Source: a phage
Assembly (NCBI GenBank): GCA_019326865.1
Contig: GCA_019326865.1_4101.1
Strand: one strand, 5' to 3'
DNA length: 64,000 bases
In this document: positions 1-64,000 of the stretch, one piece after another
Position numbering within the stretch: the stretch's first letter is position 1
Layout of the letters: the number at the start of each line of letters is the position of its first letter
Translations under genes and position numbers: made by a program
The notes under the pieces: generated by a model
Database searches by the model: none
What the model saw: the letters and a program-made list of their open reading frames with translations, nothing else
Told to the model about the DNA's origin: nothing

Positions 1-818
1 GGATCATATTTTAGTCCATCAATTTCCCATTGATGATTACATCCATCACATTCAACTTCCATACTATGTGAAACTCCAATTTCAAGTACTTCATCCATTT
101 TTTCACGAATTAGTTTAAGAACTCCTTTTGATTGTTGACCAAGCCATTCATTAATGAATTCTTTTTCAACTACTTCATCGCCATCTGGAGTGATGATTTT
201 TGCAATAACTCCACCAATCATATCAAAGTTTAGTTGTGCCATATTTTCAAACACTTCAGAAAATATTTTTACTTTTTCCTCTTGTTCAATCTCAGCAGTT
301 TCTAGAAACTTAGTTTTCTGCTGCTCACTGAACATACGCTCAGCAAACGATGAATATTCTTTCCATGTTAGTGGTCTAAACTCTAAACGTAGTCCATTAT
401 CTAAATCAATAGATGGGATTTCTTCGAATGCTTGTGCAGTTTCAAGAAGATATGATAGATTACGTTCAAAACGACCTTCTTTTTCACATTCAGGACATAC
501 AGCGTTAATATCATATGTTTCTTCTTTAGATGCAACTTTAATAGCAATAAGAAGCATTTCAACGTCATTTACATATAACTCATCAGCATCAATAACATTA
601 GGAACACAGTTTTCAATGACACGTGATACTGCATCGCCGTTTAGTAACATATCTGGTGTATTGAGTGTCATTTCATCACGTGCACTACGTGCACAAACGC
701 CACATTTGACACCTTTTGGACCTAAAACTCCGTCTTTATAAGGAATAATTCCGTTACTAACTAATTTTGTACTGATCTCTTCAATTTTAGTGTACTTAGC
801 AAGTGGATTCATAGCCAT
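1..818 (-). CDS. hypothetical protein with paired-Cys (Zn-ribbon-like) motifs; 3' end lies outside the window
   Basis: ATG at 818-816 opens a minus-strand frame that stays open to the window edge; hand translation MAMNPLAKYTKIEEIS...CGVCARS...CPECEKEG...ECDGCNHQWEIDGLKYD. The listed + ORF 154..741 is its Ser-rich shadow. Confidence 0.5.
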   Translation of the reverse strand, partial: MAMNPLAKYTKIEEISTKLVSNGIIPYKDGVLGPKGVKCGVCARSARDEMTLNTPDMLLNGDAVSRVIENCVPNVIDADELYVNDVEMLLIAIKVASKEETYDINAVCPECEKEGRFERNLSYLLETAQAFEEIPSIDLDNGLRLEFRPLTWKEYSSFAERMFSEQQKTKFLETAEIEQEEKVKIFSEVFENMAQLNFDMIGGVIAKIITPDGDEVVEKEFINEWLGQQSKGVLKLIREKMDEVLEIGVSHSMEVECDGCNHQWEIDGLKYD

Positions 819-949
819 TTTTGTTAAATCTCCATGTAATAAATGTGTTTATAGTATTTATGAACTCAATAAAGATCAAATAAACCATTTTTTATAATCA
901 CAATAGTTTTATAAATATTTCTATAATACATTTATTAAAAGGGAATGTT

Positions 950-3154
950 ATGGCTGGAAATACAAGTGATTACCTACTCCAGCAGTTGGTTAATCAAACT
1001 AAAGATAACAACGATAGTTTGAGTGCTATACGTGAGTTATTGGCTGAAAATATAAAAAATGACAGAAAGAAGTCTGGTTCTAAAAGTGGAAAACGCAATA
1101 GTAGCAATTCATCAAGTACTGGAAATCGTGGTTCACGAACTAGTAACAAGAGTGCTGATGATAAAGAATTTGGTAAAATATTCAAATCATTATCATCGGA
1201 AGTATCAAATGTTGGTAAAACTATGATGAGCACTTCTGCAAATGTTAGTAATGTTGTCAATTCAATGGGAATGAGTGCATCTTCATTTGCTGGAACATTG
1301 TCAATGATTCCTGGTCCTGTTGGTGCAGCAGCAACTGCTTTTAAATTGGTCGCTGACGTTGGTATGGCAGTATATAATGTATTAAACGCACAACTTGAAG
1401 TTTATAATAGAATAAACAGTGCTGGTGTTGCCCTATCTGAAGGTTATGGTTCCATATTAAAAGGTGCAGGTGCATCAATGATGAGTGTTGATGCATTTGG
1501 TGAAGCATTACAAACACATAGTTCTGTTGTTGCACAATTGGATGGAGCATATGGTGATGGTGTTTCCACCTTTGGTAAATTATTGGGTACTGTACAACAG
1601 GCACAAAATCAATTAGGCTTATATGGGGTATCACAAAAAACACTAACTGATTTAACTGCACGTAATATTAAATTCCAAAAGCAATTTGGTGGAAGAGAAA
1701 TGTTACGTAGTATGGATCAAGCAAAAAGTACTGAACAGTTTGTCATGAGCATGACTAAGTTCAGTAAAAGTATGGGTGAGTCAGTTGATGCACTATTAAA
1801 TAAAACACAAAACTTAGATAAATCATTAGATACACGTTCAATGCAAATAGCATTACAGAACTATTCTGGGTTATCAGGTAAAGCAGCAGTCGAAACGTCA
1901 AAAGCATTTAACGAAGCTGCTGCGAGTATGGGTGATGTAGGTGCAGATTTCCTACGTTTAATTTCACATCGTTTAACCATAGGTGGTGTACCAGATGATT
2001 TATTGACTCCAGTACTTAATCAATTTGCTGACTTAGGTGAGAACTTGGTACGTAGTGGTGTTACTGATTCGCAAGAAATTCGTCGCCAGCAGATAGAATT
2101 TGTTAAAAAGAACAAAGAATTAATAAAGCAAGATTTATTACATCAGATTAATTTAGGAAACACTACTGCTGCAATCTTCAACCAACAACTGCTTGATATG
2201 GAAGCTGCGATAAACGATCCTAAGAGTCAACCAGCAGATAAACTAACACAATTCACTGATAGATTCAATAGATGGATTAGTAAAGAATTTTCTGCACCAT
2301 TTAATAAAATGTACGCAGATACTCAAAATTCTATTGCCGATTACCTTACTGATATTGCTGATCGAACCGATGGTGCATGGGAGTTTATTGGTCAGTTAGC
2401 ACTTGATGGGTTTGGTTTAGTTCCAATTGCGAAAGATGCAGTTGCGTATTTGGATAGGATTGGCGGTGAGTTTGAGCAGTGGTTAGACGGTTTAGGTACT
2501 GAAATTTTTGGTAGTGGATACAATAAAGTTTCAGAATCATTTAATAATTTCATGAATAACTTAATGGATTTACCTGGTAAATTATGGGATTCAGTCAAAG
2601 GTTGGTTTGGTGGTTCAAGTGATAAAGTAAAAGTTGATAATAACCCTGTTACTGATGGTGCTGAAAAAGTTAACAGCTACTTCGAAGAAAAAATGAATTC
2701 ATTTGGTGATTATATTTCTAATTCATTTGATCATTTTTTAAAATGGAATTCAAGCAGGAACTTCAAACAGCCCAAACCATTAGATGAATCTGTAGCAGAA
2801 AAACTTATTAGTAGTGGTCTTGAAAATAAACCAAGTGCAACTGCTAGAATAGAAAAATCTGAACATGTTGCACCTTATGTTACTATTACTCCTAAAACAT
2901 TCGATAAATCAGCATGGGGTCCGAATGAACCACCGATTCAAGCACAACCTGACGATTATGAGTCAATGAAAGCGATGATAAATAATGGTAGTAGTATGGC
3001 AAATGCTAATAATAATGCCACAATTTCAGAAGACATGAAAGAATTACTTAAAAAACTTGCTGATGTTAACGAGCAATCCCTATCTGCTGTACAACAGACA
3101 AATAACTATCTAAGAACTATCTCTGAAAACACTCAAGGTGAGAGAAACAGTTAA
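950..3154 (+). CDS. large hypothetical protein (734 aa), Ser/Asn/Gly-rich N-terminus, helical middle; possibly virion-associated
   Basis: Long ORF ending 12 nt before the portal gene; TATAAATA element at 910-917 upstream. No motif recognised. Confidence 0.55.
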   Translation: MAGNTSDYLLQQLVNQTKDNNDSLSAIRELLAENIKNDRKKSGSKSGKRNSSNSSSTGNRGSRTSNKSADDKEFGKIFKSLSSEVSNVGKTMMSTSANVSNVVNSMGMSASSFAGTLSMIPGPVGAAATAFKLVADVGMAVYNVLNAQLEVYNRINSAGVALSEGYGSILKGAGASMMSVDAFGEALQTHSSVVAQLDGAYGDGVSTFGKLLGTVQQAQNQLGLYGVSQKTLTDLTARNIKFQKQFGGREMLRSMDQAKSTEQFVMSMTKFSKSMGESVDALLNKTQNLDKSLDTRSMQIALQNYSGLSGKAAVETSKAFNEAAASMGDVGADFLRLISHRLTIGGVPDDLLTPVLNQFADLGENLVRSGVTDSQEIRRQQIEFVKKNKELIKQDLLHQINLGNTTAAIFNQQLLDMEAAINDPKSQPADKLTQFTDRFNRWISKEFSAPFNKMYADTQNSIADYLTDIADRTDGAWEFIGQLALDGFGLVPIAKDAVAYLDRIGGEFEQWLDGLGTEIFGSGYNKVSESFNNFMNNLMDLPGKLWDSVKGWFGGSSDKVKVDNNPVTDGAEKVNSYFEEKMNSFGDYISNSFDHFLKWNSSRNFKQPKPLDESVAEKLISSGLENKPSATARIEKSEHVAPYVTITPKTFDKSAWGPNEPPIQAQPDDYESMKAMINNGSSMANANNNATISEDMKELLKKLADVNEQSLSAVQQTNNYLRTISENTQGERNS

Positions 3155-3165
3155 GGACGAAAATA

Positions 3166-4905
3166 ATGAGTTGGAAACGACATATGACAGTGGGAAGGTC
3201 AAAGCTATCGACTATCCCAAATCAGTCCAATAATAGCAATAAATCAACAGGAACAAAAACCAATTTTGCTTCCTATCTTCCAGTTGTATATAATGGATTG
3301 GCAAACCGTACTGAACGTTATAGTCAGTATGAGCAAATGGACCAAGACCCTGAAATTAGAACTGCATTGAATATCATTGCTGACTTTTGTACTCAAAGTA
3401 CTGAAGATTATGGTTTACCATATAAAATAAAATACAAAGATGATATTGGAGATACTGAAGTAACAACGATTGAAGATCGTTTAGATGCATGGACTGAACA
3501 AAATGATTTTAAAACACGAATGTATGAGATTGTACGTGGTCTTTTGAAATATGGGGACCAGTTTTTTATCCGAGATCCAGAAACATTTGATTGGTATTGG
3601 GTGAGTCCAAAAAACGTCGAACAAGTATTTGTTAATGAAGCAACTGGGAAAACACCAGTAATTTATTACATACGTGATGTATCATTAAACTTAAAAGATA
3701 AAGTTTATAGTAATCTACAAGTTGGATTCGATAAAACCGCTTATCCTGGTGCTATTCCTACAACAATGGGTGGTGGTGGTTCTGTCGCTGCTGGCGGTGC
3801 ATCTGGATTCACTAGTCAAGGTAATACTGCTGACCCTTTCAGCACTAATGGTCAATTAGATGTTATTCCTGTTGGTGCAGAACACGTAATCCATTTGACG
3901 CTAAATACTGGACAAGATGGAGTATGGCCTTTTGGTACTAGTATACTTGAGGATGTATTCAAAGTTTATAAACAAAAAGAACTTCTAGAAGATAGTATCA
4001 TAATTTATCGTGTACAACGTGCTCCAGAACGTCGTGTTTTTAAAATCGATGTTGGTGATATGCAAGCACATCAGGCAATGGCTTATGTGGAAAGATTTAA
4101 AAACGAAATTCATCAGCGTAGAATACCTTCAAACAAAGGTGGAAGTACTTCTTTAATGGATGCAGCATATAATCCTTTAAGTATATTAGAAGATTACTTT
4201 TTCCCACAAACTTCTGAAGGTCGTGGTTCGGATGTTCAAACTTTACCAGGTGGTGATAACTTAGGGCAAATTGATGACTTACGCTACTTCAATAATAAAT
4301 TGATACGTGGTCTTCAAATACCAGCTTCCTATCTACCACAAGGTCCAGATGATGGTGGTGTTTCATTATTTGGTGATGGTGCAACACAAGCTATGGCAAG
4401 TGAATTACGATTCAATAATCAATGTATGCGTTATCAGCGTTTAGTTGCGAAACATTTTGATGCTGAATTCAAAAGATTTATGGTAAAAAATGGATATAAT
4501 ATTAGTACTTCATCATTTGAAGTCATTATGAATCCACCAATTAACTTAGCTTCTTATCGTAAAGCTGAATTGGATGCTAAATTAATTAATACATATCTAC
4601 CTCTTAATGATTTACCTTATATGGCTAAACAAACAATTCTTGAGAAAATGGGCTTTTCTAAAGCAGATATTGTTAAGAATGAACAAATGTGGTTACAAGA
4701 GAATCCACAAGATGGTTCTCAACCTTCTAGTGGTGAAGAAGATTCTGCTGGATTACAGTCTGTTGGTATTGATGCACCAAATGACCCAGGTATGGATCTT
4801 GGTATTGACGGTGATGGTAATTTAGAAAGTGCTGATTCCGAATATCAAGAACAACAAAGTGGAAGTGATGGTTTCAATCCTAATAATTTAGGCAATTCTT
4901 TTTAA
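3166..4905 (+). CDS. gp20: portal vertex protein (T4 gp20-like)
   Basis: Segment IIIYRVQRAPERRVFKIDVGDMQAHQAMAYVERFKN matches T4 gp20 [32 protein letters not shown]; size and position before the core/protease/scaffold/MCP genes. Confidence 0.85.
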   Translation: MSWKRHMTVGRSKLSTIPNQSNNSNKSTGTKTNFASYLPVVYNGLANRTERYSQYEQMDQDPEIRTALNIIADFCTQSTEDYGLPYKIKYKDDIGDTEVTTIEDRLDAWTEQNDFKTRMYEIVRGLLKYGDQFFIRDPETFDWYWVSPKNVEQVFVNEATGKTPVIYYIRDVSLNLKDKVYSNLQVGFDKTAYPGAIPTTMGGGGSVAAGGASGFTSQGNTADPFSTNGQLDVIPVGAEHVIHLTLNTGQDGVWPFGTSILEDVFKVYKQKELLEDSIIIYRVQRAPERRVFKIDVGDMQAHQAMAYVERFKNEIHQRRIPSNKGGSTSLMDAAYNPLSILEDYFFPQTSEGRGSDVQTLPGGDNLGQIDDLRYFNNKLIRGLQIPASYLPQGPDDGGVSLFGDGATQAMASELRFNNQCMRYQRLVAKHFDAEFKRFMVKNGYNISTSSFEVIMNPPINLASYRKAELDAKLINTYLPLNDLPYMAKQTILEKMGFSKADIVKNEQMWLQENPQDGSQPSSGEEDSAGLQSVGIDAPNDPGMDLGIDGDGNLESADSEYQEQQSGSDGFNPNNLGNSF

Positions 4906-4926
4906 ACATAAATAACAGTGTATAAG

Positions 4927-4952
4927 AATGAGGGTTTATATTAGCCCTCATT
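4927..4952 (+). terminator. hairpin after portal gene (aatgaggg / ccctcatt)
   Basis: 8-bp inverted repeat with 10-nt loop, followed by tttataat. Confidence 0.35.
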
Positions 4953-4978
4953 TATAATGCATATTTCAAGGAGATTGA

Positions 4979-5206
4979 ATGTTAAAGGACATCTTTGAAT
5001 CTAGCAGTGATTCAATGTACGACCCTGAAGATGATCAGAACGTATATAAAATTACTGACTCCAGAAAACCAAAACTAACATTACAAGTATTAAATAACTT
5101 AAGAAAGTATCGTGAATTTAAAGCACATGAGGAACAACGCCGCAAAAATGTGGTTGCTGTTGTTTATGCATCTACCCCAACAGGTGATGATTCTGGATTA
5201 ATGTAA
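4979..5206 (+). CDS. small hypothetical protein (possible prohead core protein, gp67 position)
   Basis: 75-aa ORF between portal and protease genes; call is positional only. Confidence 0.4.
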   Translation: MLKDIFESSSDSMYDPEDDQNVYKITDSRKPKLTLQVLNNLRKYREFKAHEEQRRKNVVAVVYASTPTGDDSGLM

Positions 5207-5250
5207 ATCAAAAATCGCACTTTTTTAAGCTTTTAAAAAAGGTGATTTTA

Positions 5251-5295
5251 TTCAGTACTAAATAATATCATACTTTATACGAATATAATATATCT
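5251..5295 (+). promoter_or_regulatory. conserved ~45-bp upstream block with TAAATAAT core (late-promoter-like)
   Basis: ttcagtactaaataatatcatactttatacgaatataatat is near-identical to the block at 7995-8040 upstream of the capsid gene. Confidence 0.45.
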
Positions 5296-5307
5296 ATGGA
5301 GGATATA

Positions 5308-6138
5308 ATGGCGAATTTAAAACTACTACAAGAAGCAATTGCGGCGTTTGCAAATGGTGAACAAGATATTGCTGATAAAAAAATGCGTAAGTATTTTGTT
5401 GAGCAAGCACAAGAAATTAACAAGAAGCTAGAAGAAAGCATGGAAGATGAAGACGAGGAAGTTGAAGTCGAAGATGAAGAACAGCTTGACGAAGATTTTG
5501 ATGTGCAACCAGATGCTGGTCTAAATGCTGAAATCGAATACACACTTGGTGAAGAAGATGAAAGTGCAGAAGATGAAGTTGAGTTTTCTGCTGATGCTGA
5601 TGGTGACGGTGAAGATGATGTTGATGTGGAAGTGAAGGCAGATGCTGATGTTCCTTCTGAAGATCAATGGGAATCAATTCAGGATGCTTTCCGTGGTTTA
5701 CAACAAATGTTTGATGAAATTGGTGATGGCGAAGTTGACCTAGATTCCGATGAAGAAGTTGAAGATAGTGAAGAAGAAGTCGGTGTTGACGGGGAAGACG
5801 AATTTGCTGACGTTGAATTCGGTGATGAAAAAATTGGTGAATCCTTCAAACTAGAAAAAGTTGCACCTGTCGACAAGAAAGAAAAAGCTGGTACTCATAC
5901 TAAATCCCCAGTAGCACCTGAAGCAAAATCCCCAGTAGCAGGAGCAGAACCAGTTAAATTTGCAAAGAAAACTGATCAAGCACCACTAGTAGACCTAGAT
6001 GATAAATCTGTTCTACCAAAAGATAACCTTGATCTTGGTAAAAATGCTCGCGGTGAAATGAAAGATGTAAAAGCACCAAAAACTACTGCATCAAATTCTA
6101 AATCACCACTAAGTAAAGCACAACCTAAAGTAAAATAA
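5308..6138 (+). CDS. highly acidic protein (possible prohead core or internal protein, gp68 position)
   Basis: RBS ggagga 5 nt upstream of ATG 5308; long D/E runs (EDEDEEVEVEDEEQ, DSDEEVEDSEEEV); lies between portal and protease. Confidence 0.5.
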   Translation: MANLKLLQEAIAAFANGEQDIADKKMRKYFVEQAQEINKKLEESMEDEDEEVEVEDEEQLDEDFDVQPDAGLNAEIEYTLGEEDESAEDEVEFSADADGDGEDDVDVEVKADADVPSEDQWESIQDAFRGLQQMFDEIGDGEVDLDSDEEVEDSEEEVGVDGEDEFADVEFGDEKIGESFKLEKVAPVDKKEKAGTHTKSPVAPEAKSPVAGAEPVKFAKKTDQAPLVDLDDKSVLPKDNLDLGKNARGEMKDVKAPKTTASNSKSPLSKAQPKVK

Positions 6139-6158
6139 ATAAATGAAAGGAGATCATT

Positions 6159-6782
6159 ATGAGTAGTATGATACGTGAATGGTCTTCATTCAATGATTCT
6201 AAAGTTGTTTTGGAACATCGTGATAATGGGTTTGGTGGGCGTGATTGTTACCTTCGTGGTATTGCAATTCAAGCAGACCAACGCAATTTGAACGAGAGAA
6301 TTTACCCTTTATCTGAAATTACAAGAGCAGTAAATAATATGAATCAGCGTTTAGCTAAAGGTGAAAGTATTCTTGTTGAATGTGACCATCCAGAAACACT
6401 GACTATTAATTTAGACCGAGTAGCAGCAATGATTACTAAGGTTTGGATGGAAGGTGCAAATGGTATGGCTGAAATCAAATTACTTGATACTGCACATGGT
6501 CAGAATATCCGTAAAATGCTAGAGGCTGGTGTAAAACTTGGTGTAAGTTCTCGCGGTTCCGGTAACGTAGATTATAATGGAATAGTTTCTGATTTTGAAA
6601 TTATCACTATTGATATTGTTGCTCAACCTAGTGCTCCAGAAGCATACCCAACAGCGGTATTTGAATCTCTGATGAGTAAGTACGGATCACCTTGTAATGG
6701 TTCTAAAAAAATCACTGAATCTAAAAAAGTAAATAATTTAGATTCTGAAATATACGATTTTTTCAAGAAATTAAAAGGTTAA
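6159..6782 (+). CDS. gp21: prohead core protease (T4 gp21-like)
   Basis: RIYPLSEI...LVECDHPETLTINLDRVAAMI...GVSSRGSG...IVAQPSAPEAY aligns with T4 gp21 LYPKRILE...GELNHPPRANVDP...GVSSRGLG...VWGPSAPDAW. Confidence 0.85.
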   Translation: MSSMIREWSSFNDSKVVLEHRDNGFGGRDCYLRGIAIQADQRNLNERIYPLSEITRAVNNMNQRLAKGESILVECDHPETLTINLDRVAAMITKVWMEGANGMAEIKLLDTAHGQNIRKMLEAGVKLGVSSRGSGNVDYNGIVSDFEIITIDIVAQPSAPEAYPTAVFESLMSKYGSPCNGSKKITESKKVNNLDSEIYDFFKKLKG

Positions 6783-6798
6783 CATTTTAAAAATATAA

Positions 6799-6824
6799 AT
6801 ATCTGTATGTTGAAGTACAGATAT
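6799..6824 (+). other. 9-bp-stem hairpin (atatctgta / tacagatat) in the protease-scaffold intergenic region
   Basis: Perfect inverted repeat immediately after a TATAAATA element at 6794-6801; no T-run follows. Confidence 0.4.
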
Positions 6825-6848
6825 TTCAGTACTTAAAGGAGAGAACGA

Positions 6849-7964
6849 ATGTCTAAATTAGAAAAGCTTCTAAAAGAATCATCTCTTTCTGATGAGGCAA
6901 AACAGCTAATTCAGGAAGCATGGAATGAAGAAAAGAACACACTAGCCGCAGAGATGCGTGAAGAAATGAAAGGCCGTTATCAGCAAGATTTGGCTGAACT
7001 AACCGAAGGATTGAACACTATGGTTACTCAAGTCATTGCTGAAGAAATGGGTGCTGTATATGAAGAGAAAAAACGTCTTGTTGAAGATCGTGTAACTCTA
7101 CGTAAAACACTAAGTAATTTCTCTGCGTTTTCAAATTCTGTTTTGGCTGAAGAAGTTAAACAAATGCGTAAAGAGCGTAAGCATCTACATGAATGCATGG
7201 GTAAATTCGTTAATTTTTCTAACGGTATCCTAGCAGAAGAACTAAAAGAATTCCACACAGAAAAACGTCAACTGGTTGAAGCTCGTGTAAAATTACTTGC
7301 AGAAGGTTCACGTCAAATTGCTGAAGCTCGTAATAACTTCATCAAACGTACATCTGAAAGTGCTGCTAAATATATTGCAGAGACAACACAGAAGAATCTA
7401 TATGCGTTAAAACAAGATCTAGTGGAAGCGAAACAAAATATGTTTGGTCGTAAAATCTTTGAAGCATTTGCTCAAGAATTTAATGTCAAACAATTCAATG
7501 AAAATTCATTGCTACGTTCACTAACTGAAACAATTAAATCTAAAGAAGATGAAATTGATCAAGTTAAGCAAGAACTACATGAAACTGTTAATGCGGTCAA
7601 AGCTGCTAAAACTAAACTACGTATTATGGAAGATGCACAAGCCCGTAATGCGATTATGTCTGAACTAGTAAAACCACTAACTGCACAGCAAAAACAAATT
7701 ATGGAATCCCTTCTAGCAACTTCACCTACTGAAAAGCTTAAAGAAGATTTCAGTAAGTACCATAAGTCAGTACTTAACGGTACTAAAGTAAATGAATCTG
7801 CTACCACTCGTCAAGCAGTTCAGTCTTCCGCTAAGAAAACTCTTGCAGAAGGTAAAGTGATCACTGGCAACCGTCAGGCTATTGTTGAAAGCGAAGAAAT
7901 GACCGCTGACGATATGGCATTCCTAAAAGAACTCGATGTTCTTTCGGGTATCAATAAAAAATAA
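6849..7964 (+). CDS. gp22: prohead scaffold protein (gp22-like, coiled-coil)
   Basis: K/E/L-rich helical 371-aa ORF directly between protease and major capsid genes; RBS aaaggagag. Confidence 0.6.
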   Translation: MSKLEKLLKESSLSDEAKQLIQEAWNEEKNTLAAEMREEMKGRYQQDLAELTEGLNTMVTQVIAEEMGAVYEEKKRLVEDRVTLRKTLSNFSAFSNSVLAEEVKQMRKERKHLHECMGKFVNFSNGILAEELKEFHTEKRQLVEARVKLLAEGSRQIAEARNNFIKRTSESAAKYIAETTQKNLYALKQDLVEAKQNMFGRKIFEAFAQEFNVKQFNENSLLRSLTETIKSKEDEIDQVKQELHETVNAVKAAKTKLRIMEDAQARNAIMSELVKPLTAQQKQIMESLLATSPTEKLKEDFSKYHKSVLNGTKVNESATTRQAVQSSAKKTLAEGKVITGNRQAIVESEEMTADDMAFLKELDVLSGINKK

Positions 7965-7994
7965 ACATTTTAAAGCATTTTAATAATCAATTTT

Positions 7995-8040
7995 TTCAGT
8001 TCTATAAATAATATCATACTGAAAAACGAATATAACATCT
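7995..8040 (+). promoter_or_regulatory. late-promoter-like element containing TATAAATA (8004-8011)
   Basis: ttcagttctataaataatatcatactgaaaaacgaatataacat; TATAAATA is the T4 late promoter consensus; ~45 nt upstream of the capsid gene. Confidence 0.5.
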
Positions 8041-8055
8041 TTAAGGAGATATATA

Positions 8056-9231
8056 ATGTCACAACTACTAAATGAATCCAAATGGGTAGCAGTAAAAGAG
8101 AAACTAGTTGAAGGTCTACAGGGTACTCGTAAGTCTGTAATGGAAACTGTTCTTGATAACCATCGTAAAGTTATGCTAACTGAATCCGCAACTTCTGGTG
8201 CAACTACCGCTGGTAATATCGCTACACTAAACAAAGTGATTCTACCAATTATGCGTCGTGTAATGCCAACTGTTATTGCTAACGAAATTATCGGTGTTCA
8301 GCCTATGACTGGTCCAGTCGGTCAAATTCACACCCTACGTGTACAATATGCTGATAATGCACCTGGTGTTATCGCTGGTGAAGAAATGCTTTCTCCATAC
8401 AAAATCGCTAAATCCTACTCTGGTGAACTAAATTCTGATAACAGCAATCCTCAAGCTGCTCCTACTAGCCAACTAGAAGGTACTATGGGTCGTCGCGTTA
8501 ACATCCGTATTCTACGTGAAACTGTTGAAGCGAAATCTCGTCGTCTATCTGCACGTTGGACTGTTGAATCTGCACAAGATGCTCAATCCCAACATGGTGT
8601 TGACGTTGAAGCAGAACTAATGGCTGCAATCGCTCAAGAAGTTACCGTAGAAATCGACCAAGAGCTACTAAGCCGTCTACGTGCACTACCAGGTGCTGCT
8701 GCTGTAACTTATGACCAATCTAAAGTTACTGGTGTTGCAACCTTCGTTGGTGATGAGCACGCTGCTCTAGCAACTCTAATTAACCGTCAAGCAAACGAAG
8801 TTGCTCGTCGTACTAAGCGTGGTGCTGCAAACTGGGCTGTTGTTTCCCCAACTGCACTAACCATTCTACAATCTGCTACTACTTCTAGCTTTGCACGTAC
8901 CACTGAAGGTACTTTCGAAGCACCAACTAACGTTAAGTTTGTAGGTACTCTAAACAGCACTATGCGTATTTTTGTTGATACTTATGCAAGTGATTCAGAA
9001 GATATTCTAATTGGTTATAAAGGTAATGCAGAAACTGATGCTGGTGTGTTTTATTGCCCATACATCCCACTAATGGCGTCCGGTACTGTAATGGACCCTA
9101 ACACTGGAGAACTCGTAACCACTTTCTTAACCAGATACGGGTACGTTCAGTTGACCGATAGCACCAGTTCACTAGGTAACGCTGCTGACTACTACAGCAA
9201 AATCGCTATCAAAAACGTTACTTTCATGTAA
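8056..9231 (+). CDS. gp23: major capsid protein (T4 gp23 family, compact 391 aa)
   Basis: IANEIIGVQPMTGPVGQIHTLRVQY vs T4 gp23 IAFDICGVQPMNSPTGQVFALRAVY; RILRETVEAKSRRLSA vs RIDKQVIEAKSRQLKA; ILIGYKGNAETDAGVFYCPYIPL vs FTVGYKGPNEMDAGIYYAPYVAL. Confidence 0.9.
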   Translation: MSQLLNESKWVAVKEKLVEGLQGTRKSVMETVLDNHRKVMLTESATSGATTAGNIATLNKVILPIMRRVMPTVIANEIIGVQPMTGPVGQIHTLRVQYADNAPGVIAGEEMLSPYKIAKSYSGELNSDNSNPQAAPTSQLEGTMGRRVNIRILRETVEAKSRRLSARWTVESAQDAQSQHGVDVEAELMAAIAQEVTVEIDQELLSRLRALPGAAAVTYDQSKVTGVATFVGDEHAALATLINRQANEVARRTKRGAANWAVVSPTALTILQSATTSSFARTTEGTFEAPTNVKFVGTLNSTMRIFVDTYASDSEDILIGYKGNAETDAGVFYCPYIPLMASGTVMDPNTGELVTTFLTRYGYVQLTDSTSSLGNAADYYSKIAIKNVTFM

Positions 9232-9274
9232 TATTGATTTTTGTAGAATTTATAGAATAAAAAACTTTTATACT

Positions 9275-9302
9275 AGGGACTCTTCGGAGTCCCTTTTTTT
9301 TG
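9275..9302 (+). terminator. rho-independent terminator after capsid gene
   Basis: agggactc-ttcg-gagtccct hairpin followed by a T-run. Confidence 0.75.
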
Positions 9303-9324
9303 GTTTTTATATAACTAAAAGATC

Positions 9325-9353
9325 TTGACAGCACTTAACAATTGTAGTATCAT
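9325..9353 (+). promoter_or_regulatory. sigma70-like promoter TTGACA-N17-TATCAT
   Basis: ttgaca at 9325-9330, tatcat at 9348-9353; sits upstream of the GTG start at 9388. Confidence 0.5.
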
Positions 9354-9387
9354 ACGTGTAAATAAAGAAAAGAACTCGGAGAAAATC

Positions 9388-10983
9388 GTGTTAGAAGAAA
9401 TCAAGAAGTTTTTATCAGAGAAAAATGTTCGTGGTGTTAAATCTGCTCTGCAAGCAAAATCTGTATACATTGAATTCCTGCGAGAGATGTTTGGTGATAT
9501 CGATCTTAATGAAATGATTTATATGGTATTGAATGATATTACTTCAGTGCCGAATGCTGAATGTGGTGACAAAGCTAAGTTTATAAGTATTACCGAAGGA
9601 TATTCTTACAAGTGCAATAAACCATTTCAAGGAAAAGGAAAATGCCTTATCTGTTGCTCCGCAGTTGCTAGGAAACGTAAAGAAACTTACAAAGAAAAAA
9701 CTGGTTATGATAACCCGGCACAGAATCCAGAAATTCAAAAGAAAATAGGGTATACCAATGAACAACGTTATGGCACTCGTATTGCTCAACAATCTGAACA
9801 AGTAAAGCAGAAATCAATAGAAACTAATATCAAAAAGTATGGCGTTGTTCATCCATCACAGTTGGAAAGTAATAAACAGCAACGTTTACAAACTGTACAA
9901 GAAAAGTATGGTATCAATAATGTATGGCAACTTAATAAAGGTCTTAGTGCACGTTATGAACAGTTTAAAACACGATTTGAACAGGATGGTAAATTTACTC
10001 TTTTAAGTGATGAATCCCATTATGATAATAGCAATGACGCAACTCATGCAATCATGCACTGGAAATGTAATGAATGTGGTAATGAGTTTGATAAAGTTGC
10101 TCTTTGCTTACGCTGCCCTAAGTGTGAACCATATTCATCCAGTACTGAAGAAGTTAATCTTTATAATTACATTACCTCTATCTATAGTGGTGTTGTTATT
10201 CAAAACAGCCGCAACATAATCAAAGGTAATGAAATTGATATTTTCATCCCAGAACTGAAACTTGGTATTGAGTTCAATGGTGAGTACTGGCATCGTGATG
10301 AAGTTCGTGGTAAAGACTATCATCAATCCAAATACTTCAAAATGAAGGAAGCAGGATACAAACTTATCACTATCTATAGTAATGAATGGTCAAATAAAAC
10401 TGAAATTGTTAAGAATCGTTTGAAAAGTTTGATTAGTGTGGATAGTAAAATCTATGCTCGTAAGTGTGAAGTTAGATTGGTTGTACATGAAGAATGTGAT
10501 AAATTTTTGTATGAACATCATATTCAAGGACCATGCCAATCATCAATCAAACTTGGACTTTACTATAATGATGATTTGGTTGCTTTGATGACATTTGGTG
10601 CACCACGATTTAACAAGCAGTATGAATATGAATTACTGCGTTATTGTTCTAAAGGAACAGTTGTTGGGGGTGCATCGAAACTGTTAAAACATTTTGAACG
10701 TATGTATCTTCCTAAATCTCTTCTTTCATACGCCGATATGAACTGGAGTACTGGTAATTTGTATGAAAAAATTGGTTTTACTTTAGAAGAAGTAACTCAA
10801 CCTGGTTATTTTTACTATGATAGAAAAAACGAAGTTGTTTATTCTCGCCATCAATGCCAAAAACAAAAACTTATTAAAAAATATAATTTTGATAGTTCTA
10901 TGACAGAGAAGGAAATGACAAAAGAATTAGGATACTTTAGAATCTATGATTGTGGTAACTTAGTTTATAAAAAGATTTACTAA
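9388..10983 (+). CDS. multi-domain putative nuclease, paralog 1 of 3 (Cys clusters, YGV repeats, Vsr/DUF559-like PD-(D/E)xK core, conserved C-terminal domain)
   Basis: GTG start with RBS ggaga 5 nt upstream; N-terminus VLEEIKKFLSEKN aligns with paralog 3 MIIDELKKFLKSKN; core motif IDIFIPELKLGIEFNGEYWH; C-terminal domain shared with 30327..31931 and 44978..46729. Confidence 0.7.
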   Translation: MLEEIKKFLSEKNVRGVKSALQAKSVYIEFLREMFGDIDLNEMIYMVLNDITSVPNAECGDKAKFISITEGYSYKCNKPFQGKGKCLICCSAVARKRKETYKEKTGYDNPAQNPEIQKKIGYTNEQRYGTRIAQQSEQVKQKSIETNIKKYGVVHPSQLESNKQQRLQTVQEKYGINNVWQLNKGLSARYEQFKTRFEQDGKFTLLSDESHYDNSNDATHAIMHWKCNECGNEFDKVALCLRCPKCEPYSSSTEEVNLYNYITSIYSGVVIQNSRNIIKGNEIDIFIPELKLGIEFNGEYWHRDEVRGKDYHQSKYFKMKEAGYKLITIYSNEWSNKTEIVKNRLKSLISVDSKIYARKCEVRLVVHEECDKFLYEHHIQGPCQSSIKLGLYYNDDLVALMTFGAPRFNKQYEYELLRYCSKGTVVGGASKLLKHFERMYLPKSLLSYADMNWSTGNLYEKIGFTLEEVTQPGYFYYDRKNEVVYSRHQCQKQKLIKKYNFDSSMTEKEMTKELGYFRIYDCGNLVYKKIY

Positions 10984-11000
10984 AATACGGGAGAATACGG

Positions 11001-11351
11001 ATGTTAACTGTATACAAATTTAACAAAGAAGAGTACTTAAAGAGTCAGTACTCAAATATAGAAATAAATGTTCCTTATGGTACGTTAGTTGGATATGATG
11101 AAGCCACTGAAACATTGTATTATAATGATGATAGATTGGATTATAGTTTAGATTCTTTCATAGAAGATATACTTAATACACAAACTGAAGATATGTTGTA
11201 TGAAGAATACATCGATCATTATAGAGAACGTATGTCGGTGCTGCATTCTGATGCTCCTGTACTAAACATAGCACAAGAACCATCGGAATTTCAGCCACAT
11301 AATCCTTTTCAACGTTTAATTGATATTGGTTTAAAATTCACTATTAGTTGA
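11001..11351 (+). CDS. hypothetical protein
   Basis: 116-aa ORF with RBS ggagaa upstream; no motif recognised. Confidence 0.4.
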   Translation: MLTVYKFNKEEYLKSQYSNIEINVPYGTLVGYDEATETLYYNDDRLDYSLDSFIEDILNTQTEDMLYEEYIDHYRERMSVLHSDAPVLNIAQEPSEFQPHNPFQRLIDIGLKFTIS

Positions 11352-11390
11352 TAGATAAATATCTCCATATTAATGATGGAGATTGAATCT

Positions 11391-11699
11391 ATGTCACAGA
11401 TATGTTATGTTATAATAAACTCTGCATGGCCTGACTATGTTAAGATTGGTTTCACTTCTAAATCTGAAATGACAGAGCGTTTGAGAACGTATCAGACAGC
11501 TACCCCGTTTCGTGATTTTGAAGTTTATCATGAAGTTCACTTTGAAGACGCACGTTTAGCTGAAAAAGAGATACATAAAAGGCTTAAACAAATGAATGCA
11601 ACTAGACAACCAAACACGGAGTGGTTTAAAATGTCTAAAAAAATAGCAGCAAACATCATTGATTCTGTGTGGGATGATATGGATAACGACTTGCTATAG
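11391..11699 (+). CDS. T5orf172 / GIY-YIG-superfamily-like small protein
   Basis: ICYVIINSAWPDYVKIGFT...RLRTYQTATP...EIHKRLK...EWFK fits the T5orf172 pattern as I recall it; RBS ggaga 9 nt before ATG 11391. Confidence 0.5.
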   Translation: MSQICYVIINSAWPDYVKIGFTSKSEMTERLRTYQTATPFRDFEVYHEVHFEDARLAEKEIHKRLKQMNATRQPNTEWFKMSKKIAANIIDSVWDDMDNDLL

Positions 11700-11739
11700 G
11701 AATAAATATAGTATATATTAATCATAAAGGGATTTATAC

Positions 11740-13335
11740 ATGAGCATAAGTTTTAATAACCCATTGGATACAATGACCAGTACTGGTGCTAATGGTTCTT
11801 TAGAATTAATAGTGCTTGGTGGTTCACCAACTAATCCAAGACCTATTCGTTTTAATTCGTCATCAGTCATTATACCAGTAAAAACATTACCTACTGGTGA
11901 GCAAGGTGCAATGGTTTTTGATAGAAATGAATTAGTTTTGAAGTATCATAACGGTACAAGTTGGGTTGCAGTATATGATACTGATACTATTTTGGAACCA
12001 ATTAGAATTTCATTGGATGAAGTAAATCGAAAATTAAATTTAAAAGTAGAAACCGTATCATATAGTAGCAGTGCTGTTCCAAGTGCAAGTATAAGTGGGA
12101 CTAATTTAAATATTGTATTCCCTACTGTAGCTACTGGCGGTTCAGGACCAACTGGACTTTACACTTCACTAAAACCTGGTGCTATTACACAATACGCATT
12201 GACATCTGGACAAAACGTTGCTAGTATACGTGAACAAATGTCGGGTCAAACCAATGGACAAAATGGTCGCAATGGCTCACAAGGTTCTCCGTGGAAAACA
12301 TCTGATGGTTGGTGTTTTGCTGATGGGATGTGGTGGCAATGGGAAGGCGAAAATGGTACAATTACTAAACAAGTACCAAACCTTAACAGAAACGCGTATT
12401 TAAAAGGAATATCCACATCAGGTGTAACTCAAATTGATGGTGTTATTAGTAGTAGTGGAAACATTAGCGGAACTGTTTTAAGTGTAGCACAGTTGCCATC
12501 TCACTCATTCAGTTTTAGTGGGACTACTAGTGCTGCTGGTCGTCATGGTCATAGTCAAGCACTAAAAGGTAATGACCGTAGTGGTCTAAATGCAATAACG
12601 TCGAGTAGAGATAATGGTATTCCAACTGTAATCAGTAATATTAATGAAGCACCTGACCACGTACACTCATTTAGTGGAAACACAAACACACTTGGTGGAA
12701 ATCAGCCACATTACCATAGCATTAGTAACGTTGATGTGGAACACTTTAACGTTGCATACCTATATAATATTGCTGAATCTAACGTTGCATTGAGCGAAAA
12801 AGTTGCAAATAAACGTTATGTACTGAAAACTGGTGATACAATGACTGGCTCATTGACTATTGCAAATAGTGCATCCATACAGTCAAATGATACATCATTA
12901 GTTCTTTATTTCCGTAATGCAAGTGGGGGCGAACGTGCAGCGGTATATCATAACTCATCAAACAACACCTTGAGATTACGTTCTGGTGGTGCAGAAGTAG
13001 CTGTAAACTCTTCGGGTAACTTGTCTGCTCCATCTTTAACTGTTTCTAATAACTCAGCTACTGTTGGTGGCAAAAATATTGTTCGTTCGATTAACGGAAA
13101 TGCAGCAGATGGTAATGGTAATGTGAATATTAAAATTGAAACTGGTGCAATTACTGCTATGAAATTTGGTGGTAAACAACAACTTAGTGTTTCTGATAAC
13201 ATATATCGTTCAGGATGGGTAATCACTGGTTGGGCAAATGGTGATAAAAAAGAACTACGTGGTGCTGGTTATTGGTCTGCTCCATTGTATTATTTGATTG
13301 GTAGTTCTTGGTACATCATCCCAACCGATAATTAA
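11740..13335 (+). CDS. putative tail fiber protein
   Basis: Ser/Thr/Gly/Asn-rich 531-aa protein containing KTGDTMTGSLTI, a motif recurrent in phage tail fibers. Confidence 0.5.
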   Translation: MSISFNNPLDTMTSTGANGSLELIVLGGSPTNPRPIRFNSSSVIIPVKTLPTGEQGAMVFDRNELVLKYHNGTSWVAVYDTDTILEPIRISLDEVNRKLNLKVETVSYSSSAVPSASISGTNLNIVFPTVATGGSGPTGLYTSLKPGAITQYALTSGQNVASIREQMSGQTNGQNGRNGSQGSPWKTSDGWCFADGMWWQWEGENGTITKQVPNLNRNAYLKGISTSGVTQIDGVISSSGNISGTVLSVAQLPSHSFSFSGTTSAAGRHGHSQALKGNDRSGLNAITSSRDNGIPTVISNINEAPDHVHSFSGNTNTLGGNQPHYHSISNVDVEHFNVAYLYNIAESNVALSEKVANKRYVLKTGDTMTGSLTIANSASIQSNDTSLVLYFRNASGGERAAVYHNSSNNTLRLRSGGAEVAVNSSGNLSAPSLTVSNNSATVGGKNIVRSINGNAADGNGNVNIKIETGAITAMKFGGKQQLSVSDNIYRSGWVITGWANGDKKELRGAGYWSAPLYYLIGSSWYIIPTDN

Positions 13336-13347
13336 TAGGAAAATAAT

Positions 13348-13890
13348 ATGCAAATTTATAAAGGATGGAAAGCTTATAAACCTAATCGTACTGAGGAAAA
13401 TGCAAATGGGATAGATGCAGGTGCTCTTTTCATTCAAGATGAAAATGGCAATGATTGGTATGATTTTATGAAATCACATGCTGATCGTAAAGACTTTTAT
13501 GTATTAGTTGATGAAGTAACTTCAGTTGTGATTGGATATGGTTATTCAGTTGTGGAAACATTTCCAATTGAAATGACATTGTGTATAGTAGAAGATATTA
13601 ATGAACTACCCGACGGTTTTTTAGAAAATCCAAAATACTTTGAACTCAAGAACGATAAGATAGTTTCTAGCAATGTTCTTAAGAAAGTAGAACTTGGATA
13701 TGCACTTGAATATGAGTTGGATTGGGTAAATTCAGAAATTAGTGTTCTAGCTGATGCTGAATTGTTTGAAGATCCTGAAGATCTTCCACCAATTCAAGAA
13801 CGTCTATTAAAACTTCGTCGTTATCGTTATGAACTCTCAAAAGTTGATCCTGAAGTAACTCCTGATTATGTTATACCAGCACGTCCTTAA
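13348..13890 (+). CDS. hypothetical protein (possible tail fiber assembly chaperone, by position)
   Basis: 180-aa ORF 12 nt after the fiber gene; positional inference only. Confidence 0.4.
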   Translation: MQIYKGWKAYKPNRTEENANGIDAGALFIQDENGNDWYDFMKSHADRKDFYVLVDEVTSVVIGYGYSVVETFPIEMTLCIVEDINELPDGFLENPKYFELKNDKIVSSNVLKKVELGYALEYELDWVNSEISVLADAELFEDPEDLPPIQERLLKLRRYRYELSKVDPEVTPDYVIPARP

Positions 13891-13900
13891 GGATTGAATG

Positions 13901-13938
13901 AAAACTGCTGCAAATTGTTTGTGGCAGTTTTTTATTTT
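13901..13938 (+). terminator. rho-independent terminator
   Basis: aaaactgctgcaaa / tttgtggcagtttt long stem (two G-U pairs) followed by ttatttt. Confidence 0.65.
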
Positions 13939-14046
13939 AATAGTTTATAGTTAAAAGAGTGTCTTGTAGAACAACTATCTTGTTTAACTTCATGCTAACC
14001 TATACAATGTTGCACCTGCCGTGTCAGAAAATTCATAGGATTTTTT

Positions 14047-14075
14047 TGGGACACTTTAAGAAGAACTGATATAAT
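14047..14075 (+). promoter_or_regulatory. promoter TGGGAC-N17-TGaTATAAT (extended -10)
   Basis: tgggac at 14047-14052, tgatataat at 14067-14075; member of a recurrent promoter family in this window. Confidence 0.55.
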
Positions 14076-14111
14076 ATAGTCATTCCACAATGTTCCTTAT
14101 GGAATGACTAT
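14076..14111 (+). promoter_or_regulatory. 11-bp inverted repeat immediately downstream of the promoter (operator or 5' leader hairpin)
   Basis: atagtcattcc ... ggaatgactat perfect inverted repeat starting right after the -10 element. Confidence 0.4.
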
Positions 14112-14149
14112 ATTTGATTATATAATTTATCACATGGAGATATACAAAA

Positions 14150-14452
14150 ATGGCTAAATCTAAAAAAGAAGTTAAAGTAGAAATTCGTGATCTAAACGAT
14201 GAACAACGTAAACGCCTCGGAGATGCACTTAATAACATTGTTGTACAACTTACTTTCATTGATGATACCAAAGCATCCTTGTCAGATTTTGTTTCTAGTA
14301 TTTCAGATGAACTAGGTATCAATGCATCTGATATCAAGCAAGCTGCACAGCGTATGTATAAAGGTGATTACTTTGATAAACAAAGCAAACTAGATAACAT
14401 CGAAACTATCCTAAGTGTTACTAATAATCTACCACAAGCAGATGATTACTAA
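14150..14452 (+). CDS. hypothetical protein
   Basis: 100-aa ORF with RBS ggaga; precedes the DNA polymerase gene. Confidence 0.45.
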   Translation: MAKSKKEVKVEIRDLNDEQRKRLGDALNNIVVQLTFIDDTKASLSDFVSSISDELGINASDIKQAAQRMYKGDYFDKQSKLDNIETILSVTNNLPQADDY

Positions 14453-14475
14453 TTTCTAATAAAATATATTAAATG

Positions 14476-14503
14476 GCCTCCAGTGACGGAGGCTTTCTTT
14501 TTA
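14476..14503 (+). terminator. hairpin plus T-run (gcctcc-agtgac-ggaggc tttcttttt)
   Basis: Inverted repeat followed by a T-rich tract; the polymerase gene begins ~30 nt later, so this may attenuate rather than terminate. Confidence 0.55.
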
Positions 14504-14531
14504 ACTTAATAAACGTAAGGGAATATAAACG

Positions 14532-17500
14532 ATGTATATCGATGCTTATATGGAACGTAAACGTACTGGTGATATTCTTCATGTTGTGGAACGTAAAAAT
14601 GGTAAACGCATTCTACGTGAATTGGACCCAGTATATGAATATTATGTTGAATCACCACAAGGAACACATAAAACTGTTTATGGTACAATGGCTAAACATT
14701 TTGAGTTTCAAACCCAAGCTCAAATGAATAAAAGTGTAGAGAAACACAAAAATGAAGGTCTACGTATTTTTGAAAGTGATTGTAATATCATATTCAAAAC
14801 CTTAGCTAAAGAATATATGGGGAAAGGTTCACCAGATTTGAATATCGTATTCTTCGATATTGAAACTGACTTCCATAAGAAATTTGGTTATGCTCCACCA
14901 TCGGACCCATTTAACCGCGTAACTGCCATTTCTTTATATCAATCATGGACTGGCAAAGATTATGTACTTACTTTACCACCAGTTGATATGGAAATTTATG
15001 AAGCACAAGATATTGTTCGTAAGCTAAATGAAGAAACAAATGATCCTAACAGTACTGTGATTCTATATACAGACGAAAAGGAAATGTTTATGGAATTCTT
15101 TAGTTTAATTGATGACTCTGATGTTATTTCAGGATGGAATAGTGAATTTTTTGATATTCCATATATGATCAATCGAACTAAAAAAATCTTCAATGAAGCA
15201 ACGACTGCTCGTTGGTGTTTATGGAATAAAAAACCAAATTCACGTGAAGCCGATAACTTTGGAAAAACTGTACAAACTTATGATCTGGTAGGACGTGTTC
15301 ATCTAGATTACTTGGCTTTGTATAAAAAACATGCTGGGCAAGTTGAACAATCTTATAAACTAGATTATATTGCTGAAAAAGTAACAAAAGAAAATAAAGT
15401 ATCTTATGAAGGTTCATTGGATAAACTTTATAGAGAAGATTACATTACTTTCTTGCGTTATTCTAAACAGGATAGTATTCTTCTTAAAAAGATTGATGCT
15501 AAATGTGACTACATCAACCTACATAATCGTCTTGCACATAAAGAGTGTGTACTTATTAGTACAACAATGGGTTCAGTAGCACTAATCGACACTGCTATTA
15601 TTAACTTAGCACATAGCCGTGGTGAAGTTGTTTTTAACAAAGCACCTAAAGACGATGTTGAGTTTGATCCAGAAATGGAATATTATAGTGAAGATGGTGA
15701 AGATGAAGAAGAGAAAATCAGTGCAAAAGCCGCAGGTGCATGGGTACAAGATCCAGTTTTGGGACTTGTAAGTGACCTTGGATGTACTGACTTTAACTCT
15801 CTTTATCCTACAGTTCTACGTACATTGGGAATGAGCACAGAATGTATTCTTGGTCAATTACGTCAAGATTATACGGATGCGTATCTTGCAGCTAAAATTC
15901 AGGAACAGAAAAATAAATCCAAATCTAGATCATTTGAACCAGACTGGACTGCCGCATGGCATGGTTTGTTTGCTGCTGTTGAGTTCACTATGGTTCATGA
16001 AAAGTCAGAAGAAACATTGATTGTAGATTTAGAAGATGGGAGTTCTTTTAAAGCAACTGGAAAAGAACTATATGATATTATTTTTGCAGAAGATAGTACT
16101 ATTGTTCTAAGTGCAAATGGAACCTTGTTTGATAAATCAAAATCTGGTGTAATTCCAGATATTCTTACACAATGGTATTCTGAACGTAAAGCTCAACAAA
16201 AAATGGTTATTGATTACAAACATATGTGTACTGATGGTTGGGAGTTTAATGGTCATGAAAAAGTTGAACCACTATTGACAAACTATACCCCAGGAACTAT
16301 GTTTAGAACTAATATCCATGATAACGATCCTGTATACTTACTTCGCAAAGAAATTGGCAAAGGACAATGGGATGAAGTTGCTAAGTTGATTGTAGAAAAT
16401 GGATTAGTACTTAAAGATGGTCGCATTTACTGTCCTAAAGAAGAAAAAGATTACTTCAAGCAACGTAGTGCTTTCTGGAAACAGAACCAACAGATTCGTA
16501 AAATTCTTCTAAACAGTCTATATGGTGCACTACTGAACAAAGGTTCTCGTTTCTTTGATAAGCGTTTGGGTCAATCTGTCACATTAACTGGTCGTTCGAT
16601 GACTAAGCATATGGCAAGTCGTATCAATGAAATTACAACTGGTGTATATATTCATCACGGCGGTTCTGTGATCTATGGGGACACTGACTCTGTGTACTTT
16701 AGTGTAACGCATTATCTAAAAGAACAAGGCATTCCATATAATTTATCTAAAGAAGAAATTGTTGATATGTATATTAAAATTGGTGAAGAAGTTGGTGAAT
16801 CTTTTCCATCATTTATGCATCAAATGTTCAACACTGGTATTGAAAAAGGTAAGATTGTTGGGGCAGACCTTGAGATGGTTGGTTCCCGTGGATTATTCTT
16901 GAAGAAAAAACGTTATGCAATTTTGAAGTACTGGGAAGATGGATTTCGCAAAGATATTGATGGTAAACCTGGTGAAATCAAAGCTATGGGTCTTGAAATT
17001 AAACGTTCAGATACACCAAAATACATCCAGAACTTCCTAGAAGAGACTCTAATTGCACTACTGGTAGGTGAGAATGAACAACAGTTAAAACAGCGTGTAC
17101 GTGCTTTTAAGGACGTATTTAAAGATATGCCTGTGCATGAAAAAGGCTCACCAAAAACTGTAAAAAACTACACAAATTTAGAGGCCGAATATCAACTAAC
17201 AGGTAAGTGTAAGGTTGGGCACGTTCTTGCTGGTATTCAATGGAACCGCTTACGTGAAGTTTATGATGATAAAACTGTCCCAGAAGTAACTGATGGAACA
17301 AAAGTAATTGTTTGTAACTTAAAAGATAATCCAATGGGGATTAAAGCAGTTGGTTATCCAATTGACTGTGTTGAGTATCTACCTGAATGGTTCTTAGAAC
17401 TACCATTTGACACTGAAAAAATGGAAGAGATTGTTCTAACTAAAAAATTAGAGAATATTTTTGGTATTTTAGATATGGATATTGGTATTCATGAAAAAAG

Positions 17501-17537
17501 TACTGCATCAGTAAACAATGGATTCTTCACTTGGTAA
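14532..17537 (+). CDS. gp43: DNA polymerase, family B (T4 gp43-like)
   Basis: Exo I motif FFDIETD; polymerase motif A TDFNSLYPTV (DxxSLYPS); motif C YGDTDSV; 1001 aa. Confidence 0.9.
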   Translation: MYIDAYMERKRTGDILHVVERKNGKRILRELDPVYEYYVESPQGTHKTVYGTMAKHFEFQTQAQMNKSVEKHKNEGLRIFESDCNIIFKTLAKEYMGKGSPDLNIVFFDIETDFHKKFGYAPPSDPFNRVTAISLYQSWTGKDYVLTLPPVDMEIYEAQDIVRKLNEETNDPNSTVILYTDEKEMFMEFFSLIDDSDVISGWNSEFFDIPYMINRTKKIFNEATTARWCLWNKKPNSREADNFGKTVQTYDLVGRVHLDYLALYKKHAGQVEQSYKLDYIAEKVTKENKVSYEGSLDKLYREDYITFLRYSKQDSILLKKIDAKCDYINLHNRLAHKECVLISTTMGSVALIDTAIINLAHSRGEVVFNKAPKDDVEFDPEMEYYSEDGEDEEEKISAKAAGAWVQDPVLGLVSDLGCTDFNSLYPTVLRTLGMSTECILGQLRQDYTDAYLAAKIQEQKNKSKSRSFEPDWTAAWHGLFAAVEFTMVHEKSEETLIVDLEDGSSFKATGKELYDIIFAEDSTIVLSANGTLFDKSKSGVIPDILTQWYSERKAQQKMVIDYKHMCTDGWEFNGHEKVEPLLTNYTPGTMFRTNIHDNDPVYLLRKEIGKGQWDEVAKLIVENGLVLKDGRIYCPKEEKDYFKQRSAFWKQNQQIRKILLNSLYGALLNKGSRFFDKRLGQSVTLTGRSMTKHMASRINEITTGVYIHHGGSVIYGDTDSVYFSVTHYLKEQGIPYNLSKEEIVDMYIKIGEEVGESFPSFMHQMFNTGIEKGKIVGADLEMVGSRGLFLKKKRYAILKYWEDGFRKDIDGKPGEIKAMGLEIKRSDTPKYIQNFLEETLIALLVGENEQQLKQRVRAFKDVFKDMPVHEKGSPKTVKNYTNLEAEYQLTGKCKVGHVLAGIQWNRLREVYDDKTVPEVTDGTKVIVCNLKDNPMGIKAVGYPIDCVEYLPEWFLELPFDTEKMEEIVLTKKLENIFGILDMDIGIHEKSTASVNNGFFTW

Positions 17538-17692
17538 GGAGTTAGATAATATGGTTATTGTAAATGAAATCGAACTAAATTATGATGAAGTAAACGACAC
17601 TTTCACCAATGCAGTATTGAACATTACTGAAGAAAGTGTAAATGATGCATGGGAAAAATATGTAGAATGGGCTGCATTACAAGGTAAAAATA

Positions 17693-17989
17693 ATGAGTAA
17701 TATATATAAGCGTATTGGAGAAGTTCTGGAAGGTAATGGTATCATTAATTCAGTTCTAGCATACGATAATAATGAAGAGATGGTTCTAATTGGTGCTGGC
17801 TTTACCCGCACTGGCTCGGTGGAAGTTGATGGCGAAATTGCTGATATCTACACTATTGTGAAAAAGCGTAACGTTGTTTTTGTGGATGATGTATATACAT
17901 TAAAAGACTTGGCAAATTTACGCAATAAAATTGGCATGAGTTCCACTATTGATAAACCTTATCTTAAACGTTGGAACACAAAATTCTGA
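17693..17989 (+). CDS. hypothetical protein
   Basis: 98-aa ORF between polymerase and clamp-like gene; no motif recognised. Confidence 0.35.
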   Translation: MSNIYKRIGEVLEGNGIINSVLAYDNNEEMVLIGAGFTRTGSVEVDGEIADIYTIVKKRNVVFVDDVYTLKDLANLRNKIGMSSTIDKPYLKRWNTKF

Positions 17990-18088
17990 TAAAAAATGAG
18001 ACAAGCATCATTTTTGAGATATAATGGTGCTTGTAGTAATCTGACATAAACACATTTTTGATTAACAAATAGAACGGAGAATTATATA

Positions 18089-18820
18089 ATGGATCTACGC
18101 AACGTATTACGTGACCTTGTAAACACAACCAGTGGTATTGACTTCTCTTGTATTGCTGTAAGTAGTGAAGACCGTGGTGAAGGGCAACGTGTATATCTAG
18201 AAGCGTACACAGATGACCGAACTCTAGTGATGCGAGCATATACTAAAGAGGATGTTCCTGAAGTTCAGGGTCGCTTTGGGTTAGGAAATCTAGGTCTTCT
18301 TCAGGGTCTAATGTCTCTAAAAACATACAGTACTGAAGGAACAACAATCACGTCAAATGTCAAAGACGGATCTGTAAAAAGTCTAGCATTTAAATCTGAA
18401 GATGCAAGCACTACATTTATGGTACAAGCTGAAAAACTTATTCCAGTACAACCACGTTTTCATGAACAACCATATGACGTACAGGTTATTCCTAGTGCAG
18501 CAAAAGTTCAAGAACTAAAGAGTTTTTCTGGTGTATTTAAATCATTCAGTTCTCTCGTAACTCCGTATACTGATGGTGACACACTATACTTTCACGTTGG
18601 TGAGAAAAACAAAAGCAACCACGTTGGTTCACTAGCTTTTTCTAAAACTGATGGAGAATTGGGACTTGGATTTGGATATAATATTGATCGAGTACTTCAA
18701 GCACTATCTCGTGTCTCTAATGCTGAATCTGTATCACTTGGTATCACAAAAACTGGTATGTTAAATGTCACACTAGATACTGGAATTGCTGTATACAAAT
18801 TTTATGTAACTGGTTGCTAA
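18089..18820 (+). CDS. gp45: sliding clamp (T4 gp45-like), tentative
   Basis: N-terminus LRDLVNTTSGI resembles T4 gp45 LKNFATINSGI; similar length (243 vs 228 aa) and location next to the polymerase. Confidence 0.5.
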   Translation: MDLRNVLRDLVNTTSGIDFSCIAVSSEDRGEGQRVYLEAYTDDRTLVMRAYTKEDVPEVQGRFGLGNLGLLQGLMSLKTYSTEGTTITSNVKDGSVKSLAFKSEDASTTFMVQAEKLIPVQPRFHEQPYDVQVIPSAAKVQELKSFSGVFKSFSSLVTPYTDGDTLYFHVGEKNKSNHVGSLAFSKTDGELGLGFGYNIDRVLQALSRVSNAESVSLGITKTGMLNVTLDTGIAVYKFYVTGC

Positions 18821-18829
18821 TATAAATAA

Positions 18830-18850
18830 CGGGGAACAAGTTGTTCCCCG
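18830..18850 (+). terminator. hairpin after clamp gene (ggggaac / gttcccc)
   Basis: 7-bp GC-rich stem; downstream tract only moderately T-rich. Confidence 0.4.
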
Positions 18851-18885
18851 AATTAGTTTGATTTAAAAGTAAAGGAATACAAAAA

Positions 18886-19092
18886 ATGCCATTATATACA
18901 TATCGTTGTGAAAAAGAAGAATGTAAACATAGTATGGAAAAAATTGTTAAAATTGCAAATCGTGATGAACCCCATGACTGCCCTAAATGTAATGGTAAAA
19001 AGACTATGAAGTTAGAAGTATTCACACCAGGTGATAAAGGTGCTAATCTTTATTTCCGTGGAAAATGGTTTGCAAATACTGGAGGTTACTGA
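18886..19092 (+). CDS. small Zn-ribbon protein (FmdB-like CxxC...CPxC)
   Basis: YTYRCEKEEC...DCPKCNG; 68 aa. Confidence 0.45.
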   Translation: MPLYTYRCEKEECKHSMEKIVKIANRDEPHDCPKCNGKKTMKLEVFTPGDKGANLYFRGKWFANTGGY

Positions 19093-19093
19093 T

Positions 19094-19393
19094 ATGAAAA
19101 TTAAAATGATTAATGATTACGTTCTTGTTCGTCAAATTGAAGCACAGAATAAAAGTTCTGGTGGTATTATTCTAGGGAATGTTGAGCCACCATGCATTGG
19201 TATGGTAATTTCCGTTGGTCCAGGTAAAGTTCTACCGAACGGACAACTAGCAGAGCATGATATTAAAGAAGGTGATATGGTTGTATTTGGACGTTCATCT
19301 TTGAACACCCCCCTAACTGAAGATCTTGGGGGTGGAGAAGACACATACTATGTAATGAAAATCGAAGAGATTTTTGGTAAGAAAAATGGCTAA
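19094..19393 (+). CDS. groES: GroES-family co-chaperonin (Hsp10 homolog)
   Basis: MKIKMINDYVLVRQIEAQNKSSGGIILG...GMVISVGPGKVLPNGQL...IKEGDMVVFGR...YYVMKIEEIFG follows the E. coli GroES pattern; RBS ggagg upstream of ATG 19094. Confidence 0.75.
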   Translation: MKIKMINDYVLVRQIEAQNKSSGGIILGNVEPPCIGMVISVGPGKVLPNGQLAEHDIKEGDMVVFGRSSLNTPLTEDLGGGEDTYYVMKIEEIFGKKNG

Positions 19394-20111
19394 AAATAAA
19401 TTTATACCATTTTGGATGATCCCTGCTCACTGGGGACTTTCTGGTAAGGCAAAAGAAATAGCCAAAGCATATTACTACAATGATGATTATGAAGCTGATA
19501 TGAAGATTGCAGAATTGACATATCTAACTCCATATGAAGTTGAAGTAGCACAATTGGATATCAAAAAGAAATATGGTGTAATAGAAGAGTTAGAATATCT
19601 AATTGCTATGCTAGATGTAGAATTGAAATATTCCAAAATCACTCGTGAACAGTATGATGTTAAAGTTCTTGATGCAAAATTGAGTACTGGTGCAATCACT
19701 GAAAAAGAATATGATATGGAAATCATCGAGCTAATGCCAGATGGTGATGAAAAAAGACTAAAGGCTATTGAATTTGCATATCGTTATGATGAAATCACAC
19801 AAAGTGAATATTCTAAGGAAATATACACACTTAGAAAAGAGCCTTGGATTGATTTGAATGTGGTTCTTGACCCTGAAACAAATGAAGTTGAGTTTGTGTT
19901 TGATTATAATGAATATTTCTGGAAAAAACTGAAAGCGGAAGGTCATCCAGGTAATGACGAAGAAGAAATTATCGATAATTTTGTTAGAGACTTAGGTCGC
20001 AAACTTGCTACAGATGATTTCAGTGATGATTATGACGCAAAGTTGGTGAGTGTGAACGAAGGATTAGACAAGCTACCTGGTTTACCTGAAGGGTTTCGTT
20101 CATATAGATAA
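19386..20111 (+). CDS. hypothetical protein
   Basis: ORF of ~240 aa; start ambiguous between 19374 and 19386. Confidence 0.45.
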   Translation: MAKNKFIPFWMIPAHWGLSGKAKEIAKAYYYNDDYEADMKIAELTYLTPYEVEVAQLDIKKKYGVIEELEYLIAMLDVELKYSKITREQYDVKVLDAKLSTGAITEKEYDMEIIELMPDGDEKRLKAIEFAYRYDEITQSEYSKEIYTLRKEPWIDLNVVLDPETNEVEFVFDYNEYFWKKLKAEGHPGNDEEEIIDNFVRDLGRKLATDDFSDDYDAKLVSVNEGLDKLPGLPEGFRSYR

Positions 20112-20117
20112 AATATA

Positions 20118-20148
20118 AAAAGGAGAGCGTGTGCTCTCCTTTTCTTTT
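20118..20148. terminator. bidirectional rho-independent terminator between convergent genes
   Basis: aggagagc-gtgt-gctctcct hairpin flanked by A-run upstream and T-run downstream. Confidence 0.7.
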
Positions 20149-20156
20149 GTAATATG

Positions 20157-20846
20157 TTAAACCAATGCTGGAAGGTATTGGAATAGTTTAATACCGAAAT
20201 CCCCTGCTGCATCAGCGGCCTGTGAACGTAGATAAACTTCAGTGACCCCATCTTTAGCAAGTAGTGGAACACCAGTTAGATCATCAATTAGTAGGCGACC
20301 TTCTTCATATTCAGTACTTGGAACGCCTTGTGGTGATTTTAGATCTTTGTTAAAAACACTAGCACGTTCAACTAGGAATGTGATAACAGACGCATCATCA
20401 ATACTAACTTTACCAGCACTAATAACACCATCTGGTGCGTTGGTGAAACCAGTAACTGGAAACACTTCACTACCATTTCCTGCAATGTTGGATGTTGCAA
20501 TAACAACTGCACGTTGTTGTACAACATCTACGATGCGTTTTACGTTAGTTTGTGCCGCATAGGATGCATTGTAATCTGATTCTAGTGATTCTAGAACGAA
20601 AGCAGAACCATCAACACGCTTGATACCTTTATCATTTAGGTATGCTAGAATTTCTTCTGGGATATCAGTGTTTAGAAAACGTTGTAAACCTACATAAGAG
20701 GAAACTGCTCCTGTTACAAGAACGTTCACGTCACCAAGTTTACTAATAGCAATAGATGCTAGGGCGTTAGTACCACAAAAGTAACCTAGAATACGCTCAA
20801 ATGAATACCCATTGATACGTTCAAAAGAAGTATTAGTATTTGACAT
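20157..20846 (-). CDS. hypothetical protein, tandem paralog A (possible virion structural protein)
   Basis: Shares QQRAVVIATSNIAG and RASVFNKDL with the neighbouring ORF 20862..21461. Confidence 0.55.
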   Translation of the reverse strand: MSNTNTSFERINGYSFERILGYFCGTNALASIAISKLGDVNVLVTGAVSSYVGLQRFLNTDIPEEILAYLNDKGIKRVDGSAFVLESLESDYNASYAAQTNVKRIVDVVQQRAVVIATSNIAGNGSEVFPVTGFTNAPDGVISAGKVSIDDASVITFLVERASVFNKDLKSPQGVPSTEYEEGRLLIDDLTGVPLLAKDGVTEVYLRSQAADAAGDFGIKLFQYLPALV

Positions 20847-20861
20847 AATATTACCTCTCTA

Positions 20862-21461
20862 TTATAGTTGAACTGGAAGAGCAGCACGTACTTTAATAGC
20901 TACAGCAGTAGATGCACCTGCATCACCAACACCATCAGTTCCTTGACTTACGAAAGTTTTAGTACGAAAAACTTTAGCTTGTGCAATAGATTTAGCTAGG
21001 TCAACAGTTGGATCAACTGGAGCAGGACATGCAGAACCTGGACGAACTTCTTGTTTATTAAATACGTCTTGACGTTCACAGATGAAAGTCAATGCAACAG
21101 AGTTAGCACCACCTTTAACATCAGTACCGCTAGTACCAAATGCAACTACGTTTGGGTTAGCATTTTTAAAATCTTCAGGAATAACAACTTCTGCATCAAG
21201 AGCAAGTAGTGAAGTCGTTACAAGAACAGCACGTTGCTGTAGTAGTTGAGTAACCATGAATAGGTTATATTGTGCATTGCTTAGTGCAGTTTGATATGCA
21301 TCAGCTTGAGCATCAGAACCATCGGACACAACTTTAGTAGTACCGATTTCAACATCAGTTGGTAGGTCGATTACGATGGTTACAAAACCGTTGTTGCCAC
21401 CCCACCATTCACGTGCAACACCAGACATACCATAGTTACGGTTAAAAGAATTAAGACTCAT
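20862..21461 (-). CDS. hypothetical protein, tandem paralog B (possible virion structural protein)
   Basis: QQRAVLVTTSLLAL and RQDVFNKQEV match paralog A; two TAAATAA-type elements lie upstream on the minus strand. Confidence 0.55.
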   Translation of the reverse strand: MSLNSFNRNYGMSGVAREWWGGNNGFVTIVIDLPTDVEIGTTKVVSDGSDAQADAYQTALSNAQYNLFMVTQLLQQRAVLVTTSLLALDAEVVIPEDFKNANPNVVAFGTSGTDVKGGANSVALTFICERQDVFNKQEVRPGSACPAPVDPTVDLAKSIAQAKVFRTKTFVSQGTDGVGDAGASTAVAIKVRAALPVQL

Positions 21462-21507
21462 GAAAATCTCCTTGTCGAATTTTGTGCAGGTTCATCCTGC
21501 TTAAAGT

Positions 21508-21584
21508 TATTTATCAAAAAATATTCCTAGCATTTAAATTTACTGGAATAATTAATGAATTTCTATGATATTATTTATCAAAAA
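21508..21584 (-). promoter_or_regulatory. two direct copies of tttttgataaataa (minus-strand sense), late-promoter-like
   Basis: Plus-strand ttatttatcaaaaa at 21508-21521 and 21571-21584; contains a TAAATAA core resembling T4 late TATAAATA. Confidence 0.4.
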
Positions 21585-27936
<6,352 letters not shown>

Positions 27937-28024
27937 GTAAACCGTCAAAGGAACAATGAAGTTTCTAAGACAATTGAAGCCAATTAACAAATAACAAAGA
28001 AACCCAAAATCAAGGAAGAAATAT

Positions 28025-29083
28025 ATGAAATCTCTAGCTGAAATTCGTGCACACCTAAAAGCAGAACAAGAAAAAGCAGAAGCACAAAAGAATGGTACAT
28101 TCACTGGTGAGCGTAAAGCTGATTCGTTTCTAGCTTTCTGGAACGTACCTTACAATGAACCACTAAATCTACGTTTTCTACCAGATGCTGATGAGTCCAA
28201 CCCATTCTTCTGGCGTGAACGTGACATGATCAACCTAACATTCAATGGTGTAGTCGGTATGCACACTGATAAAGTAACCGTACAAGTACCTTGTAATGAA
28301 ATGTGGGTTCCTAAATCTTGTCCGGTTCTGAAAGAAGTACGTCAATGGTTCCAAAGTGCGAATGAAACAGGGAATGAAGAACTAAAAGCAATGGCAGGTC
28401 GTTACTGGAAGAAAAAAACTTATCTAATGCAATGCTTTATTGCACCAGATAGTGTTGCAGTAAAAGACGACATTGCACCAGAAAATCCAATTCGCCGTAT
28501 TCTAGCTAACAAAGATATCTTTGATAAAGTTAAATCTATCCTACTAAACCCAGGTATCAAAGAATCCCCAACTCACTACGTTCAAGGTCGTGATTTTGGT
28601 ATTGTTAAAACTAAGAACGGTGGTGGATATAATAGCTACGACATGTCACAATTCTCCATGTCAGAGCGTCCACTAAACGAAGAAGAACTAGCAGCAATCG
28701 AAAAATATGGTCTATTCAATCTAAATGATTTTATGCCAAAACAACCAACTCCAGAAGAGTTGAAAGCAATCGAAGAAATGTTCGAAGCATCAGTAAATGG
28801 TGAAGCATATGATCCAGCACGTTGGGCATTTGCATATCGTCCAGCAGGTGTACCAAAGCCTAACACTGGAACTACCACTGTCACTGAATCAAAACCAACT
28901 CCTGCTCCAGTACAACAAGAGTCAACACCTGCACCAGTAGCACCTACTGTTCCAGTTACACCAGCACCACAAGCTGCTCCTGTAACCCCAGTCGCTACAC
29001 CAGCAGCATCTACGACTGAAGCACCAAAAGAACAACTATCTGCATCTGCACTAGTTGCTCGTTTGAAACAACAAGGTAAGTAA
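28025..29083 (+). CDS. gp32: ssDNA-binding protein (T4 gp32-like)
   Basis: LRFLP matches T4 gp32 IRFLP; Ala/Pro/Thr-rich C-terminal tail; position before uvsX; two promoters upstream. Confidence 0.6.
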   Translation: MKSLAEIRAHLKAEQEKAEAQKNGTFTGERKADSFLAFWNVPYNEPLNLRFLPDADESNPFFWRERDMINLTFNGVVGMHTDKVTVQVPCNEMWVPKSCPVLKEVRQWFQSANETGNEELKAMAGRYWKKKTYLMQCFIAPDSVAVKDDIAPENPIRRILANKDIFDKVKSILLNPGIKESPTHYVQGRDFGIVKTKNGGGYNSYDMSQFSMSERPLNEEELAAIEKYGLFNLNDFMPKQPTPEELKAIEEMFEASVNGEAYDPARWAFAYRPAGVPKPNTGTTTVTESKPTPAPVQQESTPAPVAPTVPVTPAPQAAPVTPVATPAASTTEAPKEQLSASALVARLKQQGK

Positions 29084-29101
29084 TAGTTTTTTGAAAAGTT
29101 A

Positions 29102-29128
29102 AGGGGCAACGGAGTTTGCCCCGTTTTA
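29102..29128 (+). terminator. rho-independent terminator
   Basis: ggggcaa-cggagt-ttgcccc hairpin followed by gtttt. Confidence 0.7.
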
Positions 29129-29153
29129 TTTCATAAAATTCAAGGAGAGAATT

Positions 29154-30275
29154 ATGAAAATGACAAGTGGTTTTGCGAACATTCTTAAAAACAGTACTGG
29201 TAGTGTAAAAAAGAATACTGGTGTTAGTGTTGGATTTCATGATCCAGATACATGGGTTAGTACTGGTAACTATGCACTAAATTACCGTATCAGTGGTTAT
29301 TTTGACCGTGGTATCCCACTAGGTAAAGTAACTATGTTTGCTGGTGAATCAGGTAGTGGTAAATCTTTTATTGTATCCGGTAACATCGCACGTGAAGCTC
29401 AACAACAAGGTATTTTTGTTGTAATGATTGACACAGAGAATGCTTTGGATTCAGATTGGCTACAAGCTCTTGGTGTTGACACTTCTGAAGAAAAACTTCT
29501 TAAAGTTAATATGGGTATGATTGGTGATGTAGCCAAATTCACTTATGAATTTATTGAAGGATATCGCAAAGAGTACGAAAATACACCTAAAGATGAACGC
29601 CAAAAAGTATTGTTCATTATCGATTCGATTGGTATGCTTAATACTGAAGTATCTAATGATCAAATGAAGGCTGGTAATCTTAAAGGTGATATGGGACATA
29701 AACCTAAGCAGCTAAAAGCATATATTACTAACTGTGTGAATTCTATTGGTTCACTAAATATTGGAATGGTTTGTGTGAACCATTCGTATGAATCACAGGA
29801 TATGTTTAATCCAGATCCTAAAGTGTCTGGTGGTAGTGGTTTGATTTATGCATCATCAATGGTGATTGCAATGGGTAAACTAAAACTAAAAGAAGATGAG
29901 GATGGTAATAAAACTTCCGATGTGAGTGGTATTCGCTCCAAATGTAAAGTTATGAAAACTCGTTATAATAAACCATTCGAGGAAGTCGAGATTAAGATTC
30001 CTTGGGATAAAGGTATGGACCCGCGTAGTGGTTTGTTGGATATGTTTGAAAAATATGGACTTATTGTTAAATCAGGTAACCGATTGATGTATGTTGATAT
30101 CGACACTGGTGAGCAAATCTTGAAATACCGCAAAGAATGGATGCGTAACGATGATTTATGTTTGGATTTGGTAATGCATCAATTTAAACGTCACCCACTG
30201 ATTGAAGAAGTCAAAGAGGAAGAAAAAGGTGATGAATCTTTTGGTGTAGATAGTTCAACTGATAGTACTGAATAA
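29154..30275 (+). CDS. uvsX: UvsX recombinase (RecA-like)
   Basis: Walker A GESGSGKS; DPRSGLLDMFEKYGLIVKSGNRLMY vs T4 UvsX DPYSGLLDMALELGFVVKPKNGWY. Confidence 0.9.
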   Translation: MKMTSGFANILKNSTGSVKKNTGVSVGFHDPDTWVSTGNYALNYRISGYFDRGIPLGKVTMFAGESGSGKSFIVSGNIAREAQQQGIFVVMIDTENALDSDWLQALGVDTSEEKLLKVNMGMIGDVAKFTYEFIEGYRKEYENTPKDERQKVLFIIDSIGMLNTEVSNDQMKAGNLKGDMGHKPKQLKAYITNCVNSIGSLNIGMVCVNHSYESQDMFNPDPKVSGGSGLIYASSMVIAMGKLKLKEDEDGNKTSDVSGIRSKCKVMKTRYNKPFEEVEIKIPWDKGMDPRSGLLDMFEKYGLIVKSGNRLMYVDIDTGEQILKYRKEWMRNDDLCLDLVMHQFKRHPLIEEVKEEEKGDESFGVDSSTDSTE

Positions 30276-30285
30276 TGATATGTTA

Positions 30286-30316
30286 TATGAATGGCCCGTA
30301 TGGGTCATTCTTTTTT
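30286..30316 (+). terminator. hairpin plus T-run overlapping the annotated 5' end of ORF 30291
   Basis: gaatggccc-gtat-gggtcattc followed by ttttttg; this is why the downstream start is placed at 30327. Confidence 0.55.
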
Positions 30317-30326
30317 GAGGATGTGT

Positions 30327-31931
30327 ATGATTGATATATCCAAATTATATAATATGATAAAAGACATTCCCCATCCTAATTCTCGTAAAAAAATACTAAT
30401 GGGGGAAATTTCCGAAGAAGATATGATGGAGTTCGGAACAACTGAATTAAAGCAGATTGATTATTGTATAATGAATAAATTAAAACATGTACCATTAGCA
30501 CCGTGCGGGGAAAATAAAAAATACCATAATGGAAAATATTTGAATGTATGTGAAAAATATAAACTTGGTGACAATCATTCATGTATAGTCTGTCATGAAA
30601 ATAAGACAAAAGAAACATTATCTAAAATGAAGAAAACTTCTTTATCTAAATATCAAACTGAATTTCCTAATCAGTCCATTGATGTAAAAAGAAAGATACG
30701 AGAAAATTCTAATTTTACTGAAGATGAAAAAAACGCAATTAATGAAAAGAAAAAAGAAACATCATTGAAACAATTCGGTACTGAACATCCAATGAAGAAT
30801 AGTACTGTTAAGTTGACACAAATTCAGTCCAGAAAAAAGACACAAGAGCAAACTAACAACAAAAGAATTAAAACTTTAATGCAGAAAAAAACATTAAATG
30901 TTTCTGAAAATTTGGATAAATCAAAATATGAAATTGTTGAATTGCGATTGGGGACTAATGTAAAAAGTACATTCAGGTGTTTACAGTGTGGACAACAATT
31001 TGATGCATTAAGTCATTGGGGATGTAAAGTTGTTTACTGTCCACAATGTGATGTTTCACCTATGCGTTCTAATATGGAAAATGATGTTGTATCTATCATA
31101 AAAGAAATAGAACCAACTATTGATATTGAACTTAATAATAGAAAAATCATAAAACCAAAAGAAATAGATATATATTTGCCTAAGTATAATTTGGGTATAG
31201 AAGTTAATGGAATGTACTGGCATTCTGATAAATTTAAGTCAGAAAACTATCATCAAGATAAAGTTAAAGCTGCTATGTCATCTGGAATGAAATTATTAAC
31301 AATTTATGATTATGATCTTTCAAAAAACAAAGATGTAATAGTTTCAATGATAAAAAATTCAATGAATAAATCTTCTTTTAATGTTTATGCAAGAAAATGT
31401 GAAATTAAAGAAGTACCTAAAGTTGAAGAACGTAATTTCCTAAACACCTATCATATTCAAGGATTTGTTGGTTCAAATATTTGTTATGGTTTGTATTATA
31501 ATTGCGAGTTAGTATCATTAATGTCTTTTGGTAAGCCAAGATTTAATAAAAATTTTGAATATGAAATTATACGATTTTGTTCAAAAGGTAATGTTGTTGG
31601 TGCAGCAGGGAAGTTATTAAAACATTTTGAGATAACTATCAAGCCTAAGTCATTGATTACATATGCTGATTTACGATATGGATATGGTAAAACTTATGAA
31701 AAAATAGGTTTTGAATACAAATATATTACTAAACCTGGATATTTTTATGTTAATGGAAAGGGTGATGTGGTTACTCGATATCAAGCACAAAAACATAAAC
31801 TTCTGAAGAAATACCCAGAATATCAAAATGAGACAAACATTACTGAATATGATATAATGGGGTCTGAAGGATATTTAAAGATATATGATTGTGGAAACGC
31901 TGTGTATGTGAAGGAATACAACAATGAATAA
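30327..31931 (+). CDS. multi-domain putative nuclease, paralog 2 of 3
   Basis: RBS gagg 6 nt before ATG 30327; core motif IDIYLPKYNLGIEVNGMYWH; C-terminal domain VYARKCEI...HIQG...FGKPRFNKNFEYEIIRFCSKGNVVGAAGKLLKHFE matches paralogs 1 and 3. Confidence 0.7.
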   Translation: MIDISKLYNMIKDIPHPNSRKKILMGEISEEDMMEFGTTELKQIDYCIMNKLKHVPLAPCGENKKYHNGKYLNVCEKYKLGDNHSCIVCHENKTKETLSKMKKTSLSKYQTEFPNQSIDVKRKIRENSNFTEDEKNAINEKKKETSLKQFGTEHPMKNSTVKLTQIQSRKKTQEQTNNKRIKTLMQKKTLNVSENLDKSKYEIVELRLGTNVKSTFRCLQCGQQFDALSHWGCKVVYCPQCDVSPMRSNMENDVVSIIKEIEPTIDIELNNRKIIKPKEIDIYLPKYNLGIEVNGMYWHSDKFKSENYHQDKVKAAMSSGMKLLTIYDYDLSKNKDVIVSMIKNSMNKSSFNVYARKCEIKEVPKVEERNFLNTYHIQGFVGSNICYGLYYNCELVSLMSFGKPRFNKNFEYEIIRFCSKGNVVGAAGKLLKHFEITIKPKSLITYADLRYGYGKTYEKIGFEYKYITKPGYFYVNGKGDVVTRYQAQKHKLLKKYPEYQNETNITEYDIMGSEGYLKIYDCGNAVYVKEYNNE

Positions 31932-32388
31932 ACCTTGGCATTGGATTATCAAAGATGATAAATCTAAAATTATTGAAATGATTGAGTTCTTTAACAAAGA
32001 AATTGAAGAGGCTCGTTGTGAAGTAAAGAAGATTGGCATCATTGAAAAAATTGCTCAAGAGATTCCTGGCTGGCATGAGACGCGTCTAAGCCAGCTCCAA
32101 GAACTTGAAGCAGTATTGGAAATGTTAGAAATTGAAATGCGTCAGATACAAGCCGAGAAGTTCAAATACTTTCTCGAAGGATACCGACGTGCACTATCTT
32201 CATCTGACTGTAAAAAGTATGTTGAAGGTGATAAAGATGTTTGTGAGTTAGCAGAACTTATAAACGAGGTATCTTATATAAGAAATACATATTCTAGTAT
32301 TGTTAAATCTTTAGAAATGAAAGCATTTCAATTGAATAACATTGTAAGGCTACGTGCTTCTGGTATAGAGGACGCACGTTTGGAATAA
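31924..32388 (+). CDS. hypothetical protein (weak UvsY-like pattern)
   Basis: 154 aa; C-terminal EGDKDVCELAELINE...AFQLNNIVRLR loosely resembles T4 UvsY ADKDVLKVDTSL...KHIQDMR. Uncertain. Confidence 0.4.
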   Translation: MNKPWHWIIKDDKSKIIEMIEFFNKEIEEARCEVKKIGIIEKIAQEIPGWHETRLSQLQELEAVLEMLEIEMRQIQAEKFKYFLEGYRRALSSSDCKKYVEGDKDVCELAELINEVSYIRNTYSSIVKSLEMKAFQLNNIVRLRASGIEDARLE

Positions 32389-32398
32389 TTATCATTAA

Positions 32399-32421
32399 GG
32401 ACGCATCCCGCGTCCTTTTTC
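32399..32421 (+). terminator. rho-independent terminator
   Basis: ggacgc-atcc-cgcgtcc hairpin followed by ttttt. Confidence 0.65.
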
Positions 32422-32438
32422 TATGTGAGATTAAACAA

Positions 32439-33257
32439 ATGACAAAATTAAATGAATTCTTATCAAATGTAGCAGTTCTTGATACTGAAACCACTGGTGT
32501 TGAAAGTGATGATGATATTATTGAATTTAGTATCTCATATCCATATACTTCACATGAAAACATTGATACTATTGATAACTATACATTGCGATATAAACCA
32601 CTGAAAGATATTCCACCAGAAGCATCGGCTGTTCACTTTATCAGTACTGAGGATGTAGCTAATTGTGTTGGGTATAAAGATGATTTAGATAACATAGATG
32701 CACTTATGGGATGCCGTAAGTATTTTGTTGGTCATAATGTACAATTTGACCGTAGAATGATGGTAGATAATGAATATAAATATCGTAACTCAGTTTCACA
32801 GTACTTACTCGATGAAGATAAATGGATTTGTACTCTTCGTTTGGCTAAGAAAATGTTTGCAGAAGATACCGAATATAAAAACTTAACTCTAAGTTATTTG
32901 TGGTATAAGTTTGGATGCCATCGAGATGTTCACAGACCTATTAATGCTCACGCGGCAAAAGATGATGTATTCATGTGTTATCAGGTTCTAATCAAATTGG
33001 TTGAAATTGCCATCGAACGTGGTCATATTGATTCCAATGGGGATATTGGTGAACAAATAGTAGCTTTTTGTAACACCCCAATGCGTTATCAATTCATGCC
33101 ATTTGGTAAACATAAAGGTGAGCCAATGAATACAGTACCATTGAATTACATTGAATGGATGATCACTAATAGTGACATTTTAGATGCAAGTAACCCTAAC
33201 TGTGATAAAGATTTAGTATATACATTTGAGTACGAATATAATACTCGAACTAATTAA
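32439..33257 (+). CDS. DEDD-family 3'-5' exonuclease (DexA/DnaQ-like)
   Basis: Exo I VLDTETTG and Exo II VGHNVQFD motifs. Confidence 0.65.
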   Translation: MTKLNEFLSNVAVLDTETTGVESDDDIIEFSISYPYTSHENIDTIDNYTLRYKPLKDIPPEASAVHFISTEDVANCVGYKDDLDNIDALMGCRKYFVGHNVQFDRRMMVDNEYKYRNSVSQYLLDEDKWICTLRLAKKMFAEDTEYKNLTLSYLWYKFGCHRDVHRPINAHAAKDDVFMCYQVLIKLVEIAIERGHIDSNGDIGEQIVAFCNTPMRYQFMPFGKHKGEPMNTVPLNYIEWMITNSDILDASNPNCDKDLVYTFEYEYNTRTN

Positions 33258-33272
33258 TAAAGGTAATCATGG

Positions 33273-34757
33273 ATGAAAACTTGTAAGTTAACCTTATTGG
33301 ATGAGGTGAATTGTAAATTTGAGGGACTTGATCCCTCAATTAGACAAAAGATGATTCGTGCAACTGAATATGTGTTACCATATGCAAAGTTCACACCAGC
33401 AGGACGTATTGGACGTTGGGATGGTAAAGTTCAGTTTATGAATTTAGGTGGAACAACTTATTATCATATGTTAGATAAGTTATTGCCTATTCTTGATGAA
33501 GCTAAGATTGACATTGAATTGGTAGATCATAGGGTAGATTATGGATTTAAATTTGACCCTATTGATGAAGATATTTTTAGTGATGTTGTATTCGGTGCAG
33601 GACACCACATGGAAGGTAAATCCATAAAACTACGTGAACATCAAGTTAATGCGGTTAATGCATGTTTGGCTAATCCACACGGATTACTATTGGCAGCTAC
33701 TGGTGCAGGTAAAACACTCATTACTGCTGCATTGTCAAAGAAAGTGCAAGAGTATGGACGTTCTGTTATAATAGTACCAAGTACTGACTTAGTACAACAA
33801 ACATATGATGACTATATTATGTGTGGGTTGGATACTGGTATGTTCTATGGTTCACAAAAAGATTTTGGTCACCAACATACTATTACAACGTGGCAATCAT
33901 TTAACTCTCTATGGAAGAAAACCAAGAAAGGTGAAATTGAATTAACTGAACAAGATGTTAATGATTTTATCGATGGAGTAGTTTGTGTTATCGTTGATGA
34001 GTGTCAAGGTGCAGGTGGTGACGCATTAGTTCAAGTACTATCTAAAGTTATGAACAACGTACCATTACGTTGGGGTCTTACTGGTACAATTCCGAAAGAT
34101 CCGGTTGTCGCCGCAAAAATCAAATGTAATGTTGGTGATGTTATATTTAAAATAACTGCAAAGGAATTACAAGATAAACAGATACTAAGTACATGTAATG
34201 TAAATTGCATAAAACTAAAAAGTAGTATGAAGTTTGCATCATATGCTGAAGAGTTGAAATACTTAGTAACTGACAGAGATAGAATGGCATATATAGCATC
34301 ATTGATATCTGCGTTATCTGAATCAGGAAACACTTTAGTTTTAGTAGATAGGCTTGAAGCGGGTGAGTTGTTATGTGAATTTTTAGGTATTCCCAAATCA
34401 GAATTTGTTCGTGGAGAAACTAAAAAGAAAGATCGAGAATCATCATATGGTGAAATTCGTTGGGCTGATAATAAAATACTTATTGCGACATACGGTGTTG
34501 CCAGTACTGGTATCAGTATTTCAAGGTTATACAATGTAGTATTGATTGAGCCAGGAAAAAGTTTTGTAAGAACTATACAATCAATCGGACGTGGATTACG
34601 CCGAGCAGAAGATAAAGACCATGTGGAAATATATGATATTAGTGGTTCTAATAAGTATAGTGCAAAACATTTACGTGAACGTTTAGCATATTATAAGGAA
34701 GCACAATATCCGCATAGTATAATAGATGTTAAAGATTGGGAAAACACAGCGGGATAA
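33273..34757 (+). CDS. uvsW: UvsW-like SF2 helicase
   Basis: Walker A ATGAGKT, motif II VDECQ; IIVPSTDL, ILIATYGVASTGISI and IQSIGRGLRR align with T4 UvsW IIVPTTAL, IIIVASYGVFSTGISV and LQTIGRVLRK. Confidence 0.8.
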   Translation: MKTCKLTLLDEVNCKFEGLDPSIRQKMIRATEYVLPYAKFTPAGRIGRWDGKVQFMNLGGTTYYHMLDKLLPILDEAKIDIELVDHRVDYGFKFDPIDEDIFSDVVFGAGHHMEGKSIKLREHQVNAVNACLANPHGLLLAATGAGKTLITAALSKKVQEYGRSVIIVPSTDLVQQTYDDYIMCGLDTGMFYGSQKDFGHQHTITTWQSFNSLWKKTKKGEIELTEQDVNDFIDGVVCVIVDECQGAGGDALVQVLSKVMNNVPLRWGLTGTIPKDPVVAAKIKCNVGDVIFKITAKELQDKQILSTCNVNCIKLKSSMKFASYAEELKYLVTDRDRMAYIASLISALSESGNTLVLVDRLEAGELLCEFLGIPKSEFVRGETKKKDRESSYGEIRWADNKILIATYGVASTGISISRLYNVVLIEPGKSFVRTIQSIGRGLRRAEDKDHVEIYDISGSNKYSAKHLRERLAYYKEAQYPHSIIDVKDWENTAG

Positions 34758-34769
34758 ACCCGCTGTTTG
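34746..34769 (+). terminator. hairpin acagcggg-ataaa-cccgctgt followed by ttgtg, overlapping the uvsW stop
   Basis: 8-bp GC-rich inverted repeat; a TGaTATAAT element (34770-34778) follows directly. Confidence 0.45.
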
Positions 34770-34812
34770 TGATATAATGTGTCATATGTAAACAACAAGG
34801 ATGTGGAATAAA

Positions 34813-35241
34813 ATGGAATTGAGATCTAGTATTGCTTTTGTCTGTGACCAAGAAACGTTAGAGGTTATGGATGTATTGTTGAATGATGATGGTATTATGG
34901 ATGACATGGTGTCTTCTCTTGACTATATTCCTGAACTAGAAACGGATGATACTAACGTATGGAGATGTAACATTGATGGCGATTCGTGGATTAATATCTA
35001 TGAATTACAAACACGAATTGATTCTAAGGTTGAATCATTGAAATATGATATCATCTATGCAAGTACTGATACAAAAACTTTTATTGATGTAGTAAGTCTA
35101 AGTGGTAATTTTGATTCATATCTTGATACTGATGTGGATAAAATTCAAGAGATGTGTGATACATACGGACTTGAATTTTATGGTGCAGAAGATTTGGATG
35201 ACGAAGACTATTACGATGATGAAGAAGAATCACAGTACTAA
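34813..35241 (+). CDS. hypothetical protein with acidic C-terminus
   Basis: RBS aagga; C-terminal DLDDEDYYDDEEESQY. Confidence 0.4.
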   Translation: MELRSSIAFVCDQETLEVMDVLLNDDGIMDDMVSSLDYIPELETDDTNVWRCNIDGDSWINIYELQTRIDSKVESLKYDIIYASTDTKTFIDVVSLSGNFDSYLDTDVDKIQEMCDTYGLEFYGAEDLDDEDYYDDEEESQY

Positions 35242-35250
35242 GGAGACGAT

Positions 35251-35748
35251 ATGAACGTATTAACACCAGAAAATACATCTTTTGATATGGATTTAGTAAC
35301 AGAACATATCCCTGAAGAAATGTATTGTGTTTTGGATTTAAGTCCAAATGGTGAATCTGATTTTTATTTTAGACATATTCTAAACACCGTATCATTTAAT
35401 AGTATTAGTGCTGATCTTCAAATTGGTGAAAAGATTATTCAAGTGCCTTTAGGATGGCAAATTATGTTAGGGGATGAAGAAACTGGTATGGTTGAGATGT
35501 GCACAATTGAAAACATTCTCAACATGAAAGAACCAAAAGCTTTTGTTTATAATCCTATCCGTTCGATGTATCCTAAGTTTGAGCCAGTAAAAGTACTACG
35601 TGTATTTGCTTTAACAACTAAGTGGCAAATTCCAATGCTACCGAAAAAGAATTTACTCTGTGTGCCGTTACATAGTGGTGAAAATCCACCATGTGTGTAC
35701 TTTGCAGATGAAAATGAAAAAATTCAAGATTTGTATCTAGGAGTATAA
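35251..35748 (+). CDS. hypothetical protein
   Basis: 165-aa ORF with RBS aaggaga. Confidence 0.45.
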   Translation: MNVLTPENTSFDMDLVTEHIPEEMYCVLDLSPNGESDFYFRHILNTVSFNSISADLQIGEKIIQVPLGWQIMLGDEETGMVEMCTIENILNMKEPKAFVYNPIRSMYPKFEPVKVLRVFALTTKWQIPMLPKKNLLCVPLHSGENPPCVYFADENEKIQDLYLGV

Positions 35749-35752
35749 AATA

Positions 35753-36595
35753 GTGTTTGATTTCAGTGATATTAAAAATAAGTCAGTCGATGATGATAAA
35801 CCAACACAGCAGTCTTTTTCTATTGCTGAATTTCTAAAACATATTGACCGTGCTGATTATAAGTTCTATAATGACATGACAGAAAAAGAACGAAAAGAGT
35901 TTACACCTTATACTGTTTTGCGATGGGTAAGCTCTTTGGATGATTCTCTTCAAGTTACATATCCAAGTAGTAAAGTTGAAAAAGTATTTGGTAAATGGAA
36001 AGCTGGTGGTAAGGAAACATTAACTGAACTAGTAACTGAATTGAAGTCTTCTGGGACTAATGTTTCATCAGTAACCAAGTACTGTCACGGTGACTATGAT
36101 TGGCGTATTAAATTTGCGGTTCAATCTAAAGATGCTGCACAAAAATTAATATCATCAATGACAGAATTTGGTGTAACTGGTTCTGAAATTGTGTCATTAG
36201 TAGATACTGAAGTTGTAAAATATCAACTTATTATGCTGAATGACATGGTTAATGATGGTTTTTGGGATATGAAAGAACATCCAGAATTAGTATATCAACT
36301 TATGTGCTCAGTGCATGATATGATTGGTGGACAAGAAATGCCCCGTAATTGGTTGAATTTTTCTAAAAATTTCAAAAAAGCAAACAATGAACTATTTGAA
36401 TTAATTAAAAGTTCACAACCTGATACTATTTCTACTCAAATGAATGAAGATGAATATAAAATTGTTTTATTACAGTATGATAAAAAATCATTTGAAACAT
36501 TTCTTGACAATAATGGTTTACAAGATAATGAAAAGAAATCTATGATGAAATTGTTTAAAGATGAATGTAAAAAATATGGAAAAGAAATCAAGTAA
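35753..36595 (+). CDS. hypothetical protein
   Basis: 280-aa ORF; no motif recognised. Confidence 0.45.
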   Translation: MFDFSDIKNKSVDDDKPTQQSFSIAEFLKHIDRADYKFYNDMTEKERKEFTPYTVLRWVSSLDDSLQVTYPSSKVEKVFGKWKAGGKETLTELVTELKSSGTNVSSVTKYCHGDYDWRIKFAVQSKDAAQKLISSMTEFGVTGSEIVSLVDTEVVKYQLIMLNDMVNDGFWDMKEHPELVYQLMCSVHDMIGGQEMPRNWLNFSKNFKKANNELFELIKSSQPDTISTQMNEDEYKIVLLQYDKKSFETFLDNNGLQDNEKKSMMKLFKDECKKYGKEIK

Positions 36596-37286
36596 TAAAG
36601 TATACACCTGTAAATTTTGTGACCGTGAATTTAAACGAGAAGAAACTGTCAGCACACATAAATGTATAAAACGTGACCGATACGAAGACCGCCAAAGCCG
36701 CCAGATGATGGAGGCTTTTCGTATATATATGCAATTTATGGAATTGAATAAGTTCCCATTTAAAAAAGGCGTGGAGCCTTTTATTGCTTTTATAAAATCG
36801 AAGTACTTTAATGATTTTTATAGTTTCGCAGAATACTATTTGAATAATAGAGATATTATAAATGTGGACGAGTTTGTAAAGAACTTGATTATCACTAACA
36901 GACCAATTACTGAATGGAGTACGTATAAAGCAAAAGATGAATGGATATTAAAAACTATTCGTGCAGAACATCCAAAAGAAGCTATTGCACGAAGTGTAAT
37001 ATCATTGGTTGAATGGGCTGAAAAGTTGAATGTACAATGGAACACCTTCTTTGAAAATGTAAGTTCTGCTCGTGCAATTGCATGGATAGAGAGTGGTAAA
37101 ATTTCACCGTGGATTATATGGCTTGCTCCTAAAAAAAGTACTAATAAGTTTTTTAAAAAACTATCAAACTCAGAAATTGAATATATACTTAAATACATCG
37201 ATCCAAGTTATTTTGAAATAAAAACTATAAAATACAAAAAGGATTGTGATGAAATTAAGATTATGCTATGTGAGGCAGGATTATGA
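36561..37286 (+). CDS. hypothetical protein with N-terminal C2H2-like Zn-finger motif
   Basis: YTCKFCDREFKREETVSTHKC; start ambiguous (36561 or 36576). Confidence 0.4.
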   Translation: MNVKNMEKKSSNKVYTCKFCDREFKREETVSTHKCIKRDRYEDRQSRQMMEAFRIYMQFMELNKFPFKKGVEPFIAFIKSKYFNDFYSFAEYYLNNRDIINVDEFVKNLIITNRPITEWSTYKAKDEWILKTIRAEHPKEAIARSVISLVEWAEKLNVQWNTFFENVSSARAIAWIESGKISPWIIWLAPKKSTNKFFKKLSNSEIEYILKYIDPSYFEIKTIKYKKDCDEIKIMLCEAGL

Positions 37287-37612
37287 ATGGAAAAAGTATA
37301 TATAACAAAATACCAGAAGGGTATGTACCTGTACCTAAAGAACAAAAATCAAAACAAATATCTCTACTTCGACAAGGATCTATTACTGAAATAACACTAG
37401 ATGGCAAAACATTTCAAGTTCACGATCCGGCTCGTGTTGAAAAAATAATTTCTTTAGTTGAAAGACATGAAGAGCGATTTTTTAGTTTGAGTCAGGAGTT
37501 AGCAAAGACAAAACAAAATTGTAAAATATTAGAGAAACAAATATCAACGTTAGTTAATACAGTTAAACAGTTACAGGAGCAAATAAAAAATGCAGGATTT
37601 GACCGATTCTAA
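37283..37612 (+). CDS. hypothetical coiled-coil protein
   Basis: 109-aa ORF with overlapping stop/start. Confidence 0.4.
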   Translation: MNGKSIYNKIPEGYVPVPKEQKSKQISLLRQGSITEITLDGKTFQVHDPARVEKIISLVERHEERFFSLSQELAKTKQNCKILEKQISTLVNTVKQLQEQIKNAGFDRF

Positions 37613-38228
37613 ACATTATAGAAAGGCCCGAACTGATATTGACATTGACTTCAAGGATAGTAAAAGTGTAATTGCAAAACTTCCTTGTGTACGAAGTACT
37701 GAAAAAATTACGGAGGATGGTTTAATCCCCCATAATAGTGGTGTTCATTTTGACAATATACCAACTGATCCAATTACTGGTTTGGCTAGTATACAATATA
37801 AAGAAGCTGAAAGGTTAGGATATCAAAAAGTTGATATTCTTTCACAGTCAGCTTACATGTATGTTCGTGATAGAGAACATTTAAAAGAACTAATGAATCA
37901 GGAACCAAATTGGGATTTATTGTTAGAACCCGAAATAGTAGAGCATCTCTCGCAAATTAAAAAACATGTAACATTGTTAAATGTATGGAAGCCTAAATCA
38001 ATAGACGAACTGGCAATGTTTATTGCCATGATTCGCCCAGGAAAAAGGCAGTGCCAAAGTATGAACACATGGGACGAGGTAAAAGCCACCATATGGGACT
38101 ACAGTACTATTGGCACGGACCAAGCAGGAAATAAATTACGATATTTCAAAAAGCCACATGCTTATGCATATAGCTTAATGATTGTTGTACAACTAAATGC
38201 TTTAGTTGAACATCTTACTTCTTCTTAA
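37590..38228 (+). CDS. hypothetical protein (C-terminal motif KKPHAYAYSLM; see findings)
   Basis: 212-aa ORF; motif resemblances are ambiguous. Confidence 0.45.
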   Translation: MQDLTDSKHYRKARTDIDIDFKDSKSVIAKLPCVRSTEKITEDGLIPHNSGVHFDNIPTDPITGLASIQYKEAERLGYQKVDILSQSAYMYVRDREHLKELMNQEPNWDLLLEPEIVEHLSQIKKHVTLLNVWKPKSIDELAMFIAMIRPGKRQCQSMNTWDEVKATIWDYSTIGTDQAGNKLRYFKKPHAYAYSLMIVVQLNALVEHLTSS

Positions 38229-38568
38229 GTGCCACATTACGACGTTTGATGCGTTTCTGTGGCAAATTGCTTAAAGAAACTACTGGACCACATACGAAAT
38301 TCACCGATTGTGTATCGAATCTCTGTGTGTACGGTTCAAATTTCTCCATCTCTTCTTGAAAGAATAGACAAACTGGAATGGTTCTATTACTTTGCCACCA
38401 CCAATCATGTGCTATACTTAACAATTCGTCTTGCATTGATTCATTCATATCATCGAAACAATAAAGAGTTGTATACTGTTTGCTTTTGATTTTGATGATA
38501 CCAATAAACGTTTTACCATCATACTGGATTACAGTAATGAATGGTGGGATAGTGTTATATTGATTCAT
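38215..38568 (-). CDS. hypothetical protein, lone minus-strand ORF with basic C-terminus
   Basis: 117-aa ORF convergent with 37590..38228 and divergent from 38626..39603; the overlapping + ORF 38259..38489 looks less protein-like. Confidence 0.35.
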   Translation of the reverse strand: MNQYNTIPPFITVIQYDGKTFIGIIKIKSKQYTTLYCFDDMNESMQDELLSIAHDWWWQSNRTIPVCLFFQEEMEKFEPYTQRFDTQSVNFVCGPVVSLSNLPQKRIKRRNVALKKK

Positions 38569-38625
38569 ATTAGTTCCATAAATATTAGTATAAATTTATA
38601 CCTATTATTTATGGAAGGAAAAACT

Positions 38626-39603
38626 ATGGCTCATCACGGCGTGTTTATGTACCCTTATAACCAGGAAGTATCATTGGGCAATTTTAATATGCCATTTAGT
38701 AATGAAAAACTAACTATCTATCGAGGGGCAAATAATAATTTATCTTTTACTGTTCACAACGCTGATGGAAAATATACTTTATTGAAAGATAATGAATATC
38801 TTACATTTATGATTTTTGATGCACGAAATAATACTAAACTATTTGATGTTGTATTGGAAAAGCAAGAACCAAGTTGGTTATCAGAAAGTGGTCAAGCTCG
38901 TCAAACATTGGGAAATAAAAAGAAAGTATACTATGGATGTATTGTTCCAGCAGGAGTTATTCAAGATACCAGTCCTGGTTCCAAATATAGATGGAGCATT
39001 ACTAAAGTAACTATGGATGGTTCACTTATAGAACCAACACAATATCTATACACTGGAATGAACTTTGAGGCATCAGCGGAGCTAATAATTTCAGACCAAG
39101 CAGCCCCAGTATTTGTTCCTAGTACTGAAATATCTACAGACAAAAATCCAGCCTGGACATCAATAAAGCGTTTATATAATGAACCAATTGGTAATGGTAT
39201 GATAGGTGAGTATGATATACTAGCATCAACTCCACTTCCAGCACAAATGCAGTATGGGTTGGTTGATGGGCTAAGTAGCATTGCAATCTATTTTGATAAA
39301 TTCATTGGAAGAATACAGTTACAAGGATGTTTGTGTAATAATGTACCTAATGATAATGAAAATTATAAATGGTTTATAATCAAATTAGATGGAAAGGATT
39401 ATATTGAAAATGGGATTGATATTGATGGATTTCCAAAAGAGCTTGATGGTATTCAAGCATTTAATTTCAAAGGAAATTATATGTGGTTGCGAATCGTAGT
39501 AGCAATTCATCCTAAAAATGTTCCAGTACCATACGACTATGCTGCTGTGCGAAAAGTGTATAATCCTTTATTAACTGTACCTAAAATTTTGATTCGCAGG
39601 TGA
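38626..39603 (+). CDS. hypothetical protein
   Basis: RBS ggaagga 5 nt before ATG 38626; 325 aa. Confidence 0.5.
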   Translation: MAHHGVFMYPYNQEVSLGNFNMPFSNEKLTIYRGANNNLSFTVHNADGKYTLLKDNEYLTFMIFDARNNTKLFDVVLEKQEPSWLSESGQARQTLGNKKKVYYGCIVPAGVIQDTSPGSKYRWSITKVTMDGSLIEPTQYLYTGMNFEASAELIISDQAAPVFVPSTEISTDKNPAWTSIKRLYNEPIGNGMIGEYDILASTPLPAQMQYGLVDGLSSIAIYFDKFIGRIQLQGCLCNNVPNDNENYKWFIIKLDGKDYIENGIDIDGFPKELDGIQAFNFKGNYMWLRIVVAIHPKNVPVPYDYAAVRKVYNPLLTVPKILIRR

Positions 39604-39629
39604 GACAAAATTAGAAGGTGTGCTATAAT
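39601..39629 (+). promoter_or_regulatory. promoter TGAGAC-N17-TGcTATAAT
   Basis: tgagac at 39601-39606 and gtgtgctataat at 39618-39629; upstream of the primase gene. Confidence 0.55.
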
Positions 39630-39658
39630 CATTTGTAAGAAAAGACAAGGATTAACTT

Positions 39659-40714
39659 ATGAACGCTGTACAAAACATAATGGCACAAATAATGAATGAT
39701 CCAGTACCTTCAATTGGTACATGGTCACATCACAATTGTCCAGCTTGCGTGTTCAGAGGACATTCAAGGCCGGATACAAAGCACCGTGGTAATCATATGT
39801 TCAATGCAGATGGTTCCGTATCATATAACTGCTTTAACTGTAGTTTAAAAACGGGTTGGCAGCCTGGAAAATATATGAGCAAAGATATGGAGTCTTTGCT
39901 CATTTCTTTTGGTGCACAAGATAAAGAAATAGAATTAGTTAAGTTTTATATTAAAGAAATGGTTGATAGTGGAGATTACGCTACACAAGAAACGGTTGTA
40001 TCAAAATTATATGATAGAATAACTGTGCGTGATTTACCATCAAATGCTAAAACATTTTGGGAATGGGCTTCTTTACCAGAAGACAAAATTCCCCGAGAAT
40101 TTTTGAGTGTTTTGCATAACGTCAATGAACGAAATCCATACTTGTTAGATTTAGAATTATATTGGTCACCCAATAAAGAACATAAAATGTATGACAGGTT
40201 TATTATTCCTTATTTCATGAATGGAAAAATCATTGGATACACAGCAAGACACAAATTAAAAGATCCTGGAAGTACATACAGGTTTATAAATCAAGTAAGT
40301 ACTAATATACTATACAATTATGATTTATTAAAAGATGATAGAATAAAAACAATTTTAGTATGTGAGGGACCATTGGATGCTGCATTGATGGGTGGGGTAT
40401 CTGCAAATAACTTTAAACTATCAAATGTACAAATTGATGTATTAAAAGATGCACAACAAAAAGGTAAAAAAATAGTTATTGTTCCAGACCGAGACAAAGA
40501 TGGATTAATAACAATAGAACAAGCACTTGAAAATGGATTCAGTGTGTCGTTCCCAGACTTTGGTGCAGTAAGAGAAGGGAGCACTATACGTCACGTCAAA
40601 GATTTTGAAGAAGCTTGTTCACGATTTGGAAGATTGTTTTGCTTACAATTAATACACGATAGTATAGTAGATGAGCCATTTTATATCAAAGCTCAAACAG
40701 AAAAATGGATGTAA
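39659..40714 (+). CDS. gp61: DNA primase (T4 gp61-like; Zn-ribbon plus TOPRIM)
   Basis: N-terminal HHNCPACVF...CFNCS zinc-binding motifs; TOPRIM ILVCEGPLDAALMGG and IVIVPDRDKDG. Confidence 0.75.
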   Translation: MNAVQNIMAQIMNDPVPSIGTWSHHNCPACVFRGHSRPDTKHRGNHMFNADGSVSYNCFNCSLKTGWQPGKYMSKDMESLLISFGAQDKEIELVKFYIKEMVDSGDYATQETVVSKLYDRITVRDLPSNAKTFWEWASLPEDKIPREFLSVLHNVNERNPYLLDLELYWSPNKEHKMYDRFIIPYFMNGKIIGYTARHKLKDPGSTYRFINQVSTNILYNYDLLKDDRIKTILVCEGPLDAALMGGVSANNFKLSNVQIDVLKDAQQKGKKIVIVPDRDKDGLITIEQALENGFSVSFPDFGAVREGSTIRHVKDFEEACSRFGRLFCLQLIHDSIVDEPFYIKAQTEKWM

Positions 40715-40736
40715 TACATATAATGAGGGAACATAG

Positions 40737-42257
40737 ATGATTCAAAGCACAATGGATGTGAAACAATATGGGATTAATGCACAACAATACTTATTATCTC
40801 AGATTTTCAGTAATCCTGATTTATATGTACGTTGTAAAAATATCCTTAAACCTGAATATTTTGATAAAACATTTCATGAAAGTATTAAGTACGTTCATGA
40901 TTATGCTGCAAAATATAGTTCATCACCGACTTTAAAAGATATTGAAGTTAAAGGTGGTTATCAATACGATCAATATGAAGTTCAAGAATTACATAAACAA
41001 TCAGTACTGGATACATGTGGTGAATTTTGTCGACACAAAGCATTAGCATTAGCTGTGGAAAAGGGAATGGAACTTGTCCATCAGAAAAAATATGGTGGGA
41101 TAGAAGAACTAATTCGTGAAGCAATGCTGGTAACTGTACAGAATGAGTTGGGCTTGGACATTTTTGAAAATCCAGAAGATACTATTCGTTCACTAAGTTC
41201 AATGCAAGGGTCATTTAAGAGTGGATGGGAAACACTTGATTACAAACTTTTCGGTGGTTTTGGGCGTAGAGAGTTAGAGATTTTCGCGGCTGCATCAGGT
41301 GGTGGTAAATCAGTAGTGCTGCAAAATTTAGCAGTTAACTTTGCTAAAGCTGGAATGAATGGTGCATATATCTCACTAGAACTAGCTGAAGAGTTGGTTG
41401 CGGTTCGTATCTATGGTATGATGACTGAATCGAAACTCAGTAACGTAAAAAATGAAGCTGAAAAGATTGGGTTTGCTGTTAAAGTTGAAGGTAAAAACAG
41501 TGGTATGTTGCGTATTAAACGCTTACCTGAATCTGTGACAACAACTGACGATATCGAAAGTTATCTACGTGAATTACAAATTAAGATGGAAATCAAACTT
41601 GATTATGTATGTGTGGACTATTTGGACCTATTAACTTCTAATCGTCTTGGTCCAAATGATAAATCCAATACATTTACTAAAGATAAATTTGTATCAGAAG
41701 AATTACGTGCTCTTGCATCCAAAATGGATTTGACTGTATTCACTGCATCTCAGTTTAACCGTAGTGGTATGGATGAAGATAAGAAAAGTCAAAGTCAGAT
41801 TGCTGGTGGTATTTCAAAAATTTATACTGCGGATAACGTAATTTATATTGAAGCAAAAAAAGAAACTGGGGAATTATGGTTTGATTTTCAAAAAACACGT
41901 AACAGTAGTGCAGTAGGTTCTCGCTTACGTATGTCATATGATATTGACTCATTGCGAGTTCTTGATCACGCAACTACAGTACAACAAATGGAAACAGAAG
42001 GCAACGGGTTCCGTCACAGTGGTGTTTCTAAGATTGGTGGAGGAAATATGGCATTACCACCTAGTACAATGCAAACATTGCGTCATACGCTTTCTGGTGC
42101 ATCAAATCCATTATCTACACAACCAAACAAACAAGTATTACTAAATACTGAGAGTGCTCCTAACACCACAACACAAAATGAATTACAGCCCCCGCAGCCA
42201 CATGCAGGTTCTGAACGTGCTCACGCAATGAAGCAATGGTTAAATCAAAGGAAATAA
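40737..42257 (+). CDS. gp41: replicative DNA helicase (DnaB family, T4 gp41-like)
   Basis: Walker A AASGGGKS; DnaB-like layout; adjacent to primase. Confidence 0.8.
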   Translation: MIQSTMDVKQYGINAQQYLLSQIFSNPDLYVRCKNILKPEYFDKTFHESIKYVHDYAAKYSSSPTLKDIEVKGGYQYDQYEVQELHKQSVLDTCGEFCRHKALALAVEKGMELVHQKKYGGIEELIREAMLVTVQNELGLDIFENPEDTIRSLSSMQGSFKSGWETLDYKLFGGFGRRELEIFAAASGGGKSVVLQNLAVNFAKAGMNGAYISLELAEELVAVRIYGMMTESKLSNVKNEAEKIGFAVKVEGKNSGMLRIKRLPESVTTTDDIESYLRELQIKMEIKLDYVCVDYLDLLTSNRLGPNDKSNTFTKDKFVSEELRALASKMDLTVFTASQFNRSGMDEDKKSQSQIAGGISKIYTADNVIYIEAKKETGELWFDFQKTRNSSAVGSRLRMSYDIDSLRVLDHATTVQQMETEGNGFRHSGVSKIGGGNMALPPSTMQTLRHTLSGASNPLSTQPNKQVLLNTESAPNTTTQNELQPPQPHAGSERAHAMKQWLNQRK

Positions 42258-42260
42258 TAA

Positions 42261-42533
42261 ATGTCTAGTAAATCCAATAAAAAGAATCTACTTGATAGTA
42301 TAGTTGACTATACCCCAGAGAAAGATACGTTACAGAGTTTTAGTAATCGTGCAGATCATGCAATAAACTCTGTGATACATTTATTGGAGAGCATTGAAGA
42401 TGAATTTAACCAAACTGATGCTGAAGATTTGAAAAAGCGTTTATTTCTAAGTATAAAAAACCGAGATTATAAAAAGTTTCAAAAAGGGTTAGAGAACATA
42501 GCACTTGATGAAAAACGTAATAAGGGTAATTAA
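42261..42533 (+). CDS. hypothetical protein
   Basis: 90-aa ORF. Confidence 0.35.
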   Translation: MSSKSNKKNLLDSIVDYTPEKDTLQSFSNRADHAINSVIHLLESIEDEFNQTDAEDLKKRLFLSIKNRDYKKFQKGLENIALDEKRNKGN

Positions 42534-42695
42534 TATGAAGAAAAAGAATATTAAAGAGAATGCATCCACAGCATCTACTTCGGCAGGTGCAATTGCATCT
42601 GTCAGTACTGGTTTACATTATCCATTACATCGTAGATTGCCTCCAACTAACTTCTTTGGGTATAAAATAGTAGATATAAAAGATAAGGATAAAGA

Positions 42696-43088
42696 ATGAA
42701 ACCATATACTTTCTACACGATACATACTGTAGTAGATATTGGTGACGGTAAAACTCCAACAATCATAGATTCAAAATTCACTGGTGCTATGAACTTGTCT
42801 AGGTTGTTGGAAGCAATTATGGTATATGATTATCCTATGATGGTAAGTGTTGTTAAAAATGAAGTTGATTTATATAAAGATAATAATTCATCTTTTTATA
42901 ATATACCAATTTCATGGGGTAAATGTACAATAAGCACATTTAAATTCGCTATACCAATGGACGTCGAACTTCGATTACATGGTATTCCATTAGTTCTACC
43001 AACTGAACTAAATGGGAAACGAATAACTAAATTTATTACATCTGGTGATGATATCAACATTAGCATCAGTAAACAGACCTTTTCTTAA
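42696..43088 (+). CDS. hypothetical protein
   Basis: 130-aa ORF. Confidence 0.4.
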   Translation: MKPYTFYTIHTVVDIGDGKTPTIIDSKFTGAMNLSRLLEAIMVYDYPMMVSVVKNEVDLYKDNNSSFYNIPISWGKCTISTFKFAIPMDVELRLHGIPLVLPTELNGKRITKFITSGDDINISISKQTFS

Positions 43089-43144
43089 TTGTGATAAATA
43101 TCATAAAGCAAGACAGAGGTCTTTTTTTATTTTATGGAGAAAAT

Positions 43145-44089
43145 ATGGATATAAATCAAACAGCAACCGAACTTCAAAAGTTCGCAGACGCACATAATTT
43201 GAATGTTGATGTTTCTGTCATTCTTGATAATATGGATGCAGGTGATTTCATTACTTTAAATTCTGCGATTGATAATTCTGATAATCGTGAAATATTTCAA
43301 ATTTTGCAAAAATATAAAGCACAGATGAGTGAGTGTTATGAATATTTCAGTTCTAATAATTTAAATAAACATATCAATGAAAGTACTGAGCTACATAGCA
43401 TTGTTGATGCAATGACTCTAACACAACTGGAAGAGACATACACTAAAAAATATACTTATTCTGAAACATCAAAGCTAACGACCCAAGAATTAAAAGCGAT
43501 TGTATTTGAAGATTTTCAAAATCAAGCAACCCAAATGCAATCTAAACAAATTGCTAAAATGAATGTTTCCCAAGGTCAACAACAAGTTAATCCACAAACT
43601 CAAGCTAAAATGAAACAGGCTGAGTTACAAAGGAACGCTAATAATATGAAAGTTAGTGTTCCTGGAACACAAAGCGGTACGGATTCAGTAGAGCCTGTTG
43701 TTGGTGTAGATCCAGGTCAAACACCTGAGCAAACATTGGTAATTACTAAAAGCGGTACTAAACCAAATGAGTTAAATGTTTTCCCATTGAATGATGTGAA
43801 TCCAATCGATAGCCAAAATAATCCAATACGCGAGGAAAAATCTCCACAGGAAATTAACAGTGAATTAATGGGAGATGCAAGTTTAGAGCCTGATAGTAAT
43901 CCTGATTCACCATCACCATTATCACATCATGCACCAGGTATGGGTGAAATGATTCATGCTATTTCTGATATTGAAAAGGAAGATGATATTTACGGTGACG
44001 AAAGTGTAATGGCAAATCAGTCTCAATCGGATAATGATGATATGGTAGATCAAATTATTGATTATTGTCATCGTATGCGAGGTCGTTAA
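43145..44089 (+). CDS. hypothetical Gln-rich protein
   Basis: RBS ggaga before ATG 43145. Confidence 0.4.
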   Translation: MDINQTATELQKFADAHNLNVDVSVILDNMDAGDFITLNSAIDNSDNREIFQILQKYKAQMSECYEYFSSNNLNKHINESTELHSIVDAMTLTQLEETYTKKYTYSETSKLTTQELKAIVFEDFQNQATQMQSKQIAKMNVSQGQQQVNPQTQAKMKQAELQRNANNMKVSVPGTQSGTDSVEPVVGVDPGQTPEQTLVITKSGTKPNELNVFPLNDVNPIDSQNNPIREEKSPQEINSELMGDASLEPDSNPDSPSPLSHHAPGMGEMIHAISDIEKEDDIYGDESVMANQSQSDNDDMVDQIIDYCHRMRGR

Positions 44090-44307
44090 TGAGAACAGTA
44101 ATGAATGTGTATGGTCACAATACGATGGTTTCTAATGAAGAATACAAACTATTACAAAAGATAAAAGCACGTGGAACTGTTCCAGTTGAAAAGGTTAATG
44201 AATATTATCAAGAACTTGCTGATAAAATGGTATCACGTGGTGTTCTAAATAAAATAGAAAATGTTGACGGTACTGAATCATATCAAACAGTTAGGAGTAG
44301 TAAATGA
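44089..44307 (+). CDS. hypothetical small protein
   Basis: ATG overlapping the upstream stop (TAATG). Confidence 0.3.
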   Translation: MRTVMNVYGHNTMVSNEEYKLLQKIKARGTVPVEKVNEYYQELADKMVSRGVLNKIENVDGTESYQTVRSSK

Positions 44308-44981
44308 ATTACGAATATGATCAACAATCAGTCAATCAGATGGCTGATTTGTTAAGTGGTCTTAATGATATTGAAGCTGGTGAGACACATGATGCGGCTG
44401 GTGTACCATATAAAGCTAGTGGTGATATTGGTGCAATGACTGCTATTTTAACTTCATTAAATGAAGCGGGTATGGATTATGGTATTGAACCTGAACAGAC
44501 ACATCCGAAGGTTGTGTCATATAACGCACCATTTAACGAACACATGAATGGACAACAACATGTTCAGCCTGTGATGCAACGTTCACCTTCTAAACCGAAA
44601 ACCAATTGGAGTTTAGTAGAAGAAAAGGTACAAGGCACGAAATCTACTAAAGTTTATAGTATTAAGTGTAACCATAGTTCACAAATTATCATGAATAATA
44701 TTATGATGTATGAAGCAGCACTTACTTTAGTTAACCTTCTTAACGAAGGGCGAATGTTGACAGATGCTAAAGTTCTTGGTATAATTAGTTCGGGTTTGCA
44801 ATACACAAATGTAATAAGCGAAGCATTAAAAGCAGCCCATAAACGCCAACGTGTACTTAATGAATCAAAGTATGATGAAGCAAAAGATTTAGATATAATC
44901 ATTGCAGAAAAGAAAGCAGAAGCGTATAAATTAAAAGAGCGTGTATTAAACTTTCTTAAAAATGAAGGGTACATCACTTGA
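44304..44981 (+). CDS. hypothetical protein
   Basis: 225-aa ORF. Confidence 0.45.
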   Translation: MNYEYDQQSVNQMADLLSGLNDIEAGETHDAAGVPYKASGDIGAMTAILTSLNEAGMDYGIEPEQTHPKVVSYNAPFNEHMNGQQHVQPVMQRSPSKPKTNWSLVEEKVQGTKSTKVYSIKCNHSSQIIMNNIMMYEAALTLVNLLNEGRMLTDAKVLGIISSGLQYTNVISEALKAAHKRQRVLNESKYDEAKDLDIIIAEKKAEAYKLKERVLNFLKNEGYIT

Positions 44982-46729
44982 TTATAGATGAATTGAAGAA
45001 ATTCTTAAAAAGCAAAAACAAAAAAACATGGGTTAAGTTGGTAAGCAATAATGAAGTGTATTTTAAATATGTTCGTGAATTATTCCCAACTAAACCCATG
45101 AATGAAGCATTGTATCTTATAATGAACGATATGGTATGTGCACCATCTGCCCCATGTGGCTCTGAATGTAAATTTATTAATGGTTCATATGATAAGTATT
45201 GTTCTAAGCCAACAAAACCAAACAAAAATCGTGATAATGGTTTTTGTGTAGTATGCAATGAGCATTGGAAGAACGCCAAACTCAAAAATACTAAACAAAA
45301 ATGCCTTGATGCTTATGGAGTCGAATATCATTGGCAAAGAAATGATGTGAAGGACAAAATAAAAAGTACTAATATGAAACGATATGGCGTTGAGCACAAT
45401 TCGCATATCGAACATGTTCTTGAAAAAAGAAAGGAAACCTTCATTAAAAGATATGGTGTTGAATCACCTTTAGCATCTGTTGAAATTCGTGATAAGATAA
45501 AAGCAACAAACATTGAAAAATATGGTGTTGAAAATTATGGAAGTACTGATGAATGTATAGAAAAACGAAATAAAACAATGATGGATTTATATGGTGTTAA
45601 TAATGCACAACATGTAACGAAATTTTTAAATGAATCAAAGGTTACGAAAGCTAAAATTAGGTATGATAAAATTTTATCTATTATTAACCCTTCATATAAA
45701 GAACTTTTTGAATATGATGACTTGATAGATTCAACTAATGAAAGTAAACTTCCGTATTATTGTGAAATACACAAAGGGCTGTTTTATAGTAATTATAAAT
45801 ATGGTATAGTTTGTAGTGTTTGTAATCCACCCGTGTATAGTTCCATACAAAATGAAATAAAGAATTTTGTATCAACATTGACTGAATGTGACATTATTAT
45901 GAATGATCGAAGTAATGGGTATGAATATGATATATACATCCCTGAACTCCAGATAGCAATAGAAGTTAATGGAATGTATTGGCACAAAAGTGATATGGTT
46001 GATAAGTATTATCATAGGACAAAAACAATAAATTCGATTGAACGTGGAATTAGATTGATACATATATTTGAAGATGAATGGTACAGTAAACAGGAAATTA
46101 TTAAAAATAGATTAATGAACGTTTTTCAATGTTCTAGTAAGATTTATGCCAGAAAATGTATTGTTAAAAAAATTAACACAAATATTTGTTATGATTTCTT
46201 GAACACTAATCACATACAAGGATATACTAAAACTGGAATAAACTATGGTTTGTTTTATAAACAAGAACTGATTGCAGTAATGACGTTCAGTAAAAGTCGA
46301 TATGATAAAAAATTTGAATATGAGCTAATACGATATTGCTCACGTGGAACGGTTGTTGGTGGGGCTGGTAAATTATTGTCTGCATTTGAGCGTGATTACA
46401 AACCATTGTCGTTGATGAGCTACGCAGACTTGAATTGGGGTTCTGGGCAGTTATACATATCTCTTAATTTTGAAAATTTGGGATATACCGAACCCAAATA
46501 TTTTTATTATGATCCAAAAACAAAACAGCGTTTTTCTAGACAAAAATTTAGAAAACATAAATTGATTGAAATGGGCCACGACTCATCTAAAACTGAAGAA
46601 GAGATATGCTTAGGTGAAATTGGATTGTATAAAATATACGATTCTGGCAATTGCAAATTTGCTAAATATTATTACAACATAAACATTACAGGAGATATTG
46701 AAAAATGTCCAAATCGTACAAAAAACTAA
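44978..46729 (+). CDS. multi-domain putative nuclease, paralog 3 of 3
   Basis: TTG start overlapping the upstream stop, RBS gaaggg 8 nt upstream; YGV repeats (RYGVEHNSH, RYGVESPLA, KYGVENYGS, LYGVNNAQH); core motif YDIYIPELQIAIEVNGMYWH; C-terminal domain conserved with paralogs 1 and 2. Confidence 0.7.
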   Translation: MIIDELKKFLKSKNKKTWVKLVSNNEVYFKYVRELFPTKPMNEALYLIMNDMVCAPSAPCGSECKFINGSYDKYCSKPTKPNKNRDNGFCVVCNEHWKNAKLKNTKQKCLDAYGVEYHWQRNDVKDKIKSTNMKRYGVEHNSHIEHVLEKRKETFIKRYGVESPLASVEIRDKIKATNIEKYGVENYGSTDECIEKRNKTMMDLYGVNNAQHVTKFLNESKVTKAKIRYDKILSIINPSYKELFEYDDLIDSTNESKLPYYCEIHKGLFYSNYKYGIVCSVCNPPVYSSIQNEIKNFVSTLTECDIIMNDRSNGYEYDIYIPELQIAIEVNGMYWHKSDMVDKYYHRTKTINSIERGIRLIHIFEDEWYSKQEIIKNRLMNVFQCSSKIYARKCIVKKINTNICYDFLNTNHIQGYTKTGINYGLFYKQELIAVMTFSKSRYDKKFEYELIRYCSRGTVVGGAGKLLSAFERDYKPLSLMSYADLNWGSGQLYISLNFENLGYTEPKYFYYDPKTKQRFSRQKFRKHKLIEMGHDSSKTEEEICLGEIGLYKIYDSGNCKFAKYYYNINITGDIEKCPNRTKN

Positions 46730-47340
46730 TGGAAACTGCTTCTCGTGCTGAAGCAATGAAATTCATTAAATTGAATGAATCTAACATTGAAAAGGCGGAA
46801 ATCGTCCTTTCAGTTAAAGGTGAAATTGTTGATAAATTACAACGTCAATCAGAGGTTATTAATAACATGGGTGTTGACGTATTAGGCCCACTACTAGATC
46901 GTATTAAAGCAGAACAAGGTCTAGATGCTGCTCAGAATTTTAGTGATAATGTTCGTCATCTACTACAACATGCGGTAGCCACATTGATGGATGTAAAAGA
47001 TAAAATCAGTACAGAAACACTCAAATTGACTGGTGATATTACCGATGGTCCTGATGTTTCTGATATTGGCAGTGAAGACGTTGATATTGATATTGCAGCC
47101 GATACACCAACTTTTGATATGGATGCTGATGCAGATTTTGAAGATGATATTATTTCTGAACCAGTTCCAACCGAGCGTGAAATGAAGGAATCGGTAAAAC
47201 CACGTAAAGTTGGAGTAAAAATGGAAAGTATTCGTGGTACTGTAGGTACTAAATACTTTAGTTCAAAAGATGAAATGAAAACCTGGCTCTCAGAGAATGA
47301 AAAGAAAGTCAAGCGTGTTCTAGGATATGTTAAAAAATAA
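46705..47340 (+). CDS. hypothetical protein with acidic central region
   Basis: RBS aggaga 9 nt before ATG 46705; overlaps the end of paralog 3 by 25 nt. Confidence 0.45.
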   Translation: MSKSYKKLMETASRAEAMKFIKLNESNIEKAEIVLSVKGEIVDKLQRQSEVINNMGVDVLGPLLDRIKAEQGLDAAQNFSDNVRHLLQHAVATLMDVKDKISTETLKLTGDITDGPDVSDIGSEDVDIDIAADTPTFDMDADADFEDDIISEPVPTEREMKESVKPRKVGVKMESIRGTVGTKYFSSKDEMKTWLSENEKKVKRVLGYVKK

Positions 47341-47356
47341 TTAAGGATAAATCTAC

Positions 47357-47692
47357 ATGAGATTTAGTGATCTTACTGAAGAGGCTCCTGGTAAGGATAT
47401 ACGCAATATGATTACTACTATTGCGTTGTCTTTAATGTCAACGGGCCGAGAAGATGTAAATGTTCAATCTTTGATTTCAGAAATCAAAAAGAGAACTAAT
47501 ATTGATGTTCCATACAATGTAATGATGGATATTTTGAATTCCCTTCCTTTTGTACAGGATGCCAATTCCGATGTTGTAACTTTTGTTGGAAATTCAGAAG
47601 AAGGTTCAGGTGAATTAGAACAAGATTCTGAAGATCAAGTTGAAGATTGGGCAACAAAAGCTGCGGTGTCAGCAAATAAACAAAAAAACTGA
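47357..47692 (+). CDS. hypothetical protein
   Basis: 111-aa ORF. Confidence 0.4.
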   Translation: MRFSDLTEEAPGKDIRNMITTIALSLMSTGREDVNVQSLISEIKKRTNIDVPYNVMMDILNSLPFVQDANSDVVTFVGNSEEGSGELEQDSEDQVEDWATKAAVSANKQKN

Positions 47693-47718
47693 GACAAATA
47701 AAAATATAATGCTATAAT
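47690..47718 (+). promoter_or_regulatory. promoter TGAGAC-N17-TGcTATAAT
   Basis: tgagac at 47690-47695 and tgctataat at 47710-47718. Confidence 0.55.
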
Positions 47719-47731
47719 TAGGAGTACACGG

Positions 47732-48451
47732 ATGTACACACCACCAATTGTTAGCAGATATACATATGTTGGTTATAATAGAATTGAAGGCGGCCCCGAA
47801 GGTCGCCTTTATTCAACTCCAACGGGTAATCTGCCGTCAGTAACAACAATTCTAAGTGCGACCTCAAATGATGAGGGATTAAAGAAGTGGAGAGAATTTG
47901 TTGGTGAAGAAAAGGCTAATGAAATTACATTAGAAGCATGTACTGTTGGTACTTTTATGCATGAGAACTTAGAATTTAGATTAGAAGGTAAACCAGATCA
48001 TGAAGGTGGGATGCCAATCCGAGTTCTTGCACGTAGAATGGCTGATAAGATTCAGCAAGAGGCATGGCCTAGAATTAATGAAGTGTGGGGACAGGAAGTT
48101 CCATTATACTATGAAGGGTTATGGGCTGGAACTACAGACCTAGTGGGTGTTCATGATGGAATTCCCACCATTATGGATTATAAAAATTCTCGCAAGGTTA
48201 AGAATTGGGCACAAATTGAAAATTATCGTATGCAGATTGCAGCGTATGCATTAGCACATAATCAAATGTTTGGGACGAATATTGAACGTGGTGTGATTTT
48301 CATCTGTGTAAGAAAAGATCCTAATAATCTACAATATCAAGAGTTTGTTATTGAAGGACAAGACTTCAAGGATGCTGTTAATATGTGGATTGAGCGTGTT
48401 GAGCAATACTATATTTTGCGTGGAGAAATTGAATCAAATGGAGCAGCATAA
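47732..48451 (+). CDS. putative PD-(D/E)xK-family nuclease (tentative)
   Basis: GTTDLVGVHDGIPTIMDYKNSRK resembles a D...(D/E)xK core; RBS aggag upstream. Confidence 0.4.
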   Translation: MYTPPIVSRYTYVGYNRIEGGPEGRLYSTPTGNLPSVTTILSATSNDEGLKKWREFVGEEKANEITLEACTVGTFMHENLEFRLEGKPDHEGGMPIRVLARRMADKIQQEAWPRINEVWGQEVPLYYEGLWAGTTDLVGVHDGIPTIMDYKNSRKVKNWAQIENYRMQIAAYALAHNQMFGTNIERGVIFICVRKDPNNLQYQEFVIEGQDFKDAVNMWIERVEQYYILRGEIESNGAA

Positions 48452-48992
48452 AAAAATGAAACAAGACCTATATACAATTCGTGCATTGGAAAGTAAAGGG
48501 TATAATTTGGAAGAAATCATTAAACTGAGTGAACAAGAAATTGATAATCTTGATTTATCACATAAACTGATTCTAAATATCAAAGATTATAAACAGCGTG
48601 GTGCAAAACCAGTAGAAGAAATTAAAGAACAAATTGCACAAGATATTAGTATCGATGAGGTATCACGCAATGTCCCGCCAGAAGTAATTCAAGAGTATGC
48701 TGTTAATAGTGATGAGCAATTGAAAGTTTCTGAAGAAGTTGAAACTATTACAGAAGAACTTACCCCTGAAGTAGAAGAAGATGAAATTGTTATTGAGCGT
48801 GTAGTTTCTTCTAAAGAAGATTTGGATATTATCAAAGAAGCACTACAAACAAAAGAACTTAAAAGTGTATCCAGTTATGTAAAACATCTAAAATCTCTAG
48901 TTCCAGAACAAATTCTCTCTTCTGTAGATAGCTCAGTTGTATCACAACTAATCAATGAGCGTATTACTGAAGTTAAAGAAAAAGCTAAATAA
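48438..48992 (+). CDS. hypothetical acidic protein
   Basis: Internal ATG 48438 chosen to avoid a long overlap with the upstream gene; start uncertain. Confidence 0.4.
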   Translation: MEQHKKMKQDLYTIRALESKGYNLEEIIKLSEQEIDNLDLSHKLILNIKDYKQRGAKPVEEIKEQIAQDISIDEVSRNVPPEVIQEYAVNSDEQLKVSEEVETITEELTPEVEEDEIVIERVVSSKEDLDIIKEALQTKELKSVSSYVKHLKSLVPEQILSSVDSSVVSQLINERITEVKEKAK

Positions 48993-49020
48993 TCCTATAA
49001 TACTATAGGAGATGGTTTTT

Positions 49021-49602
49021 ATGGCACAACAACAAATTGCGTTACAACAAGTAAGAACTGGTAAACAGCGAGATTTACCAGATGCATTAGAAAAAGGTCA
49101 GATTGGATTCAGTACTGATGTGGGTCGTGTTTTCATCGGTCTTCCATCATCATCTGACCCTGCCAGTTTAGTTGCTGGTAGAACGTGGACAACTGACCCT
49201 AATTCGGGTAAAGAAAACGTTGAAATAATTACAGAATTTTCGCCGTGGCGAACGGTTTCTAAAATAATCAACAGACCGTTTAAAGTTGACCTTCCACTAA
49301 ATCAAGAAAAAATTGAAGTTATTCTTGAAAGTGATAGTCGAGTGTTTATTGATTATATTGCATATGATGATTCTGAAGAAGTATTGGAATCTGGAACCGT
49401 GCAAATTGTAACTATTGGAAACAAATCAATGTTTGCACAGTCTAATAATACAAATCGAAATGATGCAATTATCTCGATTTCATTTGAAGATCCTGCATAT
49501 GATTCCACAACTGGAAATATGCAATTTAACATAGTAAATTCGGATTATTTAAATTCAGGATATCATATAGAATTTGTATATCGTGGGTGGGACAAACCTT
49601 AA
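49021..49602 (+). CDS. hypothetical protein
   Basis: RBS aggag before ATG 49021. Confidence 0.4.
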   Translation: MAQQQIALQQVRTGKQRDLPDALEKGQIGFSTDVGRVFIGLPSSSDPASLVAGRTWTTDPNSGKENVEIITEFSPWRTVSKIINRPFKVDLPLNQEKIEVILESDSRVFIDYIAYDDSEEVLESGTVQIVTIGNKSMFAQSNNTNRNDAIISISFEDPAYDSTTGNMQFNIVNSDYLNSGYHIEFVYRGWDKP

Positions 49603-49625
49603 AAGGCGGTCCCGCCTTTTTCTTC
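49602..49625 (+). terminator. rho-independent terminator
   Basis: aaaggcgg-tc-ccgccttt hairpin followed by ttcttcc. Confidence 0.65.
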
Positions 49626-49668
49626 CACTAAAAAAAGAAATTTACATCAAAAAAAACAAGGATGACAC

Positions 49669-51987
49669 ATGATTAACGTAACCAAGCGTAATGGAATGAA
49701 AGAACCGTTATCATTGGATAAGATCCATCAGATTTTATTTTTCGCTGCTGAAGGTCTAAGTGGTATTTCAGTTTCTGAAATTGAAATTCGTGCACAACTT
49801 CAGTTTTATGAAGGTATTGAAACTAGTACTATTCATGATATTCTGATTAAAGCAGCCGCAGAACTTATTTCAGAAGATACACCAAATTACCAATATGTTG
49901 CTGGTAGATTATTAAACTATAGTATTCGTAAGCAAGTATATGGGCAGTATGACCCGATTAAATATGCTGCTCATCTTCAAGAAATGGTTGATATCAAAAT
50001 ATATGATCCTGAAATTCTTGAAAAATATACTCTTCAAGAAATAGAAGAGCTTGGGCGTTATATCAAACATAAACGTGACGATAAATTTACTTATGTTGCA
50101 ATGCGACAATGGGAAGGAAAATACCTTTACAAAAACCGCGTTACTAAGAAAATTTATGAAACTCCACAAATGGCATATATGACTATTGCCGCAATCATTT
50201 TTATGGAGTATGATCGTTCCGTTCGTATGTCATATGTTAAAAAGTTTTATGATGCAGTAAGTAACTTTGACATTAGTCTTCCTACACCTATTATGGCTGG
50301 TCTACGTACAAACACACGTCAGTTTAGCTCTTGTGTAGTTCTAAATGTTGGTGACAGCTTGGATAGTATTGGTTCATCTAACCACGCCATTCTACGTTAT
50401 ATTTCACGTAAAGCTGGTCTTGGTATTAATATGGGCCGCATTCGTGCCTTGGATTCCGAGATTCGTTCAGGTGATGCAGTACATACTGGATTGATTCCGT
50501 TCATTGCAGCTACTGCTAAAACTGTTAAAAGCTGTTCACAAGGTGGTGTTCGTGGTGGAGCAGCAACTGTTCACTTCCCATTGTGGCATTTGGAATTTGA
50601 TAACTTGGTAGTTCTTAAAAACAACAAAGGAACTGAGTTTAACCGTGTACGTCAACTGGACTATTGTTTCCAAGTAAACAAAACTTTGTATCAACGTTTG
50701 GTTGATGGAAAGAATATCACGTTCTTTAGTCCTAATGAAGTTCCTGGGTTATATGATGCATTCTGCTCTGATCAAAAAGAATTTGAAAAGCTATATAAAA
50801 AATACGAATCTGACCAAAGCATCCGTAAAAAATCCGTACCTGCTGTTGAAGTATTCAGTACTTTAATGACGGAACGTGCAGAAACTGGTCGTATCTATAT
50901 TCAAAATATTGACCATACAAACACACACTCAACATTTATTGAATCAAATGCTCCTATCGAGCAATCCAACTTGTGTCAGGAAATCGCACTACCATCTGTG
51001 CCATTTGATGATATTAATACTGGTAAAGGTTTGATTAGTTTATGTACCTTGAGTGCAATCAACTGGGGTAACTTTGACCGTCCAGAAGAGATGGAAACTG
51101 CATGTGATCTTTCTGTTCGTGCTCTTGACTCACTTTTAGACTATCAAGACTATCCAGTAGTTCATGCGGATCGAGCAACAAAAATGTATCGTCCACTAGG
51201 TGTTGGTATTATTAACTTTGCCTATTTCCTTGCTAAACGTGGTTTACGTTATAATGAAGCTGCACTGGAAACAGTTAACGAATGGGCTGAAGCATGGTCT
51301 TACTATCTAATTAAATCGTCTGTACAGCTTGCTAAAGAGAAAGGTAAATGTGAAGGATTTGATAATCTAAAATATGCCAAAGGTATCCTTCCAATTGATA
51401 CTTATAAATCTGATATTGATGAATTAGTAACTAAAGAACTAAAACAAGATTGGGAATCTTTGCGTGAAGATATCAAAGAATATGGCATTCGTAACGCAAC
51501 AACCATGGCATTAATGCCAGCAGAAACAAGTGCACAAATCAGTAACAGTACTAACGGTATTGAAAAACCACGTTCTCTCGTAACTAAGAAACTATCTAAG
51601 GATGGTATTCTTAAACAAGTAGTTCCTGAAATTAATAAATTAAAAAACAAATATGATTTATTATGGGAACAAAAAGATAACATTGGTTATCTACAAATTT
51701 GTGGTGTTCTACAAAAATACATTGACCAAAGCATCAGTGTTAATACCAGTTATAACCCAGCACACTTCCCTGATGGGAAGTTGCCAATGTCGACTCTCCT
51801 AACTGAGCTTATGTATGCATATAAGGTTGGTTTGAAAAATCTTTATTATCATAATACAAATGATGGTTCAGATGAAGTAGACGTTGAAAAAGTACTGAAA
51901 GAAGCTGCAAAACCAGAATCAGGGCAGTTCGTGTTACCTACACTATCGGACTTAGATGAAGGTGATTGTGATAGTTGTAAAATCTAA
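49669..51987 (+). CDS. nrdA: ribonucleotide reductase class I alpha subunit
   Basis: N-terminal ATP-cone-like start MINVTKRNGMKEPLSLDKI; 772 aa with conserved catalytic-region Cys; paired with nrdB downstream. Confidence 0.85.
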   Translation: MINVTKRNGMKEPLSLDKIHQILFFAAEGLSGISVSEIEIRAQLQFYEGIETSTIHDILIKAAAELISEDTPNYQYVAGRLLNYSIRKQVYGQYDPIKYAAHLQEMVDIKIYDPEILEKYTLQEIEELGRYIKHKRDDKFTYVAMRQWEGKYLYKNRVTKKIYETPQMAYMTIAAIIFMEYDRSVRMSYVKKFYDAVSNFDISLPTPIMAGLRTNTRQFSSCVVLNVGDSLDSIGSSNHAILRYISRKAGLGINMGRIRALDSEIRSGDAVHTGLIPFIAATAKTVKSCSQGGVRGGAATVHFPLWHLEFDNLVVLKNNKGTEFNRVRQLDYCFQVNKTLYQRLVDGKNITFFSPNEVPGLYDAFCSDQKEFEKLYKKYESDQSIRKKSVPAVEVFSTLMTERAETGRIYIQNIDHTNTHSTFIESNAPIEQSNLCQEIALPSVPFDDINTGKGLISLCTLSAINWGNFDRPEEMETACDLSVRALDSLLDYQDYPVVHADRATKMYRPLGVGIINFAYFLAKRGLRYNEAALETVNEWAEAWSYYLIKSSVQLAKEKGKCEGFDNLKYAKGILPIDTYKSDIDELVTKELKQDWESLREDIKEYGIRNATTMALMPAETSAQISNSTNGIEKPRSLVTKKLSKDGILKQVVPEINKLKNKYDLLWEQKDNIGYLQICGVLQKYIDQSISVNTSYNPAHFPDGKLPMSTLLTELMYAYKVGLKNLYYHNTNDGSDEVDVEKVLKEAAKPESGQFVLPTLSDLDEGDCDSCKI

Positions 51988-51992
51988 ATAAA

Positions 51993-52021
51993 AAAATCCC
52001 GCTTCGGCGGGATTATTTTTA
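51993..52021 (+). terminator. rho-independent terminator
   Basis: aatcccgc-ttcg-gcgggatt hairpin followed by attttt. Confidence 0.8.
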
Positions 52022-52034
52022 ACGGAGTGATATA

Positions 52035-52808
52035 ATGAAAGTTGATTATTTTAAACCAATTAATATTGGTTTCATTGAGGAATTTTGGGATGATTTGGAC
52101 ATGGATATGATTGTTCGCCATCAAAAGCTTCCAGACGATTTCATTAAGAAGCATTTTGATAAAATGAACCCTAACATGTTGGCTCGTTATCAAACTATGT
52201 CAATTGATTTCTTAAAAGAAAAGTGGGAATGGTTCGATAAGAACGTTCTGGCAACATATGTTGTCATGCCACTGGAACTCATTAAAGAAAAGTGGGATGA
52301 TTTTAAAGATAACTGTCTTGGAACAGTTGCAAAATACCAAAAAATGTCATTGGATTTTATACAAGAAAAATGGGATGACTTTGTAGAGTTTAAAGATGGT
52401 GTAATGTCAGAAATCTCTCGTTACCAAAAATTAACTCTGGATTTCATTCAAGATAAGTGGGAATATATAGATAAGAATTATATTTCTTATTATCAAACTT
52501 TAACTGTTGATTTCATCAAAGATAACTTAACAGAACTGAACATTGCTGCGGTATCTGCATTCCAAATTATTTCTGATGATGTTCGAAATCTTATGGGATT
52601 GGCTGCACCAGCAGCAACCATTACCGGAAACCAAATATTATCTCTAGACCCATGTGTGGATGGTATGGCACGATATAACGCCCATACTCCTGATAACACA
52701 ACAGTACTGACATGGAATGAATTATTACAAAAACACTTGGGTACACAGGACGGAATTCGTGATATCCATTGGTTGTCTTATAAACTAGGACATAACATCA
52801 ATACATAA
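52035..52808 (+). CDS. tandem-repeat protein (about seven ~23-29-aa repeats, consensus (R/K)YQxLSLDFIxEKWDxFDKNxL)
   Basis: Repeats RHQKLPDDFIKKHFDKMNPNMLA / RYQTMSIDFLKEKWEWFDKNVLA / KYQKMSLDFIQEKWDDFVEF... / RYQKLTLDFIQDKWEYIDKNYIS / YYQTLTVDFIKDNLTELNIAAVS. Confidence 0.6.
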   Translation: MKVDYFKPINIGFIEEFWDDLDMDMIVRHQKLPDDFIKKHFDKMNPNMLARYQTMSIDFLKEKWEWFDKNVLATYVVMPLELIKEKWDDFKDNCLGTVAKYQKMSLDFIQEKWDDFVEFKDGVMSEISRYQKLTLDFIQDKWEYIDKNYISYYQTLTVDFIKDNLTELNIAAVSAFQIISDDVRNLMGLAAPAATITGNQILSLDPCVDGMARYNAHTPDNTTVLTWNELLQKHLGTQDGIRDIHWLSYKLGHNINT

Positions 52809-52827
52809 TATATAAGGAAATATATAA

Positions 52828-53952
52828 ATGTCCGTTTTTAAAATTAACGAAAAATCACACTTAGAAAAAAATATGTTTTTTGATGAAAGTGTTGACATTC
52901 AACGATTTGAAAGTGTAAAATATTCAGCACTAGAGAAACTAACTGAACAACAAAAAAGTTTCTTCTGGACCCCAGGAGAAGTTGATGTATCTAAAGATAA
53001 AATTGATTTTGCCAACCTTAATGATTCAGAGAAGCACATTTTTACCTCTAACTTGAAACGTCAAATTCTTCTTGATTCTGTACAAGGTCGTGGTCCAAAC
53101 CTAATGCTACTACCATATGCATCACTACCTGAATTAGAGAACTTTATTGAGACATGGGCATTCTTTGAAGGTGCGATTCATAGTAAATCATATACTCATA
53201 TTATTCGTAACATTTACCCTAATCCATCTGAAGTGTTTGATACTATGTTGGACATTCCAGAAATCACAGATTGTGCGGCTGATGTGTCTAAGTATTATGA
53301 TGAACTGGATGAGCTAGGTACATGGTATAAAGTACTGGGTGAAGGAACTCACAATGTCAATGGTAAAACTATTGTTGTTGATATGTACGAACTTAAAAAG
53401 AAAATGTGGTTGTGTCTGAATAGTATTAACATCCTTGAGGGTGTGCGTTTTTACGCTAGTTTTGCCTGTTCGTGGGCCTACGCCGAAAACAAGCTTATGG
53501 AAGGTAATGCCAAAATTATTCGTCTAATTTGTCGTGATGAAAATTTACACTTAGCGGCAACACAAATGATTCTTCGCCTACTTAAGAAAGAAGATCTAGA
53601 CTTTGCAAAAATTGCAGAAGAGTGTTATGATGAAGTACTGGAAATGTTCATGTCTGCAATCCGTCAAGAAGAAGCTTGGGCAGATTTCCTCTTTAAAGAT
53701 GGTTCAATCATTGGACTAAATGCAGAAATCCTAAAACAATATGTTCGCTGGATTGGTTCTAAGCGTATGTCAGCACTAGGAATTAAATGTCCATATACTG
53801 TATCTAAGAGTAACCCACTACCTTGGACTGAGCATTGGGTTAGTGGTGGTTCAGTACAAGTTGCACCGCAAGAAACTGAAATAAGTTCTTACATCATTGG
53901 TGGTATTGTTAATGATATCCAAGGAGATACATTCACGCCATTCAAACTATAA
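52828..53952 (+). CDS. nrdB: ribonucleotide reductase class I beta subunit
   Basis: Ferritin-like layout with FFWTPGEVDVSKD and ILEGVRFYASFACSWAYAE. Confidence 0.85.
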   Translation: MSVFKINEKSHLEKNMFFDESVDIQRFESVKYSALEKLTEQQKSFFWTPGEVDVSKDKIDFANLNDSEKHIFTSNLKRQILLDSVQGRGPNLMLLPYASLPELENFIETWAFFEGAIHSKSYTHIIRNIYPNPSEVFDTMLDIPEITDCAADVSKYYDELDELGTWYKVLGEGTHNVNGKTIVVDMYELKKKMWLCLNSINILEGVRFYASFACSWAYAENKLMEGNAKIIRLICRDENLHLAATQMILRLLKKEDLDFAKIAEECYDEVLEMFMSAIRQEEAWADFLFKDGSIIGLNAEILKQYVRWIGSKRMSALGIKCPYTVSKSNPLPWTEHWVSGGSVQVAPQETEISSYIIGGIVNDIQGDTFTPFKL

Positions 53953-53963
53953 ATTAAAACTAA

Positions 53964-53990
53964 AAAGGGATTCATAGAATCCCTTTTCTT
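53964..53990 (+). terminator. rho-independent terminator
   Basis: agggattc-ata-gaatccct hairpin followed by tttctt. Confidence 0.75.
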
Positions 53991-54003
53991 ATGGGTATTA
54001 TAT

Positions 54004-54171
54004 ATGAAAGATATTTTTACAATAGATGCAAACGTTATATATGATTTTTATCTTACTGGTGGTGTGAAGGTAACGGGTACAGTGATTGATGTTTGTGATA
54101 ATGGTATAATCTTAAGTGATGGAACTAGAGTTGTCCAAACACACATCATTATGTTTGTTCCACATGTATGA
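54004..54171 (+). CDS. small ORF (55 aa) with Sm/Hfq-like strand pattern; tentative
   Basis: Below the ORF-track cutoff; MKDIFTIDANVIYDFYLTGGVKVTGTVIDVCDNGIILSDGTRVVQTHIIMFVPHV resembles the Hfq pattern G.K..G.I...D...I.L.....Q.V.KH.I....P; no clear RBS. Confidence 0.3.
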   Translation: MKDIFTIDANVIYDFYLTGGVKVTGTVIDVCDNGIILSDGTRVVQTHIIMFVPHV

Positions 54172-54177
54172 TTTTTT

Positions 54178-54207
54178 TGGAACAAAACAGAATAAATGTG
54201 CTATAAT
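54178..54207 (+). promoter_or_regulatory. promoter TGGAAC-N18-TGcTATAAT
   Basis: tggaac at 54178-54183 and tgctataat at 54199-54207. Confidence 0.45.
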
Positions 54208-54223
54208 GAATTTTGTAAAATAA

Positions 54224-55606
<1,383 letters not shown>

Positions 55607-55607
55607 T

Positions 55608-55640
<33 letters not shown>

Positions 55641-55641
55641 C

Positions 55642-57044
<1,403 letters not shown>

Positions 57045-57129
57045 TGTTAATCTCCAATCTTATTGTTATTTTTATAAAGTATTTACCCATTTTTATGTTT
57101 TATATAGTTTATATGGAGAAGGAAGTAAT

Positions 57130-58432
<1,303 letters not shown>

Positions 58433-58459
58433 CTTGAAATGTAGAAATCAGTCGAGGGA

Positions 58460-59803
58460 ATGATGAGTAAAATTAAGCTTACGGATAAGCAACAAGAAAT
58501 CTTTGATGATTTTATAGATCGTGTTTACAACTATGCAGGTAAGACAATTTCAGTTTTATCTGCACCAGCAGGAACTGGAAAAACATTCACTACCGCTGAG
58601 ATTGTAAAAGCATTATGTAAAAACTATAATATTGCAGTAACTTCACCTACACATAAAGCCAATGCGGTTATTCGCAATATGCTAATTAACAATGCTGGTC
58701 TTACTAAGGAAGACGCACAAGTTAGTACTATACATTCTTTTTTAGGATTGAAATTAGTATATGAAAAGAATCGTCAAGTACTAAAACATGACCCACAGAG
58801 TAAAGTCAGCAACACGAACGTTGATATTCTTATTGTTGATGAGTGTAGTATGATTTCAGATGAACTATTTCAGCATATACAGGACCAATTGTGGCGTGTC
58901 CGTCGAGCAGTTTTATTCATTGGTGATCGTTGTCAGTTACCACCAGTTGAGTCGGAAGGTACGATGGGGGAGACTAAATTGTCCCCTACATTTGATGTGC
59001 CTGTTCAGTATGAATTAACTGAGGTTTTACGCCAAGCATTGGATAATCCTATTCTGGCAATTGCAACTGCAATTCGTGAGTGTATTGGGACTAGTAAAAA
59101 TCCATTTGATATTATGCACCAAACCCATGGGTTGAGCACTATTACACCTATAGATGATGAAGATTTATTTCTAAATGTTTATCGTGAATTTATAATGGAA
59201 AATAAGGGGTCATCTAAAAAAATATTTGATTTTGTAAATGAAAATAAAATTCTAGCATACACAAATTATAGAGTTAATTTGGCTAATATTTACATTAGAA
59301 GTCAATTATTTGAAGTTCCAGATGAATTTACTAAAGGTGAACCAATTGTTTTTGAAAGTATAACTGAGAATAGCCCTTATGTAGTACAACAAATAATTCA
59401 ATGTCCTGAAGTAAAACGTGAAAGTTTTATGGGTATTGATTGTTGGCAATTCCGTTTACCAAATGGTAGTTATATTTTGGGTGTAGGACCAGAGACAAGA
59501 ATTGCGATGGACGAAAAACTTGATAAACTTGTTAAGGATATTGAGAAAAAAGAAATAAACCCATTGACAAAGAAACCATATATGTGGCAGGATTATTATG
59601 TTATAAAGAATAAATTACATATCATTAATTATCCGTATGCAACAACTGTTCATAAATCGCAAGGAAGTACTTTTGACAACATTTGGTTTGACACTGATTT
59701 TATTGAACGCATAGGAACTAATGATACGAAGTGTAGAATTTTATACACAGCAATGACCCGTCCTAGATATAGTGTTATTCTGAGACAGAACGCCCGATTC
59801 TAA
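58460..59803 (+). CDS. dda: Dda-like SF1B DNA helicase
   Basis: Walker A APAGTGKT; motif II ILIVDECSMI; C-terminal TVHKSQGSTF. Confidence 0.75.
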   Translation: MMSKIKLTDKQQEIFDDFIDRVYNYAGKTISVLSAPAGTGKTFTTAEIVKALCKNYNIAVTSPTHKANAVIRNMLINNAGLTKEDAQVSTIHSFLGLKLVYEKNRQVLKHDPQSKVSNTNVDILIVDECSMISDELFQHIQDQLWRVRRAVLFIGDRCQLPPVESEGTMGETKLSPTFDVPVQYELTEVLRQALDNPILAIATAIRECIGTSKNPFDIMHQTHGLSTITPIDDEDLFLNVYREFIMENKGSSKKIFDFVNENKILAYTNYRVNLANIYIRSQLFEVPDEFTKGEPIVFESITENSPYVVQQIIQCPEVKRESFMGIDCWQFRLPNGSYILGVGPETRIAMDEKLDKLVKDIEKKEINPLTKKPYMWQDYYVIKNKLHIINYPYATTVHKSQGSTFDNIWFDTDFIERIGTNDTKCRILYTAMTRPRYSVILRQNARF

Positions 59804-59886
59804 CATACTAAATAATATACTTAAATATTTTTGATTTTTAATCATAAATAATCAAAAGTGTTTTGTATTATGGAGAAGAATATACA

Positions 59887-60453
59887 ATGAACAATTTACT
59901 ACATGTATTTAAAATTGAAGTTGCAGGAACGAATCTAGATAATATCCCATATTATATGTATGGTGATTATGATTCATCTTCTACAACTACTGCCCCAACC
60001 GATAAGCAAACTACTGATAAATCAGTTGCACTTTTGCGTTATCTACAACTTTCACGTTTGTTATCAACATATTCAGTACCAGTTTATAGTAATGTTGAGT
60101 TTTCTACACCAGGAACTGCCAAAACTATCCCATCTGGTGCAACTATTACCGTTGGGTATATTAGTTATCAGCCGTTTCTAAGTACTTTGAGTGATGTAGA
60201 ACTAGCTAAATTAACAACTGAAGATATGAAAACCGCGAAAGCTGCTGAAATTATTCAAAATCTAATTAATGATTCATTGAAAGGTAACGGAACTACAGCT
60301 ATTGTTAATGAAGAAGTCACTGTACAGAAAACCATCAAACGAAACAAAAATGCACTAAGTACGGATGAAGTTGCATTCATTGAATATGAGAATGTGTTCC
60401 TTGATGTCCCCTCAGTTGAGGATGCATCCGTAGTATCTTACGTTAAATTATAA
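59887..60453 (+). CDS. hypothetical protein
   Basis: RBS ggaga 10 nt before ATG 59887. Confidence 0.4.
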   Translation: MNNLLHVFKIEVAGTNLDNIPYYMYGDYDSSSTTTAPTDKQTTDKSVALLRYLQLSRLLSTYSVPVYSNVEFSTPGTAKTIPSGATITVGYISYQPFLSTLSDVELAKLTTEDMKTAKAAEIIQNLINDSLKGNGTTAIVNEEVTVQKTIKRNKNALSTDEVAFIEYENVFLDVPSVEDASVVSYVKL

Positions 60454-60476
60454 TTTTATAATATGGAGTTCTTGAC

Positions 60477-60671
60477 ATGGCAGACAAAACATTTTATGAT
60501 CGTATTATTGAAGACAAGGGAGTTTTTGATAAGGTGGTTTATGACTTAGAACTTATGATCAAAGACGCACCAAATCCACGAGTACGAACACAAGCAGAAT
60601 TTGCAAAAACTTATCTTGTTCAAGTTCAAGCAATCTGTGAAGCAATTAAAAAACACAATGATAGAACTTGA
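60477..60671 (+). CDS. hypothetical small protein
   Basis: RBS ggag upstream; 64 aa. Confidence 0.4.
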   Translation: MADKTFYDRIIEDKGVFDKVVYDLELMIKDAPNPRVRTQAEFAKTYLVQVQAICEAIKKHNDRT

Positions 60672-60696
60672 CAGAACCAACGTTCTATCCTATAAT
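60668..60696 (+). promoter_or_regulatory. consensus sigma70 promoter TTGACA-N17-TATAAT
   Basis: ttgaca at 60668-60673, tataat at 60691-60696, exactly 17-bp spacer; upstream of the IF3-like gene. Confidence 0.7.
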
Positions 60697-60740
60697 TACT
60701 ATTGAACAAAACATTAAAATCATATTGGAGCTTTTATTAC

Positions 60741-61803
<1,063 letters not shown>

Positions 61804-61818
61804 AATATAGATTAAAAA

Positions 61819-63981
<2,163 letters not shown>

Positions 63982-64000
63982 TGCCAAGTAAAAGTAAAAA

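Follow-up and report, generated by a model that had tools for sequence, protein, structure and literature searches.

Tandem paralogous virion proteins of a RaK2-like jumbo coliphage, encoded by a predicted inverted late operon, are candidates for the outer lattice of the capsid

In the 64,000-nt stretch of phage DNA analysed here (the window), two adjacent minus-strand genes encode small acidic paralogues whose orthologues are abundant virion proteins, and the place that we favour for them, with about an even chance of being right, is the outer decoration (cement) lattice on the T=28 capsids of 121Q and phAPEC6. The 4-kb region around the pair is 99.6% identical to Escherichia phage UE-S1 and about 92% identical to PBECO4, 121Q-like phages, phAPEC6 and slurp01. 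By this measure the window comes from an Asteriusvirus, a RaK2-like jumbo coliphage whose relatives are jumbo myoviruses of about 350 kb. Besides the major capsid protein, the window encodes the portal, protease, scaffold, DNA polymerase, SSB and large terminase, and the plus strand carries almost all of the genes other than the pair. The neighbours of the pair are replication and packaging genes; the head-gene cluster lies about 12 kb away in the same window, a distance that is neutral at best as evidence on a decoration role. The features discussed below are collected in Table 1.

Table 1. Positions of the paralogous genes, their expression signals and the major capsid protein gene in the window
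Feature	Position	Strand	Properties
Short paralogue, coding sequence	20862-21461	-	199 aa, 21.0 kDa, pI 4.8
Long paralogue, coding sequence	20157-20846	-	229 aa, 24.5 kDa, pI 4.6
Proximal late-promoter-like element, GATAAATA	21508-21515	-	ATAAATA core starts 53 nt 5' of the ATG
Distal late-promoter-like element	21572-21579	-	Second copy of GATAAATA
5-bp hairpin, GCAGG-loop-CCTGC	21486-21500	-	7-nt spacer after the proximal ATAAATA
SD site of the short paralogue, AAGGAGA	21468-21472	-	GGAGAT invariant across relatives
SD site of the long paralogue, GAGAGG	about 20853-20857	-	Inside the 15-nt gap
Bidirectional intrinsic terminator	20117-20144	both	12-bp stem, 5 G-C pairs, T-runs on both strands
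Major capsid protein gene	8056-9231		phrog_138

The initial annotation had described two adjoining minus-strand open reading frames of 229 and 199 aa with shared sequence blocks; its coordinates were exact and the quoted blocks were found. Pairwise BLASTP aligned the short and long products with 35% identity across 80 aa (E 2e-9), an alignment that takes in the two quoted blocks, and both matched the same profile, phrog_9326 (short paralogue, E 2.6e-86, profile positions 1-195 of 195; long paralogue, E 3.4e-84, positions 2-195 of 195). An alignment of both paralogue groups (n=35 sequences) contained 13 invariant columns along its full length, and a helical insert of about 30 residues ahead of the long helix was confined to the long paralogue. 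Judged by these matches, the two genes are true paralogues. Scanning both proteins against Pfam at E <= 10 returned no family. The earlier view that the pair belongs to no recognised family thus holds for Pfam but not for PHROGs, where phrog_9326 is labelled 'virion structural protein'. The 'hemagglutinin repeat' label given to gp211 of phAPEC6 was dropped on the same Pfam result. Both window proteins are 100% identical to their UE-S1 counterparts. The short paralogue corresponds to UES1_566 of UE-S1, gp210 of phAPEC6, gp504 of PBECO4, 618 of 121Q, ORF107w of RaK2 and CBB_271 of CBB, and the long one to UES1_565, phAPEC6 gp211, PBECO4 gp505, RaK2 ORF106w and CBB_270.

The family defined by phrog_9326 and RaK2 ORF106w-ORF107w spans Asteriusvirus, Alcyoneusvirus, Eneladusvirus and Mimasvirus. 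In all relatives examined, including Vibrio phage 2.275.O and a metagenomic contig, a short-then-long tandem occupies the same syntenic slot, transcribed away from RNase H and towards a convergent unit that encodes a 245-aa virion protein, GroES and a Zn-ribbon protein. The gap between the two genes is 15 nt in the window and 13-19 nt in all cultured relatives examined. Within each phage the paralogues share 25-29% identity, and between phages the two diverge at equal rates. As the pair is found in every relative and both copies diverge equally, the duplication would predate the clade and both copies would be needed, which points to non-redundant partners. In the Vibrio phage an extra gene proved to be a true third paralogue (98.4%), and it has a promoter-hairpin cassette to itself. 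Another candidate for a third paralogue, a 267-aa gene located 5' of the pair in the metagenomic contig L014, was rejected (hhalign probability 0.2%). The family is narrow: a whole-library profile search of 1.84 billion proteins yielded just 43 clusters at 50% identity, and hence no wider family gives a functional hint.

Upstream of the pair, TTGATAAATAA occurs in two exact copies on the minus strand (21507-21517 and 21571-21581), the only exact copies in the window, which bears out the TAAATAA-type elements noted before. A TATAAATA-like -10 element, GATAAATA, is present twice, and the same core precedes the genes for the capsid protein, the scaffold and other virion proteins of the window. 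Its distance to the start codon is 52 nt for the capsid gene, 54 nt for the scaffold gene and 53 nt for the proximal copy of the pair. Moreover, a 15-nt string at the distal element, ATAAATAATATCATA, is identical to the string 5' of the capsid gene (8004-8018); PBECO4 has kept this element, and it can still be recognised in RaK2 and CBB. Counted as such, ATAAATA is no more frequent in the window than chance predicts, and it is the placement that is non-random, because 9 of the 17 plus-strand copies sit just 5' of a start codon (19-64 nt). No ATAAATA occurs in the 400 nt upstream of either of the two remaining real minus-strand genes (55642-56121 and 56319-56999), in agreement with the proposal that the pair are the sole late-like minus-strand genes in the window. 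A sigma-70 promoter scan found 7 sites against 7.0 expected, i.e. chance level, and was therefore not used.

For CBB and GAP32, ATAAATA has been named as the putative late promoter, with 35 sites before structural genes, and a T4 gp55-like sigma factor was reported in CBB and its clade (PMC5259590). We aligned 12 upstream regions of the pair from Asteriusvirus, RaK2, CBB, GAP32, XbC2, Eneladusvirus, Salmonella PHA46 and the Vibrio phage (two genes). ATAAAT was invariant in 12/12 regions (at least five genera plus the Vibrio phage), and the pattern TTTGATAAATAAC-TTAAG, hairpin, CAAATT, AAGGAGAT and then ATG was kept across genera although the encoded proteins share just 35-55% identity. The late-promoter reading is supported by the match to the CBB/GAP32 late motif and by this cross-genus conservation upstream of the operon. 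The DNA thus supports an inverted late transcription unit, running from two tandem predicted T4-type late promoters to the bidirectional terminator.

The folding energy of the hairpin in the predicted leader was not significant by itself (z -1.4), and the hairpin was accepted only because of covariation. Across 11 distinct sequences 100% of cells were paired, with compensatory changes at four of the five pairs, as in GTAAG/CTTAC of RaK2 and GCCAG/CTGGC of the Vibrio phage; contig L014 has the further variant GGAAGC/GCTTCC. In 500 shuffles the paired percentage, the compensatory-change counts and the covariation score never came up to the observed values, while the count of further pair types did so in 24; slid registers were 25-42% paired. 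Because T4 late transcripts start a few bases past the TATAAATA box, the 5' end of the late mRNA probably falls at the hairpin or close to it, where the hairpin could stabilise the message. Each gene is preceded by its own strong SD site, with GGAG at 21468-21471 in front of the short one, and by this arrangement the pair is a translationally close-coupled operon. The bidirectional terminator that had been proposed at its end was confirmed; it is also annotated in UE-S1 and serves the convergent plus-strand unit (the 245-aa virion protein, GroES and Zn-ribbon genes) as well.

Codon usage indicates strong expression of both genes. At 28.9, the Nc of the short gene is lower than that of any other of the 54 window genes, and its CAI is 0.757 against the capsid gene, which scores 0.764 against itself; the long gene ranks 5/54 for codon bias. 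Codon bias is a valid proxy for abundance here, because the genes for SSB, a virion protein and the scaffold also rank at the top.

Virion proteomics, the check suggested in the initial annotation for its reading of the pair as late structural proteins, exists for the relatives phAPEC6, RaK2 and CBB, and the orthologues are present in the virions of all three; together with the conserved late motif, this sustains that reading. In purified phAPEC6 virions, gp210 and gp211 reached 69.8% and 69.9% MS coverage, where the capsid protein reached 74.9% and the sheath 68.0% (PMC7247149), coverage being only a rough proxy for copy number. The window proteins are 95.5% and about 92% identical to those of phAPEC6 (measured on PBECO4 as a proxy, which scores the same as phAPEC6 for the short paralogue). 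ORF106w and ORF107w of RaK2 were among the few labelled bands in the virion gel, where they were abundant, were described as 'two distantly related proteins' and ran at their predicted mass (PMC3622015), and hence are unprocessed. CBB_270 had 91.3% coverage, at the top of 55 virion proteins, and CBB_271 had 56.4% (PMC5259590). The RefSeq label on the PBECO4 and 121Q genes is likewise 'virion structural protein'. The orthologues of the pair are abundant virion proteins, and by orthology the same would hold for the window phage.

It is very improbable that the pair are highly expressed non-structural late proteins, such as assembly chaperones, which merely co-purify with virions. GroES is encoded among the neighbouring genes, and clearly non-structural proteins (SSB, a RecA-like protein, thymidylate synthase and a topoisomerase subunit) do appear in the phAPEC6 virion list, but their coverage is 6-17% (PMC7247149) against 70% for the pair. 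Furthermore, the same result was obtained from three independent preparations of three genera, with the two visible as gel bands in RaK2 and one of them at the head of the coverage list in CBB.

The authors of the RaK2 study proposed that one of the two is the tail tube protein on the grounds of size, abundance and predicted beta content (PMC3622015), since no tube gene had been found in 2013. A mass of 21-24 kDa would indeed suit a tube protein, as would the abundance of the two in virions. However, the tube is accounted for elsewhere. In phAPEC6 the genes gp275c, gp274c and gp273c lie directly downstream of the sheath gene gp277c, which is the T4 gene order, and they match tube PHROGs, namely phrog_4542 (E 5e-86 and 8e-80), phrog_13438 and the general tube family phrog_45. 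The sheath gene, with these tube-family neighbours of its own, is about 80 kb from the pair. The pair itself matches no tube PHROG, and no Pfam family at E <= 10, and its predicted fold is not tube- or Hcp-like. With the tube at its canonical place beside the sheath, and the pair without a tube profile or fold, the tail-tube identity was set aside, and we give it hardly any credence. Accordingly, of the initial suggestion that the pair would suit 'tail, neck or decoration' proteins, the structural virion role stands, whereas the tail tube is dropped.

AlphaFold2 models built with family alignments were of good confidence for both paralogues (short, pLDDT 84.4 and pTM 0.81; long, pLDDT 80.4 and pTM 0.79). 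In both, five strands and a helix some 25 residues long make up a two-layer alpha/beta sandwich, and the model of the long paralogue has an extra two-helix insert (helices 51-58 and 63-73). The N-terminal stretch of about 20 residues is modelled with pLDDT < 50, although R8 and G11 within it are invariant. Foldseek found nothing in the PDB for the 229-aa model at E <= 0.001, and against BFVD the 199-aa model recovered family members only, plus weak, uninformative hits (TM about 0.35) on proteins that are uncharacterised and come from other large phages, e.g. Atu_ph07. A profile search of the PDB by sequence gave only noise (E >= 0.46). Fold comparison showed no likeness to a known decoration or cement protein, which is weak evidence against such a role because the decoration class is polyphyletic. 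The phiKp24 capsid paper was considered as a structural reference and discarded, as it concerns an unrelated phage with a single-protein capsid.

In low-resolution maps of the T=28 capsids of phAPEC6 and 121Q, the capsid protein is overlain by a second layer, an elongated density arranged as a hexagonal network. This outer density touches its neighbour across local two-folds, its copies are about as many as those of the capsid protein, and it has been assigned to no protein. In 121Q the outer layer appears as staggered zig-zag ridges across the local two-folds, 'possibly an independent decoration protein'. In our literature search, no transcriptome and no near-atomic capsid map was found for any RaK2-like phage. 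We regard the pair as the most economical candidate for this lattice because its members are abundant, uncleaved, acidic and co-evolving, with conserved flexible arms. An acidic pI (4.6-4.8) and the absence of cleavage are also more in keeping with an external protein that joins the particle once the prohead has matured than with a core or internal protein.

The outer lattice could be built as follows. The operon layout, with predicted late promoters, hairpin, SD sites, capsid-like codons and terminator, fits mass production of both proteins, which would end, acidic and uncleaved, as major components of the virion. The alpha/beta-sandwich body of each protein would sit on the shell, while the conserved, predicted-disordered N-terminal arm would clamp the capsid protein or the partner paralogue. 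A hetero-pair placed across a pseudo-two-fold axis would account for the zig-zag look of the ridges. In its most specific form, to which we give somewhat less than an even chance, the pair would be a hetero-dimeric cement of a fold absent from solved structures, one pair bridging each local two-fold, that is required for the cohesion, or even for the size, of the 350-kb jumbo capsid.

Other proteins may also occupy this layer. The small phAPEC6 virion proteins gp347 (14 kDa, 75% coverage) and gp306c (17 kDa, 66%) compete for the same outer density, and gp253 (41 kDa, 66%) is a further high-coverage virion protein whose place is unassigned (PMC7247149). The phAPEC6 authors considered that the outer density could be an extra domain of the capsid protein.

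A different external position, as the fibre anchor at the hexamer centre, the vertex dome or a decoration of collar or sheath for the 'hairy' fibres, is in our view a distinctly weaker proposition, although the most serious competitor of those weighed here. The hexamer-centre, dome and collar densities are all unassigned in phAPEC6, the clade is noted for hairs on capsid and tail, and the hexamer-centre protein is dimer-shaped, which suits a hetero-pair at about 270-540 copies. By contrast, the collar and tail decorations occur at just two tail levels (PMC7247149) and the vertex dome at 11 vertices, and tens of copies are therefore hard to square with capsid-level coverage and visible gel bands. 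In addition, the CBB and GAP32 orthologues are nearly identical, yet the CBB authors suspect that GAP32 is without tail whiskers (PMC5259590).

Placement inside the head is unlikely, and more so than the other external positions. Here the pair would be internal head proteins, for example the building blocks of the inner body in 121Q and phAPEC6 heads. This body is radiation-sensitive, measures 91 x 18 nm and is of unassigned composition; a body of this volume, if made of protein throughout, would take an estimated several hundred copies of the 45-kDa pair, which fits abundant proteins. The phiKZ inner-body proteins are tandem paralogues too. Nevertheless, internal head proteins of T4 and phiKZ are typically cut by the prohead protease, unlike the RaK2 orthologues with their full predicted mass. 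At pI 4.6-4.8 the pair is too acidic to be DNA-neutralising, and it has no sequence or fold match to any solved phage internal protein. For the inner body the phAPEC6 authors prefer RCC1-like proteins, of which the virion contains six.

The late structural reading is supported but was already published, as the genes, their paralogy and their presence in virions were known, and our analysis does not overturn current understanding. What is new is the exclusion of the tail tube, the description of a fold without a solved relative, the promoter/hairpin/SD cassette and the proposed lattice assignment. RaK2-like jumbo phages (121Q, PBECO4, phAPEC6, RaK2, K64-1, CBB and GAP32) serve as models and as therapy candidates, and some major components of their T=28 capsids still await assignment. 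Of the virion proteins without an assigned place, the two most abundant are here moved off the tail-tube role proposed for RaK2 (PMC3622015) and narrowed, on evenly balanced odds, to the capsid surface, and their models are concrete candidates to fit into the existing 10-A maps. If they do form a cement lattice, it would be unusual in being composed of two diverged copies of a single protein, and it would offer a natural platform for display, with about 800-1,600 sites on each particle, as well as a way into the stabilisation of very large HK97-fold shells. Promoter, 5' hairpin and SD site, conserved as a cassette, would serve as a ready-made strong late-expression module for engineering these phages.

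Compared with known systems, the window pair is a plain member of the phrog_9326 family, from which it differs in nothing material; the family has no Pfam model or solved structure. Its putative promoters resemble the T4-type late promoter TATAAATA in the ATAAATA core (7/8 match, 36-64 nt from head-gene starts) and in the gp55-like sigma factor reported in the clade, but their first base is G, not T, a conserved hairpin follows 7 nt downstream, and homologues of gp33 and gp45 are without report in this clade. The tube proteins T4 gp19/phrog_45 and phrog_4542 are like the pair in size and, going by its abundance in virions, in high copy number, and unlike it in fold and profile. From the phiKZ-type inner-body proteins the pair is set apart by its unprocessed state (RaK2 orthologues), and no likeness was found. 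Decoration and cement proteins differ in sequence and fold, and in consisting of one protein where two paralogues occur here, whose place on the capsid is inferred. On the other hand, the pair shares with T4 Soc, lambda gpD and the phiKZ/GP4 cement proteins that it is small, uncleaved, acidic, predicted to be late-made and, by the indirect signs of MS coverage, gel bands and codon bias, very abundant. T4 soc is a separate late unit away from the core head genes, as is this operon. Lambda gpD and other known decoration proteins have capsid-binding arms, and the N-terminal arm of the pair, with its low pLDDT and invariant residues, resembles such flexible, conserved terminal arms.

Vibrio phage 2.275.O, a distant relative, was found to carry three tandem paralogues in place of two. 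The extra paralogue, NVP2275O_488, was matched to the family of the minus-strand pair with an hhalign probability of 98.4%, and it has its own copy of the cassette of promoter, hairpin and Shine-Dalgarno site. In the window, a hairpin of 7-8 bp was also observed within a few bases downstream of several other ATAAATA late-promoter-like motifs. Late transcripts of this phage may therefore generally carry a 5' hairpin close to the promoter, but some of these hairpins might be terminators that belong to the gene before them.

Features of the window and of two related phages
Feature	Location	Strand	Remark
ATAAATA motif + hairpin	6795-6830	+	before scaffold gene
ATAAATA motif + hairpin	11355-11385	+	gap upstream of 11740 gene
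243-aa protein, phrog_12062	18089-18820	+	between DNA polymerase and GroES unit
ATAAATA motif + hairpin	18822-18850	+	before Zn-ribbon/GroES unit
Zn-ribbon gene, Pfam Zn_ribbon_8	18886-19092	+	mechanical ORF list
GroES gene	19031-19393	+	mechanical ORF list; start differs among relatives' annotations
Convergent neighbour, 241-245 aa, phrog_13349	19386-20111	+	very acidic; shares bidirectional terminator
RNase H / 5'-3' exonuclease ORF, start region	21619-21675	+	UE-S1 annotation: 347 aa, start 21619
Large terminase gene, 885 aa	23855-26512	+	LAGLIDADG homing-endonuclease intein inside
NVP2275O_488, 227 aa	L006 (Vibrio phage 2.275.O locus) 1135-1818		extra paralogue
gp273c-gp275c	L007 (phAPEC6) 33644-36307		three consecutive genes downstream of sheath gene

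The RNase H ORF as annotated in UE-S1 is probably too long. The protein is annotated as 328 aa in RaK2, CBB and GAP32, and its conserved part starts at MKKLYLL, about position 21676; with this start, the divergent intergenic region would be about 214 nt, with both late-promoter motifs inside. Annotated gene starts also vary at GroES, which is given with 300 nt in phAPEC6, 324 nt in UE-S1 and 336 nt in PBECO4, and its ORF overlaps that of the Zn-ribbon gene in the mechanical list.

The convergent neighbour is labelled 'virion structural protein' in the RefSeq entries of PBECO4 and CBB. This label may have been transferred rather than measured, because the protein is missing from the virion MS tables of both phAPEC6 (PMC7247149) and CBB (PMC5259590). 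The phAPEC6 orthologue of the 243-aa protein, gp215c, was reported in virions at 26% coverage (PMC7247149). For the 243-aa protein, searches of Pfam and of PDB sequences returned no match. Judged by where it lies and by its length, it may represent a divergent sliding clamp, a protein described as missing by the CBB authors (PMC5259590), but none of the tests made supports this reading. All three of gp273c-gp275c (228, 258 and 364 aa) matched tail-tube PHROGs, so that the tube-like gene set seems to be triplicated in the RaK2-like clade. Despite this match, gp275c reached just 9% MS coverage in phAPEC6 virions (PMC7247149).

The intein of the large terminase, located ahead of the Terminase_6N domain, was matched by Pfam LAGLIDADG_3 and Hom_end, with a weak, below-threshold match to Intein_splicing. 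In PBECO4 and phAPEC6 the gene is uninterrupted and encodes 545 aa, in contrast to 885 aa in the window. The long form of the window is shared by UE-S1, and the RaK2 gene is likewise long, at about 889 aa.

Follow-up and report, generated by a model that had tools for sequence, protein, structure and literature searches.

A putative Hef-like homing endonuclease gene with a terminator-like hairpin, inserted between uvsX and uvsY of an Asteriusvirus-like jumbo coliphage

The analyzed DNA (hereafter, the window) is a stretch of 64,000 nucleotides belonging to an Asteriusvirus-like jumbo coliphage, i.e., a giant phage of E. coli. The genes uvsX and uvsY, both complete, lie one on each side of a putative homing endonuclease gene (HEG), and the following features were distinguished at this locus (the basis of each assignment is given in parentheses):

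29154–30275, plus strand: upstream host gene uvsX, coding for a RecA-like recombinase (Pfam RecA, 1e-14, and T4_UVSX_C)
30023–30272, plus strand: divergent tract abutting the insert (mismatch profile against phage ph0011)
30275–30277, plus strand: relic ancestral start codon of uvsY, in TAATG overlap with the uvsX stop codon (junction alignment with ph0011, UE-S1 and PBECO4)
30279–31930, plus strand: inserted DNA, 1,652 bp (junction alignments, length difference, GC content)
30289–30316, plus strand: intrinsic-terminator-like hairpin (30289–30310) and T6 run (30311–30316) (fold, terminator scan)
30317–30320, plus strand: Shine-Dalgarno sequence GAGG (6 nt upstream of ATG 30327, free of the terminator hairpin)
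30327–31931, plus strand: predicted Hef-like/EDxHD homing endonuclease gene, 534 aa (PHROG 3339, PDB 3r3p, AF2, Foldseek, Pfam matches of the family)
31830–31858, plus strand: predicted promoter of a sigma70-like extended -10 class, GAGACA-N17-TATAAT with TG (consensus match)
31924–32388, plus strand: downstream host gene uvsY, coding for a recombination mediator (Pfam UvsY, PHROG 231)

The limits of the insert are accurate to ±4 nt, since ATGA is present at both junctions. The flanks of the window and of ph0011 had an identity of 97.7% (about 99% on each side of the insert), and their UvsX proteins were 97.8% identical; the window was longer by 1,655 bp, 3 bp of which were due to an indel in the uvsX tail. 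The GC content of the insert was 26–28% vs. 34–36% in the neighbouring genes, and none of the 69 matching GenBank phage records, that of ph0011 among them, contained it, in agreement with the suggestion of a preliminary description of this DNA that the gene was acquired independently, as a cassette. In the Asteriusvirus phages without the HEG (ph0011, UE-S1, PBECO4, A4 and BF17; aligned or annotated), the TAA of uvsX overlaps the ATG of uvsY (GAATAATGAAACC), and uvsX and uvsY of Eneladusvirus pEa_SNUABM_12 directly adjoin each other at a distance of 2 nt; no hairpin was found between uvsX and uvsY in these HEG-less relatives (five Asteriusvirus phages and pEa_SNUABM_12). In the window, the ATG of uvsY overlaps the stop codon of the endonuclease gene (ATGAATAA), an identical stop-start overlap being found in the metagenomic phages L007 and L006. 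According to the junction alignment, uvsY of the window contains one additional codon (MNKPW vs. MKPW), and directly 3' of the insert this gene was 98–100% identical to that of ph0011.

The endonuclease gene was also present in L005 (99% identity), where it differed from that of the window by 11 nt (5 synonymous and 6 non-synonymous substitutions, too few to speak of purifying selection). Divergent homologs occupied the same uvsX/uvsY junction in L007 and L006, the L007 ortholog being 44% identical; overall, the orthologs at this junction were 44–48% identical vs. 62–94% for the flanking genes at the protein level. Thus, homologs at the same locus in all related phages, named in the preliminary description as evidence against its reading, were found in some relatives, in divergent form, and not in the phages of the 69 GenBank records. 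Such a presence/absence polymorphism at a fixed site characterizes a free-standing HEG. The same junction in phage RaK2 contained an unrelated endonuclease gene, ORF115 (phrog_681), preceded by a hairpin; its end falls on the ATG of uvsY. The endonuclease gene is one of three in-window paralogs, all of which were distributed sporadically among the relatives. An Rfam search at E ≤ 1 over positions 29900–32600 revealed no intron and no other RNA family, and since the host genes on both sides are intact, the endonuclease gene is free-standing. An exact search of IMG/VR with a 41-mer of the left junction and hairpin gave no match.

The order of domains in the encoded protein was as follows: a Zn finger, helical repeats, a Zn ribbon, a Vsr-like nuclease domain (about aa 253–345) and a Mom-like domain of the GNAT fold (about aa 350–534). 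The protein matched the PHROG 3339 family "homing endonuclease" (3e-107), and its residues 258–333 matched PDB 3r3p, the structure of I-Bth0305I (2e-5 with a single sequence and 3e-8 with a profile); the AF2 model had a pLDDT of 92. A Pfam and NCBIfam scan of the protein itself gave no family match, whereas a family-wide scan of its homologs gave matches to DUF7487, REase_MTES_1575 and Mom, with REase_MTES_1575/DUF559 detected in 25 of the 48 family members. Residues D281 and H299 were invariant in the 48 homologs, E279 and E292 were conserved in at least 90%, and all four are present in the studied protein, where D281, N294 and H299 align with D196, N208 and H213 of I-Bth0305I. D311, the last Asp, occurs in the studied protein, but the orthologs do not conserve it. 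Thus, both the Vsr-like nuclease domain and the conserved catalytic residues expected of EDxHD/Hef-like enzymes were found, and by family the protein is assigned to the free-standing Hef-like/EDxHD (Vsr-fold) homing endonucleases. The closest GenBank phage protein had no more than 38% identity over the full length.

The longest ORF opens at ATG 30291, within the 5' arm of the hairpin, so that the hairpin does overlap the listed ORF start, as had been described. The true start codon is ATG 30327, since it aligns with Met-1 of two orthologs and of both in-window paralogs, the public protein P0001 (99% identical) was called at 534 aa, which corresponds to this start, the L007 ortholog contains an in-frame TAA directly upstream of the equivalent ATG, and ATG 30291 has no Shine-Dalgarno sequence. 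The choice of 30327, with GAGG 6 nt upstream, made in the preliminary description was therefore correct. At the same position, L007 contains TGAGG-N6-ATG behind a homologous hairpin. Sequestration of the ribosome-binding site, as in T4 I-TevI and Aeh1 mobE, was considered and rejected, since the terminator hairpin leaves GAGG free; a small hairpin over the start codon was not significant (z = −0.9) and not conserved in L007, and a longer AU-rich closing stem in the 85-nt fold was not conserved either. No site of the phage promoter class was found between the uvsX stop codon and 30327, which is consistent with the earlier view that the gene has no promoter of its own, and its expression should consequently depend on read-through. 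The search for an endonuclease-specific promoter in the window gave only weak, misplaced sites (9/12). As a separate lead, L007 contains TTGACC-N17-TATAAT with the -10 element overlapping the 5' arm of its hairpin; this site is known from a single sequence and has no TG.

The hairpin begins 14 nt past the uvsX stop codon and has the form GAATGGCCC-GTAT-GGGTCATTC, with nine pairs (five of them G-C), a 4-nt loop and a following TTTTTT; it therefore combines the features of an intrinsic terminator, namely, a G+C-rich stem, a short loop and a U-run directly 3'. Both the hairpin and the T run noted in the preliminary description are real, with the hairpin starting at 30289, 3 nt to the right of the position given there. 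Folded alone, it had a free energy of −14.2 kcal/mol, a stability that was not reached by any of 200 dinucleotide shuffles (z = −4.6). A terminator scan of positions 28000–33500 revealed nine sites vs. 2.5 expected, among which this hairpin ranked first. The hairpin of L005 was identical to that of the window, and the homologous hairpin of L007 had one compensatory change from C-G to G-C. Judging from the compared sequences, the hairpin is a part of the 1,652-bp insert and not an ancestral uvsX terminator, because uvsX and uvsY overlap or abut without a hairpin in the HEG-less relatives. It should be noted that a hairpin 20–50 nt ahead of a gene is normal in the phage of the window (uvsX, exo and others), so the position of the gene directly after a terminator, pointed out in the preliminary description, is not unusual here; uvsX is likewise located behind a hairpin with no promoter in between. 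Given how often genes of this phage are preceded by hairpins, the latter may be leaky or serve mainly for RNA stability.

The density of mismatches with ph0011, initially about 1 per 100 bp, increased abruptly to 15, 21 and 19 per 100 bp between approximately 30023 and the uvsX stop codon. Thus, over a tract of approximately 250 bp, uvsX differs by about 20% from ph0011, to which the identity is 99% elsewhere, and the best match of this tract in any GenBank phage was 87% (A4). The divergent flank was found on the uvsX side of the insert only. The tract 30023–30272 is probably a co-conversion (gene-conversion) tract derived from a donor phage, and the predicted cleavage site may lie within it. 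A variant at the 3' end of uvsX, AAACGTCACCCACTG, was considered as an HEG-specific immunity variant and rejected, since A4, a phage without the HEG, has it as well and BF17 has a near-identical version.

A predicted promoter was revealed in the 3' coding region of the endonuclease gene, 66 nt upstream of the uvsY ATG. The promoter class of this phage is sigma70-like with an extended -10 element and corresponds to G(G/A)GACA-N16/17-TGnTATAAT; the site matched both hexamers completely (6/6 and 6/6) and contained the TG, with a spacer of 17 nt (16 in most intergenic members of the class). Perfect sites of this class were found six times on the plus strand and not once on the minus strand, with 0.007 expected per 64 kb. 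The embedded promoter was conserved in L005 and missing at the equivalent place in L007 and L006; it is thus lineage-specific and not a fixed part of the cassette.

Taken together, it is likely that a Hef-like HEG cassette was copied, along with its own hairpin, into the overlap of the uvsX stop and uvsY start codons and that the end of uvsX was co-converted. The cassette would most likely have entered by double-strand-break repair from a donor phage, and the same repair would have converted approximately 250 bp at the end of uvsX. The transferred unit would then extend beyond the ORF: its 5' end would include the terminator-type hairpin along with the Shine-Dalgarno sequence, and its 3' end would rebuild the stop/start overlap with uvsY; in the lineage of the window, it would also hold the phage-class promoter. 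Transcripts from the gp32 and uvsX promoters would mostly stop at the hairpin, the endonuclease would be produced at a low level from read-through only, and uvsY, uncoupled from uvsX, would be transcribed anew from the promoter inside the endonuclease gene. In mixed infection, the endonuclease would presumably cut HEG-less uvsX/uvsY alleles and spread by homing.

Several other explanations of the locus have to be considered. In the preliminary description, the hairpin was taken for the uvsX terminator, behind which a foreign gene had landed. Its distance from the uvsX stop codon is indeed like that of other post-gene terminators in the window; however, the HEG-less relatives have these genes in TAATG overlap or 2 nt apart with no hairpin, none of the GenBank matches extends beyond about 30252 into the hairpin, and the hairpin was found only beside an endonuclease gene (the window, L005, L007 and RaK2), the L007 ortholog having a homologous one, which makes this explanation extremely unlikely. 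It is also quite improbable that the endonuclease gene is ancestral at the junction and was precisely lost from most relatives rather than recently gained. The divergence of the junction orthologs exceeds that of the flanking proteins, so that the site must have been occupied for a long time, but ph0011 is devoid of the gene in spite of about 99% identity on both sides, the diverged 250-bp flank fits import from another lineage, and distant genera (Eneladusvirus and others) also have adjacent uvsX and uvsY. An unlikely reading, to which the number of genes located behind similar hairpins lends some weight, assigns the hairpin of the cassette mainly the role of a stabilizer of the uvsX mRNA 3' end or a processing barrier, or a part in a translational relay, rather than that of limiting endonuclease transcription; with no promoter between these hairpins and the genes behind them, read-through must be frequent. 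In the relay version, ribosomes leaving uvsX could restart at the relic ATG 30275, which still shares bases with the uvsX TAA and is now the start of a 19-codon ORF crossing the hairpin, and stop at TGA 30332–30334 beside ATG 30327, i.e., 3 nt after the endonuclease start codon. Nevertheless, the stem, the 4-nt loop and the U6 run are those of a canonical intrinsic terminator, the small hairpin at the start codon has the insignificant, non-conserved character noted above, and L007 contains TAATTA without an overlapping ATG at the relic position, so the relay is not conserved.

The C-terminal domain raises the question of an activity other than that of a selfish nuclease. Its best Foldseek match was 8bv8, Mom of phage Mu (E = 9e-7, TM = 0.55–0.58 on the target), which places it in the Mom-like GNAT fold; Pfam Mom matches were found in 10 of the 48 family members, and in the 48-sequence alignment this domain was the best-conserved part of the family. 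Residues R111, S124, D149 and R151 (PMC13219725), along with Y159, are essential in Mom. In a profile alignment of low confidence (hhalign probability 1.2%), R416, D448, R450 and Y457, at positions conserved among the 48 aligned sequences, were placed on R111, D149, R151 and Y159 of Mom, and at the position of S124 the consensus of the family is Ser and the studied protein has Gly. It is very unlikely that the protein is something other, or something more, than a selfish nuclease and that the gene is kept because the Mom-like domain confers DNA modification or a role in phage–host or phage–phage conflict. The conservation of the domain, its fold match with Mu Mom, the residues placed on those of Mom and the retention of three paralogs in one genome speak for this view; the low alignment probability and the Gly in place of S124 speak against it, as do the sporadic site-specific distribution and low GC content, which are typical of a selfish HEG, and the fact that Hef of phage U5 has been reported to be a homing endonuclease (PMC2988022). 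A broader conjecture, which should be regarded as rather improbable, is that Hef-like proteins, the studied one included, have two activities, with a working Mom-type active site, and, separately, that the terminator-in/promoter-out layout is selected and convergent for the uvsX/uvsY overlap; the idea of a convergent layout arises because the unrelated RaK2 endonuclease gene at this junction likewise has a hairpin and a stop/start overlap. If the first idea were true, the Mom-like domain would be more than a DNA-binding module and would modify DNA or use a charged-tRNA or acyl cofactor, for example, to mark or protect the target of the element itself. The occurrence of a Mom-like domain among Hef proteins offers a side lead open to testing.

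The insertion of a Hef-like HEG cassette, as the preferred explanation, corrects the annotation of the locus with respect to the start codon (30327), the product (a putative Hef-like homing endonuclease) and the hairpin, which falls within the insert. It provides a natural example of a selfish gene that splits a translationally coupled pair without disabling it: the element brings its own terminator-like hairpin and rebuilds the stop/start overlap and, in the lineage of the window, adds a predicted promoter for uvsY. Nuclease genes are viewed as lying at the borders of the segments that phages exchange (PMC10448857), and the recombination breakpoint in uvsX marked by the insert fits this view. 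The uvsX/uvsY junction of Rak2-like jumbo phages is, moreover, a recurrent landing site for unrelated endonucleases.

Among known systems, T4 itself offers no equivalent junction: the remark in the preliminary description that no such gene lies between uvsX and uvsY of T4 does not apply, because these genes, located at 22.4 and 114.9 kb, are not neighbours. T4 segA is similarly a free-standing HEG directly flanking the phage recombinase gene uvsX, but it encodes a GIY-YIG enzyme and is located upstream of uvsX, with uvsY 92 kb away. In seg43 of Aeromonas phage 25, also a free-standing HEG, a stable hairpin lies just upstream of a free, unsequestered ribosome-binding site (PMC2988022), as in the window; that enzyme, however, is of the GIY-YIG type and its locus is different. 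By annotation, sequence and PHROG 3339, the studied protein belongs to the same family as Hef of the T4-like phage U5 and the Hef-like HEGs of Campylobacter, Dickeya and Klebsiella phages, and Hef-like HEGs are free-standing, often present in several copies and sporadically distributed (PMC3296691); the insertion site is uvsX/uvsY here and nrdA/nrdB in the case of U5 Hef. The Vsr-like catalytic domain is shared with I-Bth0305I, the prototype of the EDxHD enzymes (PDB 3r3p), the target of which is a RecA-family gene (PMC3239194), and uvsX, the gene involved here, is also of this family. I-Bth0305I is intron-encoded, with a C-terminal nuclease and NUMOD/HTH modules, whereas the protein of the window is free-standing and has DUF7487-type helical repeats, Zn modules and an additional Mom-like C-terminal domain. 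In its layout, with a terminator at the entrance and a promoter at the exit, the element is of a known kind and resembles T4 mobE, a free-standing HEG between two functionally linked host genes, nrdA and nrdB. T4 mobE and segF have intrinsic terminators at their 5' ends, and about 30% of transcripts stop at that of mobE, the downstream nrdB having its own promoter (PMC2988022). The 5' intrinsic terminator, the dependence on upstream promoters and the separate promoter ahead of the downstream host gene described for mobE (PMC2988022) are thus common to both elements, being predicted in the present case. Unlike mobE, which encodes an HNH enzyme, has its terminator in the 5' coding region and is followed by an intergenic promoter, the element described here encodes a putative EDxHD/Vsr-like enzyme, with the terminator-like hairpin upstream of the ribosome-binding site and the predicted promoter inside the 3' coding region.

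The Hef-like gene (30327–31931, + strand, 534 aa) is located in the order gp32-like SSB, uvsX, Hef-like gene, uvsY, exonuclease and UvsW-like helicase, and has a GC content of 26–28% vs. 34–36% in its neighbours. Its product matched PHROG 3339 ("homing endonuclease") at 3e-107, and its relatives in GenBank phages are labelled hef, Hef-like or "homing endonuclease EDxHD", with a full-length identity to any of them of ≤38%. Residues 258–333 were similar to the crystal sequence of I-Bth0305I (3r3p), on which the EDxHD/Vsr-like family is modelled as its prototype (2e-5 for the single sequence, 3e-8 when a profile of 48 sequences was used); phage Hef-type enzymes were assigned to that family in the I-Bth0305I paper (PMC3239194). 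Judging by its sequence, the protein belongs to a homing endonuclease family and has intact catalytic residues. No intron was found around the gene by Rfam, and it was therefore considered free-standing; it is a new, divergent Hef-like/EDxHD homing endonuclease gene of an already known kind. The AlphaFold model was confident (mean pLDDT 92), with the following architecture:

1: N-terminal helical region with a Cys cluster
2: long helical repeats, with DUF7487 matches in relatives
3: zinc ribbon
4: Vsr-like nuclease domain
5: C-terminal GNAT-fold domain, best PDB match phage Mu Mom (8bv8, E 9e-7)

The last of these regions (aa 350–534, window 31380–31928) was the best conserved part of the Hef-like family, and Pfam Mom matched 10 of 48 relatives. 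In an hhalign alignment of low confidence (probability 1.2%), conserved Hef residues lay over the essential Mom residues R111, S124, D149, R151 and Y159; R416, D448, R450 and Y457 of the protein under study were placed over R111, D149, R151 and Y159, respectively, and the position of S124 was occupied by Gly. No paper linking the Hef-like C-terminal domain to Mom was found. At the family level, the modelled resemblance of this domain to Mu Mom is the more unusual lead.

The window belongs to an Asteriusvirus-like jumbo coliphage, whose closest GenBank relative, Escherichia phage ph0011, was 97.7% identical over the flanks; the gene itself was not covered by any of the 69 matching GenBank records, and in the 37 Asteriusvirus records both flanks were matched with the middle missing. 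In phages ph0011, UE-S1, PBECO4, A4 and BF17, the uvsX stop codon overlaps the uvsY start codon (GAATAATGAAACCTTGG), and a hairpin is absent from this junction. In Eneladusvirus pEa_SNUABM_12, uvsX and uvsY are separated by 2 nt with nothing coding in between, and tblastn revealed no inserted gene between them in 14 of 15 IMG/VR loci. Junction alignments delimited an exact insertion that separates the two coupled genes, with a boundary uncertain by 4 nt because ATGA is present at both ends:

30275–30277, + strand: relic uvsY ATG, the ancestral start, preserved
30279–31930: insert, 1,652 bp (±4 nt)
30289–30310, + strand: hairpin GAATGGCCC-GTAT-GGGTCATTC, then TTTTTT at 30311–30316
31830–31858, + strand: promoter-class site GAGACAAACATTACTGAATATGATATAAT in the 3' end of the Hef-like gene, 66 nt 5' of the uvsY ATG

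The stop codon of the inserted gene overlaps the rebuilt uvsY start (ATGAATAA), and uvsY gains one codon (MNKPW vs. MKPW). The precise insertion and its absence from GenBank relatives bear out the preliminary description, in which the gene was regarded as an independently acquired cassette. The hairpin had also been described there correctly, apart from a start coordinate 3 nt off. Folded alone, it had an energy of −14.2 kcal/mol (z = −4.6), and 0 of 200 shuffles were as good. The ATG at 30291, which opens the longest ORF, lies within its 5' arm. Several lines of sequence evidence point to ATG 30327, proposed earlier, as the true start: GAGG (30317–30320) is located 6 nt upstream of it, a Shine–Dalgarno sequence is missing at ATG 30291, Met-1 of two orthologs and of both in-window paralogs aligns there, the public protein P0001 (99% identity) has 534 aa, the length expected from this start, and the ortholog from the metagenomic locus L007 has an in-frame TAA immediately 5' of the equivalent ATG.

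The reading of this hairpin as an ancestral uvsX terminator, adopted in the preliminary description, is contradicted both by its absence from the compared relatives without the insert and by its position within the aligned insert; the hairpin therefore arrived with the gene. It might mainly stabilise the uvsX mRNA. It could also be part of a translational relay: the relic ATG, which overlaps the TAA of uvsX to this day, is the first codon of a 19-codon ORF (30275–30334) passing through the hairpin, and ribosomes could restart at 30275 and read this ORF to 30332–30334, 3 nt past the start codon of the Hef-like gene; the ORF is not conserved in L007, where the relic ATG is missing.

The + strand of the window contains about 15 terminator-like hairpins, most of them 7–45 nt past a stop codon; after many of them the next gene (e.g., uvsX or the exonuclease gene) starts 20–50 nt later, so that a gene directly after a terminator is normal here. 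The promoter class of the phage consists of G(G/A)GACA or TTGACA, 16–17 nt and TGnTATAAT; TGNTATAAT was counted 15 times on the + strand, with a single copy on the − strand. All three elements were perfect at six sites, every one of them on the + strand, vs. a second-order Markov expectation of 0.007 per 64 kb:

14048, 27832, 31830, 39602, 44757, 47691, + strand: perfect sites of this class
21586, 27909, 34751, 54179, 58095: further promoter-class sites

A scan for this class revealed no site in front of the Hef-like gene, which supports its earlier suggested dependence on read-through, and placed one in front of uvsY. The latter (31830–31858) sits in a variable, insertion-bearing stretch of the protein alignment and is present in the metagenomic locus L005 and missing in L007 and L006. 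Separately, some structural genes were preceded by copies of a T4-late-like motif (TATAAATAATATCATAC, ACTAAATAATATCATAC, ATATAAATA), possibly the late promoter used in this group of phages:

4906–5295: T4-late-like motif
6783–6848: T4-late-like motif
7965–8055: T4-late-like motif, before the major capsid gene at 8056

In a large protein database, a 99%-identical copy of the gene was detected in L005, with the same context and an identical intergenic region. Divergent orthologs occupied the uvsX–uvsY junction of two metagenomic jumbo phages, namely, P0003 in L007 (44% identity) and P0002 in L006 (48%); in all three loci the overlap of the stop codon with the uvsY start was kept. A T-rich run and TGAGG-N6-ATG come after the L007 hairpin (AATGACCGTA-AATT-TACGGTCATT; −12.8 kcal/mol, z = −5.5), which shares AATGRCC...GGTCATT with that of the window, with one compensatory C-G to G-C exchange. 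L007, as the one sequence with this feature, also contains TTGACC-N17-TATAAT at 3930–3958, without TG, whose −10 element overlaps the 5' arm of its hairpin; RNA started there would not include this arm and would avoid termination, reminiscent of the promoters embedded in hairpins at T4 I-TevI and segB. The L006 ortholog directly follows another Hef-like gene; these tandem genes (2–226 and 226–1878) lie 5' of uvsY, the second starting on the stop codon of the first (GAATAATGAAAG). In Klebsiella phage RaK2, the uvsX–uvsY junction is occupied by ORF115 (phrog_681), an unrelated endonuclease with CapR and treble-clef Zn domains, preceded by a hairpin (ATGGTTGA-N6-TCAACCAT) and TTTTGTT:

L012 2273–3501 / L026 1358–2506 (RaK2 loci): ORF115, ending on the uvsY ATG

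The layout, with a hairpin in front and an end on the uvsY ATG, therefore appears convergent. The presence of homologs at this junction in every related phage had been named earlier as evidence against acquisition; they occurred in a few, as would be expected for a homing element.

Mismatches between the window and ph0011 numbered about 1 per 100 bp everywhere but in the uvsX end adjoining the insert (~30023–30272), with 15, 21 and 19 mismatches per 100 bp and a best GenBank phage identity of ≤87%; uvsY directly 3' of the insert was 98–100% identical. The step, present on one side only, resembles a co-conversion tract brought with the cassette from an unsampled donor, and suggests a putative cut site in or near the uvsX end. 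Considering the junction in general, an old occupation followed by repeated losses is possible, given orthologs just 44–48% identical; for this lineage, the near-identity to the insert-free ph0011 and the foreign flank favour gain. A second small mosaic patch was observed at the uvsY 3' end (~32340–32400; 14 mismatches per 100 bp vs. ph0011, PBECO4 and UE-S1), common to L005 and partly like A4 and L007. It adjoins the site where UE-S1 (L002 3788–4507) has, between uvsY and the exonuclease gene, a 239-aa ORF matching Hef-like proteins over their repeat and nuclease regions (phrog_559, 5e-59), which looks like a truncated homing endonuclease gene; TH47 (L003, about 3700–4518) has an insert of similar size in the same place.

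In the mechanism considered most probable, the hairpin would stop much of the transcription initiated at the gp32/uvsX promoters (27832, 27909), the endonuclease would be produced at a low level through read-through, and uvsY would be re-supplied by the embedded promoter, with some read-through and coupling. The enzyme would cut alleles lacking the insert in mixed infections, and its gene would be copied in by repair.

Two more Hef-like paralogs (9388–10983 and 44978–46729; 36% and 33% identical to the protein under study) are present in only some relatives (UE-S1, ph0011). The former (GTG 9388) follows the capsid-gene terminator (9275–9294, then a T run), and a TTGACA-N17-TATCAT promoter of its own lies at 9325; the latter has a TTG start overlapping the upstream stop codon and the perfect promoter at 44757. 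The terminase large subunit ORF (23855–26512, 885 aa) contains a LAGLIDADG-type intein, its motif visible in translation, and its homologs in L005 and L007 matched Pfam LAGLIDADG_3 and Terminase_6N. In the 99%-related contig L005 (6947–9526), the UvsW-like helicase has 859 aa and a weak LAGLIDADG_3 match, vs. 494 aa in the window (33273–34757), and it probably carries an intein only in L005.

The earlier argument that no gene lies between uvsX and uvsY in T4 carries no weight, since these genes (22,386–23,561 and 114,914–115,327) are 92 kb apart there; T4 uvsX itself immediately adjoins the homing endonuclease gene segA. The regulatory layout of the cassette already has a T4 precedent. Very close to it is mobE, which relies on nrdA promoters and whose 5' end harbours a terminator that halts ~30% of transcripts; nrdB, located after it, is served by a promoter of its own. 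A terminator is likewise present at the 5' end of segF, and in phage 25 a stable hairpin directly precedes the free RBS of seg43 (PMC2988022).

Follow-up and report, generated by a model that had tools for sequence, protein, structure and literature searches.

I-Bth0305I is an intron-encoded enzyme in which N-terminal NUMOD2/HTH motifs precede a nuclease domain at the end of the protein, and Hef-type enzymes belong to the same I-Bth0305I (EDxHD) family (Taylor 2011). Hef itself was described from phage U5, and Hef-like enzymes are found in T4-like, Campylobacter, Dickeya (F-LimIII/VII/VIII/X) and jumbo phages. According to a review, the gene cut by Hef is nrdB, which T4 MobE also targets. In T4, homing endonucleases are regulated by hairpins that sequester the ribosome binding site (RBS), by terminators and by stop/start overlaps; at mobE the overlap, UAAUGA, is regarded as a translational coupling that limits synthesis of the endonuclease (PMC2988022).

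Phage Mu Mom is a tRNA-dependent DNA adenine glycyl-transferase with a GNAT fold (PDB 8bv8; Pfam PF25680), and fusions of Mom to a restriction endonuclease (Mom-REase) in jumbo phages have been read as restriction-modification-like (Iyer et al. 2021). In the literature that we searched, this reading and the label 'Hef-like homing endonuclease' were not found connected, and of the four papers that mention Mom, GNAT and 'homing endonuclease' together none is, by its title and abstract, about phage Mom or Hef.

In this paper we describe the third of three paralogous genes (P1, P2 and P3) in a window of 64 kb, the whole stretch of DNA that was analysed, which is from an Asteriusvirus, a 121Q/PBECO4-like E. 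coli jumbo phage. We conclude with good confidence that P3 is a free-standing Hef-like homing endonuclease gene (HEG) that lies between homologues of gp26 and gp27 and starts at TTG 44978.

Results

Locus and gene

P3 is flanked by two complete open reading frames, i.e. it does not reside in an intron or intein, and these neighbours are conserved virion-module genes homologous to 121Q gp26 and gp27. The features of the locus are as follows.

44304..44981, plus strand: upstream gene, ending with TGA 44979-44981
44757..44785, plus strand: sigma-70-type promoter match within the upstream gene, TTGACA-17-TATAAT with a TG extension, 12 of 12 matches
44978..46729, plus strand: predicted Hef-like homing endonuclease coding sequence (P3), 583 aa, assigned by PHROG 3339 and by identity to UE-S1
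46673..46729, plus strand: lineage-specific tail of 18 aa and stop, formed by reading through what was once the intergenic spacer, with low pLDDT

The PHROG 3339 'homing endonuclease' profile matches P3 at full length (aa 3-564, E 4.2e-134), the 'putative homing endonuclease' of phage UE-S1 is 98% identical to it, and more than 4000 homologues were found, with phage records labelling the homologous core 'Hef-like homing endonuclease'. PADLOC returned 'homing endonuclease' as its sole model, and an NCBIfam scan of P3 gave no meaningful match. A profile of the family matches the catalytic domain of I-Bth0305I (3r3p_A) with E 1.7e-7; the match is significant with the profile, whereas a PDB search with the single P3 sequence gave only a weak match to 3r3p (E 0.089). 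The PHROG and I-Bth0305I matches support the original prediction of a nuclease of the homing-endonuclease type. With a dN/dS of 0.11 for the whole gene and 0.029 for the nuclease domain relative to the orthologue in phage ph0011, the gene is functional rather than decaying.

The promoter match precedes TTG 44978 by 221 nt and is one of only 11 sites in the 64 kb that score at least 11 of 12 against the sigma-70 consensus. It is a possible early promoter reading into P3, and since it is also kept in HEG-less 121Q it is older than the HEG insertion. No T4-type late promoter (TATAAATA) was found upstream of P3, the only nearby copy being intragenic, at 45794. At the 3' end, the downstream gene starts at ATG 46705 and overlaps P3 by 25 nt, served by AGGAG at 46690-46694 in the P3 tail region; the L007 and L008 orthologues terminate at KYY(R/I)* and retain the spacer.

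Domain architecture

Five parts of the protein precede the tail.

44978..45262, plus strand: four-helix domain (aa 1-50) and Cys4 zinc finger (C60, C75, C90, C93; aa 55-95), from AlphaFold models
45275..45682, plus strand: YGV (DUF7487) array of five 23-aa helix-loop units and a capping helix, presumed DNA-binding module
45749..45832, plus strand: zinc ribbon (C262, H265, C279, C282), from the alignment, with beta hairpins in the AlphaFold model
45842..46132, plus strand: Vsr/EDxHD-type nuclease domain (E316, D318, E329, N331, H336, H346, K349), from the profile match to 3r3p_A
46139..46672, plus strand: GNAT-fold Mom-like domain (F407, H412, R452, G461, G464, D484, Y493), from the top Foldseek match

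Models of the N-terminal four-helix domain and Cys4 finger reach pLDDT values of 92.8 and 96.3, and the four finger cysteines are invariant across the three paralogs. The array that follows had been described as the richest of the three copies, with four YGV units. It is the richest, but it holds five exact units, at aa 113, 136, 159, 182 and 205 with a period of exactly 23 aa; P1 has one exact motif and P2 none. Across the family the number of units ranges from 0 to 15, with a median of five. The repeats of P3 are lysine-rich, and no tandem duplication at the DNA level was found among them, so the repeats are old. The array lacks structural relatives in the PDB and our literature search found no mention of DUF7487. 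The YGV repeat is a widespread, structurally uncharacterised and probably DNA-binding module. In the zinc ribbon C262, C279 and C282 are nearly invariant in an alignment of 54 sequences, as are C279 and C282 in one of 123 sequences.

In the nuclease domain P3 has the family consensus residue at E316, D318, E329, H336, H346 and K349. D196, E206, N208 and H213 of I-Bth0305I align with D318, E329, N331 and H336, and of these D318, E329 and H336 are nearly invariant in the family. The fifth EDxHD residue of I-Bth0305I, D222, aligns with His346 of P3 in an HMM sequence alignment, and histidine occupies this position in 122 of 123 sequences. Pfam scans of 54 relatives found MTES_1575 in 30, Vsr in one and DUF559 in one; NUMOD families were absent from the scans of these relatives and of P3.

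For the C-terminal domain the top PDB match in Foldseek is phage Mu Mom (8bv8_A, E 1.6e-6, TM 0.50 on the target). The Pfam Mom family PF25680 matches nine of the 54 relatives (best E 1.8e-6) and, at E values up to 10, none of the C-terminal domains of P1, P2 and P3. Mom residues W48, R111, S124, D149 and Y159 align with residues conserved in the family: R111 is R in 122, S124 is S in 92, D149 is D in 118 and Y159 is Y in 122 of 123 sequences, and the family consensus at R111, S124, D149, R151 and Y159 is R, S, D, R (by plurality) and Y. In a weak hhalign match (E 0.008) P3 keeps R452, D484 and Y493 at the Mom-essential sites and has Gly464 for S124 and Asn486 for R151. The position of the Mom catalytic serine is Ser in P1 and Gly in P2 and P3. 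The classical GNAT Gly-x-Ala loop (G461, A463) is kept in the P3 family, whereas it is absent from Mom. A Mom-like domain has no part in the classical homing model.

Distribution and the other two copies

P3 is missing from most relatives. Among 38 related records only UE-S1 and ph0011 match the query at full length; a further 28 of the listed records align with about 68% of it, as two separate segments, and in two of these, 121Q and BF17, which were read at the junction, a spacer of 33 nt stands in place of P3. Four phages that are more distant and known from metagenomes carry positional homologues with 39-54% identity at this gp26|gp27 junction. Compared with ph0011, the window is about 93% identical in the P3 gene and 81-97% in the flanks, and a check for co-conversion showed only a mild peak of identity (97%) at the 3' junction. 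The identity of P3 is only slightly above that of its flanks, so a recent transfer is not clearly demonstrated.

The other two copies are found elsewhere in the window.

9325-9353, plus strand: promoter-like TTGACA-17-TATCAT of P1, with a terminator-like hairpin and T-run upstream
9388..10983, plus strand: P1, GTG start, GGAG 6 nt upstream
30327..31931, plus strand: P2, ATG start, GAGG 6 nt upstream, between UvsX-like and UvsY-like genes

For P1 the GTG at 9388 is preferred over a longer reading frame from TTG 9325 because the latter codon sits in the TTGACA -35 box. Both genes are as sporadic as P3. P1 is present at full length only in UE-S1, its site being occupied in other Asteriusviruses by GIY-YIG or T5orf172 nuclease genes, and P2 is missing from all 51 matching phage records. 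P1 is 36% and P2 34% identical to P3.

Three reading frames of the same architecture in one 64-kb window could be taken for recent duplicates within the genome, P3 perhaps being the decaying one. The pairwise identity of the three copies, which had been proposed as a means to date their duplication, does not serve that purpose, because each copy is more similar to the homologues that occupy its own site in other phages (49-54% identity) than to the two other copies in this genome (34-37%). This pattern contradicts a recent duplication, and the low dN/dS of P3 together with its intact catalytic residues speaks against decay, making such an origin extremely improbable. Judged by these identities, the three copies are old, site-specific lineages.

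Translation start

Two features define the start of P3.

44964..44969, plus strand: GAAGGG, Shine-Dalgarno-like, which doubles as the codons for the conserved ...EG... of the upstream protein's C-terminus
44978..44981, plus strand: TTGA, in which the TTG start of P3 overlaps the upstream TGA stop, from the sequence and the UE-S1 annotation

The original prediction placed the start at TTG 44978-44980, overlapping the TGA at 44979-44981, with GAAGGG 8 nt before it as RBS, and both placements were borne out. No in-frame ATG upstream extends the gene, and a longer reading frame is impossible because of an in-frame TGA at 44963-44965, 12 nt upstream. As had also been claimed, the N-terminus MIIDELKKFLKSKN aligns with that of P1 from GTG 9388 (VLEEIKKFLSEKN); it also aligns with the N-termini of the positional orthologues, whose start sites fall at most one codon from TTG 44978. 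GenBank already lists the UE-S1 orthologue with its start at this TTG. The first in-frame ATG, codon 41, lies inside a conserved folded domain and was rejected as the start, residues 1-50 being conserved, under purifying selection and confidently folded. GAAGG is present in HEG-less 121Q and BF17 as well as in all HEG+ orthologues. We found no evidence of an RBS-sequestering hairpin as in I-TevI: the fold of 44930-45040 has -11.3 kcal/mol, z = -0.02 against shuffled sequences.

Translation might instead begin one codon later, at ATT 44981, which matches the ATG start of the ph0011 orthologue nucleotide for nucleotide and would yield a protein equal to the orthologues in N-terminal length; the phage moreover has its own homologue of IF3, the factor that polices such codons. 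In E. coli, however, ATT initiates about two orders of magnitude less well than ATG, and TTG about one order less well, so that ATT is far the weaker initiator of the two. The Shine-Dalgarno spacing to ATT would be 11 nt against the usual 8 nt for TTG, and L007 has an ATG at the position of the window's TTG (an ATGA overlap), which makes ATT its codon 2. We consider initiation at ATT quite unlikely and retain TTG 44978.

The Shine-Dalgarno sequence for TTG 44978 would then be supplied by the final codons of the preceding gene, and given this arrangement and the TTGA overlap, P3 is probably initiated weakly and in translational coupling with the termination of that gene. By analogy, the overlap is a feature with a described precedent in the UAAUGA of T4 mobE.

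Discussion

Start codon and expression level

A TTG or GTG start on a putatively toxic nuclease had been read as a means to keep expression low, as described for some phage homing endonucleases. The main review on how T4 homing endonucleases are regulated (PMC2988022) describes other devices and not non-ATG codons. The start codon is also not conserved, the six positional orthologues having ATG, ATG, ATG, TTG, TTG and GTG; at the P3 site ph0011, L007 and L011 have ATG, L008 has GTG and L010 has TTG. What stands is an enrichment of non-ATG starts in the clade. They occur in 4 of 10 independent lineages, compared with 13 of the 130 other genes annotated in UE-S1 (Fisher p=0.02), none of 50 neighbouring genes on the same metagenomic contigs (p=0.0097) and, pooled, 13 of 180 neighbouring or other genes (p=0.0067). 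Given this enrichment, low expression of P3 through its non-ATG start is plausible.

In a selfish gene with its start squeezed into the 3' end of the preceding gene, relaxed selection on initiation efficiency accounts for the flipping of start codons equally well; ATG, TTG and GTG would then interchange by drift with no adaptation to low expression. The mixture of three ATG, two TTG and one GTG among the orthologues is what such drift would leave, GTG and TTG also start about 10% of the other annotated UE-S1 genes, and ph0011 has CTG opposite the window's TTG and ATG opposite its ATT, which resembles turnover between adjacent codons. The excess over neighbouring genes is nevertheless significant (p = 0.007-0.02), P1 uses GTG despite having its own promoter and Shine-Dalgarno sequence and no overlap constraint, and several negative controls on T4 homing endonucleases are documented (PMC2988022). 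We give drift a little under an even chance. The small but significant excess of GTG and TTG, together with starts that flip, offers a concrete test case for the low dosing of selfish nucleases.

Homing or restriction-modification

As a homing endonuclease, P3 would recognise a long DNA target in HEG-less genomes with its N-terminal half, its Vsr/EDxHD-type nuclease would cut that target, and recombinational repair from an HEG+ genome would copy the gene in. The Mom-like GNAT domain might help to recognise DNA by flipping bases, or might modify it.

It is this last domain that allows P3 to be seen primarily as a restriction-modification-like weapon, with a Mom-like domain that would modify the phage's own adenines and a nuclease directed at host or competitor DNA lacking the modification. 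In fold the domain matches Mom best, Pfam Mom is found in nine of 54 relatives, R, S, D and Y stand at Mom-essential positions in most of the 123 sequences, and the prediction has been published (Iyer et al. 2021). Such a weapon does not fit the sporadic presence of these genes at precise intergenic sites, their site-specific lineages across diverged phages or the sharing of the P1 site with other homing-endonuclease families. At the sites of the Mom-essential S124 and R151, P3 carries Gly and Asn, PADLOC offers only the 'homing endonuclease' model, and Hef cleaves nrdB, a target gene shared with T4 MobE. We therefore hold a primarily restriction-modification role to be unlikely, and prefer the homing endonuclease.

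To our knowledge no Hef-like protein is known to modify DNA. A more speculative proposal, which we put forward tentatively and consider rather doubtful, is that Hef-like enzymes are bifunctional, with an active Mom-like module for DNA modification or base flipping, and, separately, that the YGV/DUF7487 array is a modular reader that works repeat by repeat. If so, the Mom-like module would either protect the genome that carries it from cleavage by its own enzyme or serve to recognise the target, YGV copy number (0-15) would set target length, and P1 (Ser) and P2 and P3 (Gly) would be natural variants at the Mom catalytic serine. These three variants in one phage could settle the choice between the homing and the Mom-REase readings.

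Comparison with known systems

P3 is an already known kind of element: its 98%-identical copy has been annotated from this TTG, and large phages commonly encode Hef-like endonucleases, hence as a gene it matters little. Relative to I-Bth0305I it is free-standing, has other DNA-binding modules before the nuclease and carries a Mom-like domain after it. With mobE and other free-standing endonuclease genes of T4 it has in common a start codon that overlaps the stop of the upstream gene, although MobE is an HNH enzyme and its gene starts with AUG within UAAUGA, whereas P3 starts with TTG within TTGA. The Hef-like proteins belong to the same PHROG and have a homologous core of nuclease and C-terminal domain (aa ~288-563) that is 27-42% identical. 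Short Hef-like proteins are without the N-terminal extension of the P3 subfamily (helical domain, zinc finger, five YGV/DUF7487 repeats and zinc ribbon), and Hef-like genes and P3 are alike in being free-standing, intergenic and sporadic, often with several copies per genome.

Translation start of the third paralog

The third paralog is best read as the gene of a free-standing Hef-like homing endonuclease, with weak translation predicted from a TTG start. A tblastn search of its protein against the window recovered two more copies, paralog 1 (match at 9385-11001, 36% identity, E = 3e-100) and paralog 2 (30432-31925, 34% identity, E = 8e-74). The genes are as follows:

9388-10983, + strand, paralog 1, GTG start
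30327-31931, + strand, paralog 2, ATG start
44978-46729, + strand, paralog 3, TTG start, 583 aa

As originally predicted, TTG 44978 overlaps the TGA (44979-44981) of the upstream ORF (44304-44981), TTGA being common to the stop and the start, and a Shine-Dalgarno-like GAAGGG (44964-44969) lies 8 nt 5' of it. A longer ORF from an upstream in-frame ATG with a ribosome-binding site was sought and is ruled out, because the frame is closed by a TGA at 44963-44965; the earliest in-frame ATG is codon 41. Residues 1-50 are kept among positional orthologues and have a confident fold in the structural model, and residues 1-100 are under purifying selection (dN/dS = 0.16 against phage ph0011), which places the start at or adjoining 44978. 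The proposed alignment of this N-terminus with that of paralog 1 was also found. RNA folding over the ribosome-binding site gave no significant structure. GAAGG forms part of the conserved C-terminal codons of the upstream gene and also occurs in phages lacking the homing endonuclease gene (HEG), so the insertion uses pre-existing sequence. Initiation at TTG would be weak, and translation is probably coupled to the upstream gene. A perfect match to a sigma-70-type promoter (12-of-12 consensus with TG extension, 44757-44785) within the gp26-like coding sequence is kept in HEG-less 121Q, in ph0011 and in UE-S1; it would be a host-type promoter amid virion genes.

In paralog 1, TTG 9325 opens the mechanically called ORF but was set aside since it forms the first three bases of a promoter match (TTGACA-17-TATCAT, with a terminator-like hairpin and T-run 5' of it); GTG 9388, with GGAG 6 nt upstream, is the credible start, as first proposed. 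Paralog 2 most likely begins at ATG 30327 (GAGG 6 nt upstream).

The start codon varies among lineages. The ph0011 orthologue has a TGATG overlap, its start ATG aligning with ATT 44981 and the window TTG with CTG; on metagenomic contig L007 the overlap is ATGA, and the orthologue's ATG falls where the window has TTG, with ATT as its next codon. Other positional orthologues begin with ATG (L011), GTG (L008) and TTG (L010), and two homologues of paralog 1 both with ATG. Counting these together with the three paralogs, non-ATG starts occur in 4 of 10 lineages, compared with 13 of 130 genes in UE-S1 (117 ATG, 8 GTG and 7 TTG annotated over the corresponding 96 kb, two endonuclease genes left out) and with 50/50 ATG among neighbouring genes on six metagenomic contigs (Fisher test, p = 0.02 for the UE-S1 background, p = 0.0067 for the two pooled); given a small sample of related lineages and automatic gene calling, the excess is no more than suggestive. 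This enrichment is consistent with the idea that such starts keep the expression of a potentially harmful nuclease low, but the start is not conserved, and the mechanisms described in a review of T4 homing endonuclease regulation (PMC2988022) do not include such control. The phage encodes an IF3 homologue (ATG, 60742-61244; Pfam IF3_N, E = 5e-16; IF3_C, E = 2e-13) with a perfect promoter match, TTGACA-17-TATAAT, just 5' of it (60668-60696). IF3 polices start-codon choice, and the homologue might be relevant to the phage's non-canonical starts.

Distribution, insertion site and age of the copies

The region around paralog 3 has its matches in E. coli jumbo phages of the Asteriusvirus type (121Q, PBECO4 and their relatives), most closely UE-S1 (96.8%) and ph0011 (91.1%), which alone carry the gene among the matches listed (38 matching records). 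In 28 other listed records about 68% of the 5.5-kb query is covered, in two pieces, and in 121Q and BF17 a 33-nt spacer lies between the flanking genes. Metagenomic homologues (P0002-P0005, 39-54% identity) occupy the same junction, between homologues of virion genes gp26 and gp27, in more distant phages, with synteny kept (DnaB, small genes, HEG, gp27-like gene, PD-(D/E)xK exonuclease). On one of these contigs (L010, metagenomic), the orthologue is followed, a few genes downstream, by a gene for the large subunit of ribonucleotide reductase (7682-7698 onward) that contains intein and LAGLIDADG endonuclease domains.

The L007 and L008 orthologues end in KYY(R/I)* and retain the spacer with an AAGGAAA ribosome-binding site, as in 121Q. 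This stop is absent from paralog 3, UE-S1 and ph0011, in which the ORF is 18 codons longer; in paralog 3 the extension crosses the former spacer, overlaps the next virion gene by 25 nt and includes that gene's AGGAG, and the 18-aa tail has low confidence in the AlphaFold model. In UE-S1 (record positions 8170-8325 and 357948-358076) an annotated terminal-repeat boundary lies 128 nt past the orthologue's stop, and the downstream virion gene is annotated there as two overlapping pieces; the explanation is an artefact of assembly or annotation, or else the genome ends beside the endonuclease gene.

Paralog 1 is flanked by the major capsid gene and the tail-fibre gene, and among matching phage records UE-S1 alone has it at full length. 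In other Asteriusviruses this site is taken by GIY-YIG, T5orf172 or 'endonuclease' genes, and the intergenic region (9232-11740) is a nuclease hot spot. Homologues with 48-51% identity to paralog 1 were found, one after a Gp23-type capsid gene. Paralog 2, between UvsX-like and UvsY-like genes, has no counterpart in any of the 51 matching phage records, the closest relatives UE-S1 and ph0011 among them, so that the insertion in this genome is new to the phage collection. Near this site UE-S1 has a different, 720-nt ORF. It had been proposed to date the duplications by pairwise identity; the copies share 34-37% identity and each is closer to its own positional homologues, so they are old, site-specific lineages and recent duplication is rejected.

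The T4 late-promoter consensus TATAAATA occurs six times in the window, always on the + strand (910, 6794, 8003, 18821, 32775 and 45794), below the chance expectation of 10.8. Three of these sites are 40-55 nt 5' of genes for structural proteins, among them the major capsid gene, which suggests T4-type late promoters.

Protein family and domain architecture

Paralog 3 matches PHROG 3339 'homing endonuclease' at full length (E = 4e-134), its orthologue in UE-S1 bears the name 'putative homing endonuclease', and the homologous core (aa ~288-563) is labelled 'Hef-like homing endonuclease' in phage records; the family is known and the gene already annotated. An AlphaFold model with the family alignment as input (mean pLDDT 92.8) comprises:

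four-helix N-domain
small beta zinc finger (C60, C75, C90, C93)
six helices bearing five repeats
zinc ribbon
alpha/beta nuclease domain
C-terminal alpha/beta domain
disordered 18-aa tail

The gene could be active or a relic. The latter was rejected, since dN/dS against ph0011 is 0.11 overall (zinc ribbon and nuclease 0.029, Mom-like domain 0.10, repeats 0.19) and all catalytic residues are intact; judged by its sequence, paralog 3 is evidently a functional gene. Synonymous divergence from ph0011 is 0.27 in the gene and 0.52-0.70 in flanking genes, but the identity profile is mosaic, so a recent transfer is only weakly indicated.

The repeat array is, as claimed, the richest of the three, with five exact YGV motifs rather than four (aa 113, 136, 159, 182 and 205; period exactly 23 aa), compared with one exact and some degenerate motifs in paralog 1 and no exact one in paralog 2. 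No tandem repeat was found in it at the DNA level. Pfam assigns the array to DUF7487 (E = 2e-19), present in 53/54 relatives; in a set of 878 units taken from 123 proteins, 566 adjacent pairs are 23 aa apart, and the consensus, E-[IV]-K-E-K-I-K-Q-T-N-L-E-K-Y-G-V-E-N-P-x-Q-S-x, has 4.6 Lys/Arg per unit. From this charge, the position within a nuclease and co-occurrence with other nuclease types we infer a role in DNA binding. Of most interest are this structurally uncharacterised module and the well-conserved Mom-like domain.

Comparison with known systems

The Mom-like domain is the C-terminal alpha/beta domain. When the whole model was compared with PDB folds, the DNA-modifying enzyme Mom of phage Mu ranked first (8bv8_A, E = 1.6e-6), ahead of many GNAT acetyltransferases. 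Pfam Mom (PF25680) matched 9/54 relatives (best E = 1.8e-6) and did not match paralog 3 itself. The hhalign match of the family to Mu Mom is weak (E = 0.008); nevertheless, Mom functional residues fall on the most conserved family columns.

Functionally important Mom residues (2026 Mom study), aligned paralog 3 positions by the weak hhalign match, and counts in the 123-sequence alignment
W48: F407, 123/123
R111: R452, 122/123
S124: position 464, Ser 92 and Gly 22 of 123
D149: D484, 118/123
R151: position 486, Arg 53 of 123 (plurality)
Y159: Y493, 122/123

Paralog 3 differs from Mom in having Gly464 and Asn486 at the S124 and R151 positions. Codon 464 (46367-46369), aligned to catalytic Ser124, is also Gly in UE-S1 and paralog 2, and Ser, the family consensus, in ph0011 and paralog 1. 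In jumbo phages, Mom domains fused to restriction-endonuclease-fold domains have been predicted to have a restriction-modification-like role (Iyer et al. 2021); in the searchable literature these fusions are not connected with 'Hef-like' enzymes.

For the nuclease, the 54-sequence family profile matched the catalytic domain of I-Bth0305I (3r3p) with E = 1.7e-7, and Hef-type enzymes were already assigned to the Vsr-like 'EDxHD' family (Taylor et al. 2011). Nuclease residues are nearly invariant among the 123 sequences, with paralog 3 at consensus in each. D318, E329, N331 and H336 align with D196, E206, N208 and H213 of I-Bth0305I, and His346 occupies the position of D222 in the profile alignment. 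The TTGA stop/start arrangement, in turn, resembles the overlap described for T4 mobE (PMC2988022).

Follow-up and report, generated by a model that had tools for sequence, protein, structure and literature searches.

What is a gene for a repeat protein doing between the two genes that encode the subunits of a class Ia ribonucleotide reductase (RNR)? The stretch of DNA analysed here (the window; 64,000 nucleotides from GenBank assembly GCA_019326865.1) belongs, by DNA similarity, to a Rak2-like jumbo coliphage (genus Asteriusvirus) and not to a T4-like phage, and its closest record is Escherichia phage UE-S1, which is 95% identical across the nrdA-nrdB region. The 257-aa open reading frame (ORF) that a preliminary description had placed between nrdA and nrdB is indeed present (Table 1). 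The nrdA gene is annotated as RNR α subunit in all related phage records, and the UE-S1 record has a ribosome-binding site (RBS) annotated at the position matching the GGAG site in front of the repeat gene. The GC content of the repeat gene equals the window mean, and a tblastn search within the window revealed no paralog of the encoded protein (best E-value 0.075).

Table 1. Features of the nrdA-nrdB region of the window.
Feature	Position	Strand	Basis and remarks
nrdA, class Ia ribonucleotide reductase large subunit	49669..51987	+	772-aa ORF; left border of the slot
Intrinsic-terminator-like hairpin AATCCCGC-TTCG-GCGGGATT, then ATTTTT	51995..52014	+	terminator scan; between nrdA and the repeat gene
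RBS GGAG	52024..52027	+	from sequence; 7 nt 5' of the ATG of the repeat gene
257-aa tryptophan-repeat-family gene	52035..52808	+	ORF; stop codon 52806-52808
Repeat array, residues 7-188	52053..52598	+	self-alignment z = 37.7, offset 23; seven units and a partial one
C-terminal non-repeat domain, residues 189-257	52599..52805	+	most conserved part of the protein
nrdB RBS AAGGA	52814..52818	+	from sequence; 5 nt past the stop codon of the repeat gene
nrdB, RNR small subunit	52828..53952	+	374-aa ORF, annotations of relatives; right border of the slot
Hairpin terminator after nrdB	53962..53988		terminator scan; fold -13.0 kcal/mol, z -2.35

For repeat detection, blastp of the 257-aa protein against itself returned the main diagonal only, and a custom Smith-Waterman alignment confined to the off-diagonals was used instead. 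Here, the best score was 247 as compared to 32.9 +/- 5.7 for 100 shuffles, and the sole positive ungapped offset was 23 aa. The array comprises seven full units, i.e. residues 7-29, 30-52, 53-75, 76-101, 102-130, 131-153, and 154-176, with lengths of 23, 23, 23, 26, 29, 23, and 23 aa, respectively, followed by a partial eighth unit of 12 aa (residues 177-188). Their consensus, Q-x-L-[ST]-x-D-F-I-x-[ED]-K-W-[DE]-x-[FI]-D-K-N-x-[IL]-[SA]-x-Y, is close to the one proposed in the preliminary description, and the number of about seven degenerate repeats given there is borne out by the self-alignment. The DNA period of ~84 nt has to be revised, as the base period of 23 aa corresponds to 69 nt and the two long units to 78 and 87 nt. 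A tandem repeat at the DNA level can be ruled out: Tandem Repeats Finder detected no tandem array within the ORF, so that the repeat is visible in the protein alone. Moreover, the view that the protein is built of repeats holds for residues 7-188 but not for the last 69 residues, which constitute a separate domain.

The protein is acidic, with a pI of 4.85 and a net charge of -13. Provided with five orthologs, AlphaFold2 reached a pLDDT of 58; a confident model (pLDDT 91.4, pTM 0.81) was obtained exclusively from a 36-row alignment, in which distant repeat proteins and homologs of the C-terminal domain had been added to the orthologs. In this model each 23-residue unit folds into two short helices, and these predicted helix-helix units agree with the α-solenoid that had been guessed earlier. 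The architecture is reminiscent of the leucine-rich repeat variant LRV (PDB 1lrv, 24-residue units), of PBS-lyase HEAT-like repeats (YibA, 1oyz; alphaRep, 4xl5), and of HEAT/ARM proteins. This resemblance appears to be architectural only. Pfam contains no HEAT, ARM, PBS-lyase HEAT-like, or LRV model that matches the protein even at E <= 10, and the protein lacks both the profile match and the units of ~30-47 residues that define HEAT/ARM/PBS-lyase proteins.

Although the preliminary description did not recognise the repeat, it belongs to a family that already bears a name. In a Foldseek search of the model against BFVD the top matches were entomopoxvirus proteins annotated as 'Tryptophan repeat gene family' (Mythimna separata EPV, AMV029, MSV027, MSV205), and the next ones were pithovirus proteins and gp558-563 of Bacillus phage G, with E-values of about 1e-10, TM-scores of about 0.6, and 19-26% identity. 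For the Mythimna separata EPV protein, AMV029, MSV027, and gp563 the E-values were 1e-10 to 1e-9, the probability 1.00, and the TM-scores 0.47-0.63. At the sequence level, tblastn matched gp045 of Bacillus phage BpSp, the annotation of which bears the family name, as well as phage G and Listeria phage LPJP1, PHROG 3532 matches the protein with an E-value of 8e-33, and the GenBank note on the ortholog in Pectobacterium phage CBB, CBB_304, reads 'similar to gp559 [Bacillus phage G]'. A profile search with the orthologs yielded 1405 representatives of 50%-identity clusters, 184 of them at E <= 1e-10, sharing the common unit QxLSEDFIREFxDKVDWxxISxY; full-length orthologs make up a single cluster among these 1405 matches. 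No model in Pfam, NCBIfam, or PADLOC covers the protein or its repeat. Weak matches to Peptidase_S11, Perilipin_2, DUF3310, and HEC-01B were far below threshold and were dismissed, as were precomputed PF08004/DUF1699 tags on relatives, which are faint and could not be reproduced at E <= 1. A solved representative of the tryptophan-repeat family was not found in structure and sequence searches of the PDB, where Foldseek with the model gave nothing at E < 0.6.

With members of this family the protein shares tandem units of ~23 residues (QxLSExFIxxFxDKVxWxxISxY), seven of them complete, the Q-x-L-S/T-x-D/E-F-I ... I-S-x-Y skeleton, and the predicted two-helix solenoid, which superposes on named members. 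In contrast, the canonical Trp at position 17, where D-W opens helix two, is missing: five of the seven units carry a Trp at position 12 (E-K-W), and position 17 is occupied by Lys, Met, or Pro within D-K-N, so that E-K-W...D-K-N stands where the family has E-F-K...V-D-W. The protein further differs by insertions of three and six residues in two units, which are fixed in the orthologs, by its own C-terminal domain, and by being encoded in one place per Rak2-like record, whereas the family occurs as paralog arrays in LPJP1 (11 places), BpSp (6), and phage G (at least 2). Such arrays are also known from entomopoxviruses. Judged from sequence and predicted structure, the protein is a divergent subfamily of the tryptophan repeat gene family, and the Trp shift appears as a subfamily-specific variation of the core, the repeat itself still being present.

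The C-terminal domain carries the motif I-x4-[DN]PC-x-[DE]G-x2-R[YF] ... [TS]WN-x-[LF][LI]E[KR][HY] ... D[IV]-x-WL and is predicted to consist of four helices and a small β-bridge. It is 55% invariant among the 11 distinct orthologs, compared to 44% for the repeats. It also terminates short metagenomic repeat proteins of 97-219 aa (P0055, P0069, P0094, P0110, P0117, P0243, P0265-P0273), and neither sequence nor profile searches yielded a relative in Pfam or the PDB. A MAFFT alignment had hinted that the domain might be a degenerate capping repeat, but hhalign against the repeat unit lent this no support (probability 0.1). A zinc site with C207, H217, H234, and H245 as ligands was considered and discarded; a metal site is unlikely since the histidines are not kept in distant proteins with this domain.

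Several lines of evidence argue that the ORF, the translation of which the preliminary description had treated as decisive, is indeed translated. Besides the putative RBS, there are eleven distinct orthologs, found in GenBank phages as well as on IMG/VR contigs, that are 62-94% identical and all exactly 257 aa long, with 122 invariant positions, C207 being the one invariant Cys, and with the two irregular units having the same length throughout. Every pairwise comparison of six orthologs gives a dN/dS of 0.05-0.14. By these sequence measures the ORF is a real gene under purifying selection.

The gene is present in 19 of the 72 Rak2-like records that match the nrdA-nrdB junction, and the slot is empty in ~50 of them. 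Carriers include UE-S1, Ecwhy_1, BF17, Turkey3, WPEC3/5, EC.P1, fEgEco12, JNE01, and EJP2 as well as Yersinia phages fHe-Yen9-03/04, Pectobacterium phage CBB, Xanthomonas phages XaC1/XbC2, and Erwinia phage Kaldavass, and thus span at least four or five genera (Asteriusvirus, Eneladusvirus, Mimasvirus, and those of the Xanthomonas and Erwinia phages). The slot is empty in, e.g., 121Q, PBECO4, phAPEC6, ph0011, the Erwinia pEa_SNUABM phages, Serratia phage BF, Hallingskeid, and Klebsiella phages, and in two GAP32 records it is filled by the gene for a 245-aa endonuclease of the MUG113/T5orf172 type (GAP32_299). The preliminary description had suggested looking for orthologs between nrdA and nrdB in related phages, and this is where the gene lies in the 19 GenBank carriers wherever the context was read, as well as in all seven IMG/VR loci, which include fHe-Yen9-04 and CBB again and add five uncultivated contigs. 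At E <= 1e-3 tblastn matched 23 records in total, with one place per matching Rak2-like record, and detected no copy elsewhere in phages with an empty slot.

The gene may be called inserted, as had been proposed, in the sense of a presence/absence polymorphism: the window phage differs from relatives of the 121Q/PBECO4 type by a 786-bp indel with clean boundaries, and the polymorphism recurs within Asteriusvirus, within Eneladusvirus (fHe-Yen9-04 versus pEa_SNUABM_12), and within Mimasvirus (CBB versus GAP32). The divergence of the orthologs (63-68% amino acid identity) roughly parallels that of NrdA (72-78% between genera) and NrdB (75-82%), and the simplest history would thus be that of an ancient resident that was repeatedly lost, although the conserved flanks could also have allowed the cassette to be exchanged by recombination. 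T4 had served as comparator for the insertion, which is misplaced for a Rak2-like phage; moreover, its nrdA and nrdB are not direct neighbours but are separated by mobE and nrdB.1. These two genes, mobE encoding an HNH homing endonuclease, and GAP32_299 occupy the same slot just 5' of nrdB and, like the window gene, vary between close relatives. They encode nucleases or a small ORF product, whereas the window protein is a repeat scaffold in which Pfam detects no HNH, GIY-YIG/T5orf172, LAGLIDADG, or PD-(D/E)XK domain and which is modelled as all-helical solenoid. As far as these comparisons tell, the nrdA-nrdB junction is a permissive slot that is often remodelled. Far from T4, too, it recurs as a cassette slot that is empty or holds the repeat gene or an endonuclease.

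The hairpin between nrdA and the repeat gene folds with -15.4 kcal/mol (z -3.65), is annotated as terminator in the UE-S1 record, and has counterparts (ATCCCG...CGGGAT) 3' of nrdA in ph0011, fHe-Yen9-04, pEa_SNUABM_12, Kaldavass, Hallingskeid, CBB, and GAP32, i.e. it is kept in relatives from several genera with filled as well as with empty slots. The 19-nt spacer between the repeat gene and nrdB contains no hairpin, terminator, or promoter according to terminator scan and folding, positions 52795-52840 folding no better than shuffles (-2.7 kcal/mol, z 0.17). The gene had been described as bracketed by strong terminators, but only the upstream one exists; the next is located 3' of nrdB, where the UE-S1 record also has a terminator annotated, and hence the repeat gene and nrdB together form the bracketed unit. 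As the gene lies downstream of the nrdA terminator or attenuator and abuts the nrdB RBS, the two genes probably share a transcript. In CBB, fHe-Yen9-04, and Kaldavass the stop codon TAA of the repeat gene is even part of the nrdB RBS TAAGGA, and translational coupling of the repeat gene to nrdB may be possible.

Based on these findings we regard it as somewhat probable that the protein serves as an accessory, dispensable cytoplasmic protein-binding adaptor that is co-expressed with NrdB. Seven and a half two-helix repeats of 23 residues would build up a rigid, acidic scaffold with the small conserved C-terminal domain as its cap. The protein would be made from the NrdB transcript in the DNA-metabolism phase of infection and would bind another protein stoichiometrically, i.e. 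as adaptor or recognition module and not as catalyst. The benefit would suffice for purifying selection where the gene is present, while RNR function and phage viability would persist without it, its dispensability being deduced from the natural absence of the gene. This proposal derives from the lack of detectable catalysis (searches of Pfam, NCBIfam, PADLOC, and the PDB matched no catalytic family), the protein-binding fold class, the domain fusions in relatives, the acidic character, and the lack of a structural annotation in CBB. As to the latter, CBB_302, CBB_308, and CBB_310 are annotated as structural and their neighbour CBB_304 as hypothetical protein only; the CBB genome paper, in which the virion proteome was analysed, does not discuss CBB_304. 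Going by the annotation, the ortholog in CBB is thus probably not virion-associated.

In E3 ligases, the substrate-recognition domain takes the position that the repeat array holds in some relatives. P0044 carries a RING-H2 finger C-terminal to its tryptophan repeats, other members have variable end domains such as DUF7666, and in AMV254 the repeats are fused to an F-box (PMC7728225). By analogy, the RING and F-box fusions support a partner-binding role of the array. The transfer of the term recognition module is an analogy because these relatives come from viruses of eukaryotes and are ~25% identical. Viral E3 ligases with repeat-domain adaptors include the poxvirus ankyrin/F-box proteins; AMV254 and P0044 combine the same type of repeat as in the window protein with ubiquitin-ligase modules, whereas the window protein has neither F-box nor RING, so binding alone, and not the pathway, could be common to them. 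To our knowledge, bacteria have no ubiquitin system. Within the adaptor model, the departure of the repeats from the canonical unit, with Trp at position 12 and not 17, would count against the proposed role, and the strict synteny together with the fusion of the stop codon to the nrdB RBS would also fit a link to RNR.

Such a link, which the preliminary description had implied, is the most obvious alternative. As an accessory subunit of RNR or of dNTP synthesis the solenoid could bind NrdA and/or NrdB, or tether RNR to proteins of nucleotide metabolism or replication, for which the T4 dNTP-synthetase complex is a model. It would then tune assembly, localisation, or allosteric regulation of RNR and be translationally coupled to nrdB in order to be produced stoichiometrically. 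All 19 GenBank and 7 IMG/VR loci lie between nrdA and nrdB, the stop codon of the repeat gene adjoins the nrdB RBS or forms part of it and no terminator separates the two, and the slot lies in a module for nucleotide metabolism and replication (frd, RNase H, helicase). However, ~70% of the related phages are without any copy, among them ph0011, whose NrdB shares 98.9% identity with the NrdB encoded in the window, which means that RNR works without the gene and without a compensating change. In addition, the slot of GAP32 houses an unrelated endonuclease, and neither nrdA nor nrdB lies within 4-8 kb of distant family members at any of 29 loci. Nor does the protein resemble known small partners of RNR: Pfam gives no match at E <= 10 to ferredoxins (YfaE-type) or flavodoxins (NrdI-type), NCBIfam is empty as well, and a helical solenoid with one invariant Cys has neither a 2Fe-2S Cys cluster nor a flavodoxin fold. 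Position aside, nothing here supports the tie. An RNR-specific role is possible, but we consider the accessory subunit doubtful, and its more elaborate version, a dedicated third class Ia RNR component that is translationally coupled to nrdB and docks RNR via the C-terminal domain to a nucleotide-synthesis or replication protein, very unlikely.

The adaptor model could be narrowed down to a host-takeover or counter-defence effector: the solenoid would sequester or redirect a specific host protein, e.g. an enzyme that acts in defence or depletes nucleotides, and host-specific selection would account for the patchy distribution of the gene. The presence/absence polymorphism inside several genera, the paralog arrays of LPJP1, BpSp, and phage G, and the acidic nature of the protein would suit this idea, as would the location of distant relatives amid small accessory genes, in one case beside an Acb2/Tad1-hairpin gene. 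Multi-copy paralog arrays are typical of gene families engaged in arms races. Yet the window gene is single-copy, evolves slowly (dN/dS about 0.1), and is free of indels, which differs from the diversification that an arms race would be expected to produce, and neither PADLOC nor other known defence-related models match it; we thus regard an effector as unlikely. Finally, the gene might be a functionless passenger, i.e. selfish or hitch-hiking DNA at a hotspot of homing endonucleases that is kept by gene conversion. The endonuclease genes in the same slot of GAP32 and T4, the nrdB of fHe-Yen9-04, which is interrupted by an inserted ORF, and the clean indel boundaries are in line with this notion. 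It is nevertheless highly improbable in view of the purifying selection, the exact length of 257 aa maintained over 62-94% identity, the confident fold model, the absence of a nuclease motif or domain from the protein (Pfam), and a base composition that matches the genome.

What is new at this locus is a slightly aberrant member of a named viral repeat family; the variable slot in which it resides is of a kind already known. The family is common to jumbo phages, entomopoxviruses, and giant viruses; the literature searched assigns it no function and does not discuss the 257-aa gene, the name occurring in annotations and genome papers. If the reading as RNR component were true, it would be the first function assigned to this pan-viral family. 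Unless a partner turns up, the practical value will be modest, but the Rak2-like ortholog offers a tractable entry as it is single-copy, has a defined operon position, and occurs in phages for which E. coli serves as host; given the natural, isogenic-like variants without the gene, a phenotype should be measurable. Metagenome-assembled genomes of Bacteroidales, Clostridia, and archaea contain further relatives, as does one isolate of Zunongwangia, and others are located on phage-like contigs amid small genes without assigned role.

The junction between nrdA and nrdB, which in the window is filled by the repeat gene, does not have the same content in all Rak2-like phages. In Cronobacter phage GAP32 it holds a gene that is annotated as an endonuclease and whose product contains a MUG113/T5orf172 (GIY-YIG-like) domain (E 6.5e-5), whereas the congeneric Pectobacterium phage CBB carries a tryptophan-repeat gene at the equivalent position. 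Thus, the site hosts alternative cassettes. The hairpin that follows the nrdA stop codon (core ATCCCG...CGGGAT) is kept at equivalent sites in the loci L001, L004, L005, L013, L046, L047, and L048; the phages that have it after nrdA include ph0011, fHe-Yen9-04, pEa_SNUABM_12, Kaldavass, Hallingskeid, CBB, and GAP32. As this conservation spans several Rak2-like genera, irrespective of what is located downstream, it suggests that an attenuator has been conserved between the two genes.

In Yersinia phage fHe-Yen9-04 (L004), and likewise in locus L039, nrdB itself is split into two pieces encoding residues 1-236 and 237-374, which are separated by ~1 kb. This interruption, which adjoins the repeat gene, looks like an intron or a mobile insertion; a Pfam search with g299, a 245-aa ORF in the gap, gave no match.

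Compared with Ecwhy_1 (L003), the repeat gene has a dS of 1.75, i.e. about twice the value of the adjacent nrdB (0.85). The difference could arise because codon usage is constrained in nrdB or because the cassette has a recombination history of its own. Among the orthologs, only that of Escherichia phage EJP2 has a deletion of 3 residues, which falls in the 29-aa unit; its annotated start is internal to the full-length frame. The metagenomic homologs P0003 and P0004 have N-terminal extensions, which probably result from mis-called starts.

Comparison of the AlphaFold2 solenoid model of the repeat protein with BFVD yielded A0A1L2CVN3 (CBB, 264 aa), A0A2C9CY59 (fHe-Yen9-04, 264 aa), and K4FBA1 (GAP32, 254 aa), all with weak structural similarity (E 2e-4 to 7e-3) and 12-16% identity. 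Rak2-like phages, including GAP32, which itself lacks an ortholog of the repeat gene, encode another protein of ~260 aa, and these ~260-aa proteins may constitute a second solenoid family that is unrelated in sequence.

Judged from their sequences, three ORFs downstream of the ribonucleotide reductase genes look like a dihydrofolate reductase (173 aa), an RNase H (148 aa), and a RecD/Dda-like helicase (447 aa), the former two sharing a 22-nt overlap. If these putative identities hold, the repeat gene would sit inside a module for nucleotide metabolism and replication. On a phage-like contig, whose remaining genes are unknown, a gene with an Acb2/Tad1-hairpin domain (anti-CBASS/Thoeris sponge family) lies ~3.4 kb away from P0055, a distant homolog of the repeat protein that has the C-terminal domain in common with it.

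Repeats also occur elsewhere in the window. Two paralogous DUF7487 proteins (E 1e-12 to 1e-19) have their own ~23-aa internal repeats with a 'KYGV' motif as well as a PD-(D/E)XK-like REase_MTES_1575 region, sub-threshold in Pfam, and are probably encoded by free-standing homing-endonuclease-like genes. A further ORF, of 280 aa, codes for an acidic protein of low complexity that shows internal repetition (self-alignment score 125).

Coordinates of features in the window and in other loci
Feature	Location	Strand	Remark
Hairpin	window 51995-52014		immediately 3' of nrdA stop codon
173-aa ORF	window 57486-58007		downstream of RNR genes
148-aa ORF	window 57986-58432		downstream of RNR genes
447-aa ORF	window 58460-59803		downstream of RNR genes
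498-aa paralog	window 9487-10983	+	DUF7487, internal repeats
543-aa paralog	window 45098-46729	+	DUF7487, internal repeats
280-aa ORF	window 5296-6138	+	extreme Asp/Glu richness
EJP2 ortholog	L007 4001-4765		full-length frame from 4001; annotated start 4067
Interrupted nrdB	L004 4784-6951; also L039 4284-6448		
GAP32 slot gene	L013 (NC_019401) 21148-21885		245 aa
Acb2/Tad1-hairpin-domain gene	L010 5471-5827		Logan SRR19753085 contig
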